Under the pieces are notes generated by a model, which worked only from the letters and a program-made list of their open reading frames with translations, searched no databases and was not told where the DNA came from. From assembly GCF_030384885.1 (NCBI RefSeq), contig NZ_CP128613.1: a stretch of DNA of 64,000 nucleotides; one strand, given 5' to 3'. This DNA is from Escherichia coli. GTDB lineage: Bacteria > Pseudomonadota > Gammaproteobacteria > Enterobacterales > Enterobacteriaceae. The translations under genes were made by a program, and so were the position numbers. Positions 1-64,000 of this stretch are shown here, piece by piece; within the stretch, counting starts at the first letter, position 1, and the number at the start of each line of letters is the position of its first letter.

Positions 1-1085
1 CTGAACAACTTGTTTCGACACTAAGCCCGGCGCAAAAGCAACTGGTGGAAATTGCGCGGGTGATGAAAGGCGAGCCGCGCGTGGTCATTCTTGATGAACC
101 CACCAGCTCGCTTGCCAGTACGGAAGTTGAACTGGTAATCAGCGCCGTGAAAAAAATGTCAGCACTGGGCGTGGCGGTGATTTATGTCAGCCACCGGATG
201 GAAGAAATTCGCCGCATTGCCTCCTGTGCCACCGTTATGCGCGATGGTCAGGTGGCGGGCGATGTGATGCTCGAAAACACCTCAACCCGTCATATTGTGT
301 CGCTGATGCTCGGGCGCGATCACGTTGATCTTGCACCGGTTGTAGCTCAGGAGATTGCGGACCAGACCGTACTGGAAGTTCGCGCGTTACGCCACAGACC
401 AAAACTTACGGAGATCAGTTTTTCCCTGCGTCGTGGCGAAGTGCTCGGCATTGCTGGCCTGCTGGGGGCAGGGCGCAGTGAATTGCTGAAGGCGATTGTT
501 GGGCTGGAGACGTATGAACAGGGCGAAATTGTTATCAACGGCGAGAAAATCACGCGCCCCGATTACGGCGAGATGCTGAAACGCGGTATTGGCTATACGC
601 CAGAAAACCGCAAAGAAGCGGGGATCATTCCCTGGCTGGGCGTTGACGAAAATACGGTACTGACCAATCGGCAAAAAATCAGCGCCAACGGTGTGCTGCA
701 ATGGTCCACCATCCGCCGCCTGACCGAAGAGGTGATGCAGCGGATGACGGTCAAGGCAGCCAGTAGCGAAACGCCTATTGGCACGCTTTCTGGCGGCAAT
801 CAGCAAAAAGTGGTGATCGGTCGTTGGGTCTATGCCGCCAGCCAGATTTTATTGCTCGACGAGCCAACGCGCGGCGTCGATATCGAAGCCAAACAGCAGA
901 TTTACCGTATTGTCCGCGAGCTGGCTGCCGAAGGGAAAAGCGTGGTGTTTATCTCCAGTGAAGTGGAGGAGTTGCCGCTGGTGTGCGACCGCATCCTGTT
1001 GTTACAGCACGGCACGTTCTCGCAGGAGTTTCACTCGCCGGTCAATGTGGATGAGCTGATGTCCGCCATTCTGTCTGTGCACTGA
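1..1085 (+). CDS. yphE: Sugar-type ABC transporter ATP-binding protein, 5' end outside window (second nucleotide-binding domain visible)
   Basis: ORF 45..1085 is open to position 1 in the same frame; ABC signature LSGGNQQK and Walker B LLLDEPT in translation; followed by permease gene as in yphDEF cluster. Confidence 0.85.
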   Translation, partial: EQLVSTLSPAQKQLVEIARVMKGEPRVVILDEPTSSLASTEVELVISAVKKMSALGVAVIYVSHRMEEIRRIASCATVMRDGQVAGDVMLENTSTRHIVSLMLGRDHVDLAPVVAQEIADQTVLEVRALRHRPKLTEISFSLRRGEVLGIAGLLGAGRSELLKAIVGLETYEQGEIVINGEKITRPDYGEMLKRGIGYTPENRKEAGIIPWLGVDENTVLTNRQKISANGVLQWSTIRRLTEEVMQRMTVKAASSETPIGTLSGGNQQKVVIGRWVYAASQILLLDEPTRGVDIEAKQQIYRIVRELAAEGKSVVFISSEVEELPLVCDRILLLQHGTFSQEFHSPVNVDELMSAILSVH

Positions 1086-1109
1086 TGAATTTTACCGAGG
1101 AACCTGAAG

Positions 1110-2108
1110 ATGTCTGCTTCGTCATTATCATTGCCGCAGGGCAAGAGCGTCTCGCTCAAACAATTTGTCAGTCGCCATATTAATGAGATCGGTTTGCTGG
1201 TGGTGATTGCCATTCTTTATCTGGTCTTCTCTCTGAACGCGCCGGGTTTTATCTCATTGAATAACCAGATGAACGTGCTGCGCGATGCCGCCACCATTGG
1301 GATTGCCGCCTGGGCGATGACGCTGATTATTATCTCCGGTGAAATTGATGTCAGCGTTGGACCGATGGTGGCTTTTGTCTCGGTGTGCCTGGCATTTTTG
1401 CTGCAATTTGAGGTTCCGCTGGCGATTGCTTGTCTGCTGGTGTTGCTGTTAGGGGCGCTGATGGGAACGCTCGCCGGGGTACTGCGCGGCGTGTTTAACG
1501 TGCCAAGTTTCGTTGCCACGCTGGGGCTGTGGAGCGCCCTGCGCGGAATGGGGCTGTTTATGACTAACGCCCTGCCAGTGCCGATTGACGAAAACGAGGT
1601 ACTGGACTGGCTGGGGGGACAATTTCTCGGTGTGCCAGTATCCGCGCTGATCATGATGGTGTTGTTTGCGCTGTTTGTGTTCATTAGCCGCAAAACCGCC
1701 TTCGGGCGCTCGGTTTTTGCTGTTGGCGGTAATGCCACGGCGGCGCAGTTGTGCGGTATTAACGTTCGTCGGGTACGCATTCTTATTTTTACCCTTTCGG
1801 GATTATTAGCGGCGGTGACCGGCATTTTGTTGGCGGCGCGCCTCGGTTCTGGTAACGCAGGTGCCGCAAACGGTCTGGAGTTTGACGTCATCGCTGCGGT
1901 CGTGGTCGGCGGTACGGCACTTTCCGGCGGTCGCGGTTCCTTGTTCGGTACGTTGCTTGGTGTGCTGGTGATTACGCTAATCGGTAACGGTCTGGTGTTG
2001 CTCGGGATTAACTCTTTTTTCCAGCAGGTGGTGCGCGGCGTCATCATCGTGGTGGCGGTTCTGGCGAATATCTTGCTGACCCAGCGAAGCAGTAAAGCGA
2101 AACGCTAA
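1110..2108 (+). CDS. yphD: ABC transporter permease (sugar ABC, multi-TM)
   Basis: 332 aa hydrophobic ORF 25 bp downstream of ATPase gene; length and sequence match recalled YphD. Confidence 0.85.
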   Translation: MSASSLSLPQGKSVSLKQFVSRHINEIGLLVVIAILYLVFSLNAPGFISLNNQMNVLRDAATIGIAAWAMTLIIISGEIDVSVGPMVAFVSVCLAFLLQFEVPLAIACLLVLLLGALMGTLAGVLRGVFNVPSFVATLGLWSALRGMGLFMTNALPVPIDENEVLDWLGGQFLGVPVSALIMMVLFALFVFISRKTAFGRSVFAVGGNATAAQLCGINVRRVRILIFTLSGLLAAVTGILLAARLGSGNAGAANGLEFDVIAAVVVGGTALSGGRGSLFGTLLGVLVITLIGNGLVLLGINSFFQQVVRGVIIVVAVLANILLTQRSSKAKR

Positions 2109-2173
2109 ACCTTAACGCCCCTGGCGCGGGTGCGGCAGGGATGAAAATTAATCGTATTGTTAATGAGGGAATT

Positions 2174-3235
2174 ATGAAAACGATGCTGGCAGCTTATTTA
2201 CCAGGAAATTCGACCGTCGATCTGCGGGAAGTTGCGGTGCCGACACCGGGGATTAACCAGGTACTGATTAAAATGAAATCCTCCGGGATTTGCGGAAGCG
2301 ATGTCCACTATATCTATCATCAACACCGCGCCACAGCGGCGGCTCCCGATAAACCGTTATACCAGGGATTTATCAACGGTCATGAACCGTGCGGGCAAAT
2401 TGTGGCGATGGGGCAAGGTTGTCGCCATTTTAAAGAGGGCGACCGCGTGCTGGTGTATCACATTTCTGGCTGTGGTTTTTGCCCGAACTGCCGTCGCGGT
2501 TTTCCTATCTCTTGTACTGGCGAAGGAAAAGCTGCTTACGGCTGGCAGCGTGACGGCGGTCATGCTGAATATCTGCTGGCGGAAGAAAAAGATCTGATCC
2601 TCCTGCCGGATGCGTTGAGCTACGAAGATGGTGCGTTTATCAGTTGTGGCGTTGGCACAGCGTATGAAGGGATTTTGCGTGGCGAAGTTTCCGGCAGTGA
2701 TAACGTGCTGGTGGTCGGTCTGGGGCCGGTCGGCATGATGGCGATGATGCTGGCGAAAGGTCGCGGTGCAAAAAGGATCATCGGCGTTGATATGCTGCCG
2801 GAACGTCTGGCGATGGCGAAACAGTTAGGGGTGATGGATCATGGTTATTTAGCAACCACTGAAGGTCTGCCGCAGATTATCGCCGAACTTACCCACGGCG
2901 GCGCGGATGTTGCGCTCGATTGTTCCGGTAATGCCGCAGGTCGCTTACTGGCTTTGCAATCCACCGCTGACTGGGGACGCGTGGTTTACATCGGAGAAAC
3001 CGGAAAAGTCGAGTTCGAGGTTAGCGCCGACCTGATGCACCATCAACGGCGGATTATTGGCTCCTGGGTGACCAGTTTGTTCCATATGGAAAAATGTGCC
3101 CATGATTTGACTGACTGGAAACTGTGGCCGCGTAACGCCATTACCCACCGCTTCACGCTGGAACAGGCAGCTGATGCCTATGCGCTGATGGCGAGCGGCA
3201 AATGCGGGAAAGTTGTGATTAACTTCCCGGATTAA
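2174..3235 (+). CDS. yphC: Zn-dependent alcohol/sorbitol-dehydrogenase family oxidoreductase (MDR)
   Basis: GHEPCGQ zinc-binding motif and GLGPVG Rossmann motif; ATG at 2174 preceded by GAGGGA RBS (ORF track start 2141 is probably upstream of true start). Confidence 0.85.
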   Translation: MKTMLAAYLPGNSTVDLREVAVPTPGINQVLIKMKSSGICGSDVHYIYHQHRATAAAPDKPLYQGFINGHEPCGQIVAMGQGCRHFKEGDRVLVYHISGCGFCPNCRRGFPISCTGEGKAAYGWQRDGGHAEYLLAEEKDLILLPDALSYEDGAFISCGVGTAYEGILRGEVSGSDNVLVVGLGPVGMMAMMLAKGRGAKRIIGVDMLPERLAMAKQLGVMDHGYLATTEGLPQIIAELTHGGADVALDCSGNAAGRLLALQSTADWGRVVYIGETGKVEFEVSADLMHHQRRIIGSWVTSLFHMEKCAHDLTDWKLWPRNAITHRFTLEQAADAYALMASGKCGKVVINFPD

Positions 3236-3246
3236 GGAGTCAGCGG

Positions 3247-4119
3247 ATGACCATCTATACCTTATCTCACGGGCCGCTAAAGCTGGACGTTTCTGACCGG
3301 GGCGGCGTCATCGAAGGCTTCTGGCGTGACGTGACGCCGCTCTTACGTCCCGGTAAAAAAAGCGGTGTGGCAACCGATGCCTCTTGTTTTCCGCTGGTGC
3401 CGTTTGCAAACCGGGTGAGCGGCAACCATTTTGTCTGGCAGGGGCGTGAGTATCAACTGCAACCGAATATTGAATGGGATGCGCACTATCTGCACGGCGA
3501 CGGCTGGCTGGGCGAGTGGCAATGTGTCTCGCGCAGCGATGAAAGCTTGTGTCTGGTATATGAACATCGCACAGGTATTTATCAGTATCGGGTAAGTCAG
3601 GCGTTTCATTTAACGGCAGATACGCTGACGGTGACGCTCTCTGTCACCAACCAAGGGACAGAGACGCTGCCATTTGGTACCGGCTGGCATCCTTATTTTC
3701 CGTTGTCACCACAAACGCGGATTCAGGCGCAGGCGAGCGGTTACTGGCTGGAGCGGGAGCAGTGGCTGGCGGGTGAGTTTTGCGAGCAGCTACCGCAGGA
3801 GCTGGATTTCAACCAGCTCGCGCCGTTGCCGCACCAGTGGGTGAACAATGGCTTTGCCGGATGGAATGGTCAGGCCCGCATTGAGCAGCCGCAGGAGGGT
3901 TATGCCATCATCATGGAAACGACGCCGCCTGCACCATGTTATTTCATCTTTGTTTCCGATCCGGCGTTTGATAAAGGATATGCGTTTGATTTCTTCTGTC
4001 TGGAACCGATGAGCCATGCGCCGGATGACCATCATCGTCCGGAAGGAGGTGACCTCATTGCGCTTGCTCCGGGGGAATCAATAACGTCAGAGATGTCGTT
4101 GCGGATTGCGTTACTGTAA
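3247..4119 (+). CDS. yphB: Aldose 1-epimerase family protein
   Basis: 290 aa ORF, conserved position after yphC. Confidence 0.8.
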   Translation: MTIYTLSHGPLKLDVSDRGGVIEGFWRDVTPLLRPGKKSGVATDASCFPLVPFANRVSGNHFVWQGREYQLQPNIEWDAHYLHGDGWLGEWQCVSRSDESLCLVYEHRTGIYQYRVSQAFHLTADTLTVTLSVTNQGTETLPFGTGWHPYFPLSPQTRIQAQASGYWLEREQWLAGEFCEQLPQELDFNQLAPLPHQWVNNGFAGWNGQARIEQPQEGYAIIMETTPPAPCYFIFVSDPAFDKGYAFDFFCLEPMSHAPDDHHRPEGGDLIALAPGESITSEMSLRIALL

Positions 4120-4129
4120 TTTATAAAAT

Positions 4130-4160
4130 GCCGGATAAGGCGTTCACGCCGCATCCGGCA
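4130..4160. repeat. REP (repetitive extragenic palindrome) element between convergent yphB and yphA
   Basis: gccggataaggcgttcacgccgcatccggca imperfect palindrome typical of E. coli REP. Confidence 0.6.
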
Positions 4161-4165
4161 TGTTT

Positions 4166-4588
4166 TTAACGCCGATCGAGAGAAATTGCCCCCGGCCCGG
4201 TAATTGCCAACAGCAGGAATGCGCCAGCGATACTGACATTCTTCCAGAAATTAATCATATTTGGCCCAACCGCATCGCCGGTCATATCCCAGTAATGGTG
4301 ACCAATCACCGCCGTACCCAGCGTGTAGAAAATAAACAGCACCGCCAGCGGACGGGTGAAAAAGCCAAGTACGATTAAAATCGCGGCGGGCACTTCCATA
4401 ACTACCGCAATAATCGCTGCCAGCATCGGCATTGGCGCGCCCAGCGAGGCCATATATTGGACCGTACCGTCAAAGCCCATCATTTTGGGAAAACCAAAAA
4501 TAATGAAAATTAAGACCACGGCGATACGGGCAATTAATAACAAAACGGGGCGGGCAGCACCAAAATCAAAATAACGTAGTGTGTTCAT
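4166..4588 (-). CDS. yphA: DoxX-family inner membrane protein
   Basis: Hydrophobic 140 aa product from ATG at 4588 (MNTLRYFDF...); the track ORF extends 15 codons further upstream. Confidence 0.8.
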
Positions 4589-4684
4589 AACCAATCCCTT
4601 TGCAAGATAATGTGATTTAAACGTAATACACACTCTGGTACCTCGCCACGCCCCAGGCGTTGAGATATTCGCTAATTATCCTGG

Positions 4685-5896
<1,212 letters not shown>

Positions 5897-6709
5897 TTAA
5901 AGATCCAGCCCAGCCGCTACGTGGCGAATGCCGCGAATCGCTAAACCTGCATCAGCGTTGATCATCACACCGCTTAATGCGCGATTATTGCGCCGCGATG
6001 CCAACATCACATACGGACCCGTAAAATCCGCCGGTTGCGGGAAAAATTGCAGCGGTAATATGGCGGCAATTTTCTCCGGCGTCAGAGACTGCATTATCGA
6101 GGTTTCACTTTGCCCGAGCGCCTGTGGGCCGCGCAGGTCGCTGGCCATACCACACGGGCCGACGCCGTTCACCCGCACTTTCGGTGCCAGTTCATAAGCC
6201 AGTTGGCGAATAAGTCCGGTTGCGGCATGTTTACTGGCGGTGTACAGCGGGCCACCGCCGCCGGGATACCAGGCGGCATTTGACAGTGTGAAAATCATGC
6301 TGCCTTCACTGGCGATTAACGCCGGAGCGCAGGCTTTTGCGCCCAGCAGGTAACCGAGTACGTTGACGTTAAACAGCTCGTGGAAGCCGGTTTCGAGCGT
6401 CTCTGCGGGAGTATTAACCAGTGAGGCATTGTGATCCCAGATGCCCGCATTGCCGATAAAACAATCCAGCTTGCCAGAACGAGTCAGGATCTGATCGACC
6501 GCGCGTTGATAATCGGCATAGCAGGTCACGTTACCTTCCACCGCCAGAATATGTTCGCCAAATCGCTGACGCAGACTGGCGACTTTTGCCGCCGACAGTT
6601 CCAGCGTGGCAACCTGCGCACCTTCTTCGATAAATCGCTCGACCAGTGCCAGTCCTAATCCCGATCCGCCACCAGTAATAAAGATGGACTCGTTATGCAG
6701 ATCGCTCAT
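5897..6709 (-). CDS. hcaB: 2,3-dihydroxy-2,3-dihydrophenylpropionate dehydrogenase (SDR)
   Basis: 270 aa; [11 protein letters not shown] cofactor motif; 4-nt overlap with hcaC. Confidence 0.9.
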
Positions 6710-7025
6710 GGCTGCGCCTCCGGTAAGTCGATGAAGATATCACCACCTTCAACGTGTACTGGATAAGTGGTTAGCGGATCGGTGGCGGGCAGGCATAACG
6801 CTTTCCCCGTTTTCAGGCAAAAACTGGCGGCGTGCAGTGGGCACTCTACCGTAGCATCATCTTCCAGATACCCTTCTGACATCGACGCATTACCATGGCT
6901 GCAACGATCGTTAATGGCATAAAACTCGCCGCCAACGTTGAACAGGGCGATGACGGGCGAGGTATCGATCCGGAGAGCCTCACCCTCCGGCACATCCGCA
7001 ACGGGACACGCATAAATTCGATTCA

Positions 7026-7026
<1 letters not shown>
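6706..7026 (-). CDS. hcaC: Rieske-type ferredoxin subunit of 3-phenylpropionate dioxygenase
   Basis: 106 aa; Rieske CSH...CPLH motif. Confidence 0.9.
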
Positions 7027-8938
<1,912 letters not shown>

Positions 8939-9037
8939 CTATTTTTGTGCCATAAGGATGTTGCTGGTTGGTTGCTGATATGTGAAATAGTTAATTTCTA
9001 CCAACTGAGACGTTTTTTCGATAACAAGGGGAAGGTG

Positions 9038-9928
9038 ATGGAACTACGGCATTTACGCTATTTCGTCGCAGTGGCGCAGGCACTGAACTTTACCCGTGCG
9101 GCGGAAAAACTGCATACCTCACAGCCTTCGTTAAGCAGCCAGATCCGCGATCTCGAAAACTGTGTTGGTGTTCCGCTACTGGTACGTGATAAACGTAAAG
9201 TCGCGTTGACGGCGGCGGGAGAATGTTTTCTCCAGGACGCGCAGGCAATCCTGGAACAAGCGGAAAAGGCCAAACAACGGGCGCGGAAAATTGTTCAGGA
9301 AGATAAGCATTTAATCATCGGTTTTGTGCCATCGGCGGAAGTGAATTTACTGCCAAAAGTATTGCCCATGTTCCGACTGAAACAGCCAGAAACTTTGATC
9401 GAATTGGTGAGTTTAATTACCACGGAACAGGAAGAAAAAATTCGCCGTGGTGAACTGGATGTCGGCTTAATGCGCCATCCTGTTTATAGCCCGGAGATTG
9501 ATTATCTGGAACTTTTTGACGAACCATTAGTGGTGGTGTTGCCGGTTGATCATCCTTTAGCACAAGAAAAAGAGATCACCGCCGCGCAGCTGGATGGCGT
9601 GAATTTCGTTAGTACCGATCCGGCGTATTCCGGTTCGCTTGCGCCGATCGTTAAGGAGTGGTTTGCGCAAGAAAACAGCCAGCCGAATATCGTCCAGGTG
9701 GCAACCAATATTCTGGTAACGATGAATTTGGTGGGGATGGGGCTTGGCGTAACTTTGATACCCGGTTATATGAATAATTTTAATACCGGGCAGGTGGTAT
9801 TTCGGCCAATTGCCGGAAATGTGCCTTCCATTGCCCTACTAATGGCGTGGAAGAAAGGCGAAATGAAACCGGCATTACGCGATTTCATCGCCATTGTGCA
9901 GGAACGTTTGGCAAGCGTAACGGCATAA
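9038..9928 (+). CDS. hcaR: LysR-family transcriptional activator of hca operon
   Basis: 296 aa from ATG at 9038 (MELRHLRYFVAVAQ... LysR HTH), preceded by GGGGAAGG RBS; divergent from hcaE. Confidence 0.9.
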   Translation: MELRHLRYFVAVAQALNFTRAAEKLHTSQPSLSSQIRDLENCVGVPLLVRDKRKVALTAAGECFLQDAQAILEQAEKAKQRARKIVQEDKHLIIGFVPSAEVNLLPKVLPMFRLKQPETLIELVSLITTEQEEKIRRGELDVGLMRHPVYSPEIDYLELFDEPLVVVLPVDHPLAQEKEITAAQLDGVNFVSTDPAYSGSLAPIVKEWFAQENSQPNIVQVATNILVTMNLVGMGLGVTLIPGYMNNFNTGQVVFRPIAGNVPSIALLMAWKKGEMKPALRDFIAIVQERLASVTA

Positions 9929-10088
9929 ATACGCAATAATTTTGCAAGGTGCGTTGTGGGGCGCAGCTTTTTTAGTGCTTGCGAACAGGCGTTACAGACA
10001 TCGGGAAGCAGGCTCGAATATTCTTATTTTTCAACTTGCACCAACATTCGATTAACCCCAGACTAACGCCTCCTGACGGGAGGGACTC

Positions 10089-11228
10089 ATGGTTTTGCAA
10101 TCCACGCGCTGGTTGGCGCTCGGTTATTTCACATACTTTTTTAGTTACGGCATTTTTCTACCTTTCTGGAGCGTCTGGCTTAAGGGGATTGGCTTAACGC
10201 CAGAAACTATCGGCCTGTTATTGGGGGCTGGTCTGGTTGCCCGTTTTCTCGGGAGTTTGATCATCGCGCCCCGCGTTAGCGATCCTTCCCGCCTGATTTC
10301 CGCCTTGCGCGTACTGGCACTGCTGACACTTCTCTTTGCTGTCGCCTTCTGGGCGGGGGCGCATGTAGCGTGGTTGATGGTGGTGATGATTGGCTTTAAC
10401 CTCTTTTTCTCACCGCTGGTACCGTTGACCGATGCACTGGCGAATACATGGCAAAAACAGTTCCCGCTTGATTACGGCAAAGTGCGACTGTGGGGCTCGG
10501 TGGCGTTTGTCATTGGCTCGGCGCTGACAGGTAAACTGGTCAGTATGTTGGATTATCGGGTGATCCTCGCGCTGTTGACGTTGGGCGTGGCGTCCATGCT
10601 GCTCGGATTTCTCATTCGTCCAACGATTCAGCCACAAGGGGCTAGCCGTCAGCAGGAGAGCACGGGAGGGCCAGCCTGGCTGACACTGGTCCGCCAGAAC
10701 TGGCGCTTTCTGGCCTGCGTTTGTTTATTACAGGGAGCGCATGCAGCTTATTACGGTTTTAGCGCTATTTACTGGCAGGCAGCTGGGTATTCTGCTTCAG
10801 CGGTGGGCTATTTGTGGTCGCTGGGCGTGGTGGCGGAAGTCATTATTTTTGCGCTGAGTAATAAACTTTTCCGCCGTTGTAGTGCACGCGATATGCTGCT
10901 GATCTCGGCGATTAGCGGCGTAATGCGCTGGGGAATTATGGGAGCAACGACGGCGTTGCCGTGGTTGATAGTAGTGCAAATTCTGCATTGCGGCACCTTC
11001 ACGGTCTGCCACCTGGCGGCCATGCGTTATATTGCCGCCCGCCAGGGTAGCGAAGTCATTCGTTTGCAGGCGGTTTACTCTGCCGTTGCAATGGGCGGTA
11101 GTATCGCCATCATGACCGTCTTCGCCGGTTTCCTGTATCAATATCTGGGCCACGGCGTGTTCTGGGTGATGGCGCTGGTGGCGCTTCCGGCAATGTTCTT
11201 GCGCCCGAAAGTTGTTCCCTCATGCTGA
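10089..11228 (+). CDS. hcaT: MFS transporter (putative 3-phenylpropionate transporter)
   Basis: 379 aa multi-TM ORF downstream of hcaR. Confidence 0.85.
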   Translation: MVLQSTRWLALGYFTYFFSYGIFLPFWSVWLKGIGLTPETIGLLLGAGLVARFLGSLIIAPRVSDPSRLISALRVLALLTLLFAVAFWAGAHVAWLMVVMIGFNLFFSPLVPLTDALANTWQKQFPLDYGKVRLWGSVAFVIGSALTGKLVSMLDYRVILALLTLGVASMLLGFLIRPTIQPQGASRQQESTGGPAWLTLVRQNWRFLACVCLLQGAHAAYYGFSAIYWQAAGYSASAVGYLWSLGVVAEVIIFALSNKLFRRCSARDMLLISAISGVMRWGIMGATTALPWLIVVQILHCGTFTVCHLAAMRYIAARQGSEVIRLQAVYSAVAMGGSIAIMTVFAGFLYQYLGHGVFWVMALVALPAMFLRPKVVPSC

Positions 11229-12500
11229 TTCGAGCATTTTGCGGATCTGATCCTGTTGGTGTGTTGTCGGCGTCAGATCTGTGTAGATCAGCGGTGGTGA
11301 AAAGAGCGGTAACGGCGTGGTGTAAGGCGCAATAATCAGTGCCGCGCCGCGTGGAGCACCTCTCTGCAAAAATGCTTTCACCGACATATGCTTAATGTTG
11401 AGCGGCAGTAACGTTAGTTCACGTAACTGCTGCTCAATCTGCGCTTCACGCTCGCTATCATTCCCGGTCAGTAGAATAATCTGTTTTTCATGCAGGTCGT
11501 TTTCCTGCATTAGCCAGGCACCGAAAATCACCGCGACCAGACCGCTTTCCTCATCAGAAAGATGGACGCTGTATTCACTTTCAAATCCGGTCAGCGCCGC
11601 GCGGGTGGTGCGCACCAGGCGTGGGTACAGTCTGGAGAACTCTTCTGGCAGGGTGTTATCAATACCGATGGCAAACAAACTGCGATTTAACGCCTGGGCG
11701 AGGTGAGTATAAAGCTGATCGCATAACCCCTGTTCATCATAAAAACGAACATTTCCCAGCTCACGAAAATGGTTTACCAGACGTTTGATAGACTGACGCA
11801 ATTGTCTGTCCCGCTGATGCGCATCCCGAATTGGATCGGGAACTCGCAACATGGAAAAAAGTAATGCCATAAATAGTGGCTCATCAGGCGGTACAGGCTG
11901 AAGCGCCCGACGCTGCCAGTGGCGTCCAATTTCCTGCGCTACCTGAAATTCCAGGCAGGATTCTGCCCAGCGACGTTGGAGCGGATTAAACTGAGGCGTA
12001 ATGCCAGCGTGGTGTTGCAGCAAGCAATATTGCAGATACAGACACAGGAAATGAATATCGCGCGTTTCAAAGCGTTTTTGCAGCCGTCGGGAGCAGAGAT
12101 TCACTAACGCTTGTAGATTGGTATCGTCGTAAAAGTTACGCGCAATTCCGCGCCGCTTCAGTTCACTCTTCAGGGCGGGGGTGAAATGGCTGGTAATAAA
12201 TGACGGACACAGACGGAAACCACGTCGTAGCCAGTGAAATAAACACAAACGTTGGTTAAGCACTGTGCCTTCAACCCGGTAGCTACCGTCATAACCAGTA
12301 GTCAGTGTGAGTTGATGATAGCGCAGGATCTCCCGTCCTGTTTCGCTGATATCAAGACTGGCAATATCATCATCCACACCATTAAGCTCGCTGAAAGTTG
12401 CCGTGGTGGCGGTCAACCCCGGCTGAAAGAGTGTCAGCAAGATCTGGCAGCGGCGCTGGGGAGCCGAAAGGACAGATGGTGAAGCAAGCGTAGGCATCAT
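11220..12500 (-). CDS. csiE: Stationary-phase inducible protein CsiE (PRD-domain protein)
   Basis: 426 aa from tandem ATG at 12500 (MMPTLASPSVL...); 3' end overlaps hcaT 3' end by 9 bp (convergent). Confidence 0.85.
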   Translation of the reverse strand: MMPTLASPSVLSAPQRRCQILLTLFQPGLTATTATFSELNGVDDDIASLDISETGREILRYHQLTLTTGYDGSYRVEGTVLNQRLCLFHWLRRGFRLCPSFITSHFTPALKSELKRRGIARNFYDDTNLQALVNLCSRRLQKRFETRDIHFLCLYLQYCLLQHHAGITPQFNPLQRRWAESCLEFQVAQEIGRHWQRRALQPVPPDEPLFMALLFSMLRVPDPIRDAHQRDRQLRQSIKRLVNHFRELGNVRFYDEQGLCDQLYTHLAQALNRSLFAIGIDNTLPEEFSRLYPRLVRTTRAALTGFESEYSVHLSDEESGLVAVIFGAWLMQENDLHEKQIILLTGNDSEREAQIEQQLRELTLLPLNIKHMSVKAFLQRGAPRGAALIIAPYTTPLPLFSPPLIYTDLTPTTHQQDQIRKMLESA

Positions 12501-12658
12501 CTGTAGATCTCCCATAAGCATAATTGATAAGAATAGCTAAAGTTTGCCCAGGGAAATGGCGAAGGGAATGCTAATCATCAGAAATGTTGGCAAGCGTCAC
12601 AGAATTTTTCTCATCTTAAACCGTTCTTACCAGTGTATTAGCTCGTCTAAAGGTGGAT

Positions 12659-12680
12659 TTGTGAATGATTATCGTGCTAG
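12659..12680. promoter_or_regulatory. CRP-like half-palindrome upstream of csiE (tentative)
   Basis: tgtgaatgattatcgtg resembles TGTGA-N6-TCACA with two mismatches in right arm; csiE is known to be cAMP-CRP/sigmaS dependent. Confidence 0.25.
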
Positions 12681-12690
12681 CGATCATGGG

Positions 12691-13545
12691 TTAGTTGTGC
12701 GGATTCAACGTGCTAAGGATAAAATCCACTATTTGTTCGCGATAAACATCACCGTGACGATCGGAAAAAGCATCAATGTGTTCGCCGTCAGGGATTAAGA
12801 TTAAACGTTTTGGCTCTTTTGCCAGATCATACAACTTTTGGCTGTGCTGCCATGGGATAACGTGATCGGCCTTACCGTGAATGAGTAAAACTGGGATCGG
12901 GCTGACGCTGGCGATGTAATTTTCGCCGCTGTAACTCTCATCAAGTAAGTAGCCACTGCCGGGGATCATCTGGTTGGCAATGGTTGCATAAGAGGCAAAT
13001 GTGGAGTCGAGGATCACTGCACGTATGCCCTCACGATCACCCTGACCAACAACATCAAGAATATTCGCCCCGCCAATACTCTGCCCGAACAGTACCAGTC
13101 GTTGTGGGTTTACATCACTGCGATGGCGCACCACATTGATGGCACTTAGCGTATCGTCCAGCAATCCGGCCTGAGACGGCGTGCCTTTTGATTTACCAAA
13201 CCCGCGATAATCAAACATAAAAACGTTGAAATTACGCTCAGGTAACCAACTGACCAGCGGCCAGTGGGCGGACATATTTCCGGCATTGCCGTGAGCATGA
13301 ATGATGGTTGCGATGGCGTTGTCAGCGGGGCCTGTCGAAGAAGGGATAAACCAGCCTTGCAGACGAGTACCGTCCTTAGCTGTAAATTCGACGGATTCCG
13401 CCGACCAGGGGTCGGGACCGTAAATTTTGTCGTCGGGATAATAGAAGAAGTTGATGGCAACGCGCGGCACTAAATAAACGCAGAAGGCAACAACAAAGAG
13501 AATAAGCAGAATTTTGAGAACGCGTGTGTTCACTGGCAGTGCCAT
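12691..13545 (-). CDS. yfhR: Alpha/beta-hydrolase (S9/dienelactone hydrolase-like) membrane-anchored protein
   Basis: 284 aa from ATG at 13545; N-terminal TM helix; hydrolase motif GQSIGG. Confidence 0.8.
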   Translation of the reverse strand: MALPVNTRVLKILLILFVVAFCVYLVPRVAINFFYYPDDKIYGPDPWSAESVEFTAKDGTRLQGWFIPSSTGPADNAIATIIHAHGNAGNMSAHWPLVSWLPERNFNVFMFDYRGFGKSKGTPSQAGLLDDTLSAINVVRHRSDVNPQRLVLFGQSIGGANILDVVGQGDREGIRAVILDSTFASYATIANQMIPGSGYLLDESYSGENYIASVSPIPVLLIHGKADHVIPWQHSQKLYDLAKEPKRLILIPDGEHIDAFSDRHGDVYREQIVDFILSTLNPHN

Positions 13546-13689
13546 AACCTTTCCTTGCGACTTCTTTATCATCCATTAATCGGGGAAAGATGGTGGGAGA
13601 GTGACGAAAGAAAGTAAAGCAGTGAGGAAGCATTTCGGAATAGCGCCTGAAAGGCGAGGGCGGGTGAGAGAAATCACCCGCCAGAGAAA

Positions 13690-14493
13690 TTAACGCTTCA
13701 GGGCGTCGCTTAACTCGTCACGCATGTTCGCCAGCATGGCTTTAACAACGCGCGGGTTACCGGCAACGATGTTACCGGTCAGCATGTAGTTATGACCACC
13801 GGTGAAGTCGCTGACGATGCCGCCCGCTTCACGAACCAGTAGCTCACCTGCGGCGAAATCCCACGGACGCAGACCGATTTCAAAGAAACCGTCAACACGA
13901 CCTGCGGCAACGTAAGCCAGATCCAGCGCCGCAGAACCAGTACGACGGAAGTCTGCACATTCGTTGAACAGTTTGCCGACGATGTTGATGTAAGTGGTAG
14001 CGTACTGTTTTGCTTTGAACGGGAAGCCGGTCGCCAGAATAGTACCGTCGAGATCGCGAGCGGTGCTGCCGCGCAGACGGTAGCCGTTCAGCTGTGCGCC
14101 CTGACCGCGAGTCGCGGTGAACAGTTCGTTACGCATAGGATCATAAACCACAGCAACTTCAGTGCGGCCTTTGATACGAACGGCAATAGATACCGCGAAG
14201 TGCGGCAGGCGTTTGATAAAGTTGGTAGTGCCATCCAGTGGATCGATAACCCATTGAACATCCTGATCGGTACCTTCAAGTTCACCGCTTTCTTCGGTGA
14301 TGATGGTGTGCTGTGGGTAAGATTTACGAATCGTGTCGATAATCACCGCTTCGGCAGCTTTATCTACGTTGGTCACGAAATCGTTACTGCCTTTCTGGCT
14401 CGCTTCTACAGCGTCCGGGGTTTCATAGTTTTTGGCAATTAAATTACCCGCCTTGCGCGCTGCGCGCACGGCGATGTTCAGCATCGGATGCAT
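13690..14493 (-). CDS. suhB: Inositol monophosphatase SuhB
   Basis: 267 aa; IMPase motifs (DPLDGT, WDFAAG). Confidence 0.92.
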   Translation of the reverse strand: MHPMLNIAVRAARKAGNLIAKNYETPDAVEASQKGSNDFVTNVDKAAEAVIIDTIRKSYPQHTIITEESGELEGTDQDVQWVIDPLDGTTNFIKRLPHFAVSIAVRIKGRTEVAVVYDPMRNELFTATRGQGAQLNGYRLRGSTARDLDGTILATGFPFKAKQYATTYINIVGKLFNECADFRRTGSAALDLAYVAAGRVDGFFEIGLRPWDFAAGELLVREAGGIVSDFTGGHNYMLTGNIVAGNPRVVKAMLANMRDELSDALKR

Positions 14494-14611
14494 CGGTCTC
14501 TCTCACTGGATGTTAAAGAACGGGAAAACGGCGCAGAGTATAGCAGCGAGATCGGCATCTGTCTTCGTTTTATGATAAGATGCGTGAATAATCTTTAGAT
14601 GAAGAAAGACA

Positions 14612-15352
14612 ATGCTGCAAAATATTCGAATTGTGCTGGTGGAGACGTCACACACCGGCAATATGGGTTCTGTTGCCCGTGCCATGAAAACAATGGGATT
14701 AACCAATCTGTGGCTGGTTAATCCACTAGTGAAACCTGACTCCCAGGCGATTGCTCTGGCAGCAGGGGCCAGCGACGTGATTGGTAATGCTCACATTGTC
14801 GATACGCTCGACGAAGCGTTAGCCGGTTGTAGCCTGGTGGTTGGCACCAGCGCACGTTCCCGCACGCTGCCATGGCCGATGCTCGACCCGCGCGAATGCG
14901 GTTTGAAAAGCGTCGCTGAAGCGGCAAATACGCCGGTGGCACTGGTTTTTGGTCGTGAGCGCGTTGGCTTGACCAATGAAGAGTTGCAAAAGTGCCATTA
15001 TCATGTCGCCATTGCCGCTAACCCGGAATACAGTTCGCTGAACCTGGCGATGGCTGTTCAGGTTATTGCCTATGAAGTGCGCATGGCCTGGCTGGCGACT
15101 CAGGAGAACAGCGAGCAGGTTGAACATGACGAGACGCCGTATCCGCTGGTCGATGATCTGGAACGTTTTTACGGTCATCTTGAACAAACGCTGCTGGCAA
15201 CCGGCTTTATCCGTGAAAACCATCCGGGGCAGGTGATGAATAAGCTGCGTCGTCTGTTTACCCGTGCGCGCCCGGAAAGCCAGGAGTTGAATATCCTGCG
15301 CGGGATTCTGGCTTCTATTGAGCAGCAGAATAAAGGTAACAAGGCCGAATAA
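14612..15352 (+). CDS. trmJ: tRNA (cytidine/uridine-2'-O)-methyltransferase TrmJ (SPOUT)
   Basis: 246 aa; divergent from suhB, immediately upstream of isc operon. Confidence 0.9.
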
Positions 15353-15360
15353 CCGAGGTT

Positions 15361-15446
15361 GCCTGATGCGGCGCTTAACGCGTCTTGTCAGGCCTACATT
15401 GTACTGAACCCCTGGTCGGATAAAGTGTTTACGCCGCACCCGACAA
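15361..15446. repeat. REP element cluster between trmJ and iscR
   Basis: gcctgatgcggcgcttaacgcgtcttgtcaggcctac and a second cggataaag...acgccgcacccg unit. Confidence 0.6.
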
Positions 15447-15499
15447 CAGGTACAAACGCCACGATAAAAAAATGGCACTGAAGGTTAAATACCCGACTA

Positions 15500-15585
15500 A
15501 ATCAGTCAAGTAAATAGTTGACCAATTTACTCGGGAATGTCAGACTTGACCCTGCTATGCAATACCCCCACTTTTACAATAAAAA
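15500..15585 (+). promoter_or_regulatory. iscR promoter region with probable IscR autoregulatory operators
   Basis: TTGACC -35-like hexamers (aaatagttgaccaattt, cagacttgaccctgctat) upstream of iscR ATG; IscR autorepression of PiscR is established, exact site boundaries not verified here. Confidence 0.45.
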
Positions 15586-15621
15586 ACCCCGGGCAGGGGC
15601 GAGTTTGAGGTGAAGTAAGAC

Positions 15622-16110
15622 ATGAGACTGACATCTAAAGGGCGCTATGCCGTGACCGCAATGCTTGACGTTGCGCTCAACTCTGAAGCGGGCCCGGTAC
15701 CGTTGGCTGATATTTCCGAACGTCAGGGAATTTCCCTTTCTTATCTGGAACAACTGTTTTCCCGTCTGCGTAAAAATGGTCTGGTTTCCAGCGTACGCGG
15801 ACCAGGCGGTGGTTATCTGTTAGGCAAAGATGCCAGCAGCATCGCCGTTGGCGAAGTGATTAGCGCCGTTGACGAATCTGTAGATGCCACCCGTTGTCAG
15901 GGTAAAGGCGGCTGCCAGGGGGGCGATAAATGCCTGACCCACGCGCTGTGGCGTGATTTGAGCGACCGCCTTACCGGTTTTCTCAACAACATTACTTTAG
16001 GCGAACTGGTTAATAACCAGGAAGTGCTGGATGTATCTGGTCGTCAGCATACTCACGACGCGCCACGCACCCGCACACAAGACGCGATCGACGTTAAGTT
16101 ACGCGCATAA
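15622..16110 (+). CDS. iscR: Fe-S cluster assembly transcriptional regulator IscR (Rrf2 family)
   Basis: 162 aa; Rrf2 HTH and Cys cluster C-x5-C-x5-C ([13 protein letters not shown]). Confidence 0.95.
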
Positions 16111-16225
16111 AAGATAAAAAGTATTCAGAATCAGGCCGGGGCGTCTCGCGCTCCGTAAACACGGTCGTACATCCAGCCGGTAGCCTGGTTCCTTGCATTG
16201 AGTGATGTACGGAGTTTATAGAGCA

Positions 16226-17440
16226 ATGAAATTACCGATTTATCTCGACTACTCCGCAACCACGCCGGTGGACCCGCGTGTTGCCGAGAAAATGATGCAG
16301 TTTATGACGATGGACGGAACCTTTGGTAACCCGGCCTCCCGTTCTCACCGTTTCGGCTGGCAGGCTGAAGAAGCGGTAGATATCGCTCGTAATCAGATTG
16401 CCGATCTGGTTGGCGCTGATCCGCGTGAAATTGTCTTTACCTCTGGTGCTACCGAATCTGACAACCTGGCGATCAAAGGTGCTGCTAACTTTTATCAGAA
16501 AAAAGGCAAGCACATCATCACCAGCAAAACCGAACACAAAGCGGTACTGGATACCTGCCGTCAGCTGGAGCGCGAAGGTTTTGAAGTCACTTACCTGGCA
16601 CCGCAGCGTAACGGTATTATCGACCTGAAAGAACTCGAAGCAGCGATGCGTGATGACACCATCCTTGTTTCCATCATGCACGTAAATAACGAAATCGGCG
16701 TGGTGCAGGATATCGCGGCTATCGGCGAAATGTGCCGTGCTCGTGGCATTATCTATCACGTTGATGCAACCCAGAGCGTGGGCAAACTGCCTATCGACCT
16801 GAGCCAGTTGAAAGTTGACCTGATGTCTTTCTCCGGTCACAAAATCTACGGCCCGAAAGGTATCGGTGCGCTGTATGTGCGTCGTAAACCGCGTGTACGT
16901 ATCGAAGCACAAATGCACGGCGGCGGTCACGAGCGCGGTATGCGTTCCGGTACTCTGCCTGTTCACCAGATCGTCGGGATGGGCGAAGCCTATCGCATCG
17001 CAAAAGAAGAGATGGCGACCGAGATGGAACGTTTGCGCGGCCTGCGTAACCGTCTGTGGAACGGCATCAAAGATATCGAAGAAGTTTACCTGAACGGTGA
17101 CCTGGAACACGGTGCGCCGAACATTCTCAACGTCAGCTTCAATTACGTTGAAGGTGAGTCGCTGATTATGGCACTGAAAGACCTCGCGGTTTCTTCCGGT
17201 TCCGCCTGTACGTCAGCAAGCCTCGAACCGTCCTACGTGCTGCGCGCGCTGGGGCTGAACGACGAGCTGGCACATAGCTCTATCCGTTTCTCTTTAGGTC
17301 GTTTTACTACTGAAGAAGAGATCGACTACACCATCGAGTTAGTTCGTAAATCCATCGGTCGTCTGCGTGACCTTTCTCCGCTGTGGGAAATGTACAAGCA
17401 GGGCGTGGATCTGAACAGCATCGAATGGGCTCATCATTAA
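16226..17440 (+). CDS. iscS: Cysteine desulfurase IscS (PLP-dependent)
   Basis: 404 aa from ATG 16226 ([14 protein letters not shown]...); PLP lysine motif [12 protein letters not shown]; active-site SSGSACTS. Confidence 0.95.
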
Positions 17441-17467
17441 TCGGTATCGGAATCAGGAGAATTTATA

Positions 17468-17854
17468 ATGGCTTACAGTGAAAAAGTTATCGACCATTAC
17501 GAGAATCCGCGTAACGTGGGTTCCTTTGACAACAACGACGAGAACGTCGGCAGCGGCATGGTGGGTGCACCGGCCTGTGGCGACGTGATGAAGTTGCAGA
17601 TTAAAGTCAATGATGAAGGTATCATTGAAGACGCGCGTTTTAAAACTTACGGCTGCGGTTCCGCTATCGCTTCCAGCTCCCTGGTCACCGAATGGGTGAA
17701 AGGGAAGTCTCTCGACGAAGCACAGGCGATCAAAAACACCGATATTGCTGAAGAACTTGAACTGCCGCCGGTGAAAATTCACTGTTCTATTCTGGCAGAA
17801 GACGCGATCAAAGCCGCCATTGCGGACTATAAAAGCAAACGTGAAGCAAAATAA
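17468..17854 (+). CDS. iscU: Fe-S cluster scaffold IscU
   Basis: 128 aa; GAPACGD, LPPVK motifs. Confidence 0.95.
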   Translation: MAYSEKVIDHYENPRNVGSFDNNDENVGSGMVGAPACGDVMKLQIKVNDEGIIEDARFKTYGCGSAIASSSLVTEWVKGKSLDEAQAIKNTDIAEELELPPVKIHCSILAEDAIKAAIADYKSKREAK

Positions 17855-17870
17855 GAGTTGAGGTTTGGTT

Positions 17871-18194
17871 ATGTCGATTACACTGAGCGACAGTGCAGCA
17901 GCGCGAGTAAATACCTTTCTGGCTAACCGCGGCAAAGGGTTTGGCCTGCGTCTGGGTGTGAGAACCTCCGGATGTTCAGGTATGGCTTATGTACTGGAAT
18001 TTGTTGACGAACCGACGCCGGAAGACATCGTGTTTGAAGACAAAGGCGTGAAAGTCGTGGTCGATGGCAAAAGCCTGCAATTTCTGGACGGTACGCAACT
18101 GGATTTCGTAAAAGAAGGCCTGAACGAAGGGTTTAAATTTACCAACCCGAACGTCAAAGATGAGTGTGGTTGCGGCGAAAGCTTTCACGTTTGA
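17871..18194 (+). CDS. iscA: Fe-S carrier (A-type) IscA
   Basis: 107 aa from ATG 17871; C-terminal CGCGESF motif. Confidence 0.95.
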
Positions 18195-18289
18195 TGCGCA
18201 TACCGATAACCCCACCGTGGTCAGCTGCGCGTGGGGTTTGTTTTACCTGATTCGTCGTTATTGCGGCGGATCGCAGCCCTGAGAATGTT

Positions 18290-18805
18290 ATGGATTACTT
18301 CACCCTCTTTGGCTTGCCTGCCCGTTATCAACTCGATACCCAGGCACTGAGCCTGCGTTTTCAGGATCTACAACGTCAGTATCATCCTGATAAATTCGCC
18401 AGCGGAAGCCAGGCGGAACAACTCGCCGCCGTACAGCAATCTGCAACCATTAACCAGGCCTGGCAAACGCTGCGTCATCCGTTAATGCGCGCGGAATATT
18501 TACTTTCTTTGCACGGTTTTGATCTCGCCAGCGAGCAGCATACTGTGCGCGACACCGCGTTCCTGATGGAACAGCTGGAGCTTCGCGAAGAACTGGACGA
18601 GATCGAACAGGCGAAAGATGAAGCACGGCTGGAAAGCTTTATCAAACGTGTGAAAAAGATGTTTGATACCCGCCATCAGTTGATGGTTGAACAGTTAGAC
18701 AACGAGACGTGGGACGCGGCGGCGGATACCGTGCGTAAGCTGCGTTTTCTCGATAAACTGCGAAGCAGTGCCGAACAACTCGAAGAAAAACTGCTCGATT
18801 TTTAA
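18290..18805 (+). CDS. hscB: Co-chaperone HscB (J-domain)
   Basis: 171 aa; J-domain HPD motif (QYHPDKF). Confidence 0.95.
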
Positions 18806-18821
18806 TTTCTGGAAGCTAAAC

Positions 18822-20672
18822 ATGGCCTTATTACAAATTAGTGAACCTGGTTTGAGTGCTGCGCCGCATCAGCGTCGTCTGGCGGCCGGTATTGACCTGG
18901 GCACAACCAACTCGCTGGTGGCGACAGTGCGCAGCGGTCAGGCCGAAACGTTAGCCGACCATGAAGGCCGTCACCTGCTGCCCTCTGTTGTTCATTATCA
19001 ACAGCAAGGGCATTCGGTGGGTTATGACGCGCGTACTAACGCAGCGCTTGACACCGCCAACACCATTAGTTCTGTTAAACGCCTGATGGGGCGCTCGCTG
19101 GCTGATATCCAGCAACGCTATCCGCATCTGCCTTATCAATTCCAGGCCAGCGAAAACGGCCTGCCGATGATTGAAACGGCGGCGGGGCTGCTGAACCCGG
19201 TGCGCGTTTCTGCGGACATCCTCAAAGCACTGGCGGCGCGGGCAACTGAAGCCCTGGCAGGCGAGCTGGATGGTGTCGTTATCACCGTTCCGGCGTACTT
19301 TGACGATGCCCAGCGTCAGGGCACCAAAGACGCGGCGCGTCTGGCGGGGCTACATGTTCTGCGCTTGCTTAACGAACCGACCGCTGCGGCTATCGCCTAC
19401 GGGCTGGATTCCGGTCAGGAAGGCGTGATCGCCGTTTATGACCTCGGTGGCGGGACGTTTGATATTTCCATTCTGCGCTTAAGTCGCGGCGTGTTTGAAG
19501 TGCTGGCAACCGGCGGTGATTCCGCGCTCGGCGGCGATGATTTCGACCATCTGCTGGCGGATTATATTCGCGAACAGGCGGGCATTCCTGACCGTAGCGA
19601 TAACCGCGTTCAGCGTGAACTGCTGGATGCCGCCATTGCGGCCAAAATCGCGCTGAGCGATGCGGACTCTGTGACCGTGAATGTTGCGTGCTGGCAGGGT
19701 GAAATCAGCCGTGAACAATTCAACGAACTGATCGCGCCACTGGTAAAACGAACCTTACTGGCTTGTCGTCGTGCGCTGAAAGACGCGGGCGTTGAGGCTG
19801 ACGACGTACTGGAAGTGGTGATGGTTGGTGGTTCTACTCGTGTGCCGCTGGTGCGTGAACGGGTGGGTGAATTTTTCGGTCGTCCACCGCTGACTTCCAT
19901 CGACCCGGATAAAGTCGTCGCTATTGGCGCGGCGATTCAGGCGGATATTCTGGTGGGTAACAAGCCGGACAGCGAAATGCTGTTGCTTGATGTGATCCCG
20001 CTGTCGCTGGGCCTGGAAACCATGGGCGGCCTGGTGGAGAAAGTGATCCCGCGTAACACCACAATTCCGGTGGCCCGCGCCCAGGATTTCACCACCTTTA
20101 AAGATGGTCAGACGGCGATGTCTATCCATGTAATGCAGGGTGAGCGTGAGCTGGTGCAGGACTGCCGCTCGCTGGCGCGTTTTGCGCTGCGTGGTATTCC
20201 GGCGCTACCGGCTGGCGGCGCGCATATTCGCGTAACGTTTCAGGTCGATGCTGATGGTCTTTTGAGCGTGACGGCGATGGAGAAATCCACCGGCGTTGAG
20301 GCGTCTATTCAGGTTAAACCGTCTTATGGTCTGACCGACAGTGAAATCGCCTCGATGATCAAAGACTCAATGAGCTATGCCGAGCAGGACGTAAAAGCCC
20401 GTATGCTGGCTGAACAAAAAGTAGAAGCGGCGCGTGTGCTGGAAAGTTTGCACGGCGCGCTGGCTGCTGATGCCGCGCTGTTAAGCGCCGCAGAACGTCA
20501 GGTCATTGACGATGCTGCCGCTCACCTGAGTGAAGTGGCGCAGGGCGATGATGTTGACGCCATCGAACAAGCGATTAAAAACGTAGACAAACAAACCCAG
20601 GATTTCGCCGCTCGCCGCATGGACCAGTCGGTTCGTCGTGCGCTGAAGGGCCATTCCGTGGACGAGGTTTAA
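18822..20672 (+). CDS. hscA: Hsp70-type chaperone HscA
   Basis: 616 aa from ATG 18822 ([10 protein letters not shown]...); Hsp70 ATPase motifs [16 protein letters not shown]. Confidence 0.95.
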
Positions 20673-20673
20673 T

Positions 20674-21009
20674 ATGCCAAAGATTGTTATTTTGCCTCAT
20701 CAGGATCTCTGTCCTGATGGCGCTGTTCTGGAAGCGAATAGCGGTGAAACCATTCTCGACGTTGCGCTGCGTAACGGCATCGAGATTGAACACGCCTGTG
20801 AAAAATCCTGTGCTTGCACCACCTGCCACTGCATCGTTCGTGAAGGTTTTGATTCGCTGCCGGAAAGCTCAGAGCAGGAAGACGACATGCTGGACAAAGC
20901 CTGGGGGCTGGAGCCGGAAAGCCGTTTAAGCTGCCAGGCGCGCGTTACCGACGAAGATTTAGTGGTCGAAATTCCGCGTTACACTATCAACCATGCGCGT
21001 GAGCATTAA
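20674..21009 (+). CDS. fdx: [2Fe-2S] ferredoxin Fdx
   Basis: 111 aa; Cys ligands [12 protein letters not shown]...C. Confidence 0.95.
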
Positions 21010-21020
21010 CAGAGGTTAGT

Positions 21021-21221
21021 ATGGGACTTAAGTGGACCGATAGCCGCGAAATTGGCGAAGCACTGTACGATGCATATCCCGATCTTGATCCGAAAACGGT
21101 TCGATTCACCGATATGCATCAGTGGATTTGCGATCTGGAAGATTTCGACGACGACCCGCAGGCGTCCAACGAGAAAATCCTCGAAGCGATTTTATTAGTC
21201 TGGCTGGACGAAGCCGAGTGA
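21021..21221 (+). CDS. iscX: Fe-S assembly protein IscX
   Basis: 66 aa acidic protein ([21 protein letters not shown]...). Confidence 0.9.
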
Positions 21222-21398
21222 TTTCCGCGTCATGCTTCACGCCGCAGATGCGTTGGCTGCGCTCGTTCACCCCAGTCACATAGTTATCTATGCTCCTGGG
21301 GCTTCACTCACTTGCCGCCTTCCTGCAACGCGAATCATTTAGCGGAAAAATCCTGGGGCTGCCAACTGGCGGCCCTTTTACAAATAAGGATAACTAAA

Positions 21399-22682
21399 AT
21401 GACAGAAGCGATGAAGATTACCCTCTCGACCCAACCTGCCGACGCGCGCTGGGGAGAAAAAGCGACTTACAGCATTAATAATGATGGTATTACCCTGCAT
21501 TTGAACGAGGCAGACGATCTGGGGCTGATCCAGCGTGCGGCGCGCAAGATTGACGGTCTGGGCATCAAGCATGTTCAGCTAAGCGGTGAAGGCTGGGATG
21601 CGGATCGTTGCTGGGCATTCTGGCAAGGTTACAAAGCCCCGAAAGGCACGCGTAAAGTGGAGTGGCCGGATCTGGACGATGCCCAGCGCCAGGAACTGGA
21701 TAACCGCCTGATGATCATCGACTGGGTGCGTGACACCATCAACGCACCAGCAGAAGAACTGGGGCCATCGCAACTGGCACAGCGTGCTGTTGATCTGATC
21801 AGCAACGTCGCAGGCGATCGTGTGACTTACCGGATCACCAAAGGTGAAGATCTTCGTGATCAAGGTTATATGGGGCTGCACACTGTCGGGCGTGGTTCAG
21901 AACGTTCCCCGGTATTGCTGGCGCTGGATTACAACCCAACTGGCGATAAAGAAGCGCCGGTGTACGCGTGCCTGGTAGGTAAAGGCATCACCTTTGATTC
22001 CGGCGGCTACAGCATCAAACAGACCGCGTTTATGGACTCAATGAAGTCTGACATGGGCGGTGCGGCAACGGTTACCGGGGCGCTGGCATTTGCCATTACG
22101 CGCGGTCTGAACAAGCGCGTGAAGCTGTTCCTCTGCTGTGCGGATAACCTGATTAGCGGCAACGCGTTCAAACTGGGCGATATCATTACCTATCGCAACG
22201 GTAAAAAAGTCGAAGTCATGAACACCGATGCGGAAGGGCGTCTGGTTCTGGCAGATGGCCTGATTGACGCCAGTGCGCAGAAACCGGAACTGATTATCGA
22301 TGCCGCGACACTCACCGGTGCGGCGAAAACCGCGCTGGGTAATGATTATCACGCGCTGTTCAGTTTTGACGATGCGTTGGCCAGTCGCCTACTGGAGAGT
22401 GCCGCCCAGGAGAACGAACCGTTCTGGCGTCTGCCGCTGGCGGAGTTCCACCGTAGCCAGCTGCCATCTAACTTTGCGGAACTGAACAATACCGGAAGCG
22501 CGGCGTATCCGGCGGGTGCAAGTACGGCGGCGGGCTTCCTGTCGCACTTTGTTGAGAACTATAAACAAGGTTGGCTGCATATCGACTGTTCGGCGACTTA
22601 CCGTAAAGCACCAGTTGAACAGTGGTCTGCGGGTGCGACCGGGCTGGGTGTGCGCACGATTGCTAATCTGTTAACGGCGTAA
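21399..22682 (+). CDS. pepB: Peptidase B (M17 leucyl aminopeptidase family)
   Basis: 427 aa from ATG 21399 ([10 protein letters not shown]...); M17 motif NTDAEGRL. Confidence 0.9.
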
Positions 22683-22690
22683 ACTAATAT

Positions 22691-22789
22691 GCCGGATGCG
22701 GCGTAAACGCCTTATCCGACCTACAAAGTATTGTGAATTCAAAAAATTGCGATTCCCTTGTTGGCCTGATAAGCGTAGCGCATCAGGCA
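22691..22789. repeat. REP elements (two units) between pepB and sseB
   Basis: gccggatgcggcgtaaacgccttatccgacctac and ggcctgataagcgtagcgcatcaggca. Confidence 0.65.
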
Positions 22790-22824
22790 CTTGTGCCCCG
22801 AACATTGAATGAATTGTGGTTCTT

Positions 22825-23601
22825 ATGTCCGAAACAAAAAACGAACTTGAAGACCTGCTGGAAAAAGCAGCAACCGAACCGGCGCACCGCCCGGCCTTTT
22901 TCCGTACTCTACTGGAATCCACTGTCTGGGTACCAGGTACGGCGGCGCAGGGCGAGGCAGTGGCTGAAGATAGCGCGCTTGATTTACAGCACTGGGAAAA
23001 AGAAGACGGTACCAGCGTCATTCCTTTTTTCACCTCGTTAGAAGCACTGAAACAGGCGGTTGAAGACGAACAGGCGTTTGTCGTAATGCCCGTTCGCACA
23101 CTGTTTGAGATGACCCTTGGCGAAACGCTCTTCCTTAATGCCAAATTGCCAACCGGTAAAGAGTTTATGCCGCGTGAAATCAGTTTGTTGATTGGTGAAG
23201 AAGGAAATCCGCTGAGTAGTCAGGAAGTACTGGAAGGCGGTGAATCGCTGATATTATCGGAAGTCGCAGAGCCGCCAGCGCAAATGATTGATTCACTCAC
23301 CACCTTATTTAAAACCATTAAGCCGGTGAAGCGTGCTTTTATTTGTTCAATTAAAGAGAACGAAGAGGCACAGCCTAATTTACTTATTGGTATTGAAGCC
23401 GATGGCGATATCGAAGAAATTATTCAGGCGGCGGGAAGTGTAGCGACCGATACATTACCTGGTGATGAACCAATAGATATTTGCCAGGTGAAAAAAGGGG
23501 AAAAAGGAATTAGCCACTTTATTACCGAACATATTGCGCCATTCTATGAACGTCGCTGGGGTGGATTCCTGCGTGATTTTAAACAGAATCGAATAATTTA
23601 A
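22825..23601 (+). CDS. sseB: Rhodanese-enhancing protein SseB
   Basis: 258 aa from ATG 22825 (MSETKNELEDLL...); the track ORF starts 3 codons earlier at GTG. Confidence 0.8.
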   Translation: MSETKNELEDLLEKAATEPAHRPAFFRTLLESTVWVPGTAAQGEAVAEDSALDLQHWEKEDGTSVIPFFTSLEALKQAVEDEQAFVVMPVRTLFEMTLGETLFLNAKLPTGKEFMPREISLLIGEEGNPLSSQEVLEGGESLILSEVAEPPAQMIDSLTTLFKTIKPVKRAFICSIKENEEAQPNLLIGIEADGDIEEIIQAAGSVATDTLPGDEPIDICQVKKGEKGISHFITEHIAPFYERRWGGFLRDFKQNRII

Positions 23602-23603
23602 AA

Positions 23604-23628
23604 TATGCCGCCCCAAAGGGCGGCATTC
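23604..23628 (-). terminator. Hairpin terminator at 3' end of minus-strand ryfA transcript (also follows sseB)
   Basis: gccgcccc-aaa-gggcggc stem-loop; U-rich tract follows on the minus-strand RNA. Confidence 0.5.
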
Positions 23629-23905
23629 GGGCTTACTTGCTGTTCTGAAGGTTGTTAACCATCAGTAAATTGTTGCCGGAGGGACTCCGGTTATTATTTA
23701 CTTCGGAAAACAGCGCACCAGAAACAATAAGTACGATACAGAAGTACCGTATCTTCATTGTGCGGTCCATGCGAAGACCGCATCACGACAGCACCACTGG
23801 CGATATTGCCGCGATAGCAAGCGCTGTGGGGTGCCTGCATTTACGGTCATGGAACATCCTTTCCTAAAGCCAGCGCCCGTTTGCGAGACGGCGAAAAGGG
23901 CCGTC
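23625..23905 (-). ncRNA. ryfA: ryfA small RNA / mRNA of small toxic protein (boundaries approximate)
   Basis: Conserved sseB-sseA spacer of about 500 bp; K-12 ryfA maps between sseA and sseB; contains a minus-strand small hydrophobic ORF and ends at hairpin 23606-23623; 5' end not determinable from sequence. Confidence 0.5.
23632..23769 (-). CDS. Small hydrophobic protein, type I toxin-like (TimP-like), inside ryfA
   Basis: My own minus-strand translation: MDRTMKIRYFCIVLIVSGALFSEVNNNRSPSGNNLLMVNNLQNSK (45 codons; alternative start at second Met gives 41 aa); single predicted TM/signal-like segment; below the 60-aa cutoff of the ORF track; weak SD. Confidence 0.4.
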
Positions 23906-23984
23906 ACGAATAATACTCTCATATTTGAATAATTACTCTATTTATTATCTTGACTTAGCCAGGCATAAAAGACAGTATTTCAAT

Positions 23985-24084
23985 ACTGTGGGGTGCCTGC
24001 GTTGCTCCGGCAACACAAGTCAACCTGCTGGAAAGGCCGCGAACCAGACCAGCAATAAAAAACCGCCAAATTCGGCGGTTTTTT
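23985..24084 (+). ncRNA. Candidate plus-strand sRNA divergent from ryfA (antitoxin-like, TimR/RyfB-like), ending at terminator
   Basis: ttgact -35-like hexamer at 23949-23954; transcript would begin near the 15-nt box CTGTGGGGTGCCTGC (23985-23999) and end at hairpin+T-run 24063-24083; inference only. Confidence 0.3.
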
Positions 24085-24086
24085 AT
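24054..24086. terminator. Bidirectional rho-independent terminator (sseA 3' end / plus-strand sRNA)
   Basis: aaaaaaccgccaaattcggcggtttttt: GC stem flanked by A-run and T-run. Confidence 0.65.
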
Positions 24087-24100
24087 TGCCTGTAAAAAGC

Positions 24101-24946
24101 TTATTTTACGGGCTCAACCGGTAAATCGGCCCGTGCGCCCCATTCACTCCATGCGCCGTCGTACAGTTTCACGTTTGGCACATCCAGCGTCGCGAGTGCT
24201 AACAAAACCACGGCTGCCGTTACACCAGAACCGCAACTGACGATAATTGGTTTGTCGTAGCTGACACCGCGACCAAAAAATATCGCATCCAGTTCATCGG
24301 TCGTTTTTAGTTCGCCTTCTCGTACTAGTTCTGTCCACGGAACGTTCAACGCGCCGGGAATGTGCCCGCGACGTAAACCTGGGCGAGGTTCATCAACTTC
24401 TGCATTAAAACGTGCAGCCGGGCGGGCATCAATAATTTGCGCCGTATTTTCATGGCTTGCCAATAACACATCGGTTACTTTCACCACAGCCTCAGGATTA
24501 AACGCAGCGTTAAACTCACCTTCTGGCAGCGCTACTGCACCTTCTTCTAATAGCAGATCATCACGCTGCCAACCTGCAAGTCCACCACCCAGAATCGACA
24601 CTTTCTCTACACCAAAGGTGCGCAGCATCCACCATGCACGTGGGGCTGAGAAAAGATTACCTTCGTCATAGACAATCAGGTGCTTATCCTGGTTAACGCC
24701 TAACTCACGCATTGCAACGGCGAACGTTTCCGGGCGCGGCAGCATGTGCGGAAGCGGGGAATTGTGATCAGAAAGCGCTTCGATATCGAAAAACACTGCG
24801 CCGGGAATATGTCCATTCAGATACTCCTGGGCAACGTTACGATCTTCCTGTCCAGGCGGTGCCATGCGGGCATCGATAATCTGAATTTCCGGGTCATCAA
24901 TATGTTCGGCGAGCCAGTCGGCTCCTACAAACCATGTCGTGGACAT
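24101..24946 (-). CDS. sseA: 3-mercaptopyruvate sulfurtransferase (tandem rhodanese) SseA
   Basis: 281 aa from ATG 24946 (MSTTWFVGADW...); catalytic Cys in CGSGVTAA. Confidence 0.9.
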   Translation of the reverse strand: MSTTWFVGADWLAEHIDDPEIQIIDARMAPPGQEDRNVAQEYLNGHIPGAVFFDIEALSDHNSPLPHMLPRPETFAVAMRELGVNQDKHLIVYDEGNLFSAPRAWWMLRTFGVEKVSILGGGLAGWQRDDLLLEEGAVALPEGEFNAAFNPEAVVKVTDVLLASHENTAQIIDARPAARFNAEVDEPRPGLRRGHIPGALNVPWTELVREGELKTTDELDAIFFGRGVSYDKPIIVSCGSGVTAAVVLLALATLDVPNVKLYDGAWSEWGARADLPVEPVK

Positions 24947-25151
24947 AGGCATCTCCATTTTTGCCGGGTTAGGCTAAATTGTCGGATGTTTAGTGAAAAG
25001 CGACAAGCAAAAGAGGCTGATTTGGCTGTCTGAGCCACAATTCTCACTAAAATTCGGATTCCATGGGCGCGATACTGAATTACATAACGTAAATTCTCAC
25101 GCATAATAATTATTAGACGTTGCTAACGGGCCATTGTGGCAGGGATGAAAA

Positions 25152-28100
25152 ATGAAAAAGTTACGCGTAGCCGCCTGCATGCTAATGCTGGCGCTGGCAG
25201 GGTGCGACAACAACGATAACGCGCCAACAGCGGTGAAAAAAGATGCACCTTCTGAAGTTACTAAAGCGGCATCTTCAGAAAACGCGAGTTCAGCAAAACT
25301 CTCTGCACCGGAGCGACAAAAACTGGCACAACAGAGTGCCGGTAAGGCGCTGACATTGCTGGATCTCTCTGAAGTCCAACTCGATGGCGCAGCCACGCTG
25401 GTGCTGACCTTCTCTATCCCTCTCGACCCGGATCAGGATTTCTCGCGCGTTATTCACGTCGTTGATAAAAAAAGCGGCAAAGTGGATGGGGCCTGGGAGC
25501 TGTCAGATAATCTTAAAGAGCTGCGTTTACGCCACCTCGAGCCGAAACGTGATTTGATCGTTACTATTGGCAAGGAGGTCAAGGCACTCAACAACGCAAC
25601 CTTCAGTAAAGATTACGAAAAAACTATAACTACCCGCGATATCCAGCCCAGCGTCGGTTTTGCCAGCCGTGGTTCGCTGCTGCCTGGAAAAGTTATTGAA
25701 GGACTGCCGGTAATGGCGCTCAATGTTAACAATGTCGATGTTAACTTCTTCCGTGTTAAGCCAGAATCTCTGCCAGCATTTATTAGCCAATGGGAATACC
25801 GAAATTCGCTGGCGAACTGGCAGTCAGACAAACTGCTGCAAATGGCGGATCTGGTTTATACCGGACGTTTTGATCTCAATCCTGCGCGTAACACCCGTGA
25901 AAAATTATTGCTGCCGCTGGGTGATATCAAACCGCTTCAGCAGGCGGGTGTGTATCTGGCTGTGATGAATCAGGCTGGACGTTACGATTACAGTAATCCC
26001 GCGACGCTGTTTACATTAAGTGATATCGGCGTATCGGCCCACCGTTATCACAATCGTCTGGATATCTTTACCCAAAGCCTGGAAAACGGCGCGGCCCAGC
26101 AAGGAGTTGAAGTCTCATTATTAAATGAGAAAGGGCAGACTCTGACTCAGGCAACCAGTGATGCCCAGGGGCATGTGCAGCTGGAAAATGATAAAAACGC
26201 GGCATTACTGTTGGCGCGTAAAGACGGTCAGACAACGCTACTCGATTTAAAACTTCCGGCGCTGGACTTAGCAGAATTTAACATTGCTGGCGCGCCAGGC
26301 TATAACAAACAGTTTTTCATGTTTGGCCCGCGCGATCTTTATCGCCCGGGTGAAACAGTCATCCTTAATGGTTTATTGCGTGATGCAGACGGTAAAGCGT
26401 TGCCCGATCAACCCATCAAGCTGGACGTAATTAAACCCGACGGGCAGGTACTCAGGAGCGTCGTTAGTCAGCCGGAGAATGGCCTCTATCACTTTACGTG
26501 GCCACTCAATAGTAATGCGGCCACCGGCATGTGGCATATCCGAGCCAACACGGGCGATAACCAGTATCGGATGTGGGATTTCCACGTCGAAGATTTTATG
26601 CCAGAGCGCATGGCGCTGAATCTGACCGGTGAGAAAACCCCGCTAACGCCGAAAGATGAAGTGAAATTCTCCGTGGTGGGTTACTACCTGTACGGGGCGC
26701 CTGCTAATGGTAATACTTTGCAAGGGCAACTTTTCCTGCGCCCACTGCGTGAAGCTGTGTCAGCCTTACCTGGTTTCGAATTCGGCGATATAGCTGCTGA
26801 AAACCTTTCGCGCACGCTGGATGAAGTTCAGTTGACGCTGGATGATAAAGGGCGCGGCGAAGTTTCTACAGAAAGCCAGTGGAAGGAAACGCATTCCCCA
26901 TTACAGGTTATTTTCCAGGGCAGTTTGCTGGAGTCTGGCGGTCGCCCGGTGACGCGCCGTGCTGAGCAGGCTATCTGGCCTGCCGATGCATTGCCGGGGA
27001 TCCGTCCGCAATTCGCCTCGAAATCGGTTTACGATTATCGCACTGACAGTACGGTAAAACAGCCCATTGTTGATGAAGGCAGTAACGCCGCTTTTGACAT
27101 CGTTTATAGCGATGCACAGGGCGTCAAAAAAGCTGTGTCTGGCTTACAAGTGCGCCTGATTCGCGAACGCCGCGATTACTACTGGAACTGGTCAGAAGAT
27201 GAAGGCTGGCAGTCACAGTTTGATCAAAAAGATCTGATCGAAAATGAACAAACACTGGATCTTCAGGCTGATGAAACCGGTAAAGTCAGTTTCCCGGTAG
27301 AGTGGGGCGCTTATCGTCTGGAAGTCAAAGCGCCGAATGAAGCGGTCAGTAGTGTGCGTTTCTGGGCTGGCTATAGCTGGCAGGACAATAGCGACGGTAG
27401 CGGTGCTGTGCGACCAGACCGTGTCACGCTGAAACTGGATAAAGCCAGTTATCGCCCTGGTGATACCATTAAGTTGCACATTGCCGCGCCAACGGCGGGT
27501 AAAGGCTATGCGATGGTCGAGTCCAGTGAAGGGCCGCTGTGGTGGCAGGAGATTGATGTTCCGGCACAAGGGCTGGATCTGACGATTCCGGTCGATAAAA
27601 CCTGGAATCGTCATGATCTTTATTTAAGTACGCTGGTGGTACGTCCTGGCGATAAATCTCGCTCCGCGACGCCAAAACGCGCAGTTGGCGTGTTGCATTT
27701 GCCGCTTGGCGATGAAAACCGTCGTCTCGATCTGGCGCTGGAAACTCCAGCGAAAATACGCCCCAATCAGCCATTAACCGTGAAAATTAAAGCCAGCAAT
27801 AAAAATGGTGAGATGCCAAAACAGGTGAATGTGCTGGTGTCTGCGGTTGATAGCGGTGTGTTGAATATTACTGATTATGTCACGCCAGATCCGTGGCAGG
27901 CATTCTTTGGTCAGAAACGCTATGGCGCAGATATTTACGATATTTACGGTCAGGTCATTGAAGGTCAGGGGCGTCTGGCAGCTCTGCGTTTTGGTGGCGA
28001 TGGTGATGAACTGAAACGCGGTGGTAAACCGCCAGTAAATCACGTCAATATTGTTGCGCAACAGGCGCTACCGGTAACACTCAACGAACAGGGCGAAGGC

Positions 28101-30113
28101 ACGGTTACATTGCCGATTGGTGATTTTAACGGTGAATTGCGCGTCATGGCACAAGCATGGACGGCAGATGATTTCGGTAGCAACGAAAGCAAAGTGGTTG
28201 TTGCCGCACCGGTGATAGCAGAACTGAATATGCCGCGCTTTATGGCCAGCGGTGACACCTCACGTCTGACGCTGGATATCACTAATCTTACCGATAAACC
28301 GCAAAAACTGAACGTTGCTCTGACCGCCAGTGGCTTGCTTGAACTGGTTAGCGATTCACCCGCAGCCGTTGAATTAGCGCCGGGCGTGCGAACCACGCTG
28401 TTTATCCCGGTGCGAGCATTGCCGGGTTATGGTGATGGTGAAATTCAGGCCACTATTAGCGGGTTAGCGTTACCGGGCGAAACCGTTGCCGATCAGCATA
28501 AGCAGTGGAAAATGGGTGTCCGTCCGGCATTTCCGGCACAAACCGTCAATTACGGTACGGCGTTGCAGCCTGGTGAGACATGGGCGATTCCAGCTGATGG
28601 ATTGCAAAACTTCTCGCCTGTTACGCTGGAAGGGCAATTGTTGTTGAGCGGCAAAGCACCGTTGAATATTGCACGTTATATCAAAGAGTTAAAAGCGTAT
28701 CCGTACGGTTGTCTGGAGCAAACCGCCAGCGGCCTGTTCCCGTCACTTTACACCAACGCAGCCCAACTGCAGGCGTTGGGAATCAAAGGCGACAGTGATG
28801 AGAAGCGCCGTGCGGCAGTCGATATCGGCATTTCTCGTTTACTGCAAATGCAACGTGATAACGGTGGCTTTGCCCTGTGGGATAAAAACGGTGACGAAGA
28901 GTACTGGCTGACGGCTTACGTGATGGATTTCCTGGTCCGCGCAGGTGAGCAGGGTTACAGCGTGCCGACAGAAGCCATTAACCGGGGGAATGAGCGTCTA
29001 CTGCGCTATTTACAAGATCCGGGCATGATGTCGATTCCGTATGCGGATAATCTCAAAGCCAGTAAATTCGCCGTACAGTCTTACGCTGCGCTGGTGCTGG
29101 CCCGTCAGCAAAAGGCACCGCTGGGTGCGCTGCGTGAAATCTGGGAGCATCGTGCCGATGCTGCGTCTGGATTACCGCTGCTGCAACTTGGCGTTGCGCT
29201 GAAAACCATGGGCGATGCAACGCGTGGTGAAGAAGCGATTGTGCTGGCACTGAAAACGCCGCGCAATAGTGATGAGCGGATATGGCTGAGTGATTACGGT
29301 AGTCCACTGCGCGACAACGCATTGATGCTCTCCTTGCTGGAAGAGAACAAATTGCTACCCGATGAGCAGTACCCTCTGCTGAACACACTTTCGCAGCAGG
29401 CGTTCGGTGAACGCTGGTTATCAACTCAGGAAAGCAACGCGCTGTTCCTGGCTGCCCGTACGATTCAGGATTTACCGGGCAAATGGCAGGCGCAAACGTC
29501 TTTCTCTGCTGAGCTGCTGACAGGTGAGAAAGCGCAAACCAGCAATCTGAATAGCGATCAACTTGCCACCTTACAGGTGACCAACAGTGGCGATCAGCCG
29601 TTATGGCTGCGTGTGGATGCCAGCGGTTATCCGCAATCCGCCCCTTTACCGGCGAGCAATGTGCTGCAAATCGAGCGCCATATTCTTGGCACTGACGGTA
29701 AGAGCAAATCGCTGGATTCGTTACGTAGCGGCGATCTGGTACTGGTCTGGTTGCAGGTCAAAGCCAGTAACAGCGTGCCGGATGCTTTGGTCGTTGATTT
29801 ACTGCCTGCTGGCCTGGAACTGGAAAACCAGAACCTGGCTAACGGCAGCGCCAGCCTGGAGCAAAGTGGTAGCGAAGTGCAAAACCTACTCAGTCAAATG
29901 CAACAAGCGAACATTAAGCACATTGAGTTCCGTGACGATCGCTTTGTGGCGGCGGTTGCCGTTGATGAATATCAACCAGTCACGCTGGTGTATCTGGCGC
30001 GGGCGGTAACGCCGGGAACATACAATGTTCCGCAACCAATGGTGGAATCGATGTATGTTCCCCACTGGCGGGCGACTGGCGCGGCTGAAGATCTGTTGAT
30101 TGTCAGACCGTAA
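25152..30113 (+). CDS. yfhM: Bacterial alpha-2-macroglobulin (ECAM) lipoprotein with thioester site
   Basis: 1653 aa; lipobox LALAGC; thioester motif CLEQ (GCLEQTASG) near nt 28710-28721. Confidence 0.9.
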   Translation: MKKLRVAACMLMLALAGCDNNDNAPTAVKKDAPSEVTKAASSENASSAKLSAPERQKLAQQSAGKALTLLDLSEVQLDGAATLVLTFSIPLDPDQDFSRVIHVVDKKSGKVDGAWELSDNLKELRLRHLEPKRDLIVTIGKEVKALNNATFSKDYEKTITTRDIQPSVGFASRGSLLPGKVIEGLPVMALNVNNVDVNFFRVKPESLPAFISQWEYRNSLANWQSDKLLQMADLVYTGRFDLNPARNTREKLLLPLGDIKPLQQAGVYLAVMNQAGRYDYSNPATLFTLSDIGVSAHRYHNRLDIFTQSLENGAAQQGVEVSLLNEKGQTLTQATSDAQGHVQLENDKNAALLLARKDGQTTLLDLKLPALDLAEFNIAGAPGYNKQFFMFGPRDLYRPGETVILNGLLRDADGKALPDQPIKLDVIKPDGQVLRSVVSQPENGLYHFTWPLNSNAATGMWHIRANTGDNQYRMWDFHVEDFMPERMALNLTGEKTPLTPKDEVKFSVVGYYLYGAPANGNTLQGQLFLRPLREAVSALPGFEFGDIAAENLSRTLDEVQLTLDDKGRGEVSTESQWKETHSPLQVIFQGSLLESGGRPVTRRAEQAIWPADALPGIRPQFASKSVYDYRTDSTVKQPIVDEGSNAAFDIVYSDAQGVKKAVSGLQVRLIRERRDYYWNWSEDEGWQSQFDQKDLIENEQTLDLQADETGKVSFPVEWGAYRLEVKAPNEAVSSVRFWAGYSWQDNSDGSGAVRPDRVTLKLDKASYRPGDTIKLHIAAPTAGKGYAMVESSEGPLWWQEIDVPAQGLDLTIPVDKTWNRHDLYLSTLVVRPGDKSRSATPKRAVGVLHLPLGDENRRLDLALETPAKIRPNQPLTVKIKASNKNGEMPKQVNVLVSAVDSGVLNITDYVTPDPWQAFFGQKRYGADIYDIYGQVIEGQGRLAALRFGGDGDELKRGGKPPVNHVNIVAQQALPVTLNEQGEGTVTLPIGDFNGELRVMAQAWTADDFGSNESKVVVAAPVIAELNMPRFMASGDTSRLTLDITNLTDKPQKLNVALTASGLLELVSDSPAAVELAPGVRTTLFIPVRALPGYGDGEIQATISGLALPGETVADQHKQWKMGVRPAFPAQTVNYGTALQPGETWAIPADGLQNFSPVTLEGQLLLSGKAPLNIARYIKELKAYPYGCLEQTASGLFPSLYTNAAQLQALGIKGDSDEKRRAAVDIGISRLLQMQRDNGGFALWDKNGDEEYWLTAYVMDFLVRAGEQGYSVPTEAINRGNERLLRYLQDPGMMSIPYADNLKASKFAVQSYAALVLARQQKAPLGALREIWEHRADAASGLPLLQLGVALKTMGDATRGEEAIVLALKTPRNSDERIWLSDYGSPLRDNALMLSLLEENKLLPDEQYPLLNTLSQQAFGERWLSTQESNALFLAARTIQDLPGKWQAQTSFSAELLTGEKAQTSNLNSDQLATLQVTNSGDQPLWLRVDASGYPQSAPLPASNVLQIERHILGTDGKSKSLDSLRSGDLVLVWLQVKASNSVPDALVVDLLPAGLELENQNLANGSASLEQSGSEVQNLLSQMQQANIKHIEFRDDRFVAAVAVDEYQPVTLVYLARAVTPGTYNVPQPMVESMYVPHWRATGAAEDLLIVRP

Positions 30114-32426
30114 ATGCCTCGCCTGTTAACCAAACGCGGCTGCTGGATAGCGCTGGCAGCTGCGCCTTTTCTCCTTTTTTTTGCCGCGTGGGGAGCAGAT
30201 AAACTCTGGCCCCTGCCATTGCATGAAGTCAATCCCGCACGCGTAGTCGTGGCGCAGGATGGTACGCCACTCTGGCGTTTCGCCGATGCTGAGGGCATCT
30301 GGCGCTATCCGGTAACCATCGAAGATGTCTCTCCGCGTTACCTTGAAGCACTGATCAATTATGAAGATCGCTGGTTCTGGAAGCATCCGGGGGTGAATCC
30401 ATTCTCGGTGGCGCGCGCAGCATGGCAAGATCTCACTTCGGGACGGGTTATTTCCGGCGGCAGCACACTCACCATGCAGGTTGCTCGTCTGCTTGATCCT
30501 CACCCCAAAACTTTTGGCGGCAAAATTCGCCAGCTCTGGCGCGCGTTTCAACTGGAATGGCACTTGTCTAAACGTGACATTCTGACCTTGTATCTTAATC
30601 GCGCTCCGTTTGGTGGTACGTTGCAGGGGATCGGTGCGGCAAGTTGGGCATATCTCGGAAAATCGCCTGCGAATTTAAGCTATTCCGAGGCGGCAATGCT
30701 GGCGGTGTTACCACAAGCGCCCAGCCGACTGCGTCCGGATCGCTGGCCGGAACGTGCCGAGGCCGCACGTAATAAAGTGCTCAATCGGATGGCTGCGCAA
30801 GGTGTGTGGTCCCGTGAGCAGGTAAAAGAATCTAGTGAAGAGCCCATCTGGTTGGCACCCAGACAAATGCCGCAACTGGCACCGCTGTTTTCGCGCATGA
30901 TGCTCGGTAAAAGCAAAAGCGACAAAATCGTTACTACGCTGGATGCTGGTTTACAGCGTCGTCTGGAAGAACTGGCGCAAAACTGGAAAGGACGGTTGCC
31001 ACCGCGCAGTTCGTTGGCAATGATCGTTGTTGATCATACTGATATGAGTGTGCGCGGCTGGGTAGGATCGGTTGATCTTAATGATGATTCCCGCTTTGGG
31101 CATGTCGATATGGTCAATGCGATCCGATCGCCGGGATCGGTACTCAAACCGTTTGTTTATGGTCTGGCGCTGGATGAAGGCTTGATCCACCCTGCATCGC
31201 TGTTGCAAGATGTTCCCCGGCGCACTGGTGATTATCGACCAGGCAACTTTGACAGCGGTTTTCATGGCCCGATCAGCATGAGTGAAGCGCTGGTGCGCTC
31301 GCTGAATTTACCTGCTGTGCAGGTGCTGGAAGCCTATGGACCGAAACGGTTTGCGGCAAAGTTACGCAATGTTGGATTGCCGTTATATTTGCCCAACGGT
31401 GCTGCACCGAATCTTTCGCTCATTCTCGGCGGCGCAGGTGCAAAACTGGAGGATATGGCTGCAGCGTATACCGCATTTGCTCGCCACGGTAAGGCGGGTA
31501 AGTTGCGCTTACAGCCGGGGGACCCATTACTTGAGCGACCGTTAATGTCGCCGGGGGCCGCGTGGATTATCCGCCGTATTATGGCAGATGAAGCGCAGCC
31601 GCTTCCGGATGGCGCTTTGCCACGCGTCGTACCACTGGCGTGGAAAACAGGAACCAGTTATGGCTATCGCGATGCATGGGCTATTGGCGTTAACGCTCGT
31701 TACGTAATTGGGATCTGGACTGGCAGACCGGACGGTACGCCCGTTGTCGGTCAGTTTGGCTTTGCCAGCGCCGTACCGCTGTTGAATCAGGTCAATAATA
31801 TCTTACTGTCGCGCAGTGCGAATCTGCCGGAAGACCCGCGTCCTGATTCTGTAAGCCGTGGCGTTATCTGCTGGCCGGGTGGGCAATCATTGCCAGAAGG
31901 CGATAGCAATTGCCGCCGTCGTCTTGCCACCTGGCTGCTCGAAGATAGCCAGCCACCAACATTACTTTTACCGGAGCAAGAAGGAATAAGTGGGATTCGT
32001 TTCCCCATCTGGCTTGATGAGCAAGGTAAACGTGTTGCTGCTGATTGTCCTCAGGCTCGACAAGAAATGATTAATGTCTGGCCGTTACCGCTGGAACCCT
32101 GGCTACCTGCTGCTGAACGACGAGCAGCGCGCTTACCTGGGGCATCAACAAATTGCTCGCCGTATGGTCGTGATGCTCAGGTACCTTTACAGTTGATTGG
32201 TGTGCGTAATGGCGTAATTATCAAACGTCTGCCAGGAGCTACTGATGCGTCATTACCAGTACAATTAAGCGGAGGAACAGGCGAACGCTGGTGGTTTCTT
32301 AATGGTGAACCGTTAGCTGAACGCGGGCGTAACGTGACTCTGCATTTGACAGAGAAAGGCGATTATCAATTGCTGGTAATGGACGAAATGGGGCAGGTGG
32401 CGACAGTGAGATTTGTCATGCAGTAG
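30114..32426 (+). CDS. pbpC: Penicillin-binding protein 1C (bifunctional transglycosylase/transpeptidase)
   Basis: 770 aa; start codon abuts yfhM stop; transglycosylase motifs (EDRWFWKHPG, GGSTLTMQ) and SxxK (GSVLKP). Confidence 0.9.
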   Translation: MPRLLTKRGCWIALAAAPFLLFFAAWGADKLWPLPLHEVNPARVVVAQDGTPLWRFADAEGIWRYPVTIEDVSPRYLEALINYEDRWFWKHPGVNPFSVARAAWQDLTSGRVISGGSTLTMQVARLLDPHPKTFGGKIRQLWRAFQLEWHLSKRDILTLYLNRAPFGGTLQGIGAASWAYLGKSPANLSYSEAAMLAVLPQAPSRLRPDRWPERAEAARNKVLNRMAAQGVWSREQVKESSEEPIWLAPRQMPQLAPLFSRMMLGKSKSDKIVTTLDAGLQRRLEELAQNWKGRLPPRSSLAMIVVDHTDMSVRGWVGSVDLNDDSRFGHVDMVNAIRSPGSVLKPFVYGLALDEGLIHPASLLQDVPRRTGDYRPGNFDSGFHGPISMSEALVRSLNLPAVQVLEAYGPKRFAAKLRNVGLPLYLPNGAAPNLSLILGGAGAKLEDMAAAYTAFARHGKAGKLRLQPGDPLLERPLMSPGAAWIIRRIMADEAQPLPDGALPRVVPLAWKTGTSYGYRDAWAIGVNARYVIGIWTGRPDGTPVVGQFGFASAVPLLNQVNNILLSRSANLPEDPRPDSVSRGVICWPGGQSLPEGDSNCRRRLATWLLEDSQPPTLLLPEQEGISGIRFPIWLDEQGKRVAADCPQARQEMINVWPLPLEPWLPAAERRAARLPGASTNCSPYGRDAQVPLQLIGVRNGVIIKRLPGATDASLPVQLSGGTGERWWFLNGEPLAERGRNVTLHLTEKGDYQLLVMDEMGQVATVRFVMQ

Positions 32427-32574
32427 TCTGTTTTGCTCATATTTGTTGCTTAAACTCGTTTTATTTTAAAAAAATGTTACCTTCATCAATAGTCAACGGC
32501 CCTGTTGCTCATTATAATCCGCGCCATCTCGTACGCTGGTACAGACAACAACAGAACAATTTACAGAGGTAAAA

Positions 32575-33006
32575 ATGGCTATTGAACGTACTTTTTCCAT
32601 CATCAAACCGAACGCGGTAGCAAAAAACGTCATTGGTAATATCTTTGCGCGCTTTGAAGCTGCAGGGTTCAAAATTGTCGGCACCAAAATGCTGCACCTG
32701 ACCGTTGAACAGGCTCGTGGCTTTTATGCTGAACACGATGGAAAACCGTTCTTTGATGGTCTGGTTGAATTCATGACCTCTGGTCCGATCGTGGTTTCCG
32801 TGCTGGAAGGTGAAAACGCCGTTCAGCGTCACCGCGATCTGCTGGGCGCGACCAATCCGGCAAACGCACTGGCCGGTACTCTGCGTGCTGATTACGCTGA
32901 CAGCCTGACCGAAAATGGTACCCACGGTTCTGATTCCGTCGAATCTGCCGCTCGCGAAATCGCTTATTTCTTCGGCGAAGGCGAAGTGTGCCCGCGCACC
33001 CGTTAA
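32575..33006 (+). CDS. ndk: Nucleoside diphosphate kinase
   Basis: 143 aa; active-site region NGTHGSDS. Confidence 0.95.
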
Positions 33007-33064
33007 TAATTTCGTAAATGCCGCGTGCAAACGTGGCATCCGTGCGCCAGAATTTGTACAATGC

Positions 33065-33108
33065 AGCGCCCCCGGACGAGCAGCCGCTCACCGGGGCGTT
33101 TCTTTTTT
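33065..33108 (+). terminator. Rho-independent terminator after ndk
   Basis: gcgcccccgg...ccggggcg stem followed by tttcttttttc. Confidence 0.6.
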
Positions 33109-33155
33109 CAACCCTCCAGGGGCCATAACGTGTAATAACGAGGCCGGAATAGCAT

Positions 33156-34310
33156 ATGTCTGAACAATTAGTCACACCTGAAAACGTCACCACGAAAGAT
33201 GGAAAAATCAACCTGCTGGATCTCAACCGTCAGCAGATGCGGGAGTTTTTTAAAGATTTAGGTGAAAAACCCTTCCGCGCCGATCAGGTGATGAAGTGGA
33301 TGTATCACTATTGCTGCGACAACTTTGATGAGATGACCGACATCAACAAAGTGTTGCGCGGCAAGCTAAAAGAGGTGGCGGAAATCCGCGCACCGGAAGT
33401 GGTTGAAGAACAGCGTTCATCTGACGGCACCATTAAATGGGCGATTGCCGTTGGCGATCAGCGCGTCGAAACGGTGTATATCCCGGAAGACGACCGTGCC
33501 ACGCTTTGCGTTTCCTCGCAGGTGGGGTGTGCGCTGGAGTGTAAATTCTGTTCCACCGCCCAGCAGGGCTTTAACCGCAATCTGCGGGTGTCGGAAATTA
33601 TCGGCCAGGTGTGGCGTGCAGCGAAAATCGTTGGCGCAGCAAAAGTCACCGGTCAGCGCCCAATCACTAACGTAGTGATGATGGGTATGGGCGAGCCGCT
33701 GCTCAACCTGAACAACGTCGTTCCGGCGATGGAAATCATGCTCGATGATTTCGGTTTTGGTCTGTCTAAACGTCGCGTTACGCTCTCTACATCAGGCGTT
33801 GTTCCGGCGCTGGATAAACTGGGCGATATGATCGACGTAGCGCTGGCAATTTCCCTGCATGCGCCGAACGACGAAATTCGTGACGAAATTGTGCCGATCA
33901 ACAAAAAGTACAATATCGAAACGTTTCTTGCTGCGGTGCGCCGCTATCTGGAGAAATCTAACGCCAATCAGGGCCGAGTCACTATTGAATACGTGATGCT
34001 TGATCACGTTAACGACGGCACTGAACACGCGCACCAACTGGCGGAGCTGCTGAAAGATACGCCGTGTAAGATCAACCTGATCCCGTGGAACCCGTTCCCT
34101 GGCGCGCCGTATGGACGCAGCTCAAACAGTCGTATCGACCGTTTCTCAAAAGTGCTGATGAGCTACGGTTTCACCACTATTGTGCGTAAAACTCGTGGTG
34201 ATGATATCGATGCTGCCTGTGGTCAGTTGGCGGGCGATGTTATCGACCGTACTAAACGTACCCTGCGTAAACGAATGCAGGGTGAGGCCATCGACATTAA
34301 AGCGGTCTGA
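33156..34310 (+). CDS. rlmN: 23S rRNA/tRNA adenine-C2 methyltransferase RlmN (radical SAM)
   Basis: 384 aa; radical-SAM CxxxCxxC (CALECKFC). Confidence 0.95.
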
Positions 34311-34312
34311 TA

Positions 34313-34357
34313 GCCATTACGCCACGGTTACTTTATGTACCGTGGCGTAATCTTTTA
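34313..34357 (+). terminator. Rho-independent terminator after rlmN
   Basis: attacgccacggt...accgtggcgtaat 13-bp stem followed by ctttt. Confidence 0.6.
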
Positions 34358-34594
34358 TGAATGAAGTATTAAGTTGCAATTGTCAGGTCAATATTAACGG
34401 TGCGTTTTTGCTGACTTTAAGGCAGTATGTAACGATGCAACAGTAAGTTAGCCTTAGTGAATGTGGGCTTTGTCACGAGCACACAGACGGTCTTATACTG
34501 TATGATAACGGTTAACTTAACGGATGTTTCGCGGTGTGGGTGAGCATGATGGTTCACCGGCATCTCAATTCTCATTTAAACGTACCTGCAGCGA

Positions 34595-35608
34595 ATGAAT
34601 ACTGAAGCCACGCACGACCAAAATGAAGCACTTACTACCGGCGCTCGCCTGCGTAATGCTCGCGAACAACTAGGACTTAGTCAGCAGGCCGTTGCTGAGC
34701 GACTTTGCCTGAAGGTTTCCACGGTACGCGACATTGAAGAAGATAAGGCACCTGCCGATCTTGCTTCAACATTCCTGCGCGGATATATCCGCTCTTATGC
34801 GCGTCTGGTACATATTCCAGAAGAAGAACTGCTACCGGGGCTGGAAAAACAGGCTCCACTACGAGCTGCAAAAGTTGCGCCGATGCAGAGTTTTTCCCTC
34901 GGTAAACGCCGCAAAAAACGTGACGGCTGGCTGATGACCTTCACCTGGCTGGTGTTGTTTGTGGTTATTGGCCTGAGCGGTGCCTGGTGGTGGCAAGACC
35001 ACAAAGCTCAGCAGGAAGAGATCACTACTATGGCCGATCAATCTTCTGCGGAACTGAGCAGTAATAACGAACAGGGGCAGAGTGTTCCGTTAGATACGTC
35101 GACAACCACAGACCCGACTACGACGTCCACGCCGCCAGCGTCTGTGGATACTACCGCAACTAACACGCAAACACCTGCCATAACTTCGCCAGCACCAGCT
35201 GTTGATTCACAACAGAATGCAGTTGTTTCACCTTCGCAGGCAAATGTTGATACCGCTGCGACCCCGGCACCAACGGCAACAACAACGCCAGATGGTGCTG
35301 CGCCGTTGCCAACCGATCAGGCTGGCGTGACCACGCCAGCGGCTGATCCGAATGCGTTGGTGATGAACTTTACTGCCGATTGCTGGCTGGAAGTCACTGA
35401 CGCTACCGGTAAAAAACTGTTTAGCGGTATGCAGCGTAAAGACGGTAATTTGAACTTAACCGGCCAGGCTCCGTACAAACTGAAAATTGGTGCGCCAGCC
35501 GCAGTACAGATCCAGTATCAAGGGAAACCTGTCGATCTGAGTCGTTTTATCAGAACTAACCAGGTTGCGCGTCTGACCCTCAATGCCGAACAATCAGCGG
35601 CGCAGTAA
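34595..35608 (+). CDS. rodZ: Cytoskeleton protein RodZ (HTH-XRE, TM, Thr/Pro-rich linker)
   Basis: 337 aa; N-terminal HTH, single TM, low-complexity T/P-rich periplasmic linker. Confidence 0.9.
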
Positions 35609-35634
35609 CAGACGGGTAACGCGGGAGATTTTTC

Positions 35635-48088: not shown

Positions 48089-49666
48089 ATGACGGAAAAC
48101 ATTCATAAGCATCGCATCCTCATTCTGGACTTCGGTTCTCAGTACACCCAACTGGTTGCGCGCCGCGTGCGTGAACTGGGTGTTTACTGCGAACTGTGGG
48201 CGTGGGATGTGACAGAAGCACAAATTCGTGACTTCAATCCAAGCGGCATTATTCTTTCCGGCGGCCCGGAAAGCACCACCGAAGAAAACAGCCCGCGTGC
48301 GCCGCAGTATGTCTTTGAAGCAGGCGTACCGGTATTCGGCGTTTGCTATGGTATGCAGACCATGGCAATGCAGCTGGGTGGTCATGTTGAAGCCTCTAAC
48401 GAACGTGAATTTGGTTATGCGCAGGTTGAAGTCGTAAACGACAGCGCACTGGTTCGCGGTATCGAAGATGCTCTGACAGCAGACGGTAAACCTCTGCTCG
48501 ATGTCTGGATGAGCCACGGCGATAAAGTTACCGCTATCCCGTCCGACTTCATCACCGTAGCCAGCACCGAAAGCTGCCCGTTCGCCATCATGGCAAATGA
48601 AGAAAAACGCTTCTATGGCGTACAGTTCCACCCGGAAGTGACTCACACCCGCCAGGGGATGCGCATGCTGGAGCGTTTTGTGCGTGATATCTGCCAGTGT
48701 GAAGCCCTGTGGACGCCAGCGAAAATTATCGACGATGCAGTAGCCCGTATCCGTGAGCAGGTAGGCGACGATAAAGTGATCCTCGGCCTCTCTGGTGGCG
48801 TGGATTCCTCCGTGACTGCAATGCTGCTGCACCGCGCAATCGGCAAAAACCTGACTTGCGTATTCGTTGACAACGGCCTGCTGCGTCTCAACGAAGCAGA
48901 GCAGGTTCTGGATATGTTTGGCGATCACTTTGGTCTGAACATTGTTCACGTTCCGGCAGAAGATCGCTTCTTGTCAGCGCTGGCTGGTGAAAACGATCCG
49001 GAAGCAAAACGTAAAATCATCGGTCGCGTTTTCGTTGAAGTATTCGATGAAGAAGCGCTGAAACTGGAAGATGTGAAGTGGCTGGCGCAGGGTACTATCT
49101 ACCCTGATGTTATCGAATCTGCCGCGTCTGCAACCGGTAAAGCTCACGTCATCAAATCTCACCACAACGTGGGCGGCCTACCGAAAGAGATGAAGATGGG
49201 CCTGGTTGAACCGCTGAAAGAGCTGTTCAAAGACGAAGTGCGTAAAATTGGTCTGGAGCTGGGCCTGCCGTACGACATGCTGTACCGTCACCCGTTCCCG
49301 GGACCAGGGCTTGGCGTTCGTGTGCTGGGCGAAGTGAAGAAAGAGTACTGCGACCTGCTGCGCCGTGCTGATGCCATCTTCATTGAAGAACTGCGTAAAG
49401 CGGACCTGTACGACAAAGTTAGCCAGGCGTTTACCGTGTTCCTGCCGGTACGTTCTGTTGGCGTAATGGGCGATGGTCGTAAATACGACTGGGTTGTGTC
49501 TCTGCGTGCCGTCGAAACCATCGACTTTATGACCGCACACTGGGCGCATCTGCCGTACGATTTCCTTGGTCGCGTTTCCAACCGCATTATCAATGAAGTG
49601 AACGGTATTTCCCGCGTGGTGTATGACATCAGCGGCAAGCCACCGGCGACTATTGAGTGGGAATGA
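48089..49666 (+). CDS. guaA: GMP synthase (glutamine-hydrolysing)
   Basis: 525 aa; GATase catalytic Cys (GVCYGMQ) and PP-loop SGGVDSSV. Confidence 0.95.
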
Positions 49667-49691
49667 TTTGATCCCTGCACTATGAATTAGC

Positions 49692-49722
49692 AAAACCCTC
49701 TGTTACTACAGAGGGTTTTTTA
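49692..49722. terminator. Bidirectional rho-independent terminator between guaA and yfgI
   Basis: aaaaccctctgttactacagagggtttttt. Confidence 0.7.
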
Positions 49723-49759
49723 TACTCACGAATCATAGGATTGAAGTTACTGACATCGC

Positions 49760-50299
49760 TTAGTTAAACCAGCTGTCCGATTTGTTCTCTTCTGCTTTGC
49801 CCACGCTTTTCATCAGATCGCGACCGCCTTCAGTCATATTCCTGTTTGCGTCAGCTTCAGATTGCACCACATCGGTTTGCGCAGCTTTGTGCTTCAGTTC
49901 CTGATCGATAAATTCGTTTTCTCGCTTAACGCGGGCTTCTTCTTTCGCCAGCGCCAGTTTTTGTTTCTGAATCTCTAAGCTGCGTAGCTCATCTTCATAA
50001 CTTTGATCGCGTTTCTTGTCCGCAGTGGCTTCGGCGTCCAGTTTATCCTGACGAGCTTTCTTATTCGCCGCTGCCGTTGCCGCTCTTTTATTAGCCGCGG
50101 CCTGGGCGTTTGCGCGACGTTGCTTCTCTTGCTGGATTTCCCTGTTGCGCTCCGCGACCCATTCGTCATGCTGCCTTTGCTCTTCATTTTTACCTTGCTG
50201 TTCCGCTTCTGCGACAGCAGAGAGTTGATCCTGCAATGATGAGGCGATAGCCGGATAGCTTAAGGAGGCTAAGATGGCGCAAAGAAAAACTTTCTTCAT
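49760..50299 (-). CDS. yfgI: Secreted/periplasmic coiled-coil protein YfgI
   Basis: 179 aa; signal peptide then K/E/A/Q-rich coiled coil. Confidence 0.8.
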   Translation of the reverse strand: MKKVFLCAILASLSYPAIASSLQDQLSAVAEAEQQGKNEEQRQHDEWVAERNREIQQEKQRRANAQAAANKRAATAAANKKARQDKLDAEATADKKRDQSYEDELRSLEIQKQKLALAKEEARVKRENEFIDQELKHKAAQTDVVQSEADANRNMTEGGRDLMKSVGKAEENKSDSWFN

Positions 50300-50314
50300 G
50301 ACTCCTCCTGATTA

Positions 50315-50833
50315 TTAGCTCTTTTCAGGACATTTGGTATTTGGCTGAATACGCGTTTCGTTATACGTCGTGGTAATAACAACGGCTAAACCTGTCGTAA
50401 ACTGGCACTCTTTACCCACCTGGGTGGAGGTATACACTTTGGTGCCTTCCTTATACGTTAGAGAAACACCTTCCACTAAGGTTTTATCATTCACCATAGA
50501 ACCTGCTGCCGCGCCAACAGCTCCGCCGCCAACTGCACCTGCCGTCGTTCCGGAATTGCTGCCAGACCCCACGTTGTGGCCGATAACACCGCCAGCGACT
50601 GCACCAATAAGCGCGCCGAAGGCTTGTGCGTTTCGTTTATTTTGGGAGTTGTCTACGGCAACTTTTGCGGGAAGAATGGAAATAATATTAACGGTTTTAG
50701 TTTCTTGTTTGGTATTCAGTTGATCGGTTTGATAAACATCGGCGGCATGATCATCAGCATTTGACTGGCATCCTGCCAGAGTGAATGACGCTAACATTGC
50801 CACAGGCAGAAGACATTTTTTAAATTTCATCAC
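50315..50833 (-). CDS. yfgH: Outer-membrane lipoprotein with glycine-zipper domain YfgH
   Basis: 172 aa; lipobox LAGC; glycine-rich GxxxG repeats. Confidence 0.8.
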   Translation of the reverse strand: MMKFKKCLLPVAMLASFTLAGCQSNADDHAADVYQTDQLNTKQETKTVNIISILPAKVAVDNSQNKRNAQAFGALIGAVAGGVIGHNVGSGSNSGTTAGAVGGGAVGAAAGSMVNDKTLVEGVSLTYKEGTKVYTSTQVGKECQFTTGLAVVITTTYNETRIQPNTKCPEKS

Positions 50834-51143
50834 TATTCCTTGTTATACACATTACGAAAAATAAGATATTTAAGATCATCAAAAGAGGAAAGTAAATGTA
50901 TTGCGTATAAAGGAATAGATTAAATTTATTAAAATTCATGTGGAAAATAATTTATAAAAATACATCATTAAAACATATGTATTAATTTTATATTTATTTC
51001 GCAGCCAAACAGGATCAACATCAGTCAGGACAAAGACGTAAAATTTAAGATGAAAGAATATCTGCCGCTTTGATAATCCCAAAGAGCAAAAGCATCCGAC
51101 AGCGAGGTGCCGTTATGTTCAGTGAAGGTGGAGAAGGTAACCG

Positions 51144-51335
51144 CTAACGTTGTACCGGTGATTCGACGGAGAGTGTGGATTGCTGAGCTTCTTTTTTGCT
51201 CTGATGGTGCTGCCATGCACCGACGGACGAGTAGATAAAGCGGCCAAAGAAGAAGATAAAGCTGATGAGCAGTACGATACGGGTCATGCGACTGTTAAAT
51301 CGGTGTCGTTTTCGCATACTGGTTGCCTGACTCAC
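51144..51335 (-). CDS. yfgG: Small membrane protein YfgG
   Basis: 63 aa ORF with one TM segment inside an AT-rich spacer. Confidence 0.6.
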   Translation of the reverse strand: MSQATSMRKRHRFNSRMTRIVLLISFIFFFGRFIYSSVGAWQHHQSKKEAQQSTLSVESPVQR

Positions 51336-51545
51336 AAAAGGTTCCTTGAAGTATGTCCCACGCCGTGGACGGTACTTACATTAAGGCACAACAGGACAAA
51401 ATGGTCAATTCTTCGTTATGTAAAAAAGCGTCAGTGGATACATATTTTAATGTTATGGAAGTTAATTTAATTATTTACAATGATGATGTAATAATGATGA
51501 ATTAACATGATAAACGTAATAATTCATTAATCAGGGTTATTTTGT

Positions 51546-51559
51546 TTGATATATATCAA
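51546..51559. promoter_or_regulatory. FNR/CRP-family palindrome TTGAT-N4-ATCAA upstream of pdeF
   Basis: ttgatatatatcaa is a perfect FNR consensus, centred about 134 bp upstream of pdeF ATG; pdeF(yfgF) is reported as anaerobically induced. Confidence 0.5.
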
Positions 51560-51686
51560 TTGGAACTTTCATATGACACTTAGAATCAATGCTCTCTATA
51601 GTGATGAATAATCATCATTCGAAGTCAGGTGGGATGCCTGTCTGAATACACCTCCTTCAGGATGTGGGGGATTCTGCTGAGCATCT

Positions 51687-53930
51687 ATGAAACTGAATGC
51701 AACCTATATAAAAATACGTGATAAATGGTGGGGGCTTCCGCTGTTCCTGCCTTCTTTAATCTTGCCCATTTTCGCCCATATTAATACTTTCGCGCATATT
51801 TCTTCCGGTGAGGTTTTTCTCTTTTACCTGCCTCTGGCACTGATGATCAGCATGATGATGTTTTTCAGCTGGGCGGCATTGCCAGGGATCGCCTTAGGGA
51901 TTTTTGTCCGCAAATATTCAGAGCTGGGTTTTTACGAAACGCTCTCATTAACAGCTAATTTTATTATCATTATCATTCTCTGTTGGGGCGGTTACAGGGT
52001 CTTTACTCCCCGGCGTAACAACGTTTCACATGGTGATACCCGTTTAATTGCCCAGCGTATATTCTGGCAGATTGTATTTCCTGCAACGCTGTTTCTGATA
52101 CTTTTCCAATTTGCTGCGTTTGTTGGATTACTGGCGAGCAGAGAAAATCTGGTCGGCGTCATGCCCTTTAACCTCGGGACCTTAATCAATTATCAGGCCT
52201 TACTGGTGGGCAATCTGATTGGTGTTCCGCTGTGCTACTTCATCATTCGGGTGGTGCGAAATCCGTTTTATTTACGCAGCTATTATTCGCAATTAAAACA
52301 GCAAGTTGATGTGAAAGTCACCAAAAAAGAGTTCGCGCTCTGGCTACTGGCATTAGGTGCGTTGTTGTTGCTGTTATGCATGCCGTTAAATGAAAAAAGC
52401 ACGATTTTCAGCACCAATTATACCTTGTCATTATTGCTACCCCTGATGATGTGGGGAGCCATGCGCTATGGTTATAAGTTGATTTCGCTGCTCTGGGCGG
52501 TCGTGCTGATGATCAGCATCCACAGCTATCAAAATTACATTCCCATTTATCCTGGCTATACCACGCAACTGACCATAACCTCCTCCAGTTATCTGGTATT
52601 CTCTTTTATTGTCAATTATATGGCTGTACTGGCAACCCGTCAGCGAGCGGTAGTCAGACGCATTCAGCGGCTTGCGTATGTGGACCCGGTGGTTCATCTG
52701 CCAAATGTTCGCGCCCTGAATCGCGCGTTGCGTGATGCCCCCTGGTCTGCGCTTTGTTATTTACGCATCCCCGGCATGGAAATGCTGGTTAAGAACTATG
52801 GCATCATGCTACGGATTCAATACAAGCAAAAACTTTCTCACTGGCTGTCACCATTGCTGGAACCGGGTGAAGATGTTTATCAGCTTTCGGGTAACGATCT
52901 CGCGCTGCGACTGAATACAGAATCGCACCAGGAGCGCATTACCGCACTGGATAGCCATCTCAAGCAATTTCGTTTCTTTTGGGATGGAATGCCGATGCAA
53001 CCGCAGATTGGCGTCAGTTACTGCTATGTACGCTCGCCGGTGAATCATATCTACCTGCTGCTGGGAGAGCTAAATACGGTTGCTGAACTCTCCATCGTGA
53101 CCAACGCTCCAGAAAATATGCAGCGCCGCGGGGCTATGTATTTACAACGTGAATTGAAAGATAAAGTCGCGATGATGAATCGGCTACAGCAGGCATTGGA
53201 GCATAACCATTTTTTCCTGATGGCCCAGCCGATTACCGGTATGCGTGGTGATGTCTACCATGAAATTCTTCTGCGCATGAAAGGTGATAATGATGAACTG
53301 ATCAGCCCCGACAGCTTCTTGCCGGTCGCGCATGAATTTGGTTTATCGTCCAGTATCGACATGTGGGTCATTGAGCATACGCTGCAATTTATGGCTGAAA
53401 ACAGAGCGAAGATGCCCGCTCACCGTTTTGCGATTAATCTGTCGCCAACCTCGGTATGTCAGGCTCGTTTTCCCGTTGAAGTCAGTCAGCTGCTGGCTAA
53501 ATACCAGATTGAAGCGTGGCAACTTATTTTTGAAGTCACCGAAAGTAATGCGCTGACCAATGTTAAGCAGGCGCAAATCACCTTGCAGCATCTTCAGGAA
53601 TTAGGCTGCCAGATTGCGATTGATGATTTCGGCACCGGCTACGCCAGCTATGCGCGGCTTAAAAATGTGAATGCCGATCTCCTTAAAATTGACGGCAGTT
53701 TTATCCGCAATATTGTGTCAAATAGTCTGGATTACCAGATAGTGGCGTCGATTTGTCACCTCGCGCGAATGAAGAAAATGCTGGTAGTGGCAGAGTACGT
53801 TGAAAACGAAGAGATCCGCGAGGCGGTGCTTTCTTTAGGGATAGATTATATGCAGGGTTATCTTATTGGTAAGCCGCAACCGTTAATTGATACGCTGAAT
53901 GAAATCGAACCCATTCGCGAAAGTGCCTGA
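51687..53930 (+). CDS. pdeF: Cyclic-di-GMP phosphodiesterase PdeF (membrane MASE domain, degenerate GGDEF, EAL)
   Basis: 747 aa; multi-TM N-terminus, C-terminal EAL domain motifs (EVTE, DDFGTGYAS). Confidence 0.9.
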   Translation: MKLNATYIKIRDKWWGLPLFLPSLILPIFAHINTFAHISSGEVFLFYLPLALMISMMMFFSWAALPGIALGIFVRKYSELGFYETLSLTANFIIIIILCWGGYRVFTPRRNNVSHGDTRLIAQRIFWQIVFPATLFLILFQFAAFVGLLASRENLVGVMPFNLGTLINYQALLVGNLIGVPLCYFIIRVVRNPFYLRSYYSQLKQQVDVKVTKKEFALWLLALGALLLLLCMPLNEKSTIFSTNYTLSLLLPLMMWGAMRYGYKLISLLWAVVLMISIHSYQNYIPIYPGYTTQLTITSSSYLVFSFIVNYMAVLATRQRAVVRRIQRLAYVDPVVHLPNVRALNRALRDAPWSALCYLRIPGMEMLVKNYGIMLRIQYKQKLSHWLSPLLEPGEDVYQLSGNDLALRLNTESHQERITALDSHLKQFRFFWDGMPMQPQIGVSYCYVRSPVNHIYLLLGELNTVAELSIVTNAPENMQRRGAMYLQRELKDKVAMMNRLQQALEHNHFFLMAQPITGMRGDVYHEILLRMKGDNDELISPDSFLPVAHEFGLSSSIDMWVIEHTLQFMAENRAKMPAHRFAINLSPTSVCQARFPVEVSQLLAKYQIEAWQLIFEVTESNALTNVKQAQITLQHLQELGCQIAIDDFGTGYASYARLKNVNADLLKIDGSFIRNIVSNSLDYQIVASICHLARMKKMLVVAEYVENEEIREAVLSLGIDYMQGYLIGKPQPLIDTLNEIEPIRESA

Positions 53931-53968
53931 ACAGCGAGGGCCGACATTTCTCGTCGGCCCGCAAAGCA

Positions 53969-57581
<3,613 letters not shown>

Positions 57582-57752
57582 TACCACTTTTACTCCGTTT
57601 TATTCACGGGACACTGCCTGGATATTATGGCGAGCAATATTGGCAGATGTCCAACTATGCCAGAAAAGGGGGAAAAAAACTGCTGGAGCTTGCGATTTAC
57701 AGGTGAATTGAAAAACGCCAGCGGCAGAGCTGGCGCTTTAACTACGGGGGCA

Positions 57753-58390
57753 TTACTCGTCGGCAGCGTAGCCCTGCGGCGGCAGACGTTGACCATCCAG
57801 CCACGCGGCGTTTTCGTGCATTTTCAGACGACCATCGGCAAACCAGCTAATTACCAGTGGATAAATAGCGTGTTCCTGGGTTTGCACGCGGGCGGTGATG
57901 TCATCCTCCGTATCACCAGCAAATACCGGGACTTTCGCCTGTAAAATAACCGGGCCACCGTCCAGTTCATCGGTGACGAAATGCACCGATGTACCGTGCT
58001 CTTCATCGCCATTTTCCAGCGCCTGACGATGGGTGTGTAATCCGGGATATTTCGGCAGCAGAGAAGGGTGAATGTTCAGCAAACGCCCGGCATAGTGGGA
58101 GACAAACGCCGGGCTGAGAATGCGCATAAAACCCGCCAGCACGACCACATCGGGTGCGTACATGTCGATTTCATGAATCAACTCCCGGTCATAGGCTTCA
58201 CGACTGTCAAACGCGCTGGCGATGAGCGTATGCGTTGCAATACCCGCCTGGCGGGCGCGTTCAAGGCCGAACGCGTCGGCCTTATTGCTGAAAACTGCCC
58301 GTACGGTGCCTTTAATTTTATTGGTTTTGCAGGCGTCAATAATTGCCTGCAAATTACTTCCGTTGCCGGAAATAAGCACCACAATATTCA

Positions 58391-58391
<1 letters not shown>
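57753..58391 (-). CDS. purN: Phosphoribosylglycinamide formyltransferase
   Basis: 212 aa; MNIVVLISGNGSNLQAII N-terminus. Confidence 0.95.
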
Positions 58392-59446
<1,055 letters not shown>

Positions 59447-59488
59447 TTACTTGCGGTAGAAAAATAAAATTCGGCGCAATTCTAACAG

Positions 59489-59508
59489 GGAAAGCAAACG
59501 TTTGCGAG
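59489..59508. promoter_or_regulatory. PurR operator (pur box) upstream of purMN
   Basis: aaagcaaacgtttgcgag contains the palindromic GCAAACGTTTGC core of the PurR consensus. Confidence 0.55.
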
Positions 59509-59704
59509 ACTGCTTTACACAACCTTTTTGTACGTCTTTTCCCCAGGCGCGCGGCAAAAGAATACTTGTACCAGGGCAAAGGATCGTTTTCGGATGGAAT
59601 AATCTTCTTCCATAACCATTTGAATATAAAATAACTTTATCTCAAACCGTTATCATTTTGACTAAAGTCAACGAAAATAATATTGCCGCCTTGAAGAAAG
59701 GAGG

Positions 59705-59726
59705 TATAATCCGTCGATTTTTTTTG
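59705..59726 (+). promoter_or_regulatory. upp promoter -10 (TATAAT) with T8 reiterative-transcription tract in the initially transcribed region
   Basis: tataatccgtcGATTTTTTTTG 27 bp upstream of upp ATG; UTP-sensitive start-site selection is described for upp. Confidence 0.6.
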
Positions 59727-59752
59727 TGGCTGCCCCTCAAAGGAGAAAGAGT

Positions 59753-60379
59753 ATGAAGATCGTGGAAGTCAAACACCCACTCGTCAAACACAAGCTGGGA
59801 CTGATGCGTGAGCAAGATATCAGCACCAAGCGCTTTCGCGAACTCGCTTCCGAAGTGGGTAGCCTGCTGACTTACGAAGCGACCGCCGACCTCGAAACGG
59901 AAAAAGTAACTATCGAAGGCTGGAACGGCCCGGTAGAAATCGACCAGATCAAAGGTAAGAAAATTACCGTGGTGCCAATTTTACGTGCCGGTCTGGGGAT
60001 GATGGACGGTGTGCTGGAAAACGTTCCGAGCGCGCGCATCAGCGTCGTCGGTATGTACCGTAATGAAGAAACGCTGGAGCCGGTACCGTACTTCCAGAAA
60101 CTGGTTTCTAACATTGATGAGCGTATGGCGCTGATCGTTGACCCAATGCTGGCAACCGGTGGTTCCGTTATCGCGACCATCGACCTGCTGAAAAAAGCGG
60201 GCTGCAGCAGCATCAAAGTTCTGGTGCTGGTAGCTGCGCCAGAAGGTATCGCAGCGCTGGAAAAAGCGCACCCGGACGTCGAACTGTATACTGCATCGAT
60301 TGACCAGGGACTGAACGAGCACGGATACATTATTCCGGGCCTCGGCGATGCCGGTGACAAAATCTTTGGTACGAAATAA
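59753..60379 (+). CDS. upp: Uracil phosphoribosyltransferase
   Basis: 208 aa from ATG 59753 ([14 protein letters not shown]...), AGGAGA RBS. Confidence 0.95.
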
Positions 60380-60394
60380 AGAATAAAAAAAATT

Positions 60395-60425
60395 AAAGCC
60401 GACTTTAAGAGTCGGCTTTTTTTTG
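60395..60425 (+). terminator. Hairpin + T-run between upp and uraA (terminator/attenuator)
   Basis: aaagccgactttaagagtcggcttttttttg. Confidence 0.65.
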
Positions 60426-60464
60426 AGTAAAGCGCCTATAACACATAATACAGAGGATAATACT

Positions 60465-61754
60465 ATGACGCGCCGTGCTATCGGGGTGAGTGAAAGACCG
60501 CCACTTTTACAGACAATCCCGCTTAGTTTGCAACATTTGTTCGCCATGTTTGGTGCAACCGTCCTGGTGCCCGTCTTATTTCATATTAACCCGGCGACTG
60601 TACTGTTATTTAACGGTATAGGAACGCTGCTGTATCTCTTCATCTGTAAAGGGAAAATCCCGGCTTATCTTGGTTCCAGCTTTGCCTTTATTTCACCGGT
60701 ATTGTTACTGTTGCCGTTAGGGTATGAAGTCGCGCTGGGCGGCTTTATTATGTGCGGCGTGCTGTTCTGCCTGGTTTCTTTTATCGTGAAGAAAGCGGGG
60801 ACTGGCTGGCTGGACGTGCTGTTTCCGCCAGCGGCAATGGGCGCAATCGTTGCCGTCATCGGTCTGGAACTGGCGGGCGTAGCTGCCGGTATGGCGGGGT
60901 TACTCCCGGCTGAAGGGCAAACTCCAGACTCCAAAACCATCATCATCTCTATTACCACCCTGGCAGTCACGGTTTTAGGTTCCGTGCTGTTTCGTGGTTT
61001 CCTGGCAATTATCCCAATTTTAATTGGTGTGCTGGTAGGGTATGCGCTCTCTTTCGCAATGGGGATTGTCGATACCACCCCGATTATTAACGCCCACTGG
61101 TTTGCGCTGCCAACTCTCTATACGCCGCGCTTCGAGTGGTTTGCCATTCTGACTATTCTGCCAGCGGCGCTGGTGGTCATTGCCGAGCACGTAGGGCATC
61201 TGGTAGTAACGGCTAATATCGTCAAAAAAGATCTGCTACGCGATCCGGGTCTGCACCGTTCGATGTTCGCTAACGGCTTGTCGACTGTGATCTCCGGCTT
61301 CTTTGGCTCCACGCCAAACACCACCTACGGGGAAAACATTGGCGTTATGGCGATCACCCGCGTTTACAGTACCTGGGTTATCGGTGGGGCGGCGATTTTC
61401 GCTATCCTGCTTTCCTGTGTCGGTAAATTGGCTGCCGCTATCCAGATGATCCCGCTGCCGGTGATGGGCGGCGTTTCGTTGCTGCTTTATGGTGTTATCG
61501 GTGCTTCCGGTATTCGTGTTTTGATCGAATCGAAAGTGGATTACAACAAAGCACAGAACCTGATCCTGACTTCCGTGATTTTGATCATCGGTGTCAGTGG
61601 CGCGAAGGTAAACATCGGCGCGGCGGAGCTGAAAGGTATGGCGCTGGCGACCATCGTCGGTATCGGCTTAAGTTTGATCTTCAAACTGATTAGTGTGCTG
61701 CGCCCTGAAGAAGTGGTGCTGGACGCAGAAGACGCGGATATAACAGACAAATAA
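60465..61754 (+). CDS. uraA: Uracil:H+ symporter
   Basis: 429 aa from ATG 60465 ([16 protein letters not shown]...); NCS2 family. Confidence 0.95.
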
Positions 61755-61848
61755 TGTACCGACCGGGCAGTGTTGCTGCCCGGTTCAAACATCATGGGAT
61801 TCTGTGGTAAACTTCTCGCGATTTTGTGAAATCCTGGTTGAGGTATCT

Positions 61849-62550
61849 CTGAACACACCGGCACAGCTCTCTTTGCCACTTTATCTTCCTGACGACGAAA
61901 CCTTTGCAAGTTTCTGGCCGGGGGATAACTCCTCTTTACTGGCCGCGCTGCAAAACGTGCTGCGTCAGGAACATAGCGGTTACATCTATCTCTGGGCACG
62001 CGAAGGCGCGGGGCGCAGCCATCTGCTGCACGCGGCTTGCGCGGAATTGTCGCAGCGTGGCGATGCGGTGGGCTATGTCCCGCTGGATAAACGCACCTGG
62101 TTTGTTCCGGAAGTGCTCGACGGTATGGAGCATTTGTCGCTGGTCTGTATCGACAACATTGAGTGTATTGCAGGCGATGAGTTGTGGGAGATGGCGATTT
62201 TCGATCTCTACAATCGAATTCTGGAATCGGGTAAAACACGGTTGTTGATCACCGGCGATCGTCCACCGCGGCAGTTGAATCTGGGATTACCGGATCTCGC
62301 GTCGCGTCTCGACTGGGGGCAGATCTACAAATTGCAGCCACTTTCTGATGAAGATAAGTTGCAGGCGCTACAGTTACGCGCGCGTTTGCGTGGTTTTGAA
62401 CTGCCGGAAGATGTGGGGCGTTTCTTGCTGAAGCGGCTCGACAGAGAAATGCGCACGTTATTTATGACGTTGGATCAGTTGGATCGTGCGTCGATTACCG
62501 CGCAACGTAAGCTGACCATTCCGTTTGTGAAAGAGATTCTGAAACTGTAG
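61849..62550 (+). CDS. hda: DnaA-inactivating AAA+ protein Hda (non-AUG CUG start)
   Basis: Track ORF 61804..62550 (248 aa); the recalled mature Hda N-terminus ([21 protein letters not shown]) begins at CTG 61849. Confidence 0.8.
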
Positions 62551-62563
62551 ACAAGACGTTTAT

Positions 62564-62626
62564 TGTCGGATGCGCACCCATAGTATTCGTCGGCCGGATA
62601 AGACGCGGCAAGCGTCGCATCCGGCA
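62564..62626. repeat. REP elements between hda and yfgD
   Basis: tgtcggatgcgcacc and gccggataagacgcggcaagcgtcgcatccggca. Confidence 0.6.
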
Positions 62627-62655
62627 ATGTGCTTCAACTAGCGATGGAGCACTTC

Positions 62656-63015
62656 TTAACCCACGATTTCCAGCACCTGCTCCGGTGGACGACCAATTCG
62701 CGCTTTGCCATTCGCGACCACAATCGGGCGCTCCATTAGCTTCGGATTATCCACCATTGCCTGAATCAGCGCCTCTTCGCTAAGCGAACTGTCAGCCAGG
62801 TTCAGTTCTTTATAAAGATCCTCTTTCTGGCGCATCAATTCACGAGCGCTATTCATTCCCAGCATTTTCAGCAAATCGCGCAGCGTTGCCGCATCGGCGG
62901 GTGTCTCAAGGTAGAGCACCACTTCTGGCTCCACGCCGTTTTCTTTCAGCAGGTTCAGCGTTTCCCGGCTCTTTGAACAGCGTGGGTTATGGTAGATTTT
63001 TACCTGTTTGGTCAT
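62656..63015 (-). CDS. yfgD: ArsC/Spx-family protein (arsenate-reductase-like)
   Basis: 119 aa; N-terminal Cys (IYHNPRCSKSRE) typical of ArsC family. Confidence 0.8.
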   Translation of the reverse strand: MTKQVKIYHNPRCSKSRETLNLLKENGVEPEVVLYLETPADAATLRDLLKMLGMNSARELMRQKEDLYKELNLADSSLSEEALIQAMVDNPKLMERPIVVANGKARIGRPPEQVLEIVG

Positions 63016-63035
63016 GGTTCTTCCTTTAATGCGAA

Positions 63036-64000
63036 TTACATCTTGGTATAAGGCTTAAAGCGTTCCTGCAGCTGGCGCAACTGGTCGATGCGCGCATCGT
63101 AACGCGCTTGTTGCAGGCTGCCTAATTTCACCTGAGAACTGGCGCTACTCAACAAGGAAATGGCCTGATCGAGTCGCCCGGCGAGCGCATAACCTTCTGC
63201 TCGCGCAGCCAGTTCCTGATCGCGGTTATTTAGTGCGGCTTCCGCCTGTGCCAGTAAATCCCAGCCGTTGCTGTCATCTTTATTGTTAAAAGTGTAGCGA
63301 TTCAGAATATTGGCCGCTTCCTGTGGTTGCCCCCCTTGCAGATAAGCGTTCGCCAGGTTGAGCTGCAACACCGGATTGGTGCGCAAATCGCGGGCATTTT
63401 TCAGGCGATTGATAGCGTCATTGGCTTTGTTTTGCCCAAGATCGATATCGGTAGCCAGATCGAGATACCACGCGTTGCCTGGTTCAGCCGCCAGTAACGG
63501 TTGCAGCGTTTTTCGCGCCTCATCGTATTTATTGGCTTCCATTGCCTGCAAAGCGCGACCATATTGCGCGGCCCGTTGCTGACGAACGTTTCCTTTTGCC
63601 CATTCATCCAGCAAATCACTGGTGAGCTGATTATGTCCAGAATTGTACATCCCCAGCGTACGCGCTTTTGCCAGATAGAAATCTTCTGACGATTGCACCA
63701 CCATCGGACGCATTTGATTGGCACGGTTACGGGCATCCGCCAGACGGCTTTCCGGCAACGGGTGAGTCAATAAAATTTCCGGCGGACGCGAGGAGTAACG
63801 CGCCTGATCGAGCAATTTTTCGAGGAAGGTTGGCATCGCCTGCGGATCGAATCCTGAGCGTTGCAGCACCTGAATACCAATGCGATCCGCTTCCTGTTCA
63901 TTTTGCTGGGTGAAGCTGATCATCCCCTGGCGCGTTCCCGCCAGTGTACCGGTCAGCGCTGCCATCCCCGCCTGCGGACTGGCCATCGCCAGTAAAATAG
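63036..64000 (-). CDS. bepA: Periplasmic beta-barrel assembly-enhancing protease BepA, C-terminal TPR part (5' end outside window)
   Basis: Open frame from 63036 to window edge; TPR-rich C-terminal domain. Confidence 0.85.

Follow-up and report, generated by a model that had tools for sequence, protein, structure and literature searches.

A BIME-2-type REP unit in the 3′ untranslated region of trmJ, upstream of the iscR control region of Escherichia coli

The iscR gene of Escherichia coli lies downstream of trmJ, and the spacer between both genes contains imperfect palindromes of the REP type upstream of a promoter which is controlled by IscR itself. This arrangement raises the question what kind of element these palindromes form and whether they play a role for trmJ, for isc or for neither of them. 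An earlier note on the same DNA, a stretch of 64,000 nucleotides which is called the window in the following, had listed REP clusters at four sites and had supposed that the copy between trmJ and iscR may insulate isc from trmJ read-through. The element at 15361–15444 is almost certainly one BIME-2-type unit, composed of an inverted Z2, a short linker and a decayed Y, and as such a representative of the high-copy REP family of E. coli. By its position it belongs to the 3′ untranslated region (UTR) of trmJ, and it lies outside the conserved control block of iscR.

REP units of the window

Positions 1 to ~44000 of the window are identical to E. coli strain 2013C-4282, which agrees with the E. 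coli origin that had been read from the palindromes. The neighbouring genes trmJ and iscR as well as the other genes flanking REPs were confirmed by the annotation of this identical genome, in which yfgD is annotated as arsC. The open reading frame of trmJ, which encodes a tRNA Cm32/Um32 methyltransferase, extends on the plus strand from 14612 to 15352 and ends with the stop codon TAA at 15350–15352; iscR follows on the same strand at 15622–16110. The spacer of 269 nt between them was matched in 5,424 of 5,426 complete E. coli genomes. Collinearity with NZ_CP027579.1 ends at ~44000 within the region of sinH and a giant adhesin, and this break points to an indel or a variable island. Furthermore, hda is annotated as frameshifted in 2013C-4282 (L132:50-750; window ~61849–62550), and in this stretch 2013C-4282 and the window differ by 1 nt in length (1,600 versus 1,601 nt aligned).

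The exact 13-mer REP core GCCKGATGCGRCG has four matches in the 64-kb window compared with 0.01 expected, one at each of the four named sites: 4147–4159 (minus strand), 15361–15373 (plus), 22691–22703 (plus) and 62613–62625 (minus). None of 100 shuffles exceeded one match, and the count of exact cores excludes palindromes that arose by chance. If up to two mismatches are allowed, the core becomes uninformative over the whole window (16 matches versus 8.0 expected); since this pattern is close to chance, the case for REPs rests on the exact cores and on full-length matches. For the latter, the consensus strings of Y, Z1 and Z2, which are backed by perfect matches of 31/31 and 27/27, were compared with the 64-kb window by blastn-short, and a head-plus-tail scan combined with folding served as the second method. 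With these methods the 64 kb yielded six palindromic units in total and nothing further. The earlier list of sites is thus complete for the window, as significant consensus matches fall only at those sites, and exact cores, consensus matches and hairpin folds together bear out REP-type palindromes at all four of them.

Three other search patterns were not suited for these repeats. A full-length consensus of the Stern type (38 nt, loop of fixed size) had zero matches in the window because the loop lengths of Y and Z2 differ, and zero matches were also obtained with the bare frame CKGAT-N18-ATCMG. A search of the whole window for inverted repeats with exact seeds of 8 nt misses REPs because of their stem mismatch; one such internal mismatch is seen in the folds of Z2 and Y, as in the REP family. 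Five of the six units form hairpins of −13 to −23 kcal/mol with z values between −2.6 and −5.9. A further defining feature of REPs is the tetranucleotide GTAG (CTAC on the opposite strand) at the foot of the palindrome (PMC3333891), which is not preserved in all units of the window.

A single canonical Y REP is located on the minus strand at 4130–4159 between the convergent genes yphB and yphA. It matches the Y consensus at 4130–4160 (31/31, E 4e-13) and folds into a hairpin at 4126–4163 (−23.3 kcal/mol, z = −5.7), but carries AAAT at 4126–4129 in the place of GTAG. The convergent genes hda and arsC (yfgD) flank a single Z2 REP at 62593–62625, also on the minus strand, with a consensus match at 62592–62626 (31/35, E 1e-3), a hairpin at 62589–62629 (−23.3 kcal/mol, z = −5.1) and GTCG at 62589–62592, which deviates from GTAG by one mismatch. 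The adjacent stretch at 62564–62580 is at best a remnant of a REP, with a match of 8 nt only and a fold of −7.8 kcal/mol (z = −1.4). Downstream of pepB, in the pepB/sseB spacer, a BIME-1-like unit is found on the plus strand at 22691–22789. It comprises a Y REP (22691–22720; consensus match 22690–22724, 33/35, E 9e-11) with the foot CTAC at 22721–22724, an L-type linker of 35 nt and a Z1 REP (22763–22789, plus strand; 27/27, E 7e-11) with GTTG, one mismatch from GTAG, at 22760–22763. The linker contains the IHF-like sequence ATTCAAAAAATTG at 22737–22749; this motif has one mismatch and is not significant alone, and the IHF consensus is not enriched across the window (61 matches versus 51 expected).

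All six units are intergenic and are distributed over two tandem and two convergent gene pairs. The term clusters, used in the earlier note, does not apply to 4130–4160 and 62593–62625, which are single REPs. That REPs are ordinary for this type of genome holds: the 45-nt Z2 unit has matches in 5,425 of 5,426 E. coli genomes, with a median of at least 40 per genome and a count of at least 40 in 5,105 records, and the Z2 at trmJ/iscR is therefore a member of a dispersed high-copy family. The pattern search with the REP consensus led to the same picture, namely units that align with Y and Z2 REPs and are not distributed as single-copy sequences. The further statement that most non-coding palindromes of the window are due to REPs is contradicted by a survey of its strong 40-nt hairpins: REPs make up just 3 of 101 local clusters, and among the intergenic clusters there are many stem-loops of the terminator type.

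The spacer between iscR and iscS (16115–16224) was considered as a fifth site and rejected, as it has no match to the REP core or consensus; on the plus strand it is matched by the Rfam family iscRS with 127 bits. The original iscRS paper reportedly speaks of a REP-like structure in this spacer. Further Rfam matches at the gathering level in the window are ryfA at 23600–23904 (minus strand, 312 bits), overlapping the annotated small toxin gene timP, and sroE at 36753–36844 (plus strand, 110 bits).

The trmJ/iscR element and the iscR control region

The Z2 REP of the element is present in inverted form on the plus strand at 15361–15397, so that its stem starts 8 nt beyond the stop codon of trmJ. 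Besides the exact core it shows a Z2 consensus match at 15379–15397 (18/19, E 1e-3) and the foot CTAC at 15394–15397; one internal stem mismatch is retained, and a rare A-to-G change (CTTGTCAGG) is present. The predicted hairpin has −18.9/−20.6 kcal/mol and z = −4.6. It is followed by a linker of 17 nt (15398–15414, plus strand), at the end of which CTGG (15411–15414) is found instead of the expected GTAG. The Y REP at 15415–15444 (plus strand) is degenerate: its stem is eroded, its core on the minus strand has two mismatches, its consensus match at 15417–15438 (19/22) is weak and alone non-significant, and its hairpin reaches only −10.3/−12.2 kcal/mol (z = −1.6). In this strain the pair thus possesses one strong hairpin of two, and the fold of the entire trmJ 3′ UTR is unexceptional (z = −1.6). 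At the gathering level Rfam gives no match to the element. The family naRNA4 (RF02564), which is derived from a Z2/Y unit (Rfam), is hit below its threshold with 30.1 and 25.2 bits compared with 59.5 bits required, and the match of 30.1 bits spans 15414–15477 and runs past the Y unit. A terminator scan of 15353–15621 revealed no intrinsic terminator on the plus strand, and a T-run is absent after both REP hairpins. There is also no clear Rho-loading site, because the downstream C/G ratios are merely 1.0–1.7.

The region downstream of the element is of a different nature. A spacer of 41 nt with an A7 tract (15448–15488, plus strand) leads to the binding sites of IscR, and conservation with Citrobacter and Enterobacter already extends into its 3′ part (GGCACTGAAGGTTAA). 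The IscR type-1 site A (15489–15513, plus strand) with its half-sites CCGAC ... GTCAA is conserved across the Enterobacteriaceae. Directly adjoining is the type-1 site B of 25 bp (15514–15538, plus strand), which contains the −35 hexamer TTGACC at 15518–15523. We take CAGACT at 15541–15546 to be the putative −10 hexamer, and transcription of iscR presumably starts near 15554 (EcoCyc). The names site A and site B and the 25-bp consensus go back, as we assume, to Giel 2006. The half-sites CCGAC and TTGAC of both sites fit the rule given in PMC8561392. In the 5′ UTR of iscR a short hairpin, CCCCGGGCAGGGG, is located at 15587–15599 (plus strand), which is near-invariant in the close genera of the Enterobacteriaceae and almost invariant in ~25 species of this family. 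Read on the minus strand (15600–15586) the same hairpin is followed by a T-run and resembles a terminator.

From the end of the REP pair the distance to site A is 44 nt and that to the −35 hexamer 73 nt; it is in this sense that the pair is situated directly upstream of the iscR promoter, as had been stated. The conserved control region begins after the repeat, at ~15470 and at the latest at 15489, and the repeat is no part of it; regulation of isc is carried by the conserved promoter block and not by the REP. A rare allele affects this block itself: in strain 27992 (L004) a deletion of 44 nt, aligned to 15448–15491, takes the spacer and the left half-site of site A (AAATACCCG), which could alter the autoregulation of IscR.

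Variation within E. coli and among other species

Within E. coli the element is part of a hypervariable cassette at 15346–15447, which contains one to three BIME units or a BoxC/TMECO element and whose left edge lies in the last two codons of trmJ. Strain MG1655 carries three units of 91 nt and has a spacer of 451 nt. A systematic sample of 60 genomes, drawn in even steps along a ranking of the E. coli genomes, yielded 30 genomes with one unit, five with two, nine with three and 15 with another element, besides one poor assembly. Such an unrelated element occupies the slot for example in E. coli D1 (L003:1381-1500). It is a BoxC/PIT/TMECO type A triplex-motif repeat, which fills the slot in 1,439 of 5,426 E. 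coli genomes (~26%), among them the sampled O157:H7 strains, and occurs with a median of 14 copies per genome; the slot element CCCTCGCCCCTTCGGGGAGAGGGTTAGGGTGAGGGG is one loop base off entry 7 in Table 1 of PMC4666352. The allelic breakpoint between BoxC and BIME lies inside the final two codons of trmJ, which measures 738 nt in the BoxC allele instead of 741 nt.

The single-unit alleles also vary among each other. MIN6 has preserved CTAC as well as GTAG, E2348/69 has neither of them, and one single-unit allele has a linker that is 10 nt longer; in the comparison of alleles, an intact GTAG was found in MIN6, in E. albertii and in the first units of MG1655. The allele of the window is rare: over 569 nt, 22 genomes reach an identity of at least 99%, and the exact 45-mer of its Z2 is present in five genomes. 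Differences between strains in the number of tandem BIMEs have already been described (PMC3333891). Here, recombination or slippage among the tandem units of 91 nt, or else a REP-associated transposase, would change the unit number (one to three). The slot thus tolerates zero to three units or a different repeat.

For the comparison with other species a degenerate pattern of the iscR start was scanned over species-representative genomes, which led to 120 loci, and in nearly all of them trmJ is located directly upstream of iscR. The close set comprises 25 species with a TrmJ of at least 90% identity. The block from site A to the iscR start is conserved in sequence among the close species and also in length, with ~128–135 nt in 22 of the 24 species in which site A was located and 151–171 nt in the other two, whereas the trmJ stop codon and site A are separated by anything from 16 to 135 nt. 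In this variable part, G+C-rich REP-like palindromes with CTAC/GTAG feet were found in 13 of the 25 close species, starting 0–15 nt past the stop codon of trmJ. Their sequences differ from the units of E. coli, and they are classed as REPs by their form. Carriers include E. albertii, Salmonella diarizonae, several Citrobacter, Enterobacter asburiae and Kluyvera, as well as Trabulsiella, Klebsiella oxytoca and Pseudescherichia. Two Pseudocitrobacter possess inverted TMECO pairs, Enterobacter sp. Bisph1 has a terminator-like stem with a T-run in the slot, and in four to five of the 25 close species little or nothing was found there. Among more distant Enterobacterales, and also in Aeromonas, the trmJ stop codon is usually 4–30 nt away from the IscR sites, without a hairpin; this short arrangement was seen in Pantoea, Erwinia, Cedecea, Aeromonas and others.

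Possible roles and related systems

The role which we tentatively favour by analogy, at somewhat less than an even chance, is that of a local element of the trmJ 3′ end, which would act as an exonuclease barrier and as a weak, Rho-assisted attenuator. If identity and function are taken together, we regard this as probably the best explanation of the element. Most likely, the Z2 hairpin (about −20 kcal/mol, no U-tract) would block 3′-to-5′ exonucleases and thereby set the 3′ end of the trmJ mRNA, and it would probably also attenuate read-through toward iscR weakly with the aid of Rho. In addition, the REP may lower the translation of TrmJ by stalling terminating ribosomes, as the stop codon is no more than 15 nt away; REPs at a distance of <16 nt can lower the translation of the upstream gene (Liang 2015, via PMC12306157), and the Z2 falls within this range. 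Such effects have precedents. Hairpins of REPs withstand 3′-to-5′ exonucleases, and of the Rho-dependent transcripts 24% have REPs at their 3′ ends (PMC6061677). REP325, a Z2/Y BIME, is a partial Rho-dependent terminator and a stabiliser of the upstream mRNA (bioRxiv 10.64898/2026.03.23.713779). Tandem gene pairs with REPs show higher ratios of upstream to downstream expression, with large effects of the context (Harris 2026, bioRxiv 10.64898/2026.03.23.713779); this study stresses the context dependence of REP effects and reports that mRNA half-lives are not lengthened by REPs genome-wide. Any effect is best read as modest, and it must be dispensable, because many strains and species lack the element or carry something else in its place.

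A search for transcript or protein data on this junction was without result. For MG1655 the BIME has no 3′ end in the supplementary tables of Adams 2021 that were searched, usable transcript evidence was also not found in the supplements of Dar and Sorek 2018, RepRanger 2025 and Ton-Hoang 2012, and a literature search for trmJ and iscR together with REP or read-through returned nothing specific. With respect to trmJ, the tables of Adams 2021 yielded a single 3′ end, a very abundant one at MG1655 position 2663263 on the minus strand (score ~2.1–2.6e5), which is located 60 nt inside the trmJ open reading frame (window ~14672, plus strand); no obvious terminator-like structure was seen there (fold z = −0.85).

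A serious rival, which we nevertheless consider unlikely, is that the element is a neutral passenger, that is a decaying selfish or domesticated repeat which has landed where a gene end and a promoter leave a permissive gap, with no measurable effect on trmJ or isc. The degraded stem of the Y unit and the loss of its GTAG, the allelic variability of both REPs, the changing number of units, the unrelated repeat in about a quarter of the genomes and the absence of the element from several Enterobacteriaceae and more distant species would all be expected from such a repeat, and the missing 3′ end in the tables of Adams 2021 and the unchanged half-lives reported by Harris 2026 fit it as well. However, the Z2 hairpin has remained strong (z = −4.6), and a stable hairpin 8 nt past a stop codon is expected to affect decay or translation termination. 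Moreover, the 13 of 25 close species with REP-like palindromes 0–15 nt past the trmJ stop codon exceed the ~6% of K-12 tandem gene pairs that have REPs (146 versus 2,451), an excess which shared ancestry could explain. The same occupancy might also mean that the 3′ flank of trmJ is a selected hairpin slot, which has been refilled repeatedly in Enterobacteriaceae by REP pairs, BoxC/TMECO or a terminator. This is a quite improbable reading, and shared ancestry together with a permissive site explains the occupancy more simply than selection. If it were true, the hairpin would tune the output of TrmJ or shield the IscR-controlled promoter, and the E. coli alleles with one, two or three units or BoxC would be lineage-specific expression variants.

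Insulation of isc from trmJ read-through, as supposed in the earlier note, is plausible by analogy and corresponds to the attenuator role turned into a purpose. That the REP pair is kept as a dedicated insulator, which would stop transcription of trmJ from disturbing the IscR-controlled isc promoter, is very unlikely. Transcription attenuation by BIME-2-type REPs is a finding for which Espeli 2001 is reportedly cited. It would be in favour of insulation that trmJ is not followed by an intrinsic terminator, that such REPs can attenuate transcription in a partly Rho-dependent manner (bioRxiv 10.64898/2026.03.23.713779) and that most close species have some hairpin in the slot, including the terminator-like stem of Enterobacter sp. 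Bisph1. But a conserved requirement for an insulator is hard to reconcile with the comparative data: Pantoea, Erwinia, Cedecea, Aeromonas and others have no hairpin and a trmJ stop codon 4–30 nt from the IscR sites, and four to five close Enterobacteriaceae have little or none. The alleles of E. coli differ three-fold in unit number or carry BoxC, BoxC/PIT elements are reported to be without terminator activity (PMC4666352), and in the present strain only one strong hairpin is left.

At the level of DNA, the BIME might serve as a binding and cleavage site of gyrase or as a topological barrier between the units of trmJ and isc; this is the role to which we assign the smallest chance. For a link of BIMEs with gyrase and for topological insulation by REPs, Espeli and Boccard 1997 is said to be the source. 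PMC3333891 likewise mentions BIME-2 as a reported target of gyrase and REPs as reported topological insulators. Yet one unit whose Y has decayed makes a poor site for a cruciform or for gyrase, and in Harris 2026 neither an influence of REP325 on the compaction of the chromosome nor contacts between REPs were found. A role of this kind does not exclude roles at the RNA level and would be compatible with the exonuclease barrier and attenuator favoured here.

REP and BIME elements, their types, their location in 3′ UTRs and their variation in copy number between strains are all already known, and the trmJ/iscR element is an ordinary example of them. What remains mildly interesting is that structured repeats of different families are found just past the trmJ stop codon across many Enterobacteriaceae. 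The natural alleles with zero to three hairpin pairs or BoxC beside a well-studied promoter also form a ready series for the study of attenuation and stabilisation by REPs.

Among known systems, an intrinsic terminator shares with the trmJ/iscR element the G+C-rich stem-loop just past the stop codon but differs by its T-run. Repeats of the BoxC/PIT/TMECO group are, like REPs, G+C-rich, hairpin-forming and dispersed, and they use the same slot in ~26% of E. coli, in Pseudocitrobacter and in K. oxytoca; they represent an unrelated sequence family (CCCTCGCCCC-loop-GGGGAGAGGG-TTA-GGGTGAGGGG) which is absent from the window. The REPIN/RAYT system is characterised by two inverted REPs with CTAC and GTAG feet face to face, and intact units such as those of MG1655 and E. 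albertii can be folded as a single long hairpin of −40 kcal/mol. The copy of the window lacks the GTAG on the Y side that is required by TnpA_REP, and for this reason it is probably no longer a substrate of this enzyme.

Like the trmJ/iscR element, REP325 (yjdM/yjdN) lies between two tandem genes, in the 3′ UTR of the first one, and lacks a U-tract; it consists of 12 palindromic units with measured terminator and stabiliser activity, whereas the trmJ/iscR element has one unit in this strain. According to PMC3333891, BIME-1 is composed of Y, a long L linker and Z1, and BIME-2 of Z2 and Y which are inverted relative to each other and joined by a short linker. The pepB/sseB element agrees with BIME-1 in its single copy, its Y with CTAC, its 35-nt linker with an IHF-like motif and its Z1. 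For the trmJ/iscR element BIME-1 was rejected, as it has a Z2 and not a Z1, a linker of 17 nt and no IHF motif. With Z2 and Y in inverted order and a short linker it corresponds to BIME-2, from which the copy of this strain deviates by the loss of GTAG and of much of the stem in its Y REP, and it shares with BIME-2 the variation of tandem copy number between strains, since two to three units of 91 nt are present at the locus in other E. coli.

Follow-up and report, generated by a model that had tools for sequence, protein, structure and literature searches.

A minority Escherichia coli allele of timP-timR, very probably the orthologue of the enterobacterial type I toxin-antitoxin-like module

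The gene timP (formerly ryfA) and the divergent gene of its repressor RNA, timR, are an already described pair and not new; the system was published in Fris 2017, Andresen 2020, Eleftheraki 2024 and 2026, Bessaiah 2021 and Anamale 2026, and the gene pair, the pairing site, the variable region and the mechanism are all in print. The best studied case is Salmonella enterica, for which we used three papers in comparison (Andresen et al. 2020, PMC7667032; Eleftheraki & Holmqvist 2024, PMC11228461; Eleftheraki et al. 2026, PMC13000454). There, an 18-nt pairing between the two RNAs was established with compensatory mutants and in vitro translation inhibition, and TimR homologues were predicted in all species analysed (PMC7667032). 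Translation of Salmonella timP works through a pseudoknot mechanism (PMC11228461, PMC13000454), and TimP is toxic on overexpression and neutralised by the sRNA, also with E. coli as the host (PMC7667032, PMC13000454). In the Escherichia/Shigella lineage the same gene family is represented by ryfA1/ryfB1 and ryfA2/ryfB2 of Shigella dysenteriae (Fris et al. 2017, PMC5333039), with divergent transcripts of about 100 nt, complementarity over 16-17 of 18 nt, and a five-nucleotide "variable region" inside the box. RyfA1 levels were lowered by RyfB1, and both RNAs were read as non-coding regulators (PMC5333039). In E. coli strains CFT073 and CH138, TimR was detected by Northern blot (PMC13188913).

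Other chromosomal type I modules, zorO-orzO, shoB-ohsC, tisB-istR-1 and dinQ-agrB, have no sequence homology with timP-timR and share its organization: a small hydrophobic protein, a divergent sRNA, a highly structured leader, and a short, perfect complementarity (about 18-20 nt) between the sRNA and the toxin 5' UTR, at a site distant from the ribosome-binding site. Unlike these modules, timP needs no nucleolytic processing (PMC11228461), and the N terminus of TimP is signal-peptide-like, whereas the proteins of the other modules have a classical transmembrane helix.

We analysed a stretch of 64,000 nucleotides from E. coli (the window, contig NZ_CP128613.1), in which positions 23600-24100 very probably hold a type I toxin-antitoxin-like pair orthologous to the timP-timR module of other enterobacteria. 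A preliminary description made from the letters had proposed a layout equivalent to Salmonella TimP/TimR, and every in-silico test agrees with it. The locus has the same sseB/sseA context, the same divergent arrangement and the same position of the open reading frame (ORF) start at +145 as in Salmonella, together with the 18-nt duplex between the TimR 5' end and stem-loop SL2, the 7-bp SL1-SL3 pseudoknot and SL4 over the Shine-Dalgarno element. The pairing box differs (CUGUGGGGUGCCUGCGUU in the window, CUACGGUGUGCCUGCGUU in Salmonella), TimP has 41 residues instead of 38 with a different polar C-terminal half, and the STM2534-like gene found between timR and sseA in Salmonella is absent. The window carries the "CACCC" version listed for the variable region of S. 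dysenteriae, which is ryfA1-like (PMC5333039), and has one module, in contrast to the two tandem modules of that species. Within E. coli this is a minority allele, carried also by O157:H7. In E. coli K-12, ryfA/timP lies at the orthologous position; apart from the 5-nt variable box, its leader and coding sequence are almost the same as those of the window, and K-12 TimP has 34 of 41 residues in common with the window protein.

The timP mRNA, historically named ryfA RNA, is encoded on the minus strand at 23600-23904, where the covariance model RF00126 of Rfam matched over its whole length (model 1-296 of 296, 312 bits, E = 8e-87, gathering score 80). The toxin mRNA had been placed on this strand before, and the assignment holds: Rfam names the strand ryfA, and RefSeq and NCBIfam name its ORF TimP. 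The fold of this RNA was more stable than that of shuffled sequences (z = -5.2). By homology with the Salmonella +1 (GGCCCTTTC...), taken from oligos EHO-1224 and EHO-1421, the 5' end would lie at about 23902, and a putative -10 hexamer, TATTAT (23910-23915, minus strand), can be read 7 nt upstream of it. The consensus promoter scan flagged neither the timP nor the timR promoter, and both were read by eye and homology. An intrinsic terminator of timP is located at 23605-23626 (minus strand), found alike by the terminator scan, the Rfam 3' hairpin and the fold.

The leader contains both elements known from Salmonella, a pseudoknot between SL1 and SL3 and, sequestered within SL4, a Shine-Dalgarno element. 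The pseudoknot, described for the timP leader in PMC11228461, is formed by CGCUGGC on the SL1 side (23869-23875, minus strand) and GCCAGUG on the SL3 side (23795-23801, minus strand). Among 15 homologues, 100% of cells were paired and three of the seven pairs showed compensatory changes, while shifted registers reached 14-79%. The SL4 hairpin, GCGGUC-UUCGCAUG-GACCGC (23763-23782, minus strand), appears in the Rfam structure line as well as in the minimum-free-energy fold and is invariant in the homologue alignment. It holds a GGA Shine-Dalgarno-like element and an upstream in-frame AUG at 23770.

The timP coding sequence occupies 23633-23758 of the minus strand and encodes 41 amino acids plus stop (MKIRYFCIVLIVSGALFSEVNNNRSPSGNNLLMVNNLQNSK). 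It corresponds to RefSeq WP_243204021.1, annotated as TimP with identical coordinates in the 100% identical genome of E. coli 2013C-4282, and to NCBIfam NF040796 (toxic_TimP), which matched the 41-aa form with 78.2 bits over profile positions 1-39 of 40 (cut-off 45). Its ATG at 23758 is +145 from the proposed +1 at 23902. The N terminus has basic residues K2 and R4, followed by a hydrophobic stretch at residues 5-17 (YFCIVLIVSGALF, numbering of the 41-aa form) with a mean Kyte-Doolittle hydropathy of +2.5, in keeping with the strongly hydrophobic core noted earlier; over the last 24 residues the mean is -1.1. In all 18 loci compared the ORF is open, at a length of 38-42 amino acids, and the N terminus MK(I)RYxCIxLxVSG is conserved. 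The C-terminal half of the E. coli protein differs from the Citrobacter/Salmonella-type proteins, and therefore toxicity cannot simply be carried over to E. coli TimP. A homology search with the 41-aa protein matched only Escherichia/Shigella proteins, and among solved structures there was none related to TimP.

On the plus strand, TimR of about 100 nt is placed at 23986-24085 by alignment with Salmonella TimR, which we rebuilt from oligos EHO-1419 and EHO-1420 (oligo table of PMC7667032); its 5' end may be off by some 2 nt. This alignment, proposed in the preliminary description as a check, ran end to end with 75 of 97 aligned positions identical and coincident 5' ends, in agreement with the divergent plus-strand sRNA expected there from about 23985. 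The RNA has the pairing box (23986-24003) at its 5' end; its other parts are a small hairpin, GUUGC-UCCG-GCAAC (24001-24014), a conserved core (CCUGCUGGAAAGGCCGCGAACC) and its own terminator. Its fold gave z = -4.2. A putative promoter lies at 23950-23978 (plus strand), with -35 TTGACT at 23950-23955 (read one position earlier, at 23949, in the preliminary description), a 17-nt spacer and -10 CAGTAT at 23973-23978, 7 nt before the box. The -10 is weak, with three of six consensus positions. The Salmonella equivalent is TTGACA-17-GAGTAT, within oligo EHO-1349, and every one of the 21 modules compared has TTGAC 30-31 nt ahead of the segment that aligns with TimR.

The TimR terminator spans 24052-24089 as an inverted repeat that also folds as RNA, with the core CCGCC/GGCGG at 24063-24078 and a U-run at 24079-24084, consistent with the 24063-24083 proposed earlier. 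The automatic terminator scan did not list it, perhaps because the T tail is taken up in pairing between the A- and T-runs on its flanks. Because such runs stand on both flanks, the same element could also end the convergent sseA transcript. RefSeq E. coli genomes have no annotated feature under timR and no Rfam family reached threshold on it, so genome scans will keep rediscovering this gene. Matches to AgrB, rimP-leader, IS128 and RNAI on 23985-24129 were all below gathering scores and were treated as chance. Each of them touches the terminator hairpin of TimR, the longer matches extending over a large part of the RNA; the AgrB match (30.7 bits against a gathering score of 40) came mostly from the 3' hairpins and the terminator. 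We also rejected a 56-aa plus-strand ORF with TTG start (23925-24095), which overlaps timR and has a 5-nt indel between alleles in the homologous region.

The two genes are connected by a direct repeat. The 15-mer CTGTGGGGTGCCTGC has exactly two copies on either strand of the 64 kb, at 23824-23838 and 23986-24000; the direct repeat had been recognised before, with both copies set one position too low (23823-23837 and 23985-23999). Allowing one A/G mismatch lengthens the repeat to 18 nt; since each copy is read from a different strand, this mismatch turns into a G·U pair at the RNA level. The perfect 15-nt pairing in the toxin 5' UTR foreseen in the preliminary description is therefore borne out, and is refined to a functional duplex of 18 nt with one G·U. 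The box on the mRNA side, AAUGCAGGCACCCCACAG (23824-23841, minus strand), forms the 5' arm and loop of SL2 and holds the "CACCC" variable region, and the duplex ends 66 nt (about 65) before the timP start codon. The cognate duplex had an energy of -42.6 kcal/mol against the 125-nt leader and -38.3 kcal/mol for the 26-nt box region alone, where non-cognate alleles of E. coli gave -19 to -24 kcal/mol. A 20-nt inverted repeat (23671-23690/23996-24015) was considered as a second pairing site and rejected, because both RNAs carry the same sense and are not complements.

By this arrangement, the minus strand would produce a timP mRNA of about 300 nt (once called the "sRNA" RyfA), with a structured leader of 145 nt ahead of the 41-codon ORF, and the product would be a small inner-membrane protein with an N terminus like an uncleaved signal peptide. 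The divergent plus-strand gene would produce TimR, whose first 18 nt are predicted to form a duplex with SL2 (5' arm and loop) some 65 nt ahead of the timP start. By analogy with Salmonella, timP would be translated only with the SL1-SL3 pseudoknot in place and after a long-range rearrangement has released the Shine-Dalgarno element from SL4, and TimR binding would destabilise this active leader conformation and block translation. Transcription of both RNAs from the window allele is likewise probable from the related systems, as is repression of timP translation by TimR, and TimP may be toxic to the membrane on overexpression.

Box copies are direct repeats on the DNA and tandem duplications are known at the locus in some strains, so one might put the 15-nt repeat down to chance, or to a local duplication that left a neutral remnant, without pairing function in either case. 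We give this supposition practically no weight. With up to two mismatches allowed there were still only two matches in the window, with a chance expectation of 0.14 per 64 kb, and none of 100 dinucleotide-preserving shuffles gave two or more, which agrees with the earlier statement that a chance repeat is unlikely; the flanks of the two copies are unrelated. For covariation we compared 21 modules from Escherichia, Citrobacter, Superficieibacter, Erwinia, Rahnella and Yersinia, 20 of them distinct. A contig scan with GCGGTCNNNGCANNGACCGCAC was too permissive, and the matches listed included at least 15 usable Enterobacterales loci, none of Salmonella, the others being unrelated GC-rich genomes. 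In the 21 modules the mRNA box lies at -60 to -41 relative to SL4. Across the 20 distinct modules from six genera, the two boxes paired in 96.5% of cells, against 28-47% in shifted-register controls, with compensatory changes at 11 of 20 pairs (78 cells) that none of 500 shuffles reached. The boxes covary across genera and also across E. coli alleles; their sequences are wholly different between taxa yet complementary at fixed positions, which effectively refutes a chance or neutral repeat. A different question is the start of the protein. The 45-codon minus-strand ORF of the preliminary description is present, with its coordinates off by one (ATG at 23770 and stop at 23635-23633, instead of 23769-23635), and it is very unlikely that the translated product is this 45-aa form. 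The upstream ATG at 23770 is in frame in Escherichia, Citrobacter and Yersinia, and a 45-aa ORF at +135 to +270 was described in CFT073 by Bessaiah et al. 2021 (PMC8205139). But Rahnella and Erwinia have AAG in its place (GCAAGGACC) while the downstream ATG is invariant, the NCBIfam profile begins at residue 5 of the 45-aa form, that is, at the second ATG, and RefSeq annotates 41 aa. The upstream AUG also sits in the loop-to-3'-arm junction of SL4 without a preceding Shine-Dalgarno element, and the Salmonella ORF starts at +145, equal to 23758 here, where mutation of the ATG abolished synthesis (PMC7667032). The conserved and annotated start is ATG 23758.

More weight belongs to the view that the E. 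coli locus is mainly a regulatory RNA pair whose TimP peptide is irrelevant or not made, although we still consider it rather unlikely. RyfA would then be a riboregulator that controls stress, fimbrial and virulence genes in trans, and TimR (RyfB) would oppose it or act as its partner by way of the 18-nt duplex described above. E. coli ryfA phenotypes have been ascribed to the RNA and not to the peptide (PMC8205139, PMC13188913): in CFT073, ryfA alleles with disrupted ORF complement all ΔryfA phenotypes (PMC8205139). In avian pathogenic E. coli (APEC) the ΔryfA mutant is attenuated, ΔtimR has little phenotype (strain CH138), and ΔtimR and the double mutant behave like wild type, which suggests mis-regulation by unpartnered TimR (PMC13188913). 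In S. dysenteriae, RyfA1 overproduction lowers ompC, and no protein was detected from ryfA1 (PMC5333039). Against this, the 41-codon ORF, its start context and the hydrophobic N terminus stay open from Escherichia to Yersinia despite C-terminal drift, and the elements of translation control in the leader, SL4 and the pseudoknot, are conserved, with covariation; such conservation of ORF and leader is unexpected for a purely non-coding RNA, and the papers considered here show no direct RyfA target duplex. Whether E. coli ryfA codes for a toxic peptide is a question left by the authors of PMC13188913. The regulatory view is compatible with the anatomy described here and could coexist with the toxin-antitoxin reading, RyfA being then a dual-function RNA.

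The discovery value of the locus is small, as RefSeq already annotates timP at these coordinates; one practical gain is that conservation favours the 41-aa start over the 45-aa one. The alleles of the box may have a wider meaning. The variable region and its four versions were reported already in 2017 (PMC5333039), and in E. coli we found at least three mutually non-cognate timP/timR classes, CACCC (the window), TGTTT and CGCGT, with duplex energies of -35 to -38 kcal/mol for cognate and -18 to -25 kcal/mol for cross pairs. The classes are found singly, in tandem or scrambled. K-12 has a TGTTT-type box and two timR-like genes, of which the adjacent one has a non-matching CGCGT-type box and the cognate one is located about 320 bp farther, beyond the remnant of a second timP 5' end. 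Deletions between boxes appear to have collapsed the module in C. amalonaticus, Y. similis and Y. aleksiciae, and because the boxes are direct repeats on the DNA they appear to mediate these deletions. So we speculate, tentatively and with less than even confidence, that the box is a swappable specificity determinant among timP/timR classes, with module turnover driven by the repeats. If this is true and not yet described, it would represent natural orthogonal addressing between toxin and antitoxin RNAs together with repeat-driven turnover of the module.

The genes sseB (22816-23601, plus strand) and sseA (24101-24958, minus strand) are convergent, and the gap of about 500 nt between them has no long ORF. 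The ryfA RNA (Rfam RF00126) was matched over the full model at 23600-23904 on the minus strand (312 bits; gathering score 80). This gene is now named timP, and timR (RyfB) is the divergent small RNA gene on the plus strand. Among 5,426 complete E. coli genomes, only E. coli 2013C-4282 (NZ_CP027579) showed at least 99% identity over 23550-24150, being 100% identical over the 601 bases, and 4,820 genomes showed 80-90% identity. Between E. coli strains, the sequence separating sseB from sseA is unusually polymorphic. Nearby on the minus strand, sub-threshold Rfam matches were found to V_AS5 (44.9 bits vs 96) and CssrA (26 bits vs 93), both at 21150-21347, and to the REP-like naRNA4 (22677-22721, directly upstream of sseB; 36.9 vs 59.5).

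The 45-codon minus-strand ORF of the preliminary description is present (23770 to 23633), but its length does not stand for the conserved product, which by alignment is a protein of 41 aa. RefSeq annotates timP as a 41-aa coding sequence (WP_243204021.1) at 23633-23758 on the minus strand, in the identical genome 2013C-4282. The 41-aa protein scored 78.2 bits with NCBIfam NF040796 (cut-off 45), and the match to the 45-aa form begins at residue 5. The homologous ORF, taken from 18 loci of Escherichia, Citrobacter, Superficieibacter, Erwinia, Rahnella and Yersinia, was open in all 18; it has 38-42 aa, begins with MK(I)RYxCIxLxVSG and ends in a polar part whose sequence drifts. We assign the 41-aa length because the downstream ATG (23758) is invariant across the alignment, because the upstream in-frame ATG is AAG in Rahnella and Erwinia, and because of its distance from the transcript start. 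The Salmonella transcript begins with GGCCCTTTCC (oligos EHO-1224 and EHO-1421), which by homology would place timP +1 at 23902 and the ATG at +145, as in the published Salmonella transcript (PMC7667032). The hydrophobic run covers residues 5-17 (hydropathy +2.5), preceded by K2 and R4, and the rest is polar; this layout is signal-peptide-like, as described for TimP.

A plus-strand small RNA starting near 23985 had been proposed, and alignment with Salmonella TimR bears this out, with a predicted 5' end at 23986. The Salmonella sequence was rebuilt from EHO-1419 and EHO-1420, the oligos of its template for in vitro transcription, and 23986-24085 aligned with it end to end (75 of 97 aligned positions identical), base 1 of TimR (C of CUACGG) falling on 23986 (C of CUGUGG). 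The putative promoter elements read from the sequence are TTGACT (-35, 23950-23955) and, after a 17-nt spacer, CAGTAT (-10, 23973-23978), equivalent to TTGACA-17-GAGTAT of Salmonella timR (oligo EHO-1349). A small hairpin (24001-14) is followed by a conserved core, a strong terminator hairpin and six U, and the RNA fold has z = -4.2. No Rfam 15 family reached its gathering score on 23986-24090 (plus strand); the top match was AgrB (30.7 bits vs 40), carried largely by the 3' hairpins and terminator. Since the E. coli annotation likewise has no RefSeq feature over this interval, automated pipelines will go on missing timR.

The repeated 15-mer CTGTGGGGTGCCTGC does occur in two copies, one base rightward of the positions first described, at 23824-23838 and 23986-24000. 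It was absent elsewhere in the 64 kb on both strands with up to 2 mismatches allowed; the chance expectation was 0.14, and none of 100 shuffles gave two matches. The repeat search extended it to 18 nt (23824-23841 in the timP 5' UTR and 23986-24003 at the TimR 5' end), the copies differing at one position (A/G). Since the minus-strand RNA carries the left copy and the plus-strand RNA the right one, the two RNAs are complementary, and the A/G difference becomes a G·U pair. Another motif, CUCCGGCAACA, lies inside the timP coding region (23671-23690) and directly after the TimR box (23996-24015); it has the same sense in both RNAs, within a small hairpin, and forms a DNA inverted repeat, yet is non-complementary as RNA.

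In other genomes the timP leader was found in each locus by its SL4 hairpin, and the best duplex was sought upstream on the opposite strand. In the first pass, 14 of 17 loci had a duplex at a fixed place, about 17-22 bp long with contiguous stretches of 10-21. After more E. coli alleles had enlarged the set to 21 modules, the sRNA segment started 30-31 nt after the TTGAC hexamer, and the mRNA box lay at -60 to -41 relative to SL4, in all 21; it is therefore homology, not the search, that fixes the pairing register. In alignment A2 (20 distinct modules) the 20-bp intermolecular helix had standard pairs in 96.5% of cells, and shifting the partner by 1-3 columns lowered pairing to 28-47%. Compensatory double changes occurred in 11 of 20 pairs (78 cells; 0 of 500 shuffles reached these values), where close relatives among the modules make the cell counts overstate independent events and leave the at least 8 different box sequences unaffected. 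This covariation supports the predicted mRNA-sRNA pairing in the timP 5' UTR. Because the boxes covary, a repeat that arose by chance or remains from a duplication is excluded. The anatomy of timP-timR and its evolutionary signature are seen directly for the window.

The minimum-free-energy fold of the 305-nt timP RNA (z = -5.2) contains SL2, whose 5' arm and loop hold the box, then SL3 and a very stable SL4 enclosing a GGA element upstream of the start codon. SL1 and SL3 are joined by a 7-bp pseudoknot (minus strand, CGCUGGC at 23869-23875 with GCCAGUG at 23795-23801), as reported for Salmonella; across 15 homologues it was 100% paired with three covarying pairs, and shifted registers gave 14-79%. 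With SL2, SL3, SL4 and the pseudoknot all present, the window timP has every RNA element required by the published mechanism (PMC7667032, PMC11228461, PMC13000454), and most likely the pair works in that way. The mRNA would adopt an inactive fold or an active one, with the pseudoknot formed and SL4 opened by a long-range contact. The TimR 5' end would bind SL2 of the active form, destabilise the pseudoknot and block initiation, and TimP would be made only once TimR falls, entering the inner membrane and being toxic at high level. We infer transcription, repression and toxicity of the window allele from published work.

On physiology, though not on anatomy, there is a serious rival: RyfA may act in E. 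coli as a regulatory RNA, possibly besides coding. In UPEC CFT073, ryfA alleles with a destroyed ORF still complement ΔryfA phenotypes (PMC8205139), and Fris et al. detected no protein (PMC5333039). In APEC CH138 the ΔryfA mutant is attenuated while ΔtimR and the double mutant are wild-type-like, and in that study a toxic peptide from E. coli is said to be still awaiting demonstration (PMC13188913). A purely non-coding RyfA is, however, opposed by the ORF kept from Escherichia to Yersinia and by the translation-control elements of the leader.

The E. coli boxes fall into three classes, which are variable-region versions of Fris et al. 2017 (TGTTT, CGCGT, CCCCC and CACCC; PMC5333039): CACCC (the window, the GTDB representative genome and one copy in APEC37), TGTTT (K-12) and CGCGT (S88, O104:H4 and HR5-1; also E. 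whittamii). Every timP among the E. coli alleles compared has a matching-box timR in the same locus, and cognate duplexes have -35 to -38 kcal/mol vs -18 to -25 kcal/mol for non-cognate ones. Of the 5,426 complete E. coli genomes, 424 have the CACCC-type timR promoter and box, O157:H7 among them.

Several arrangements differ from the single module. In the K-12-like NZ_CP161802 (L002:1924-2360) the timP-sseA interval holds two timR-like genes. The gene next to timP bears a CGCGT-type box (CUGAGACGCGCUUGCAUU) and forms a poor duplex with K-12 timP (-25 kcal/mol); the cognate timR, of TGTTT type, is distal, about 320 bp further, with a 20-nt duplex of -35 kcal/mol. Between the two lies what is left of a second timP promoter, with its first ~16 nt. 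Two complete tandem modules with an sseB fragment between are present in APEC37 (L124:902-2117; TGTTT and CACCC) and 2021CK-00607 (L126:902-2094; TGTTT and CGCGT), each timP adjoining its matching timR, resembling ryfA1/ryfA2 of S. dysenteriae. In Citrobacter amalonaticus (L080:7840-8196), Yersinia similis (L071:4330-4690) and Y. aleksiciae (L116), the TimR body, read in reverse complement, leads through a single box to the 3' arm of SL2 and on to SL3, SL4 and the timP ORF; both promoters and SL1 are lost, the ORF remains open at 38-42 aa, and the loci look like products of deletion between the two direct-repeat boxes. HR5-1 (L127:2160-2300) and P276M (L129:1705-1850) carry extra timR-like copies with conserved core and terminator, whose 5' boxes match no timP among the loci compared; in P276M the timP ORF is truncated and unannotated, and sseB is frameshifted.

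The finding is correct, down to the name TimP/TimR given in the preliminary description, and it is already known in all parts: divergent ~100-nt transcripts with 16-17/18 complementarity over a variable region in 2017 (PMC5333039), the toxicity of the small protein, the pairing over 18 nt and a TimR homologue in every enterobacterium examined in 2020 (PMC7667032), the 45-aa ORF of E. coli CFT073 in 2021 (PMC8205139), the timP mechanism in 2024 and 2026 (PMC11228461, PMC13000454), and Northern blots of TimR together with mutants in E. coli in 2026 (PMC13188913). If not yet described, the double timR of K-12, the tandem modules and the collapsed loci would be the basis of a modest claim to novelty.

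What the first reader, a model, noticed from the sequence alone, without database searches (positions are those of the whole stretch)
50834..51686. 850-bp AT-rich spacer with only a 63-aa ORF and a perfect FNR-type palindrome upstream of pdeF
Between yfgH and pdeF lies an unusually long, very AT-rich non-coding stretch containing only the small membrane ORF yfgG (minus strand). At 51546-51559 there is a perfect TTGAT-N4-ATCAA palindrome about 134 bp upstream of the pdeF start, consistent with reported anaerobic control of this c-di-GMP phosphodiesterase. The remaining sequence is unexplained and could hold further regulatory sites or short transcripts.
Basis: partly seen in the sequence, partly recalled or inferred. 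Interest (0 to 1): 0.4.

Follow-up and report, generated by a model that had tools for sequence, protein, structure and literature searches.

The report
Known FNR promoter of E. coli pdeF
The palindrome is the already published, ChIP-confirmed binding site through which the oxygen sensor FNR switches on the E. coli c-di-GMP phosphodiesterase gene pdeF, so the finding is ordinary; the one possibly new item is a strongly conserved, structured mRNA leader just downstream of it.

Summary
The window is E. coli guaA-yfgI-yfgH-yfgG-pdeF-ppx. Positions 50834-51686 are 36.5% GC against 51.7% for the window, and TTGATATATATCAA sits at 51546-51559, 134.5 bp before the pdeF ATG.

The site is published as the FNR box at -41.5 of a class II promoter (-10 TAGAAT). 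It has an FNR ChIP-seq peak and lies in an extended H-NS-bound region that masks FNR activation.

Most of the "unexplained" remainder is explained:
- The yfgG sigma70/sigmaS promoter (TTGACC-17-CTTAAT) has its start site at 51373.
- A PGAP 50-aa ORF (51353-51505) shows no coding constraint.
- The 310-bp yfgH-yfgG spacer is the variable upstream region of the Escherichia-specific yfgHI pair.

One item I could not find described is in the 93-nt pdeF leader. An 18-nt block, CAGGTKGGATGCCTGYCT, is nearly invariant from Escherichia to Phytobacter. It is followed by a hairpin with compensatory stem changes and a GGA between its arms in 43 of 44 distinct sequences. The block can also pair with the invariant translation-initiation region. 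This looks like a dual CsrA site, a start-site-masking switch, or both. It is untested.

The parts
50834..50945 (-). Proximal upstream region of yfgH(I), conserved within Escherichia. It includes the Shine-Dalgarno AAGGAA (plus-strand TTCCTT, 50836-50841). The promoter is not mapped.
   Evidence: Alignment of 6 Escherichia lineages. No minus-strand consensus promoter found. No separate sigma70 ChIP peak is listed here under anaerobiosis.
50946..51050 (.). Hypervariable, very AT-rich core (about 23% GC) of the yfgH-yfgG spacer.
   Evidence: Poorly alignable even within the genus. 16 of the 24 window-versus-K-12 differences in 50700-51800 fall in the 310-bp spacer, 5.2% against 0.6% in the yfgG-pdeF spacer. 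It lies inside the H-NS ChIP region. An in vitro FlhDC gSELEX peak maps near 51014.
51097..51112 (-). Weak terminator-like hairpin 3' of yfgG.
   Evidence: Consensus scan only: 5 pairs followed by a T-rich tail.
51144..51335 (-). yfgG, a 63-aa DUF2633 membrane protein involved in Ni/Co tolerance.
   Evidence: Pfam DUF2633 on the orthologues. Dub-seq phenotype, PMC6338753.
51336..51408 (-). yfgG 5' UTR (38 nt, with a 5' hairpin), start site 51373, -10 CTTAAT (51385-51380, preceded by TGc) and -35 TTGACC (51408-51403).
   Evidence: Published start site 2627275 (U00096.2) and sigmaS ChIP peak (PMC4447067). TTGACC-17-CTTAAT is listed in PMC3946193. The strongest anaerobic sigma70 ChIP peak maps to window ~51369. 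Both hexamers are invariant in 19 loci.
51418..51479 (.). Conserved blocks upstream of the yfgG promoter: ATGTAAAAAA (51418-51427, -45 to -54, UP-element-like), TGTTAT (51451-51456) and TATTTACA (51472-51479). The binding factor is unknown.
   Evidence: Phylogenetic footprint across 19 loci. PgrR (LysR family) genomic SELEX hit in the yfgF/yfgG spacer (PMC5934670). No assignment was made here.
51353..51505 (+). PGAP-annotated 50-aa 'hypothetical protein'; most likely not a gene.
   Evidence: Substitutions by codon position are 5/6/4, 3/1/4 and 4/2/4. The frame is broken in Escherichia sp. E1V33. The start is lost and stops appear in E. fergusonii. It overlaps the yfgG promoter and UTR and is absent from the K-12 annotation.
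51546..51559 (.). FNR box TTGATATATATCAA, centred at -41.5 of the pdeF promoter.
   Evidence: PMC3718329; FNR ChIP-seq peak and PWM score 16.08; half-sites invariant in 24 loci.
51581..51586 (+). pdeF -10 hexamer TAGAAT; inferred start site about 51594.
   Evidence: PMC3718329. TAnAAT is invariant at fixed spacing from the FNR box.
51573..51602 (+). Predicted constitutive sigma70 promoter ATGACA-18-TATAGT, overlapping the FNR-dependent promoter.
   Evidence: Consensus scan and PMC3946193. Not conserved outside Escherichia.
51600..51619 (+). 5'-proximal leader hairpin AGUGAUGA-AUAA-UCAUCAUU. The sequence turns over between genera but a hairpin is retained in most.
   Evidence: Per-species folds; fold of the E. 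coli leader.
51623..51643 (+). Leader hairpin 1, the nearly invariant block. Stem CAGG/CCUG is extended by AG/CU. Loop UGGGAUG carries GGA at 51632-51634. A mini-ORF AUG CCU GUC UGA runs 51634-51645.
   Evidence: Present in 52 of 52 pdeF leaders. One match in the window against 0.07 expected.
51644..51674 (+). Leader hairpin 2. Outer stem GAAU/AUUC, inner stem CCUCC/GGGGG, loop UUCAGGAUGU with GGA at 51660-51662.
   Evidence: RNAalifold; compensatory changes; GGA between the arms in 43 of 44 distinct sequences.
51676..51690 (+). Invariant translation-initiation region GCUGAGCAUCUAUGA. GAGCAUCU can pair with GGAUGCC of hairpin 1.
   Evidence: Invariant columns. The long-range helix is in the minimum-energy fold of 14 of 24 species.

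Best explanation
The 853 bp are ordinary, largely characterised E. coli regulatory DNA.

(1) The palindrome is the FNR operator of a class II promoter. Under anaerobiosis, dimeric [4Fe-4S]-FNR binds TTGAT-N4-ATCAA centred at -41.5, contacts RNA polymerase, and starts pdeF transcription about 93 nt before the ATG from the -10 TAGAAT.

(2) The whole spacer, plus flanking coding DNA, is covered by an extended H-NS-bound region. This explains its AT-richness. H-NS lowers FNR occupancy and masks FNR activation, so pdeF needs more than anaerobiosis to be expressed.

(3) The left part of the yfgG-pdeF spacer is the strong divergent sigma70/sigmaS promoter of yfgG (start site 51373).

(4) The yfgH-yfgG spacer is the poorly conserved upstream region of yfgHI. 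This pair is adjacent to yfgG only in Escherichia, at a site between guaA and yfgG that holds different genes in other genera.

(5) Inferred, not shown: the pdeF leader adds a post-transcriptional layer. Two hairpins each display GGA, 28 nt apart, which is the geometry of a dual CsrA site. The invariant GGAUGCC of the first hairpin can instead pair with GAGCAUCU immediately 5' of the start codon, masking it. Binding of CsrA, or ribosomes on the 3-codon mini-ORF, would shift that equilibrium.
For: FNR:
- Perfect consensus at 51546-51559.
- Published position -41.5 with -10 TAGAAT, class II (PMC3718329).
- FNR ChIP-seq peak and PWM 16.08 (PMC3688515 Tables S5/S6).
- Half-sites, -10 and their spacing invariant in 24 loci spanning Escherichia, Salmonella, Citrobacter, Enterobacter, Kluyvera and Phytobacter.

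H-NS:
- ChIP-chip regions convert to window 50240-52374 (anaerobic) and 49685-54248 (aerobic) (Table S3).
- FNR ChIP signal rises from 0.35 to 1.68 in a delta-hns delta-stpA strain (Table S7).
- yfgF shows O2-dependent expression only in that strain (Table S11).
- yfgF is listed among FNR-bound operons with no FNR-dependent expression change in wild type (Table S9).
- H-NS is flagged in this spacer in PMC3946193.

yfgG promoter.

Escherichia-specific yfgHI and variable cargo.

Leader:
- Invariant block and covarying hairpin.
- A covariance model finds it in 52 of 52 pdeF leaders and nowhere else in 0.75 Mb searched, including the paralogue pdeA.
- The E. coli hairpin 2 loop contains CAGGAUG, matching the CsrB repeat consensus CAGGA(U/A/C)G. 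The spacing falls in the 10-63 nt bridging range (PMC7652899).
- The long-range mask is thermodynamically favoured in 14 of 24 species.
Against: For points 1-4 there is little against.
- The primary paper (Lacey 2010) could not be read here, so I do not know whether the start site was mapped experimentally or inferred.
- Table S6 of Myers 2013 marks the FNR site itself as having no nucleoid-associated-protein overlap, although Table S3 places it inside an H-NS region.

For point 5:
- No CsrA-pdeF link was found in the held literature or in the E. coli CsrA CLIP-seq supplements. pdeF is not expressed aerobically, so that absence is weak evidence.
- Neither GGA overlaps the Shine-Dalgarno region, unlike most CsrA-repressed targets.
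- Hairpin 1 shows no covariation because it never varies.
- The formal covariation test on the model-fitted alignment is only modest: 79.6% paired against 77.5% in shuffles, and the controls slid by +2 and +3 show similar double-change counts.
- The E. coli leader as a whole does not fold better than shuffles (z = -0.07).
- The long-range helix is broken without compensation in C. rodentium, P0100 and P0103.
Confidence: 0.9

Rival explanations
1. The FNR site serves the divergent gene yfgG as well as, or instead of, pdeF.
For: yfgG is about 2.2-fold higher anaerobically (Table S12, ratio 0.45). The yfgG-pdeF pairing and the FNR box are conserved together in nearly all loci.
Against: The box centre is 179.5 bp upstream of the yfgG start site (51373), far outside class I or class II positions. 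It sits exactly at -41.5 of the pdeF -10 with invariant spacing. Myers et al. assign the site to yfgF (Table S9).
Confidence: 0.08
2. The invariant leader block works as a translated mini-ORF (AUG CCU GUC UGA, 51634-51645). Its translation opens the start-site-masking helix, or otherwise couples to pdeF translation. No RNA-binding protein is involved.
For: The AUG is present in 42 of 44 distinct leaders. CAGG lies 4 nt upstream as a possible Shine-Dalgarno. The AUG lies inside the segment that pairs with the pdeF initiation region. In one lineage (MGYG110) the ORF extends and ends in AUGA, overlapping the pdeF start.
Against: P0100 and P0103 have AUA yet keep the hairpin and GGA. ORF length, stop position and frame relative to pdeF vary between genera. 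The Shine-Dalgarno spacing is short, and both it and the AUG are buried in hairpin 1. The AUG is also part of the GGAUG CsrA-type motif, so its conservation is ambiguous.
Confidence: 0.15
3. The invariant block is a target for something else: a base-pairing small RNA, another RNA-binding protein, or a DNA operator (CAGG-N7-CCTG) for a repressor bound downstream of the start site.
For: 18-nt near-invariance exceeds what a CsrA site normally needs. Hairpin 1 shows no covariation, so an RNA structure is not proven for it. The block is palindromic as DNA.
Against: No Rfam family matches. No complementary small RNA could be identified, from memory only. The adjacent hairpin 2 shows RNA-type compensatory changes. 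The one stem change seen in hairpin 1 (A to G in P0103) gives a G-U pair, tolerated in RNA but not in a DNA dyad.
Confidence: 0.15
4. The palindrome is a chance match in AT-rich DNA with no function.
For: AT-rich DNA raises the chance frequency of TTGAT/ATCAA. A second perfect copy sits inside the yfhM coding region.
Against: 0.11 expected per window. In vivo FNR ChIP peak. Invariant half-sites at fixed distance from an invariant -10 in 24 loci, while the flanks diverge.
Confidence: 0.01

Closest known systems
Class II FNR-activated promoters of E. coli (for example yfiD or narK; FNR site at -41.5)
   Same: Perfect TTGAT-N4-ATCAA centred 41.5 bp upstream of the start site, overlapping the -35 position, with a good -10 (TAGAAT). 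FNR occupies it in vivo. This is the published yfgF/pdeF promoter itself.
   Different: FNR binding does not suffice for induction in exponential anaerobic glucose medium. Activation appears only without H-NS/StpA (Myers 2013, Tables S9 and S11).
H-NS-masked FNR targets (the category in Myers et al. 2013 that includes hlyE)
   Same: An AT-rich promoter region inside an extended (>1 kb) H-NS ChIP region. [quoted passage not shown]
   Different: FNR is still detectably bound in wild type here, so this is a reduced peak rather than a fully silent site.
CsrA-controlled mRNA leaders (glgC, the c-di-GMP genes dgcT/ycdT and dgcZ/ydeH, flhDC, ymdA)
   Same: Two GGA motifs, each presented in a short hairpin loop, 28 nt apart. 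One matches the CsrB repeat CAGGAUG. The gene belongs to the c-di-GMP network that CsrA already controls. The candidate site overlaps a segment able to mask the start region, as I recall for ymdA activation.
   Different: No binding or regulation data exist. Neither GGA overlaps the Shine-Dalgarno sequence. Hairpin 1 is far more conserved than typical CsrA sites. The direction of any effect is unknown.
Divergent sigma70/sigmaS promoter of yfgG
   Same: TTGACC-17-CTTAAT with a mapped start site, strong sigma70 and sigmaS ChIP signals, and a conserved UP-like A-tract.
   Different: The conserved upstream blocks (TGTTAT, TATTTACA) have no assigned factor. PgrR is only an in vitro SELEX candidate.

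Membership tests
Class II FNR-dependent promoter | FNR consensus inverted repeat TTGAT-N4-ATCAA | tested here: met
   Perfect match at 51546-51559. Half-sites invariant in 24 orthologous loci.
Class II FNR-dependent promoter | Site centred near -41.5 relative to the transcription start | tested here: met
   The centre (51552.5) is 28.5 bp upstream of the first base of the invariant -10 hexamer (51581-51586), so the centre is at -41.5 if the start site is 51594. Published as -41.5 (PMC3718329). The start site itself was not measured here.
Class II FNR-dependent promoter | FNR occupancy in vivo | not testable with these tools
Class II FNR-dependent promoter | FNR- and anaerobiosis-dependent expression | not testable with these tools
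   Reported by Lacey et al. 2010, as cited in PMC3718329 and PMC5635695. [quoted passage not shown]
H-NS-silenced AT-rich region | AT-rich DNA within an extended H-NS ChIP region, with derepression when H-NS is removed | tested here: met
   Composition tested here: 36.5% GC with 22-23% cores. Occupancy and derepression come from PMC3688515 Tables S3, S7 and S11 and the H-NS flag in PMC3946193.
CsrA-binding mRNA leader | [quoted passage not shown] | tested here: met
   Hairpin 1 loop UGGGAUG and hairpin 2 loop UUCAGGAUGU. GGA lies between the hairpin 2 arms in 43 of 44 distinct leaders while the rest of the loop varies. Consensus taken from PMC7652899.
CsrA-binding mRNA leader | Two sites 10-63 nt apart, allowing one dimer to bridge them | tested here: met
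   GGA at 51632 and at 51660, 28 nt apart. Similar spacing in all genera.
CsrA-binding mRNA leader | A site overlapping the Shine-Dalgarno sequence or start codon (typical of repressed targets) | tested here: not met
   The nearest GGA is 25 nt upstream of the AUG. The SD-like GAG (51679-51681) carries no GGA.
CsrA-binding mRNA leader | Demonstrated CsrA binding or csrA-dependent expression | not testable with these tools
   No yfgF or pdeF entry in the E. coli CsrA CLIP-seq supplements. No paper in the library links them. pdeF is not expressed in the aerobic cultures used.
Conserved cis-regulatory RNA structure | Base pairs maintained by compensatory changes across species | tested here: inconclusive
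   Hairpin 2: 4 of 7 pairs have changes on both sides, with 24 such cells against 9.1 in shuffles (0 of 500 shuffles reach it), but the controls slid by +2 and +3 are similar. With the register optimised, the 4th pair is A-U 15, U-A 12, U-G 5, C-G 4, G-C 4, mismatch 4. Hairpin 1 and the long-range helix never vary, so they are uninformative.
Small protein gene (PGAP ORF 51353-51505) | Reading frame preserved and substitutions biased to third codon positions | tested here: not met
   Substitutions by codon position 5/6/4, 3/1/4 and 4/2/4. Frameshift in E1V33. Start lost and stops present in E. fergusonii.
Any Rfam RNA family | Covariance-model match at or near the gathering score | tested here: not met
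   The best hits in 50600-51900 score 16-22 bits against thresholds of 35-100 and are unrelated eukaryotic families.

The most novel reading that the evidence does not exclude
The pdeF leader is an undescribed, Enterobacteriaceae-wide riboregulatory element. The two GGA hairpins would bind CsrA, and that binding would compete with a helix that masks the pdeF translation start. This would put an anaerobic c-di-GMP phosphodiesterase under combined FNR (oxygen), H-NS and Csr (carbon and growth state) control. It would also explain why FNR binding alone does not induce the gene.
Probability: 0.3. Interest if true: 0.45.

Novelty: already known. Interest (0 to 1): 0.2.

Why it matters
The flagged feature adds nothing new. 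The FNR site, its position, its in vivo occupancy and its masking by H-NS are all published.

The modest value lies elsewhere:
- A clean account of what fills the spacer: the mapped yfgG promoter, a spurious PGAP ORF, and a variable Escherichia-specific yfgHI upstream region.
- A testable lead. The strongly conserved pdeF leader may be where CsrA or translation-coupled control enters. That could explain the published puzzle of an FNR-bound but uninduced promoter, and would link the Csr and c-di-GMP networks through a phosphodiesterase rather than a cyclase.

Tried and rejected
- Rfam scan of 50600-51900 at E up to 10: only noise.
- The 50-aa PGAP ORF as a small protein: rejected on codon-position and frame evidence. 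Its weak tblastn conservation in other genera comes from the conserved yfgG promoter blocks.
- The sigma70 promoter ATGACA-18-TATAGT as the main pdeF promoter: it is not conserved outside Escherichia, unlike TAnAAT.
- The leader motif as a widespread or mobile RNA element. A metagenome scan for the 18-mer returned 80 loci, of which 31 carry the pdeF start-region motif. With further pdeF-context variants, 28 of them scored as full leaders with the covariance model, and six others tested gave only weak partial matches. The rest look like chance matches in unrelated DNA. The paralogue pdeA has no such leader.
- Covariation support for the long-range GGAUGC/GCAUCU helix: impossible because both sides are invariant. 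The three natural variants break it without compensation.
- Assigning the conserved yfgG-upstream blocks to a known factor. ArcA, OmpR, CpxR, Zur, MntR, NsrR and Fur consensus sequences were compared from memory and none fits convincingly.
- A consensus yfgH promoter: none found.
- The genome contigs peptide scan missed Salmonella and Citrobacter. These were recovered through the protein search and encoding-contig look-ups.
Full report
**What the window is.** ORFs and annotation identify E. coli guaA (48089-49666, +), yfgI (49760-50299, -), yfgH (50315-50833, -), yfgG (51144-51335, -), pdeF/yfgF (51687-53930, +) and ppx (53969-55510, -). The 1.1 kb around the finding occurs in 5423 of 5426 complete E. 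coli genomes, always on the chromosome. In this region the K-12 MG1655 coordinate equals 2680625 minus the window position.

**Observation.** TTGATATATATCAA is at 51546-51559. The window has two perfect TTGAT-N4-ATCAA sites against 0.11 expected. The centre is 134.5 bp from the pdeF ATG. GC is 36.5% over 50834-51686 against 51.7% for the window, with cores of 22-23% at 50850-51050 and 51410-51560. yfgG itself is 49.5% GC. The stretch is really two spacers, 310 bp and 351 bp. PGAP also places a 50-aa hypothetical protein at 51353-51505 in most genomes but not in K-12.

**The palindrome is the published FNR site.**
[quoted passage not shown] Expression is maximal anaerobically.
- TAGAAT is at 51581-51586, so the start site is about 51594 and the leader is about 93 nt.
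- Myers et al. 2013 (PMC3688515 supplements) list an FNR ChIP-seq peak at yfgF/yfgG. They also list this 14-mer as a predicted site with PWM score 16.08.
- Their U00096.2 coordinates convert to U00096.3 by adding 1977. That offset is validated by two features, the FNR site and the yfgG start site.
- In 24 orthologous loci (Escherichia clades, E. fergusonii, Salmonella, four Citrobacter, Enterobacter, Kluyvera, Phytobacter and unnamed relatives), the half-sites TTGA/TCAA, the -10 TAnAAT and their spacing are invariant. The flanks diverge.

**Why the DNA is AT-rich, and why FNR is not enough.**
- Myers' H-NS ChIP-chip regions convert to window 50240-52374 (anaerobic, 2.1 kb) and 49685-54248 (aerobic, 4.6 kb). 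The whole finding therefore lies in an extended H-NS region.
- The FNR ChIP signal at yfgF/yfgG rises from 0.35 to 1.68 in a delta-hns delta-stpA strain (Table S7).
- yfgF is listed among FNR-bound operons with no FNR-dependent expression change in anaerobic glucose medium (Table S9).
- yfgF is listed among genes whose O2-dependent expression appears only without H-NS/StpA, with ratio 0.23 (Table S11).
- Shimada et al. 2014 also flag H-NS in this spacer.

**The yfgG side.**
- Shimada 2014 predicts TTGACC-17-CTTAAT for yfgG. Peano 2015 reports a sigmaS ChIP-seq peak in the spacer and a yfgG start site at 2627275 (U00096.2), which is window 51373.
- That start lies exactly 7 nt downstream of CTTAAT (51385-51380, minus strand). 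TTGACC is at 51408-51403.
- The strongest anaerobic sigma70 ChIP peak of the neighbourhood maps to window ~51369.
- Both hexamers are invariant in 19 loci. So are an A-tract ATGTAAAAAA at -45 to -54 (UP-element-like) and two further blocks, TGTTAT (51451-51456) and TATTTACA (51472-51479), for which I could assign no factor.
- PgrR, a LysR-type regulator, has an in vitro SELEX hit in the spacer.
- YfgG is a DUF2633 membrane protein needed for Ni/Co tolerance.

**The PGAP ORF is not a gene.** Against the window sequence, substitutions by codon position are 5/6/4 (strain E69), 3/1/4 (SCPM) and 4/2/4 (E. whittamii). The frame is broken in Escherichia sp. E1V33. In E. fergusonii the start is lost and stops appear. 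The ORF overlaps the yfgG promoter and 5' UTR, which accounts for its patchy DNA-level conservation.

**The yfgH-yfgG spacer.**
- yfgH-yfgI sit next to yfgG only in Escherichia. Elsewhere the guaA-to-yfgG gap holds other cargo: a transposase fragment plus DUF1493 in Salmonella, an MscS-like channel in one Citrobacter, HTH_46, phage lysis genes, AbiEi, or a LysR-MFS pair.
- Within Escherichia, only the yfgH-proximal ~110 bp (50834-50945) are conserved. Positions 50946-51050 are hypervariable.
- The spacer carries 16 of the 24 window-versus-K-12 differences in 50700-51800, which is 5.2% against 0.6% in the yfgG-pdeF spacer.
- No consensus promoter was found, and no separate anaerobic sigma70 peak is listed there. 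Together with a weak yfgG terminator (51097-51112), this suggests H-NS silencing, read-through from yfgG, or both. This is inference.
- An in vitro FlhDC SELEX peak maps near 51014.
- The yfgHI orthologues in S. Typhi are SdiA-regulated, but the E. coli fusion was not.

**The pdeF leader is the one possibly new item.** Across genera whose PdeF proteins are only 57-76% identical, the leader keeps four features.
1. A 5'-proximal hairpin whose sequence turns over (E. coli 51600-51619).
2. A nearly invariant block GYCAGGNKGGATRCCTGYYT (51623-51643). It folds as CAGG/CCUG with loop UGGGAUG.
3. A second hairpin (51644-51674) with a CCC/GGG core.
4. An invariant GAGCATCTATGA around the start codon.

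Structure evidence:
- RNAalifold predicts both hairpins.
- A covariance model built on this region finds all 52 pdeF leaders (51-86 bits). Only six sub-20-bit partial matches appeared among the 22 chance 18-mer loci searched, in 0.75 Mb in total. It finds nothing upstream of the paralogue pdeA.
- The 18-mer on its own occurs by chance in unrelated metagenomic DNA, so this is not a mobile element.
- Formal covariation on the model-fitted alignment is modest. Paired cells are 79.6% against 77.5% in shuffles (2 of 500 shuffles reach this). There are 24 double-change cells against 9.1 (0 of 500). Controls slid by +2 and +3 give similar double-change counts, and runs of G blur the register.
- With the register optimised per sequence, the fourth pair of hairpin 2 is A-U 15, U-A 12, U-G 5, C-G 4, G-C 4, mismatch 4. 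That assignment favours pairing.

What stands out is the GGA. It is invariant in the hairpin 1 loop. It lies between the arms of hairpin 2 in 43 of 44 distinct sequences, while the rest of that loop changes freely. The exception is L083, which also carries an insertion. In E. coli the hairpin 2 loop reads UUCAGGAUGU, and some Citrobacter-like leaders read UACAGGAUGU.

PMC7652899 gives the CsrB repeat as CAGGA(U/A/C)G and the SELEX consensus as RUACARGGAUGU. It notes that GGA usually lies in a short hairpin loop, and that one CsrA dimer can bridge two sites 10-63 nt apart, best above 18 nt. Here the two GGAs are 28 nt apart.

**A second property of the leader.** GGAUGC(C) of hairpin 1 (51632-51638) is complementary to G(A)GCAUCU (51679-51686), which lies immediately 5' of the AUG. 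This long-range helix is in the minimum-energy fold of the E. coli leader and of 14 of 24 species. There it beats the local-hairpin conformation by 1.4 to 9.6 kcal/mol. It would bury the weak Shine-Dalgarno and the bases up to the start codon. This may explain why both blocks are invariant.

It cannot be tested by covariation. It is broken without compensation in C. rodentium, P0100 and P0103. As a whole, the E. coli leader does not fold better than shuffled sequence (z = -0.07).

**Mechanism proposed for the leader (inferred).** The leader alternates between a masked state (the long-range helix) and an open state (the local hairpins). CsrA bound to the two GGA loops would hold the GGAUG segment away from the initiation region, giving activation. 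From memory, this resembles what has been described for ymdA. Alternatively, CsrA could occlude the ribosome's approach, giving repression. The direction cannot be decided from sequence.

A rival is the 3-codon mini-ORF AUG CCU GUC UGA, whose AUG lies in the same segment. Two lineages have AUA there, and the ORF's length and frame vary. No paper in the held library links pdeF/yfgF with CsrA, and the E. coli CLIP-seq supplements do not list it. pdeF is below detection in aerobic cultures, so that absence carries little weight.

**Verdict.** The FNR interpretation is supported and already known, including in vivo binding and H-NS masking. The remaining sequence is mostly explained. A conserved pdeF leader element is a reasonable experimental lead of modest interest.

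Noticed in passing
window 29962-29975: The only other perfect TTGAT-N4-ATCAA in the window (TTGATGAATATCAA) lies inside the yfhM (alpha2-macroglobulin) coding region, about 150 bp before its stop at 30113. It is not in the FNR site tables of Myers 2013.
   Followed up: partly
window 51353-51505 (+): PGAP annotates a 50-aa hypothetical protein (WP_000017552.1) in most E. coli genomes. Codon-position, frame and start-codon evidence indicate it is not a gene. It overlies the yfgG promoter.
   Followed up: yes
window 50828-50841 (-): yfgH is annotated from GTG (50833), only 2 nt after the Shine-Dalgarno AAGGAA. The ATG at 50830 has a normal 5-nt spacing and gives a classic lipoprotein signal peptide (MKFKKCLL...). 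The E. fergusonii gene call is 171 aa. The true start is probably the ATG.
   Followed up: partly
loci L081-L090 and L008-L018, between guaA and yfgG: The guaA-to-yfgG gap is a variable-cargo site. It holds yfgHI in Escherichia; a transposase fragment plus DUF1493 in Salmonella; an MscS-like channel, HTH_46, phage lysis genes, AbiEi or a LysR-MFS pair in other genera. The yfgG-pdeF-ppx-ppk side is constant.
   Followed up: partly
window 41556-45093: About 3.5 kb absent from K-12 replaces the yfgJ region between der and xseA. It encodes an 822-aa intimin/invasin-like (inverse autotransporter-like) ORF at 42025-44493 and a 157-aa ORF at 44496-44969. Flanking DNA is only about 95% identical to K-12.
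   Followed up: partly
window 51336-51373 (-): The 38-nt yfgG 5' UTR begins with a hairpin (GUCCAC...GUGGGAC in E. coli). Its arms change together between genera (CCC...GGG in Kluyvera and Citrobacter).
   Followed up: no
window 51418-51479: Three blocks upstream of the yfgG promoter (ATGTAAAAAA, TGTTAT, TATTTACA) are conserved from Escherichia to Kluyvera with no assigned regulator. In Kluyvera the middle region forms a perfect palindrome, AACATTAATTAATGTT.
   Followed up: partly

What the first reader, a model, noticed from the sequence alone, without database searches (positions are those of the whole stretch)
59489..59508. PurR operator upstream of purMN
The palindromic core GCAAACGTTTGC sits in the purM upstream region at the expected position for purine repression of the purMN operon.
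Basis: partly seen in the sequence, partly recalled or inferred. Interest (0 to 1): 0.2.

Follow-up and report, generated by a model that had tools for sequence, protein, structure and literature searches.

The report
Known PurR operator of purMN

Summary
The window is E. coli chromosome. GCAAACGTTTGC occurs once, at 59494-59505, in the purM-upp intergenic region. On the purM (-) strand the 16-mer 59507..59492 reads TCGCAAACGTTTGCTT. That is letter for letter the PurR motif published for purM-purN from ChIP-chip, where occupancy rises with adenine (Cho et al. 2011).

A PurR weight matrix built without this site scores it 17.3 bits. About 0.0005 such hits are expected in the 325-bp intergenic region.

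Anchoring on purM in 120 reference genomes, a box of at least 13 bits lies at a fixed distance upstream in 26/26 Enterobacterales, 11/11 Vibrionales and 2/2 Aeromonas. It is found in 0/77 other lineages, and in 0.9% of control segments.

In 27 enteric sequences only two upstream blocks are invariant: the box and an extended -10 (TGnTAGAAT) exactly 7 nt downstream. The operator therefore covers roughly -36 to -21, and bound PurR would block RNA polymerase.

Side lead, inconclusive: an 18.2-bit PurR-like box lies inside uraA (60841-60856). uraA is reported as PurR-dependent, but no site has been assigned to it.

The parts
59492..59507 (-). 16-bp PurR operator (PUR box) of purMN. It reads TCGCAAACGTTTGCTT on the purM strand and AAGCAAACGTTTGCGA on the + strand.
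   Evidence: Identical to the published purM-purN ChIP-chip motif. Scores 17.31 bits with the leave-one-out matrix. The core is invariant in 27 enteric sequences.
59494..59505 (.). Perfect 12-bp palindromic core GCAAACGTTTGC with a central CpG at 59499/59500.
   Evidence: Unique in the window. The sequence was read directly.
59479..59487 (-). Inferred extended -10 element TGTTAGAAT of the purM promoter. TG is at 59487-59486 and the hexamer TAGAAT at 59484..59479. It starts 7 nt after the operator ends.
   Evidence: CTGnTAGAAT is invariant in 27 enteric sequences, and TGnTA..AT is kept in Vibrionales and Aeromonas. The simple promoter scan did not call it because the -35 match is weak. Its role as the -10 is inference.
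59471..59475 (-). Likely purM transcription start interval (A at 59471 or G at 59475), preceded by a conserved GC-rich stretch TGCGCCG at 59478..59472.
   Evidence: Derived from literature numbers. Grainger 2007 places the FNR centre at -192.5 from the purM start, and Liu 2011 places the site 28 nt upstream. Mapped through the K-12 alignment. The two sources differ by 4 nt, and this was not measured here.
59437..59441 (-). Shine-Dalgarno GGGGA of purM, 8 nt before the GTG start.
   Evidence: Sequence read directly. The GGG core is conserved in the enteric alignment.
58391..59428 (-). purM coding sequence (GTG start; [19 protein letters not shown]...), the first gene of the regulated operon.
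   Evidence: ORF list. RefSeq annotates purM here. The first 100 aa are identical to K-12.
57753..58391 (-). purN coding sequence, the second gene of the operon. Its ATG overlaps the purM stop.
   Evidence: ORF list. The purM-purN transcription unit is named.

Best explanation
The site is the operator of the purMN operon for the LacI-family purine repressor PurR. When hypoxanthine or guanine is abundant, the corepressor-bound PurR dimer binds the 16-bp box at 59492-59507. From established structural work on PurR-operator complexes, each helix-turn-helix reads a GCAAAC half-site in the major groove, and the hinge helices enter the minor groove at the central CpG and kink the DNA.

The box ends 7 nt upstream of the purM -10 hexamer. 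It therefore covers about -36 to -21 (or -32 to -17), which is the -35 position and most of the spacer of a TGnTAGAAT extended -10 promoter. Bound PurR would keep RNA polymerase off the promoter and lower purM-purN transcription. When purines are scarce, PurR loses its corepressor, leaves the DNA, and the operon is expressed.

Shown here or in the literature I read: sequence identity with the in vivo bound site, adenine-enhanced occupancy, lineage-restricted conservation, and fixed spacing to the conserved -10.

Inferred: steric occlusion as the repression mechanism, the exact transcription start, and the assignment of the -10.
For: (1) The 16-mer is identical to the PurR motif reported for purM-purN in K-12 ChIP-chip. 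Enrichment was 2.08 with adenine and 0.98 without, and the authors single out purMN as strongly adenine-dependent.
(2) Deleting AAACGTTTGCTT from a multicopy clone of this intergenic region lowers its PurR-titration phenotype. A purR deletion mimics the titration.
(3) A matrix built from the 27 other published sites scores the site 17.31 bits. That is inside the 12-25 bit range of the published sites, with 0.0005 expected in the intergenic region.
(4) A box of at least 13 bits lies upstream of purM in 26/26 Enterobacterales, 11/11 Vibrionales and 2/2 Aeromonas, but in 0/77 other lineages. Only 0.9% of control segments reach that score. Two of these orders are ones reported to have PurR orthologues, and Shewanella and Pseudomonas are reported to lack them.
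(5) The footprint shows only two invariant upstream blocks in 27 enteric sequences: TCGCAAACG(T/A)TTGC and CTGnTAGAAT.
(6) The box-to--10 gap is exactly 7 nt in 27/27 enterics but 18 or 16 nt in Vibrionales and 23 nt in Aeromonas, while the box sequence is kept. The box is therefore conserved as a protein-binding site and not as a -35 element.
(7) The 44-nt operator-plus--10 segment is identical in 5,363 of 5,422 matching E. coli genomes. All 10 K-12/window differences lie upstream of the operator.
(8) Reviews and RegulonDB describe PurR repression of purMN with hypoxanthine and guanine as corepressors.
Against: Nothing contradicts it, but there are limits.
- The matrix score alone is not decisive at window scale (0.09 expected per 64 kb; random 64-kb sequences reach about 15.6 bits).
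- The primary in vitro binding paper (He et al. 1990) and the primary purR-dependence paper (Meng et al. 1990) could not be read, so those points rest on secondary citation.
- The transcription start is uncertain by 4 nt because the two literature numbers disagree.
- The simple promoter scan found no purM promoter. One genomic-SELEX paper lists a different, computationally assigned purM promoter further upstream (ATGATA-17-TATTTT).
- Steric occlusion at this promoter is inferred from geometry and was not measured.
Confidence: 0.97

Rival explanations
1. The palindrome is a chance occurrence with no function.
For: Perfect 12-bp palindromes are common (17 in the window). A 16-mer consensus search allowing 3 mismatches finds as many hits as chance. 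A 17-bit matrix hit is expected 0.09 times per 64 kb.
Against: This exact 12-mer is expected 0.02 times per window. A hit of this strength is expected 0.0005 times in the purM-upp intergenic region. The box is invariant across 27 enteric sequences while its flanks cannot be aligned. It is the published in vivo PurR-bound motif.
Confidence: 0.005
2. The conserved block is a core promoter element (-35 or upstream element) of purM rather than a repressor site.
For: With a 17-nt spacer, the first six bases of the box (TCGCAA) fall at the -35 position of the TAGAAT hexamer. Promoter elements are also conserved.
Against: TCGCAA matches TTGACA at only 3 of 6 positions. The conserved block is 14 bp and palindromic, much longer than a -35 hexamer. 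In Vibrionales and Aeromonas the same box sits 9-16 nt further from the -10, so its register relative to the promoter is not conserved while its sequence is. The promoter has a conserved TG extended -10, which typically makes a good -35 dispensable (established knowledge).
Confidence: 0.01
3. The box is primarily the target of another LacI-family paralogue with a similar motif (RbsR, GalR/GalS or CytR), and PurR is secondary.
For: PurR arose by duplication of RbsR and kept the ancestral DNA motif. GalR binds PurR-like boxes at the purR gene in vivo.
Against: The GalR ChIP-chip list does not include purM. PurR ChIP-chip does, with adenine dependence. Box presence follows the reported PurR-bearing orders plus Aeromonas, and the box is absent from all other sampled lineages. 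Minor cross-binding by RbsR is not excluded.
Confidence: 0.01
4. The operator serves both divergent units, repressing upp-uraA as well as purMN.
For: uraA falls 17.6-fold with adenine and changes 2.04-fold on purR deletion, with no site assigned. The box lies in the shared intergenic region.
Against: The box centre is about 217 nt upstream of the upp start region (59716-59717). That is too far for occlusion. PurR is a dimer with no known looping ability (established knowledge). Cho et al. assign the peak to purM-purN only. This would add to the main explanation rather than replace it.
Confidence: 0.05

Closest known systems
E. coli K-12 purMN PurR operator (RegulonDB/EcoCyc site; He et al. 1990; Cho et al. 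2011)
   Same: It is the same object. The 16-mer is identical, as is the DNA from the operator through the purM start, and the neighbours are the same: purN-purM on one side, upp-uraA on the other.
   Different: Nothing in the operator or core promoter differs. This strain has 10 substitutions relative to K-12, all further upstream in the intergenic region.
cvpA-purF operator, the archetypal PUR box used in PurR-DNA crystal structures
   Same: It is a 16-bp near-palindrome with a central CpG flanked by AAA/TTT. It overlaps the core promoter and is repressed with hypoxanthine or guanine as corepressor.
   Different: The sequence is AAGAAAACGTTTGCGT, against TCGCAAACGTTTGCTT here. purMN has the more symmetrical 12-bp core but poorer outer positions (17.3 vs 23.0 bits).
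xanP operator (TGGCAAACGTTTGCTT)
   Same: The sequence is almost identical, differing at one of 16 positions, and the matrix score is the same (17.3 bits).
   Different: It controls a xanthine transporter and was found only by ChIP-chip in 2011.
purB and purR intragenic PurR operators (roadblock type)
   Same: They use the same repressor and the same motif.
   Different: Those sites lie inside transcribed or coding DNA and block elongation. The purMN box lies upstream of the start and should block initiation. They are the relevant precedent for the uraA-internal box noted in passing.
Bacillus subtilis / Lactococcus PurR and PurBox
   Same: The name is the same, and so is the physiological role of controlling pur genes.
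   Different: That protein is unrelated (PRPP-sensing, not LacI family), and its DNA motif is different. The site here is not a member of that system.

Membership tests
PurR (LacI-family purine repressor) operator / PUR box | 16-bp imperfect palindrome matching the PurR consensus (ACGCAAACGTTTTCNT / ACGNAAACGTTTGCNT). | tested here: met
   There are 2 mismatches to ACGCAAACGTTTTCNT on the purM strand. The site scores 17.31 bits with a matrix built from 27 other sites, within the 12-25 bit range of published sites.
PurR (LacI-family purine repressor) operator / PUR box | Central CpG step flanked by A/T runs, where the hinge helices intercalate and kink the DNA. | tested here: met
   AAACGTTT is centred at 59499/59500. 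The structural role is established knowledge summarised and was not tested here.
PurR (LacI-family purine repressor) operator / PUR box | Located in the control region of a purine or pyrimidine regulon gene, usually overlapping the -35 to -10 region. | tested here: met
   The site is 71.5 nt upstream of the purM start. It ends 7 nt before a conserved TGnTAGAAT. Cho et al. state that PurR sites generally lie between -35 and -10.
PurR (LacI-family purine repressor) operator / PUR box | Occupied by PurR in vivo in a purine-dependent way. | not testable with these tools
   This comes from the literature for the identical K-12 sequence: ChIP-chip log2 2.08 with adenine and 0.98 without. Identity of the DNA was checked.
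PurR (LacI-family purine repressor) operator / PUR box | Bound in vitro by purified PurR with hypoxanthine or guanine (gel shift or footprint). | not testable with these tools
   This is attributed to He et al. 1990. The paper itself is not held.
PurR (LacI-family purine repressor) operator / PUR box | The downstream operon is repressed by purines in a purR-dependent way. | not testable with these tools
   Meng et al. 1990 is known here by title only. Cho et al. list purMN among the IMP-pathway genes repressed by PurR-hypoxanthine.
PurR (LacI-family purine repressor) operator / PUR box | The site is conserved upstream of the orthologous gene in lineages that encode PurR and absent where PurR is absent. 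| tested here: met
   39/39 Enterobacterales, Vibrionales and Aeromonas loci have the box, against 0/77 other lineages. The false-positive rate is 0.9%. Those papers name Enterobacteriales, Pasteurellales and Vibrionales, and Aeromonas was not covered there. The presence of purR in each sampled genome was not checked.

The most novel reading that the evidence does not exclude
The purM operator itself is fully explained. The most novel reading left open concerns its neighbourhood. The 18.2-bit PurR-like box inside the uraA coding sequence (60841-60856), 1.35 kb away, may be a real second operator. It would act as a purB-style transcriptional roadblock on the divergent upp-uraA operon. That would give a direct mechanism for the PurR- and adenine-dependent uraA expression that Cho et al. 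reported without assigning a site.
Probability: 0.1. Interest if true: 0.3.

Novelty: already known. Interest (0 to 1): 0.05.

Why it matters
It matters little beyond confirming that the scan and its reader can recognise a real regulatory site from sequence alone. The purMN operator has been in the literature since 1990 and in RegulonDB, and ChIP-chip confirmed it in 2011.

The comparative results add modest detail. The box-to--10 spacing is rigidly 7 nt across enteric genera but 16-23 nt in Vibrionales and Aeromonas. The purM promoter is a conserved extended -10 type with a GC-rich stretch after the -10.

The only item that could lead to something new is the unassigned PurR-like box inside uraA.

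Tried and rejected
- Literature access. I tried to read the primary operator paper (He et al. 1990, by PubMed id and PMC213288) and Mironov et al. 1999; neither is held. I looked for an experimental purM start in Thomason et al. 2015 (not held) and in the Cho et al. supplements (none held).
- Scripts.
- Promoter scan. The generic scan found only the upp promoter and no purM promoter, because the purM -35 is weak. I relied on the phylogenetic footprint instead.
- Palindromy as evidence. I rejected it because 17 perfect 12-bp palindromes occur in the window, about as many as chance predicts.
- Consensus with mismatches as evidence. I rejected it because it performs at chance level.
- The uraA-internal box as a conserved element. 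It looks striking in a subset chosen after the fact (it lies in the longest invariant run of uraA), but it is unremarkable in an unbiased 12-taxon set, so I left it as inconclusive.
- A suspected PurM amino-acid variant (ALVGRIKG). It turned out to be identical in K-12; my recollection was wrong.
- Literature positions. The FNR site is given as -51.5 and -61.5 from the upp start. Grainger's FNR coordinate is 4 nt off from the position I derive from the sequence. I therefore give the purM start as an interval.

Full report
**1. What is in the sequence**

The window is E. coli chromosome. The 601 bases around the finding match 5,424 of 5,426 complete E. coli genomes, and RefSeq annotates purM and upp there.

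The local gene order is ppk, purN and purM on the - strand, then upp, uraA and hda on the + strand. purM starts at the GTG at 59428, which is the same base as the RefSeq start in K-12.

The core GCAAACGTTTGC occurs once in the window, at 59494-59505, where shuffles expect 0.02 copies. On the purM strand the site reads TCGCAAACGTTTGCTT.

**2. Is it more than chance?**

Palindromy alone is not evidence. The window has 17 perfect 12-bp palindromes, about as many as 64000/4^6 predicts. The textbook consensus with up to 3 mismatches finds 4 hits where 3.1 are expected.

I built a weight matrix from the 27 other PurR motifs in Table 1 of Cho et al. 2011, leaving purMN out. The results were:
- The site scores 17.31 bits, inside the 12-25 bit range of the published sites.
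- The exact per-position probability is 7e-7. That gives 0.09 expected per 64 kb on both strands and 0.0005 in the 325-bp purM-upp intergenic region.
- Three hits of at least 16.9 bits occur in the window where 0.12 are expected. Two are known operators, purMN and guaBA. The third lies inside uraA (section 7).

**3. It is the published site**

Cho et al. list, for the purM-purN transcription unit, the motif TCGCAAACGTTTGCTT at MG1655 2,619,140-2,619,155. ChIP-chip enrichment is 2.08 with adenine and 0.98 without. They name purMN among the promoters whose occupancy depends most on adenine.

Liu et al. 2011 identify the same sequence as the PurR site of purM. They show that deleting AAACGTTTGCTT from a multicopy clone of the intergenic region reduces its protective titration effect, which a purR deletion mimics.

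A K-12 copy of the region is collinear with the window. It differs at 10 positions, all upstream of the operator, so the operator, -10 region, 5' UTR and start codon are identical. RegulonDB's evidence paper and a 2024 review treat PurR repression of purMN as established, with hypoxanthine and guanine as corepressors. I could not read the primary in vitro binding paper.

**4. Independent comparative test**

I anchored on the conserved PurM N-terminus ([15 protein letters not shown]) with a degenerate DNA pattern. This returned 120 loci from reference genomes. I scored the 330 nt upstream of the anchor with the leave-one-out matrix:

| Lineage | Loci with a box of at least 13 bits | Distance of box centre from anchor |
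|---|---|---|
| Enterobacterales | 26 of 26 | 85-98 nt in 24; 153 and 163 nt in two with leader insertions |
| Vibrionales | 11 of 11 | 98-108 nt |
| Aeromonas | 2 of 2 | 108-109 nt |
| Other lineages (Shewanella, Pseudoalteromonas, Halomonas relatives, Cellvibrionales, alpha- and epsilon-proteobacteria) | 0 of 77 usable | best score 11.3 bits |

In size-matched control segments of the same loci, 22 of 2,531 (0.9%) reach 13 bits. Seven of those 22 are the recurring uraA box.

This distribution fits published reports. PurR orthologues are described in Enterobacteriales, Pasteurellales and Vibrionales, and as absent from Shewanella oneidensis and Pseudomonas aeruginosa. I did not check for purR in each sampled genome.

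**5. Anatomy of the promoter**

An alignment of 27 enteric upstream regions, including the window, shows two invariant blocks upstream of the ribosome-binding site: TCGCAAACG(T/A)TTGC and CTGnTAGAAT. Everything further upstream cannot be aligned.

The second block reads as an extended -10 (TGnTAGAAT). In the window the hexamer is at 59484..59479 on the - strand.

The gap between the end of the box and the hexamer is:
- exactly 7 nt in 27 of 27 enteric sequences;
- 18 nt in ten Vibrionales and 16 nt in Aliivibrio;
- 23 nt in both Aeromonas.

The box sequence is kept while its register relative to the promoter changes. It is therefore conserved as a protein-binding site and not as a -35 element.

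For the transcription start I have only literature-derived numbers. Grainger et al. place the FNR site at -192.5 from the purM start, which maps to window 59475. Their FNR coordinate is 4 nt off from the sequence-derived one. Correcting for that gives 59471. That value agrees with Liu et al.'s '28 nt upstream' (box centre at -28.5) and puts TAGAAT at -13 to -8.

Either way, the operator spans about -36 to -21, or -32 to -17. That covers the -35 position and most of the spacer.

Two results do not fit this promoter assignment. The generic promoter scan did not call it, because the -35 match is only 3 of 6. Shimada et al. list a different, computationally assigned purM promoter further upstream. 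The phylogenetic footprint does not support that alternative.

**6. Mechanism**

The best-supported reading is the classical one. Corepressor-bound PurR dimer binds the box and occludes RNA polymerase at an extended -10 promoter, lowering purMN transcription when purines are plentiful.
- Shown: sequence identity with the bound site, adenine-dependent occupancy, and conservation.
- Inferred: occlusion, from the geometry and from what is known of other PurR-controlled promoters.

Rival readings are each unlikely, for reasons given in their own entries:
- a chance palindrome;
- a pure promoter element;
- a site for a paralogous LacI-family protein;
- an operator shared with upp-uraA.

**7. Side observations**

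(a) *A PurR-like box inside uraA.* A box at 60841-60856 (- strand ACGGCAACGATTGCGC) scores 18.16 bits, higher than the purMN operator. It differs by one base from the published yieG site.
- It encodes G-A-I-V-A-V within an invariant UraA peptide.
- Cho et al. report uraA as 17.6-fold repressed by adenine and 2.04-fold affected by purR deletion, 'direct or indirect'. They list no peak there.
- The 16-mer is identical in Citrobacter, Enterobacter and Leclercia, although third-codon identity to E. coli is only 0.55-0.61. It lies in the longest invariant run of uraA in that subset.
- That subset was chosen after seeing the site. E. albertii has a mismatch. In an unbiased 12-taxon set the window is unremarkable.
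- I rate this as inconclusive.

(b) *guaBA operator.* The known guaBA PurR motif GCGTAACCGATTGCAT is at 46485-46500, in the xseA-guaB intergenic region.

(c) *FNR site and upp promoter.* The FNR site TTGACTAAAGTCAA is at 59657-59670. The upp promoter TTGCCG-16-TATAAT is at 59683-59710, followed by a T8 run.

(d) *Rfam.* The Rfam scan finds only ryfA, the iscRS element and sroE elsewhere in the window.

**8. Verdict**

The feature is already known, and interest is very low.

Noticed in passing
window 60841-60856 (- strand), inside uraA: A PurR-like box, ACGGCAACGATTGCGC, scores 18.16 bits, higher than the purMN operator, where 0.05 are expected per window. uraA is reported as adenine-repressed and purR-affected with no site assigned. 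The 16-mer is identical in Citrobacter, Enterobacter and Leclercia despite roughly 57% third-codon identity. It is not conserved in other enterics, and an unbiased test is unremarkable.
   Followed up: partly
window 46485-46500 (- strand), xseA-guaB intergenic region: GCGTAACCGATTGCAT scores 16.93 bits and is identical to the published guaB-guaA PurR ChIP-chip motif. It lies about 54-69 nt upstream of the likely guaB start.
   Followed up: partly
window 59657-59670: This is the FNR site TTGACTAAAGTCAA upstream of upp, known from ChIP-chip. The literature disagrees on its position relative to the upp start (-51.5 in Grainger 2007, -61.5 in Liu 2011). Grainger's coordinate is 4 nt off from the sequence-derived one.
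   Followed up: partly
window 59683-59725: The upp promoter TTGCCG-16-TATAAT is followed by CCGTCGA and a run of eight T. From memory, this is the arrangement described for UTP-sensitive start-site selection and reiterative transcription of upp (Tu and Turnbough 1997). I did not check this here.
   Followed up: no
window 59472-59478 (- strand TGCGCCG): A GC-rich stretch lies between the purM -10 hexamer and the start. It is conserved in core Enterobacteriaceae (TGCGCCG) and in Vibrionales (AGCGCCG), but lost in Providencia, Moellerella, Photorhabdus and Xenorhabdus. Such discriminators are typical of promoters inhibited by ppGpp/DksA, which hints at stringent control of purM.
   Followed up: no
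loci L015-L117 versus window 59479-59507: The spacing from the PurR box to the -10 hexamer is fixed at 7 nt in 27 enteric sequences. It is 18 nt (16 in Aliivibrio) in Vibrionales and 23 nt in Aeromonas. In Vibrio the right half of the box (TTGCTA) itself resembles a -35 hexamer with an 18-nt spacer.
   Followed up: partly
window 59620-59655 (- strand): Shimada et al. 2014 list ATGATA-17-TATTTT as the purM 'constitutive promoter'. It lies about 150 nt upstream of the conserved TGnTAGAAT, and the enteric footprint does not support it.
   Followed up: partly
window 23600-23904 (-), 16115-16224 (+), 36753-36844 (+): The Rfam gathering-score matches are ryfA sRNA, the iscRS stability element and sroE sRNA, as expected for this part of the E. 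coli chromosome.
   Followed up: no
L009 and L066 (Shewanella), about 313-321 nt upstream of the purM anchor: Two Shewanella loci share an 11.3-bit box, TACTAAACGTTTTCGT. S. oneidensis is reported to lack PurR, so this may be a site for another LacI-family regulator or for the neighbouring gene.
   Followed up: no
L020 (Escherichia albertii), 5.3 kb from the purM anchor: AGGCAATCGCTTCCGG scores 15.9 bits and is the reverse complement of the published yfgO/yfgC PurR motif. By coordinate arithmetic, the E. coli equivalent lies about 800 nt beyond the end of this window.
   Followed up: no

Follow-up and report, generated by a model that had tools for sequence, protein, structure and literature searches.

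The T-rich promoter element ahead of upp in the window (the whole 64,000-nucleotide stretch of Escherichia coli DNA analysed here) is, almost certainly, the E. coli upp-uraA promoter, at which UTP-sensitive switching between start sites and non-productive reiterative transcription are expected to set the expression of uracil salvage genes. The initial annotation had placed a T8 tract ahead of upp-uraA within 59705-59755; this placement is exact, the interval begins at the -10 hexamer and ends with the start codon, and the sequence cited there is letter-perfect in the window. It had further proposed that the arrangement allows start switching and T-run slippage in response to UTP. Since the window holds the very locus at which the mechanism was established, this reading is supported, both by identity to the experimentally characterised promoter and by conservation. 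The device is already known, to the point of being textbook material, and the element in the window is the known system itself rather than a relative of it.

Anatomy of the promoter and its identity to the K-12 element

The promoter, its leader and the two genes of the operon are arranged as follows:

59658-59671, unstranded: FNR-type inverted repeat TTGACTAAAGTCAA, compared with the consensus TTGAT-N4-ATCAA; a predicted accessory input
59683-59688, plus strand: -35 hexamer TTGCCG from the promoter scan, with a 16-bp spacer to TATAAT
59705-59710, plus strand: -10 hexamer TATAAT, a perfect consensus, read from the sequence and found in the promoter scan
59711-59715, plus strand: discriminator CCGTC, 5 nt, G+C-rich, which puts the starts at positions 6 and 7 past the -10 hexamer
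59716 and 59717, plus strand: alternative start nucleotides G6 and A7, the bases as read from the sequence, the start role as taken from the literature and background knowledge
59718-59725, plus strand: T8 tract on the non-template strand, read from the sequence as the putative slippage site for UMP reiteration
59726-59752, plus strand: remainder of the 37-nt leader, from the first non-T residue (G59726), with the Shine-Dalgarno sequence AAGGAG at 59740-59745
59753-60379, plus strand: upp, uracil phosphoribosyltransferase, 208 aa (NCBIfam), with its ATG at 59753-59755
60395-60419, unstranded: upp/uraA intergenic hairpin AAAGCCGACT...AGTCGGCTTT, flanked by A8 (60385-60392) and T8 (60417-60424)
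60465-61754, plus strand: uraA, uracil permease, second gene of the operon (NCBIfam NF007995, RefSeq annotation)

In a consensus promoter scan of positions 59300-59900, the combination TTGCCG/16 bp/TATAAT was the sole sigma-70-like site, with 10 of 12 matches. A purine start window followed by a T tract lies 6-8 nt past its -10 hexamer. The T8 at 59718-59725 also conforms to the upp/codBA class, in which a T tract of at least 3 nt begins at +2 or +3. The adjacent G59716 and A59717 are candidate starts that would differ in their second NTP (pppGpA versus pppApU). The distance from G59716 to the upp ATG at 59753 is 37 nt, and uraA is located further downstream.

The promoter precedes a pyrimidine metabolism operon, upp and uraA, as identified by NCBIfam equivalog models and RefSeq. 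The upp product matches NF001097 over its full length (303 bits) and TIGR01091 (299 bits), and UraA matches NF007995 with 814 bits; the uraA coordinates agree with the RefSeq annotation of a near-identical strain. Upstream is the divergent purM-purN pair and downstream of upp-uraA is hda. Of 5426 complete E. coli genomes, 5425 match a 1-kb stretch at the site, which is annotated purM/upp in every case.

Of 5422 complete E. coli genomes, 4941 carry the 65-mer that covers the promoter and leader (59696-59760) with 100% identity, among them K-12 BW25113, O157:H7, CFT073 and O104:H4. A published primer for the deletion of upp in BW25113 contains an exact copy of GGTATAATCCGTCGATTTTTTTTGTGGCTGCCCCTCAAAGGAGAAAGAGT and covers the 50 nt that run from GGTATAAT to the base preceding the ATG (PMC11200800). 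The initially transcribed region of upp-uraA has been printed as 5'-GATTTTTTTTG (PMC7039003), and the same region in the window is equal to this published sequence, its G and A being the sixth and seventh bases past TATAAT. According to the same source, the pyrBI, codBA and upp-uraA promoters produce long reiterative RNAs with no return to canonical transcription (PMC7039003). Switching of the transcription start site at codBA and upp is stimulated by excess UTP (PMC12709180). PMC7039003 cites Tu & Turnbough 1997 (PMC179593) and Cheng, Dylla & Turnbough 2001 (PMC94869). From the literature on the identical K-12 sequence, the use of two start sites, the dependence of this choice on UTP and the AUUUUn ladders, which are non-productive, would carry over to the window.

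The placement of G and A in the window, 6 and 7 nt past the -10 hexamer, agrees with the established numbering of the start sites. Tu and Turnbough and Cheng and colleagues reportedly call these sites G6 and A7, numbering them from the -10 region. High UTP is said to favour the start at A7, the AUUUUn products of which are aborted; low UTP reportedly favours G6, and the transcripts are elongated. Reduction of the upp T tract from 7 to 3 is also said, in the 2001 work of Cheng and colleagues, to have weakened regulation progressively.

The sensor would be protein-free and built into the promoter, with RNA polymerase at TATAAT starting at either G59716 or A59717. Since a start at A59717 requires UTP as the second nucleotide and a start at G59716 requires ATP, the UTP concentration would bias the choice, high UTP favouring A59717 and low UTP leaving G59716 dominant. 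A nascent AUUU... transcript, held to the template by weak U:A pairs only, could slip backward on the T8 tract, and repeated addition of UMP would yield AUUUUn products that are released without reaching upp. Transcripts begun at G6 would mostly escape slippage and be elongated through upp-uraA, such that the capacity for uracil salvage would be high only under pyrimidine limitation. Given the sequence and what is generally known of transcription chemistry, slippage of an all-U:A hybrid should be easy where eight template bases in a row are identical. Why A7 transcripts should slip more than G6 transcripts is accounted for partly by inference and partly by background knowledge.

The window contains three runs of at least eight T residues, where a first-order model predicts about 1.7, and taken alone the T8 run is unremarkable. 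The intergenic hairpin is flanked by the two remaining long runs, A8 at 60385-60392 and T8 at 60417-60424. The pattern as a whole, TATAAT-N5-GATTTTTTT, is seen a single time in the window, compared to 0.01 expected from dinucleotide-preserving shuffles with one mismatch allowed, and chance is no explanation for the combined promoter/T-run arrangement.

Several other features of the locus and of the window can be described. The terminator scan picks up the upp/uraA intergenic hairpin as an intrinsic terminator in both orientations (two sites versus 0.1 expected), and this terminator-like hairpin separates upp and uraA despite their description as a single operon. A near-palindrome, AAGCAAACGTTTGCGA, is located at 59492-59507, between purM and upp and not far from the start of purM. 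It resembles the PurR operator consensus, ACGCAAACGTTTGCGT, and is presumably the purMN operator. The hda gene is intact in the window (61804-62550; full-length match to the Hda model, 476 bits); in the best-matching strain, 2013C-4282, it is annotated as “frameshifted”, with an indel relative to the window near window position 61924, and the window therefore does not correspond to exactly that assembly. Elsewhere in the window, Rfam matches correspond to the ryfA sRNA (23600-23904, minus strand), the iscRS stability element (16115-16224, plus strand) and the sroE sRNA (36753-36844, plus strand), all of which are expected E. coli features.

Conservation across Enterobacterales and tract length within E. 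coli

The upp loci of other species were gathered with one genome per species, using a degenerate form of the upp N-terminus, MKIVEVKHP, as an anchor independent of the leader sequence; at least 121 loci were obtained. A search pattern that allowed four or more T residues yielded TATAAT-N5-N-N-T(6-9) upstream of upp in 94 of the at least 121 loci. Among the matches listed, all 94 of the 94 free-living Enterobacterales upp loci carry the device. The genera include Escherichia, Citrobacter, Enterobacter, Klebsiella, Kluyvera, Serratia, Yersinia, Pantoea and Erwinia, as well as Dickeya, Pectobacterium, Proteus, Providencia, Photorhabdus, Xenorhabdus, Edwardsiella, Hafnia and others. The other 27 of the at least 121 loci, in which the device is absent, belong to Orbaceae, Pasteurellaceae, Shewanella, Alkalimonas, two insect endosymbionts and a Pedobacter-labelled MAG.

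Among the matches listed, the spacer past the -10 hexamer is 5 nt long in each of the 94 device loci, with sequences such as CCCGC, CCGGC, CTCGC and CCGTC. G occupies position 6 in 93 of these 94 loci and A occupies position 7 in 90; both are present in 89. The tract itself is T7 in 47 loci, T8 in 35, T9 in 11 and T6 in one; T7 being the commonest state across the Enterobacterales among the matches listed, a run of exactly eight would not be required. In the alignment of 92 Enterobacterales promoters among the matches listed, TATAAT is invariant (2.0 bits per column). Column information remains at 1.0-2.0 bits from the spacer through GA and is 0.1-0.7 bits right after the T run, while the -35 block (TGGCGC/TTGCCG) shows moderate conservation across the species listed. 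Among the matches listed, the conserved unit is therefore the block formed by the -10 hexamer, spacer, GA and T run, not the leader RNA, as a device that acts at the level of the polymerase would predict.

Some species depart from the canonical G6/A7 pair. The type strain of Escherichia albertii, NBRC 107761 (locus L008, 1910 upstream), has T at position 6 (TATAATCCGTCTATTTTTTTTG). Three Photorhabdus loci have GG followed by T7, i.e., G at position 7. In Ca. Pantoea persica the G is followed directly by eight T residues, which amounts to T at position 7 plus T7 (TATAATCTCGCGTTTTTTTTAG). Since these few species lack either G6 or A7, the two-start-site logic cannot be identical everywhere. In three genera of the Pasteurellaceae (Necropsobacter, Bisgaardia and Avibacterium, one locus each), TAAAAT or TAGAAT is followed by 5 nt and GA, with only T3-T4 thereafter, e.g., TTTAAAATCTGACGATTTTATAAAA, and this arrangement could represent an abbreviated form of the device.

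Other departures concern the layout of the leader. In Pectobacterium, TATAAT-CCCGC-GA-T7/8 is located about 111 nt ahead of the ATG, compared to the usual distance of about 37-45 nt, and the leader carries an inserted G+C-rich repeat or hairpin-like sequence. At the Brenneria locus the device block is about 172 nt upstream of the ATG (four Pectobacterium/Brenneria loci in all). The upp leaders of the Orbaceae (Gilliamella, Schmidhempelia and Zophobihabitans; ten loci with the stem) have no T run and contain instead an invariant 7-bp stem, CUCAGUG...CACUGAG. This stem begins a few nucleotides past a -10-like TAGAAT or TAACAT, and its 3' arm enters the GAGG Shine-Dalgarno sequence, a layout that recalls the start-site-dependent masking of the ribosome site of the pyrC type. 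Because the stem is invariant, a covariation test on it is uninformative.

Within E. coli, exact-match variant queries against 5422 complete genomes gave 4941 with T8, 440 with T7, 21 with T9 and 4 with T6. The T7 set includes the type strain ATCC 11775, the T9 set several O157:H7 strains, and the T6 genomes are pig isolates. About 9% of the complete genomes are non-identical over the 65-mer, and the sampled ones differ in tract length alone; substitutions were ruled out as the source of these sampled alleles, which are pure tract-length changes. When the 1.46-kb flanks were compared, the T7 strains M217 and 26561 matched BW25113 at every other position, while the T7 strains ATCC 11775 and MS7163 share a common B2-type haplotype near that of CFT073. 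The T9 strain O157 FRIK944 equals a T8 O157 strain apart from the tract. T7 was ruled out as the marker of a single lineage, given its presence on both K-12-like and B2-like haplotypes. Since T7 and T9 occur on different backgrounds, which apart from the tract do not differ from those of T8 strains, either the length changes would have arisen repeatedly, by recurrent slippage mutation, or homopolymer miscalls recur in the assemblies.

The device itself is identical in the window and in K-12; its flanks, the purM and intergenic sequences, differ by approximately 3%. Over the end of purM and the purM-upp intergenic region (58995-59695), the window shows 34-44 differences in about 1465 positions relative to K-12, B2 and O157 representatives, which differ among themselves at 0-29 of the same positions. 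Identity of at least 99% over 59400-60400 is found in only 375 of 5426 genomes. This pattern suggests that the window belongs to a less frequent lineage or that purM contains a recombinant segment.

Alternative readings of the T tract

The natural length variants bear on a reading in which the tract is a contingency site at the level of the DNA, where replication slippage among T6-T9 would heritably retune expression and the variation itself would be selected, either in addition to UTP sensing or in its place. It is favoured by the share of complete E. coli genomes, roughly 9%, that depart from T8 by tract length only, by the occurrence of T7 and T9 on unrelated haplotypes otherwise equal to those of T8 strains, and by the weakening of regulation with shorter tracts that Cheng and colleagues reportedly observed. 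Homopolymer miscalls in long-read assemblies, however, would look alike; the observed lengths, 7-9 and very rarely 6, all fall inside the functional range; and T8 is kept in 91% of the genomes. We consider this reading very unlikely. A related proposal starts from the recurrence of T7, T9 and T6 on unrelated E. coli backgrounds and from the alternation of T7 to T9 between Enterobacterales species; in it, tract length is a naturally variable “rheostat” and recurrent slippage would heritably retune the UTP-dependent shut-off of upp-uraA. This proposal is also unlikely; if true, it would matter for uracil scavenging or for sensitivity to 5-fluorouracil.

Two further readings would transfer the role of the tract to the leader RNA. 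The T8 could work in the full-length transcript, as a U-rich translational enhancer, as a binding site for S1 or Hfq, or within a fold that hides the Shine-Dalgarno sequence. The U8 is indeed located at the extreme 5' end of the 37-nt leader, and in the minimum free energy (MFE) fold it is base-paired to the start region, AUGAAGA. Nevertheless, the MFE of the leader RNA (59716-59775) is -7.5 kcal/mol versus a mean of -10.6 kcal/mol for shuffled sequences (z = +1.23), its centroid structure is unpaired, and the region has no match to an Rfam family. Moreover, the pairing partner of the U run is not conserved, while the distance of the T run from the -10 hexamer is fixed at N5+2 among the matches listed, a combination that fits a function at the level of the polymerase and leaves the RNA-level role extremely improbable. 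T runs are also typical of intrinsic terminators, and pyrimidine genes in Bacillus are subject to PyrR-dependent attenuation (PMC6524683), both of which count in favour of a conventional attenuator or riboswitch, with a terminator/antiterminator or PyrR-like target as in the pyr and upp leaders of Gram-positive bacteria. Yet the leader is merely 37 nt long and unstructured, and no upstream hairpin can be transcribed, since the T run begins 2 nt past the start site. The terminator scan found no terminator-like hairpin on either strand in 59300-59900, and an Rfam search of the whole window at gathering thresholds gave no match in the upp promoter/leader region; the upp leader thus shows neither the structured leader nor the curated RNA family by which this class is recognised. 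The attenuator or riboswitch is effectively refuted, its residual probability being negligible, and start switching with UMP reiteration at the promoter remains the preferred reading, which none of the observations contradicts.

The upstream FNR-type site and related pyrimidine promoters

The inverted repeat TTGACTAAAGTCAA is centred 51.5 bp upstream of G59716 and has two mismatches to TTGAT-N4-ATCAA. Among the matches listed, 66 of 90 Enterobacterales promoters have an FNR-type match (two mismatches or fewer) at exactly 51.5 or 52.5 bp from position 6, and many of the sites at this conserved position in the upp promoters listed are perfect. In shuffled 90-mers, an FNR-type site with no more than two mismatches occurs anywhere in the sequence in about 6% of cases. 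The site is absent from the Pantoea/Erwinia clade among the upp promoters listed. FNR usually activates from positions -41.5 and -61.5, and the spacing of the upp site (51.5/52.5) corresponds to neither. The putative site would be an accessory input to the promoter, situated outside the UTP device. The site matches an FNR ChIP peak that has been assigned to upp, with the description “activated by FNR in NO2-” (PMC3688515), and upp-uraA has been flagged as FNR-activated (PMC2634741). If FNR does act from -51.5 or -52.5, signals for oxygen and UTP would be combined at one promoter.

The closest comparison is the upp-uraA promoter of E. coli K-12 (Tu & Turnbough 1997, J Bacteriol 179:6665; Cheng et al. 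2001, J Bacteriol 183:221), which is the same locus with the same sequence. The codBA promoter of E. coli (Qi & Turnbough 1995) follows the same logic, i.e., start switching plus non-productive UMP reiteration on a T run, and like upp it controls pyrimidine salvage genes. It differs from upp in its shorter run (T6) and in its initially transcribed region, 5'-ATTTTTTG (PMC7039003); the gene pair, which encodes cytosine permease and deaminase, is not in the window.

The pyrBI promoter (5'-AATTTG; Liu, Heath & Turnbough 1994) and carAB P1 (5'-GTTTGC) share with upp the UTP-dependent reiteration on a T tract. They release AAUUUn or GUUUn transcripts, and are likewise cases of “repression without repressors”. 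They differ from upp in a tract of only T3 and in the lack of a start-site switch, because UTP acts directly on the choice between slippage and extension. They also control biosynthetic genes, as opposed to the salvage genes of upp, and pyrBI has an extra downstream attenuator. In B. subtilis, reiterative transcription at the start site of pyrG similarly senses a nucleotide pool, in this case CTP, on GGG. The pyrG reiteration is productive, in that the added G residues stay in the transcript and, at low CTP, give rise to an antiterminator, whereas the reiterated transcripts of upp are discarded.

The detection of the element in the window serves only to confirm the annotation of a known element. 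The additions made here are small and of modest use: the order-wide conservation with apparently invariant spacing, the T6-T9 length variation and the FNR-type site at a fixed distance. These additions show which parts are constrained and could guide annotation of the device in other Enterobacterales; they raise no new question. The upp device is a classic case of regulation that needs no regulator: RNA polymerase would itself read the UTP pool, by start choice and slippage.

Follow-up and report, generated by a model that had tools for sequence, protein, structure and literature searches.

The locus analyzed here raises the question of which codon initiates translation of hda. On the plus strand of the 64,000-nucleotide stretch of Escherichia coli DNA that was studied (hereafter, the window), inspection of the open reading frames revealed one that extends from 61804 to 62550 and contains 248 codons plus a stop codon. 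The original prediction for this region held that this longest frame opens with an ATG at 61804, that Hda is instead probably initiated at the non-AUG codon CTG 61849, and that automated callers over-extend the gene by 15 codons; it named ribosome profiling with initiation inhibitors and an alignment of Hda orthologs as suitable checks. On the first point it was mistaken: the codon at 61804–61806 reads GTG, and the nearest ATG (61794–61796) is out of frame. The CTG at 61849–61851 is in frame and lies exactly 15 codons 3′ of 61804, and the product comprises 248 amino acids if counted from GTG 61804 and 233 amino acids if counted from CTG 61849. The features of the region are the following:

61849–62550, plus strand: hda coding sequence as translated, with a CTG start, 233 amino acids and a TAG stop codon at 62548–62550; corresponds to the 702-nt span in RefSeq.
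61849–61851, plus strand: CTG initiation codon, based on conservation, EcoGene 3.0 and the TetRP signal.
61840–61844, plus strand: Shine-Dalgarno sequence GAGGT, with 5 nt between its GAGG core and the CTG; present in 85/85 loci.
61864–61881, plus strand: QLSLPL β-clamp-binding motif, codons 6–11, from the translation and PMC5397184.
61804–61806, plus strand: GTG that opens the longest open reading frame, almost certainly not the start codon; the homologous triplet shares the frame of the CTG in just 12/85 loci.
61805–61813, plus strand: TGgTAAACT, whose conservation suggests an extended –10 promoter element of hda.
61761–61785, plus strand: stable hairpin after the uraA stop codon, from RNA folding and intergenic context.

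The gene is located between uraA (stop codon at 61752–61754) and, on the other strand, the genes arsC/yfgD and bepA, in the order found in E. coli. The closest genome is that of E. coli 2013C-4282, which shares 99.97% identity with the window in a 3.8-kb alignment containing one gap; the flanks of hda in the window are about 96–98% identical to MG1655. In 2013C-4282 (locus L001, NZ_CP027579.1, 1650–2350), hda is annotated as a frameshifted pseudogene with its start at the CTG. This frameshift is either an assembly indel or the mark of a genuinely hda-defective strain, and the copy in the window is intact. On the other side of the gene, REP-like palindromes are found between hda and arsC at 62562–62662, with inverted repeats at 62562–62574/62616–62628 and 62593–62606/62612–62625. 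In the same interval, the Rfam family naRNA4 (RF02564) matches below threshold, with 32.9 bits versus a gathering score of 59.5.

The sequence from 61849 to 62550 is E. coli hda, which encodes the DnaA regulatory inactivator. The encoded protein is identical to that of MG1655, as are the 100 nt 5′ of the CTG, and the coding sequences share 99.1% nucleotide identity. Hda of the window is also 100% identical to residues 21–253 of crystallized E. coli Hda (PDB 5X06), a construct in which a tag is followed by MNTPAQ..., that is, by the 233-amino-acid form; because of this identity, Arg153, the Box VII arginine finger, is present together with the remaining residues of 5X06 Hda. The protein gives a full-length match to the equivalog model NF005982 of NCBIfam (476.6 bits, cutoff 268) and also matches TIGR03420 (281.4 bits, cutoff 194.8) and both Pfam domains, PF00308 (Bac_DnaA) and PF22688 (Hda_lid). 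From the identity with the characterized K-12 protein, we assume that it would be active in RIDA, i.e. in the clamp-dependent stimulation of DnaA-ATP hydrolysis. Compared with hda of E. coli K-12 (b2496, NP_416991.2, UniProt HDA_ECOLI), which is the same gene, initiated at CTG and 233 codons long, there is no difference of substance: the CTG, the Shine-Dalgarno sequence and the neighborhood upp-uraA-hda-arsC(yfgD)-bepA are all as in the window, which represents another lineage of E. coli.

Members of the Hda/HdaA family (NF005982, TIGR03420; PF00308 plus PF22688) have a common architecture, in which an N-terminal clamp-binding motif located in the first ∼10 residues is followed by a DnaA-like AAA+ module and a lid domain. 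In the protein of the window, the sequence QLSLPL, which conforms to the pattern QL[SP]LPL, occupies residues 6–11 when counted from the CTG, and the β-clamp-binding motif has been named 6-QLSLPL-11 (PMC5397184). The NF005982 match spans residues 14–248 of the long form, and that of TIGR03420 begins at the QLSLPL motif. Residues 1–13 of the 248-amino-acid form therefore match no family profile. The NF005982 profile itself has 235 positions, two more than the CTG-initiated protein. Among distant Hda representatives, the motif mostly lies 1–8 residues from the called N-terminus, which fits the CTG form, where its Q is residue 6, and not the 248-amino-acid form, where it is residue 21.

A CTG start for hda is already known and is not a novel finding: it was published in 2008 and has been built into the reference annotation. 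The passage on hda in EcoGene 3.0 (PMC3531124) describes it as the first CTG-initiated chromosomal gene of E. coli, citing Su'etsugu 2008. In tetracycline ribosome profiling (TetRP; PMC4909307), the start of hda is listed as shifted by 45 nt between the 2006 and the 2014 annotation of K-12, and manual inspection assigned the gene to class “3. 2014”, meaning a signal at the CTG site, and not to “4. multiple”. One of the checks named in the original prediction, profiling with an initiation inhibitor, is already available in published form and places the hda signal at the CTG. RefSeq annotates hda of MG1655 as 702 nt from the CTG (2618075..2618776), and the same 702 nt are annotated in E. coli VCSW5 by PGAP.

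For the alignment of orthologs, we retrieved 80 hda loci representing different species of Enterobacteriaceae and made counts over 81 Enterobacteriaceae sequences. Four further loci from other Enterobacterales (Yersinia, Erwinia, Dickeya and one 243-amino-acid group) brought the total to 85; the Edwardsiella protein P0049 was left out of the locus comparison. The homologous codon is CTG in 85/85 loci, comprising 81/81 from Enterobacteriaceae and 4/4 from other Enterobacterales, with the restriction that the compared species are phylogenetically related and the counts do not represent independent events. As a control, we examined 30 conserved internal leucine positions in the 81 Enterobacteriaceae sequences, none of which keeps a single codon (0/30). 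The comparison of these two counts indicates that the CTG is constrained as nucleotides and not as leucine. A change to ATG, GTG or TTG was seen in none of the 85 loci, although a single base would suffice. Within the species, a 41-mer centered on the CTG matches 5,423 of 5,426 complete E. coli genomes. Since the search requires an exact 28-nt word and a substitution in the CTG would lose the match, no fewer than 5,423 of these 5,426 genomes have an intact codon.

The DNA upstream of the CTG evolves differently. An in-frame stop codon occurs within the 15 upstream codons in 60/81 sequences, and within only seven codons in 27/81. In 46/81 species, there is no in-frame ATG, GTG or TTG between the nearest upstream stop codon and the CTG. 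Entropies for the three codon positions are 0.22/0.06/1.09 within the coding sequence versus 1.13/1.23/1.14 in the 15 upstream codons, and upstream indels are not multiples of three. The region 5′ of the Shine-Dalgarno sequence does not behave as coding sequence, and codon periodicity starts at the CTG. Two loci from Escherichia illustrate the variability of this region. One of them (L006) carries an in-frame stop codon at –18. The other (L007, labelled E. coli SCPM-O-B-8794) has a 1-nt insertion upstream of its position 1498 (AAATCCCTGG) that places the GTG out of frame; after this insertion, a TAA is in frame at –14, and Hda is still 99% identical. Despite its label, L007 probably belongs to another Escherichia species, because its identity with the window amounts to only 92% over 3.6 kb.

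The CTG is preceded by GAGGT in 85/85 loci, with a spacer of 5 nt after GAGG in 84/85. The calculated pairing with the 3′ end of 16S rRNA amounts to –6.9 kcal/mol at the CTG, compared with –4.0 kcal/mol at GTG 61804 and –1.7 kcal/mol at an in-frame TTG in codon 9; of 20-mers drawn at various places in the window, 3–7.4% pair at least as strongly as the sequence at the CTG. Folding shows no more RNA structure around the CTG than in shuffled controls (z = +1.25). CUG is decoded as methionine by the initiator tRNA, and the conserved GAGGT, located 5 nt upstream, very probably positions the ribosome on this codon. The alignment of orthologs agrees with ribosome profiling: CTG and GAGGT are invariant, and codon periodicity begins at the CTG. 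Together with the literature, RefSeq and the form of the protein in 5X06, it bears out the original prediction that Hda initiates at CTG 61849.

GTG 61804 forms the left end of a block, TGTGgTAAACT, that is conserved in every species compared. The pattern TGnTAnnnT occurs in 85/85 loci and the hexamer TAAACT in 73/85, and the block lies 33 to 39 nt from the CTG, depending on the locus. Because of this variable distance, we regard TGnTAAACT as conserved in the form of DNA and not of codons. The GTG, ATG or TTG triplet that ends in the TG of the block shares the reading frame of the CTG in no more than 12/85 loci. From its form, a TG followed by one base and a –10-like hexamer, TGgTAAACT would be an extended –10 promoter, and the GTG is probably conserved only because it overlaps this element. 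Such a promoter would place the transcription start near 61820, so that the GTG would be absent from the main hda mRNA. A consensus scan of 61650–61950 for promoters and terminators, which depends on a –35 match and on a U tract, made no call. It missed the putative extended –10 element because there is no good –35 region, and a hairpin at 61761–61785 because there is no U tract. This hairpin (–22.2 kcal/mol, z = –3.5 by RNA folding) begins 7 nt past the uraA stop codon and may act as a weak terminator or as a 3′ stabilizer of the uraA mRNA. Its 3′ flank, TTCAAA (61784–61789), would correspond to the –35 region of the putative promoter of hda. An Rfam scan of 61600–62750 returned nothing above the gathering score, and the conserved upstream blocks are thus not explained by any known RNA element.

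These observations bear on three other ways in which the locus could be read. Ab initio callers and the 2006 annotation of K-12 predict that Hda is translated from GTG 61804 as a protein of 248 amino acids. This codon is canonical, opens the longest open reading frame, is preceded at a distance of 4 nt by a weak GGGA (–4.0 kcal/mol), and gives rise to a protein form that is abundant in databases. Nevertheless, we consider a start at this position exceedingly unlikely, given that the triplet is in frame in so few of the loci (12/85), that stop codons interrupt the 15 upstream codons in most sequences (60/81), and that the upstream region shows no codon periodicity. Moreover, residues 1–13 fall outside the family profiles, the TetRP signal is found at the CTG site only (PMC4909307), both EcoGene and RefSeq have re-annotated the gene to the CTG, and the frame-independent conserved DNA motif accounts for the presence of the GTG. 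A start further downstream, at the TTG at 61873 (codon 9), would likewise use a canonical codon in the correct frame. This codon has no Shine-Dalgarno sequence (–1.7 kcal/mol) and is TTG in only 44/81 species, with CTG in 36 and TTA in one. Initiation there would also remove most of QLSLPL, a motif that is clamp-bound in 5X06 and, like residues 2–8, conserved at the protein level; the probability of this start is practically nil.

Both codons could also be used, with Hda made mostly from the CTG and a minor 248-amino-acid isoform made from uraA read-through transcripts in those E. coli lineages in which the GTG is in frame. Neither the window nor MG1655 has a stop codon between the GTG and the CTG, the GGGA is available to the upstream codon at –4.0 kcal/mol, and read-through is plausible because the hairpin 3′ of uraA has no U tract. 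TetRP did find genes with two starts elsewhere, but its class for hda is “3. 2014” and not “4. multiple” (PMC4909307). In addition, conservation of the extension breaks down already within Escherichia, as seen from the 1-nt frameshift in L007 and the stop codon at –18 in L006, and any 248-amino-acid isoform would therefore lack a conserved function. Overall, dual initiation appears very unlikely. The gene is almost certainly made as a 233-amino-acid protein from CUG 61849, with the 45 nt from the GTG to the CTG representing 5′ untranslated or promoter DNA of hda.

To see how far the CTG extends beyond Enterobacterales, seven distant hda genes (L089–L095) were compared. Their starts are GTG, GTG, TTG, ATG, ATG, TTG and ATG, i.e. 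0/7 are CTG and 4/7 are non-AUG, and most of these loci have an in-frame stop codon just upstream of the called start. In the sample examined, the CTG is therefore specific to Enterobacterales. The outgroup starts suggest that hda may favor weak start codons also outside this order, with the reservation that seven outgroups are too few for a conclusion. The modest additions of our analysis to the published start are thus the order-wide invariance of CTG and GAGGT, the frame-independent conservation of the GTG within a probable extended –10 element, and the lack of CTG starts among the outgroups.

The expectation that automated callers over-extend the gene by 15 codons holds for part of the records. 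The 248-amino-acid form is common in databases: its exact sequence is found on at least 1,000 contigs (UniRef C3T057_ECOLX, GenBank, Logan, ENA), beside the 233-amino-acid HDA_ECOLI. The RefSeq records examined, in contrast, use the CTG. In other Enterobacterales, called forms of 235, 238, 241 and 243 amino acids and of other lengths occur, and the GTG from which the common 235-amino-acid form of the Yersinia, Erwinia and Dickeya loci is called falls within the Shine-Dalgarno sequence (GAGGTG). For Hafnia paralvei, Hda proteins of both 233 (from the CTG) and 235 amino acids are on record (P0043/P0044), and the NCBI annotation is inconsistent. Pipelines that allow only ATG, GTG or TTG will mis-call hda, with 248 amino acids in E. 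coli and 235–243 amino acids or other lengths elsewhere in Enterobacterales. The same window contains a second over-extension due to the choice of the longest open reading frame, in uraA (60423–61754): the mechanical list of open reading frames starts this gene at TTG 60423 (443 amino acids), and the 1,290 nt given by RefSeq (429 amino acids) correspond to ATG 60465. In the case of Hda, the extra residues of the 248-amino-acid form directly precede the clamp-binding motif. Su'etsugu is said to have found in 2008 that N-terminally extended or tagged Hda behaved unlike the native protein in vitro.

Other genes of E. coli resemble hda in this respect. Both infC and pcnB have a near-cognate start codon, AUU, that is read by the initiator tRNA with low efficiency. 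The same applies to yfjD, another CTG-start gene of E. coli (EcoGene 3.0, PMC3531124). Because ab initio gene finders ignore near-cognate codons, yfjD, infC, pcnB and hda are mis-called from a nearby canonical codon. In reporters, CUG initiates at about 1–2% of the level of AUG (bioRxiv 10.1101/063800). The level of Hda expressed from the chromosome is below antibody detection, and elevated Hda delays initiation and induces SOS (PMC5397184). Since an excess of Hda has these consequences, selection may maintain the weak CUG to keep the protein scarce, a view with which the strict conservation of the codon is consistent.

The weak codon of infC serves as a sensor in the autoregulatory loop of IF3, whereas for hda limitation of dosage alone would be the role suggested by these data. 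It is also conceivable, albeit rather doubtful, that the CTG, which is accompanied by a strong and invariant Shine-Dalgarno sequence, is actively maintained to make the synthesis of Hda dependent on start-codon fidelity through discrimination by IF3, by analogy to the AUU of infC, which senses IF3. If this were true, the RIDA capacity of the cell would follow the growth rate or the condition of the translation apparatus, and the putative extended –10 element, which lies in DNA formerly annotated as coding, would be part of the same tuning.
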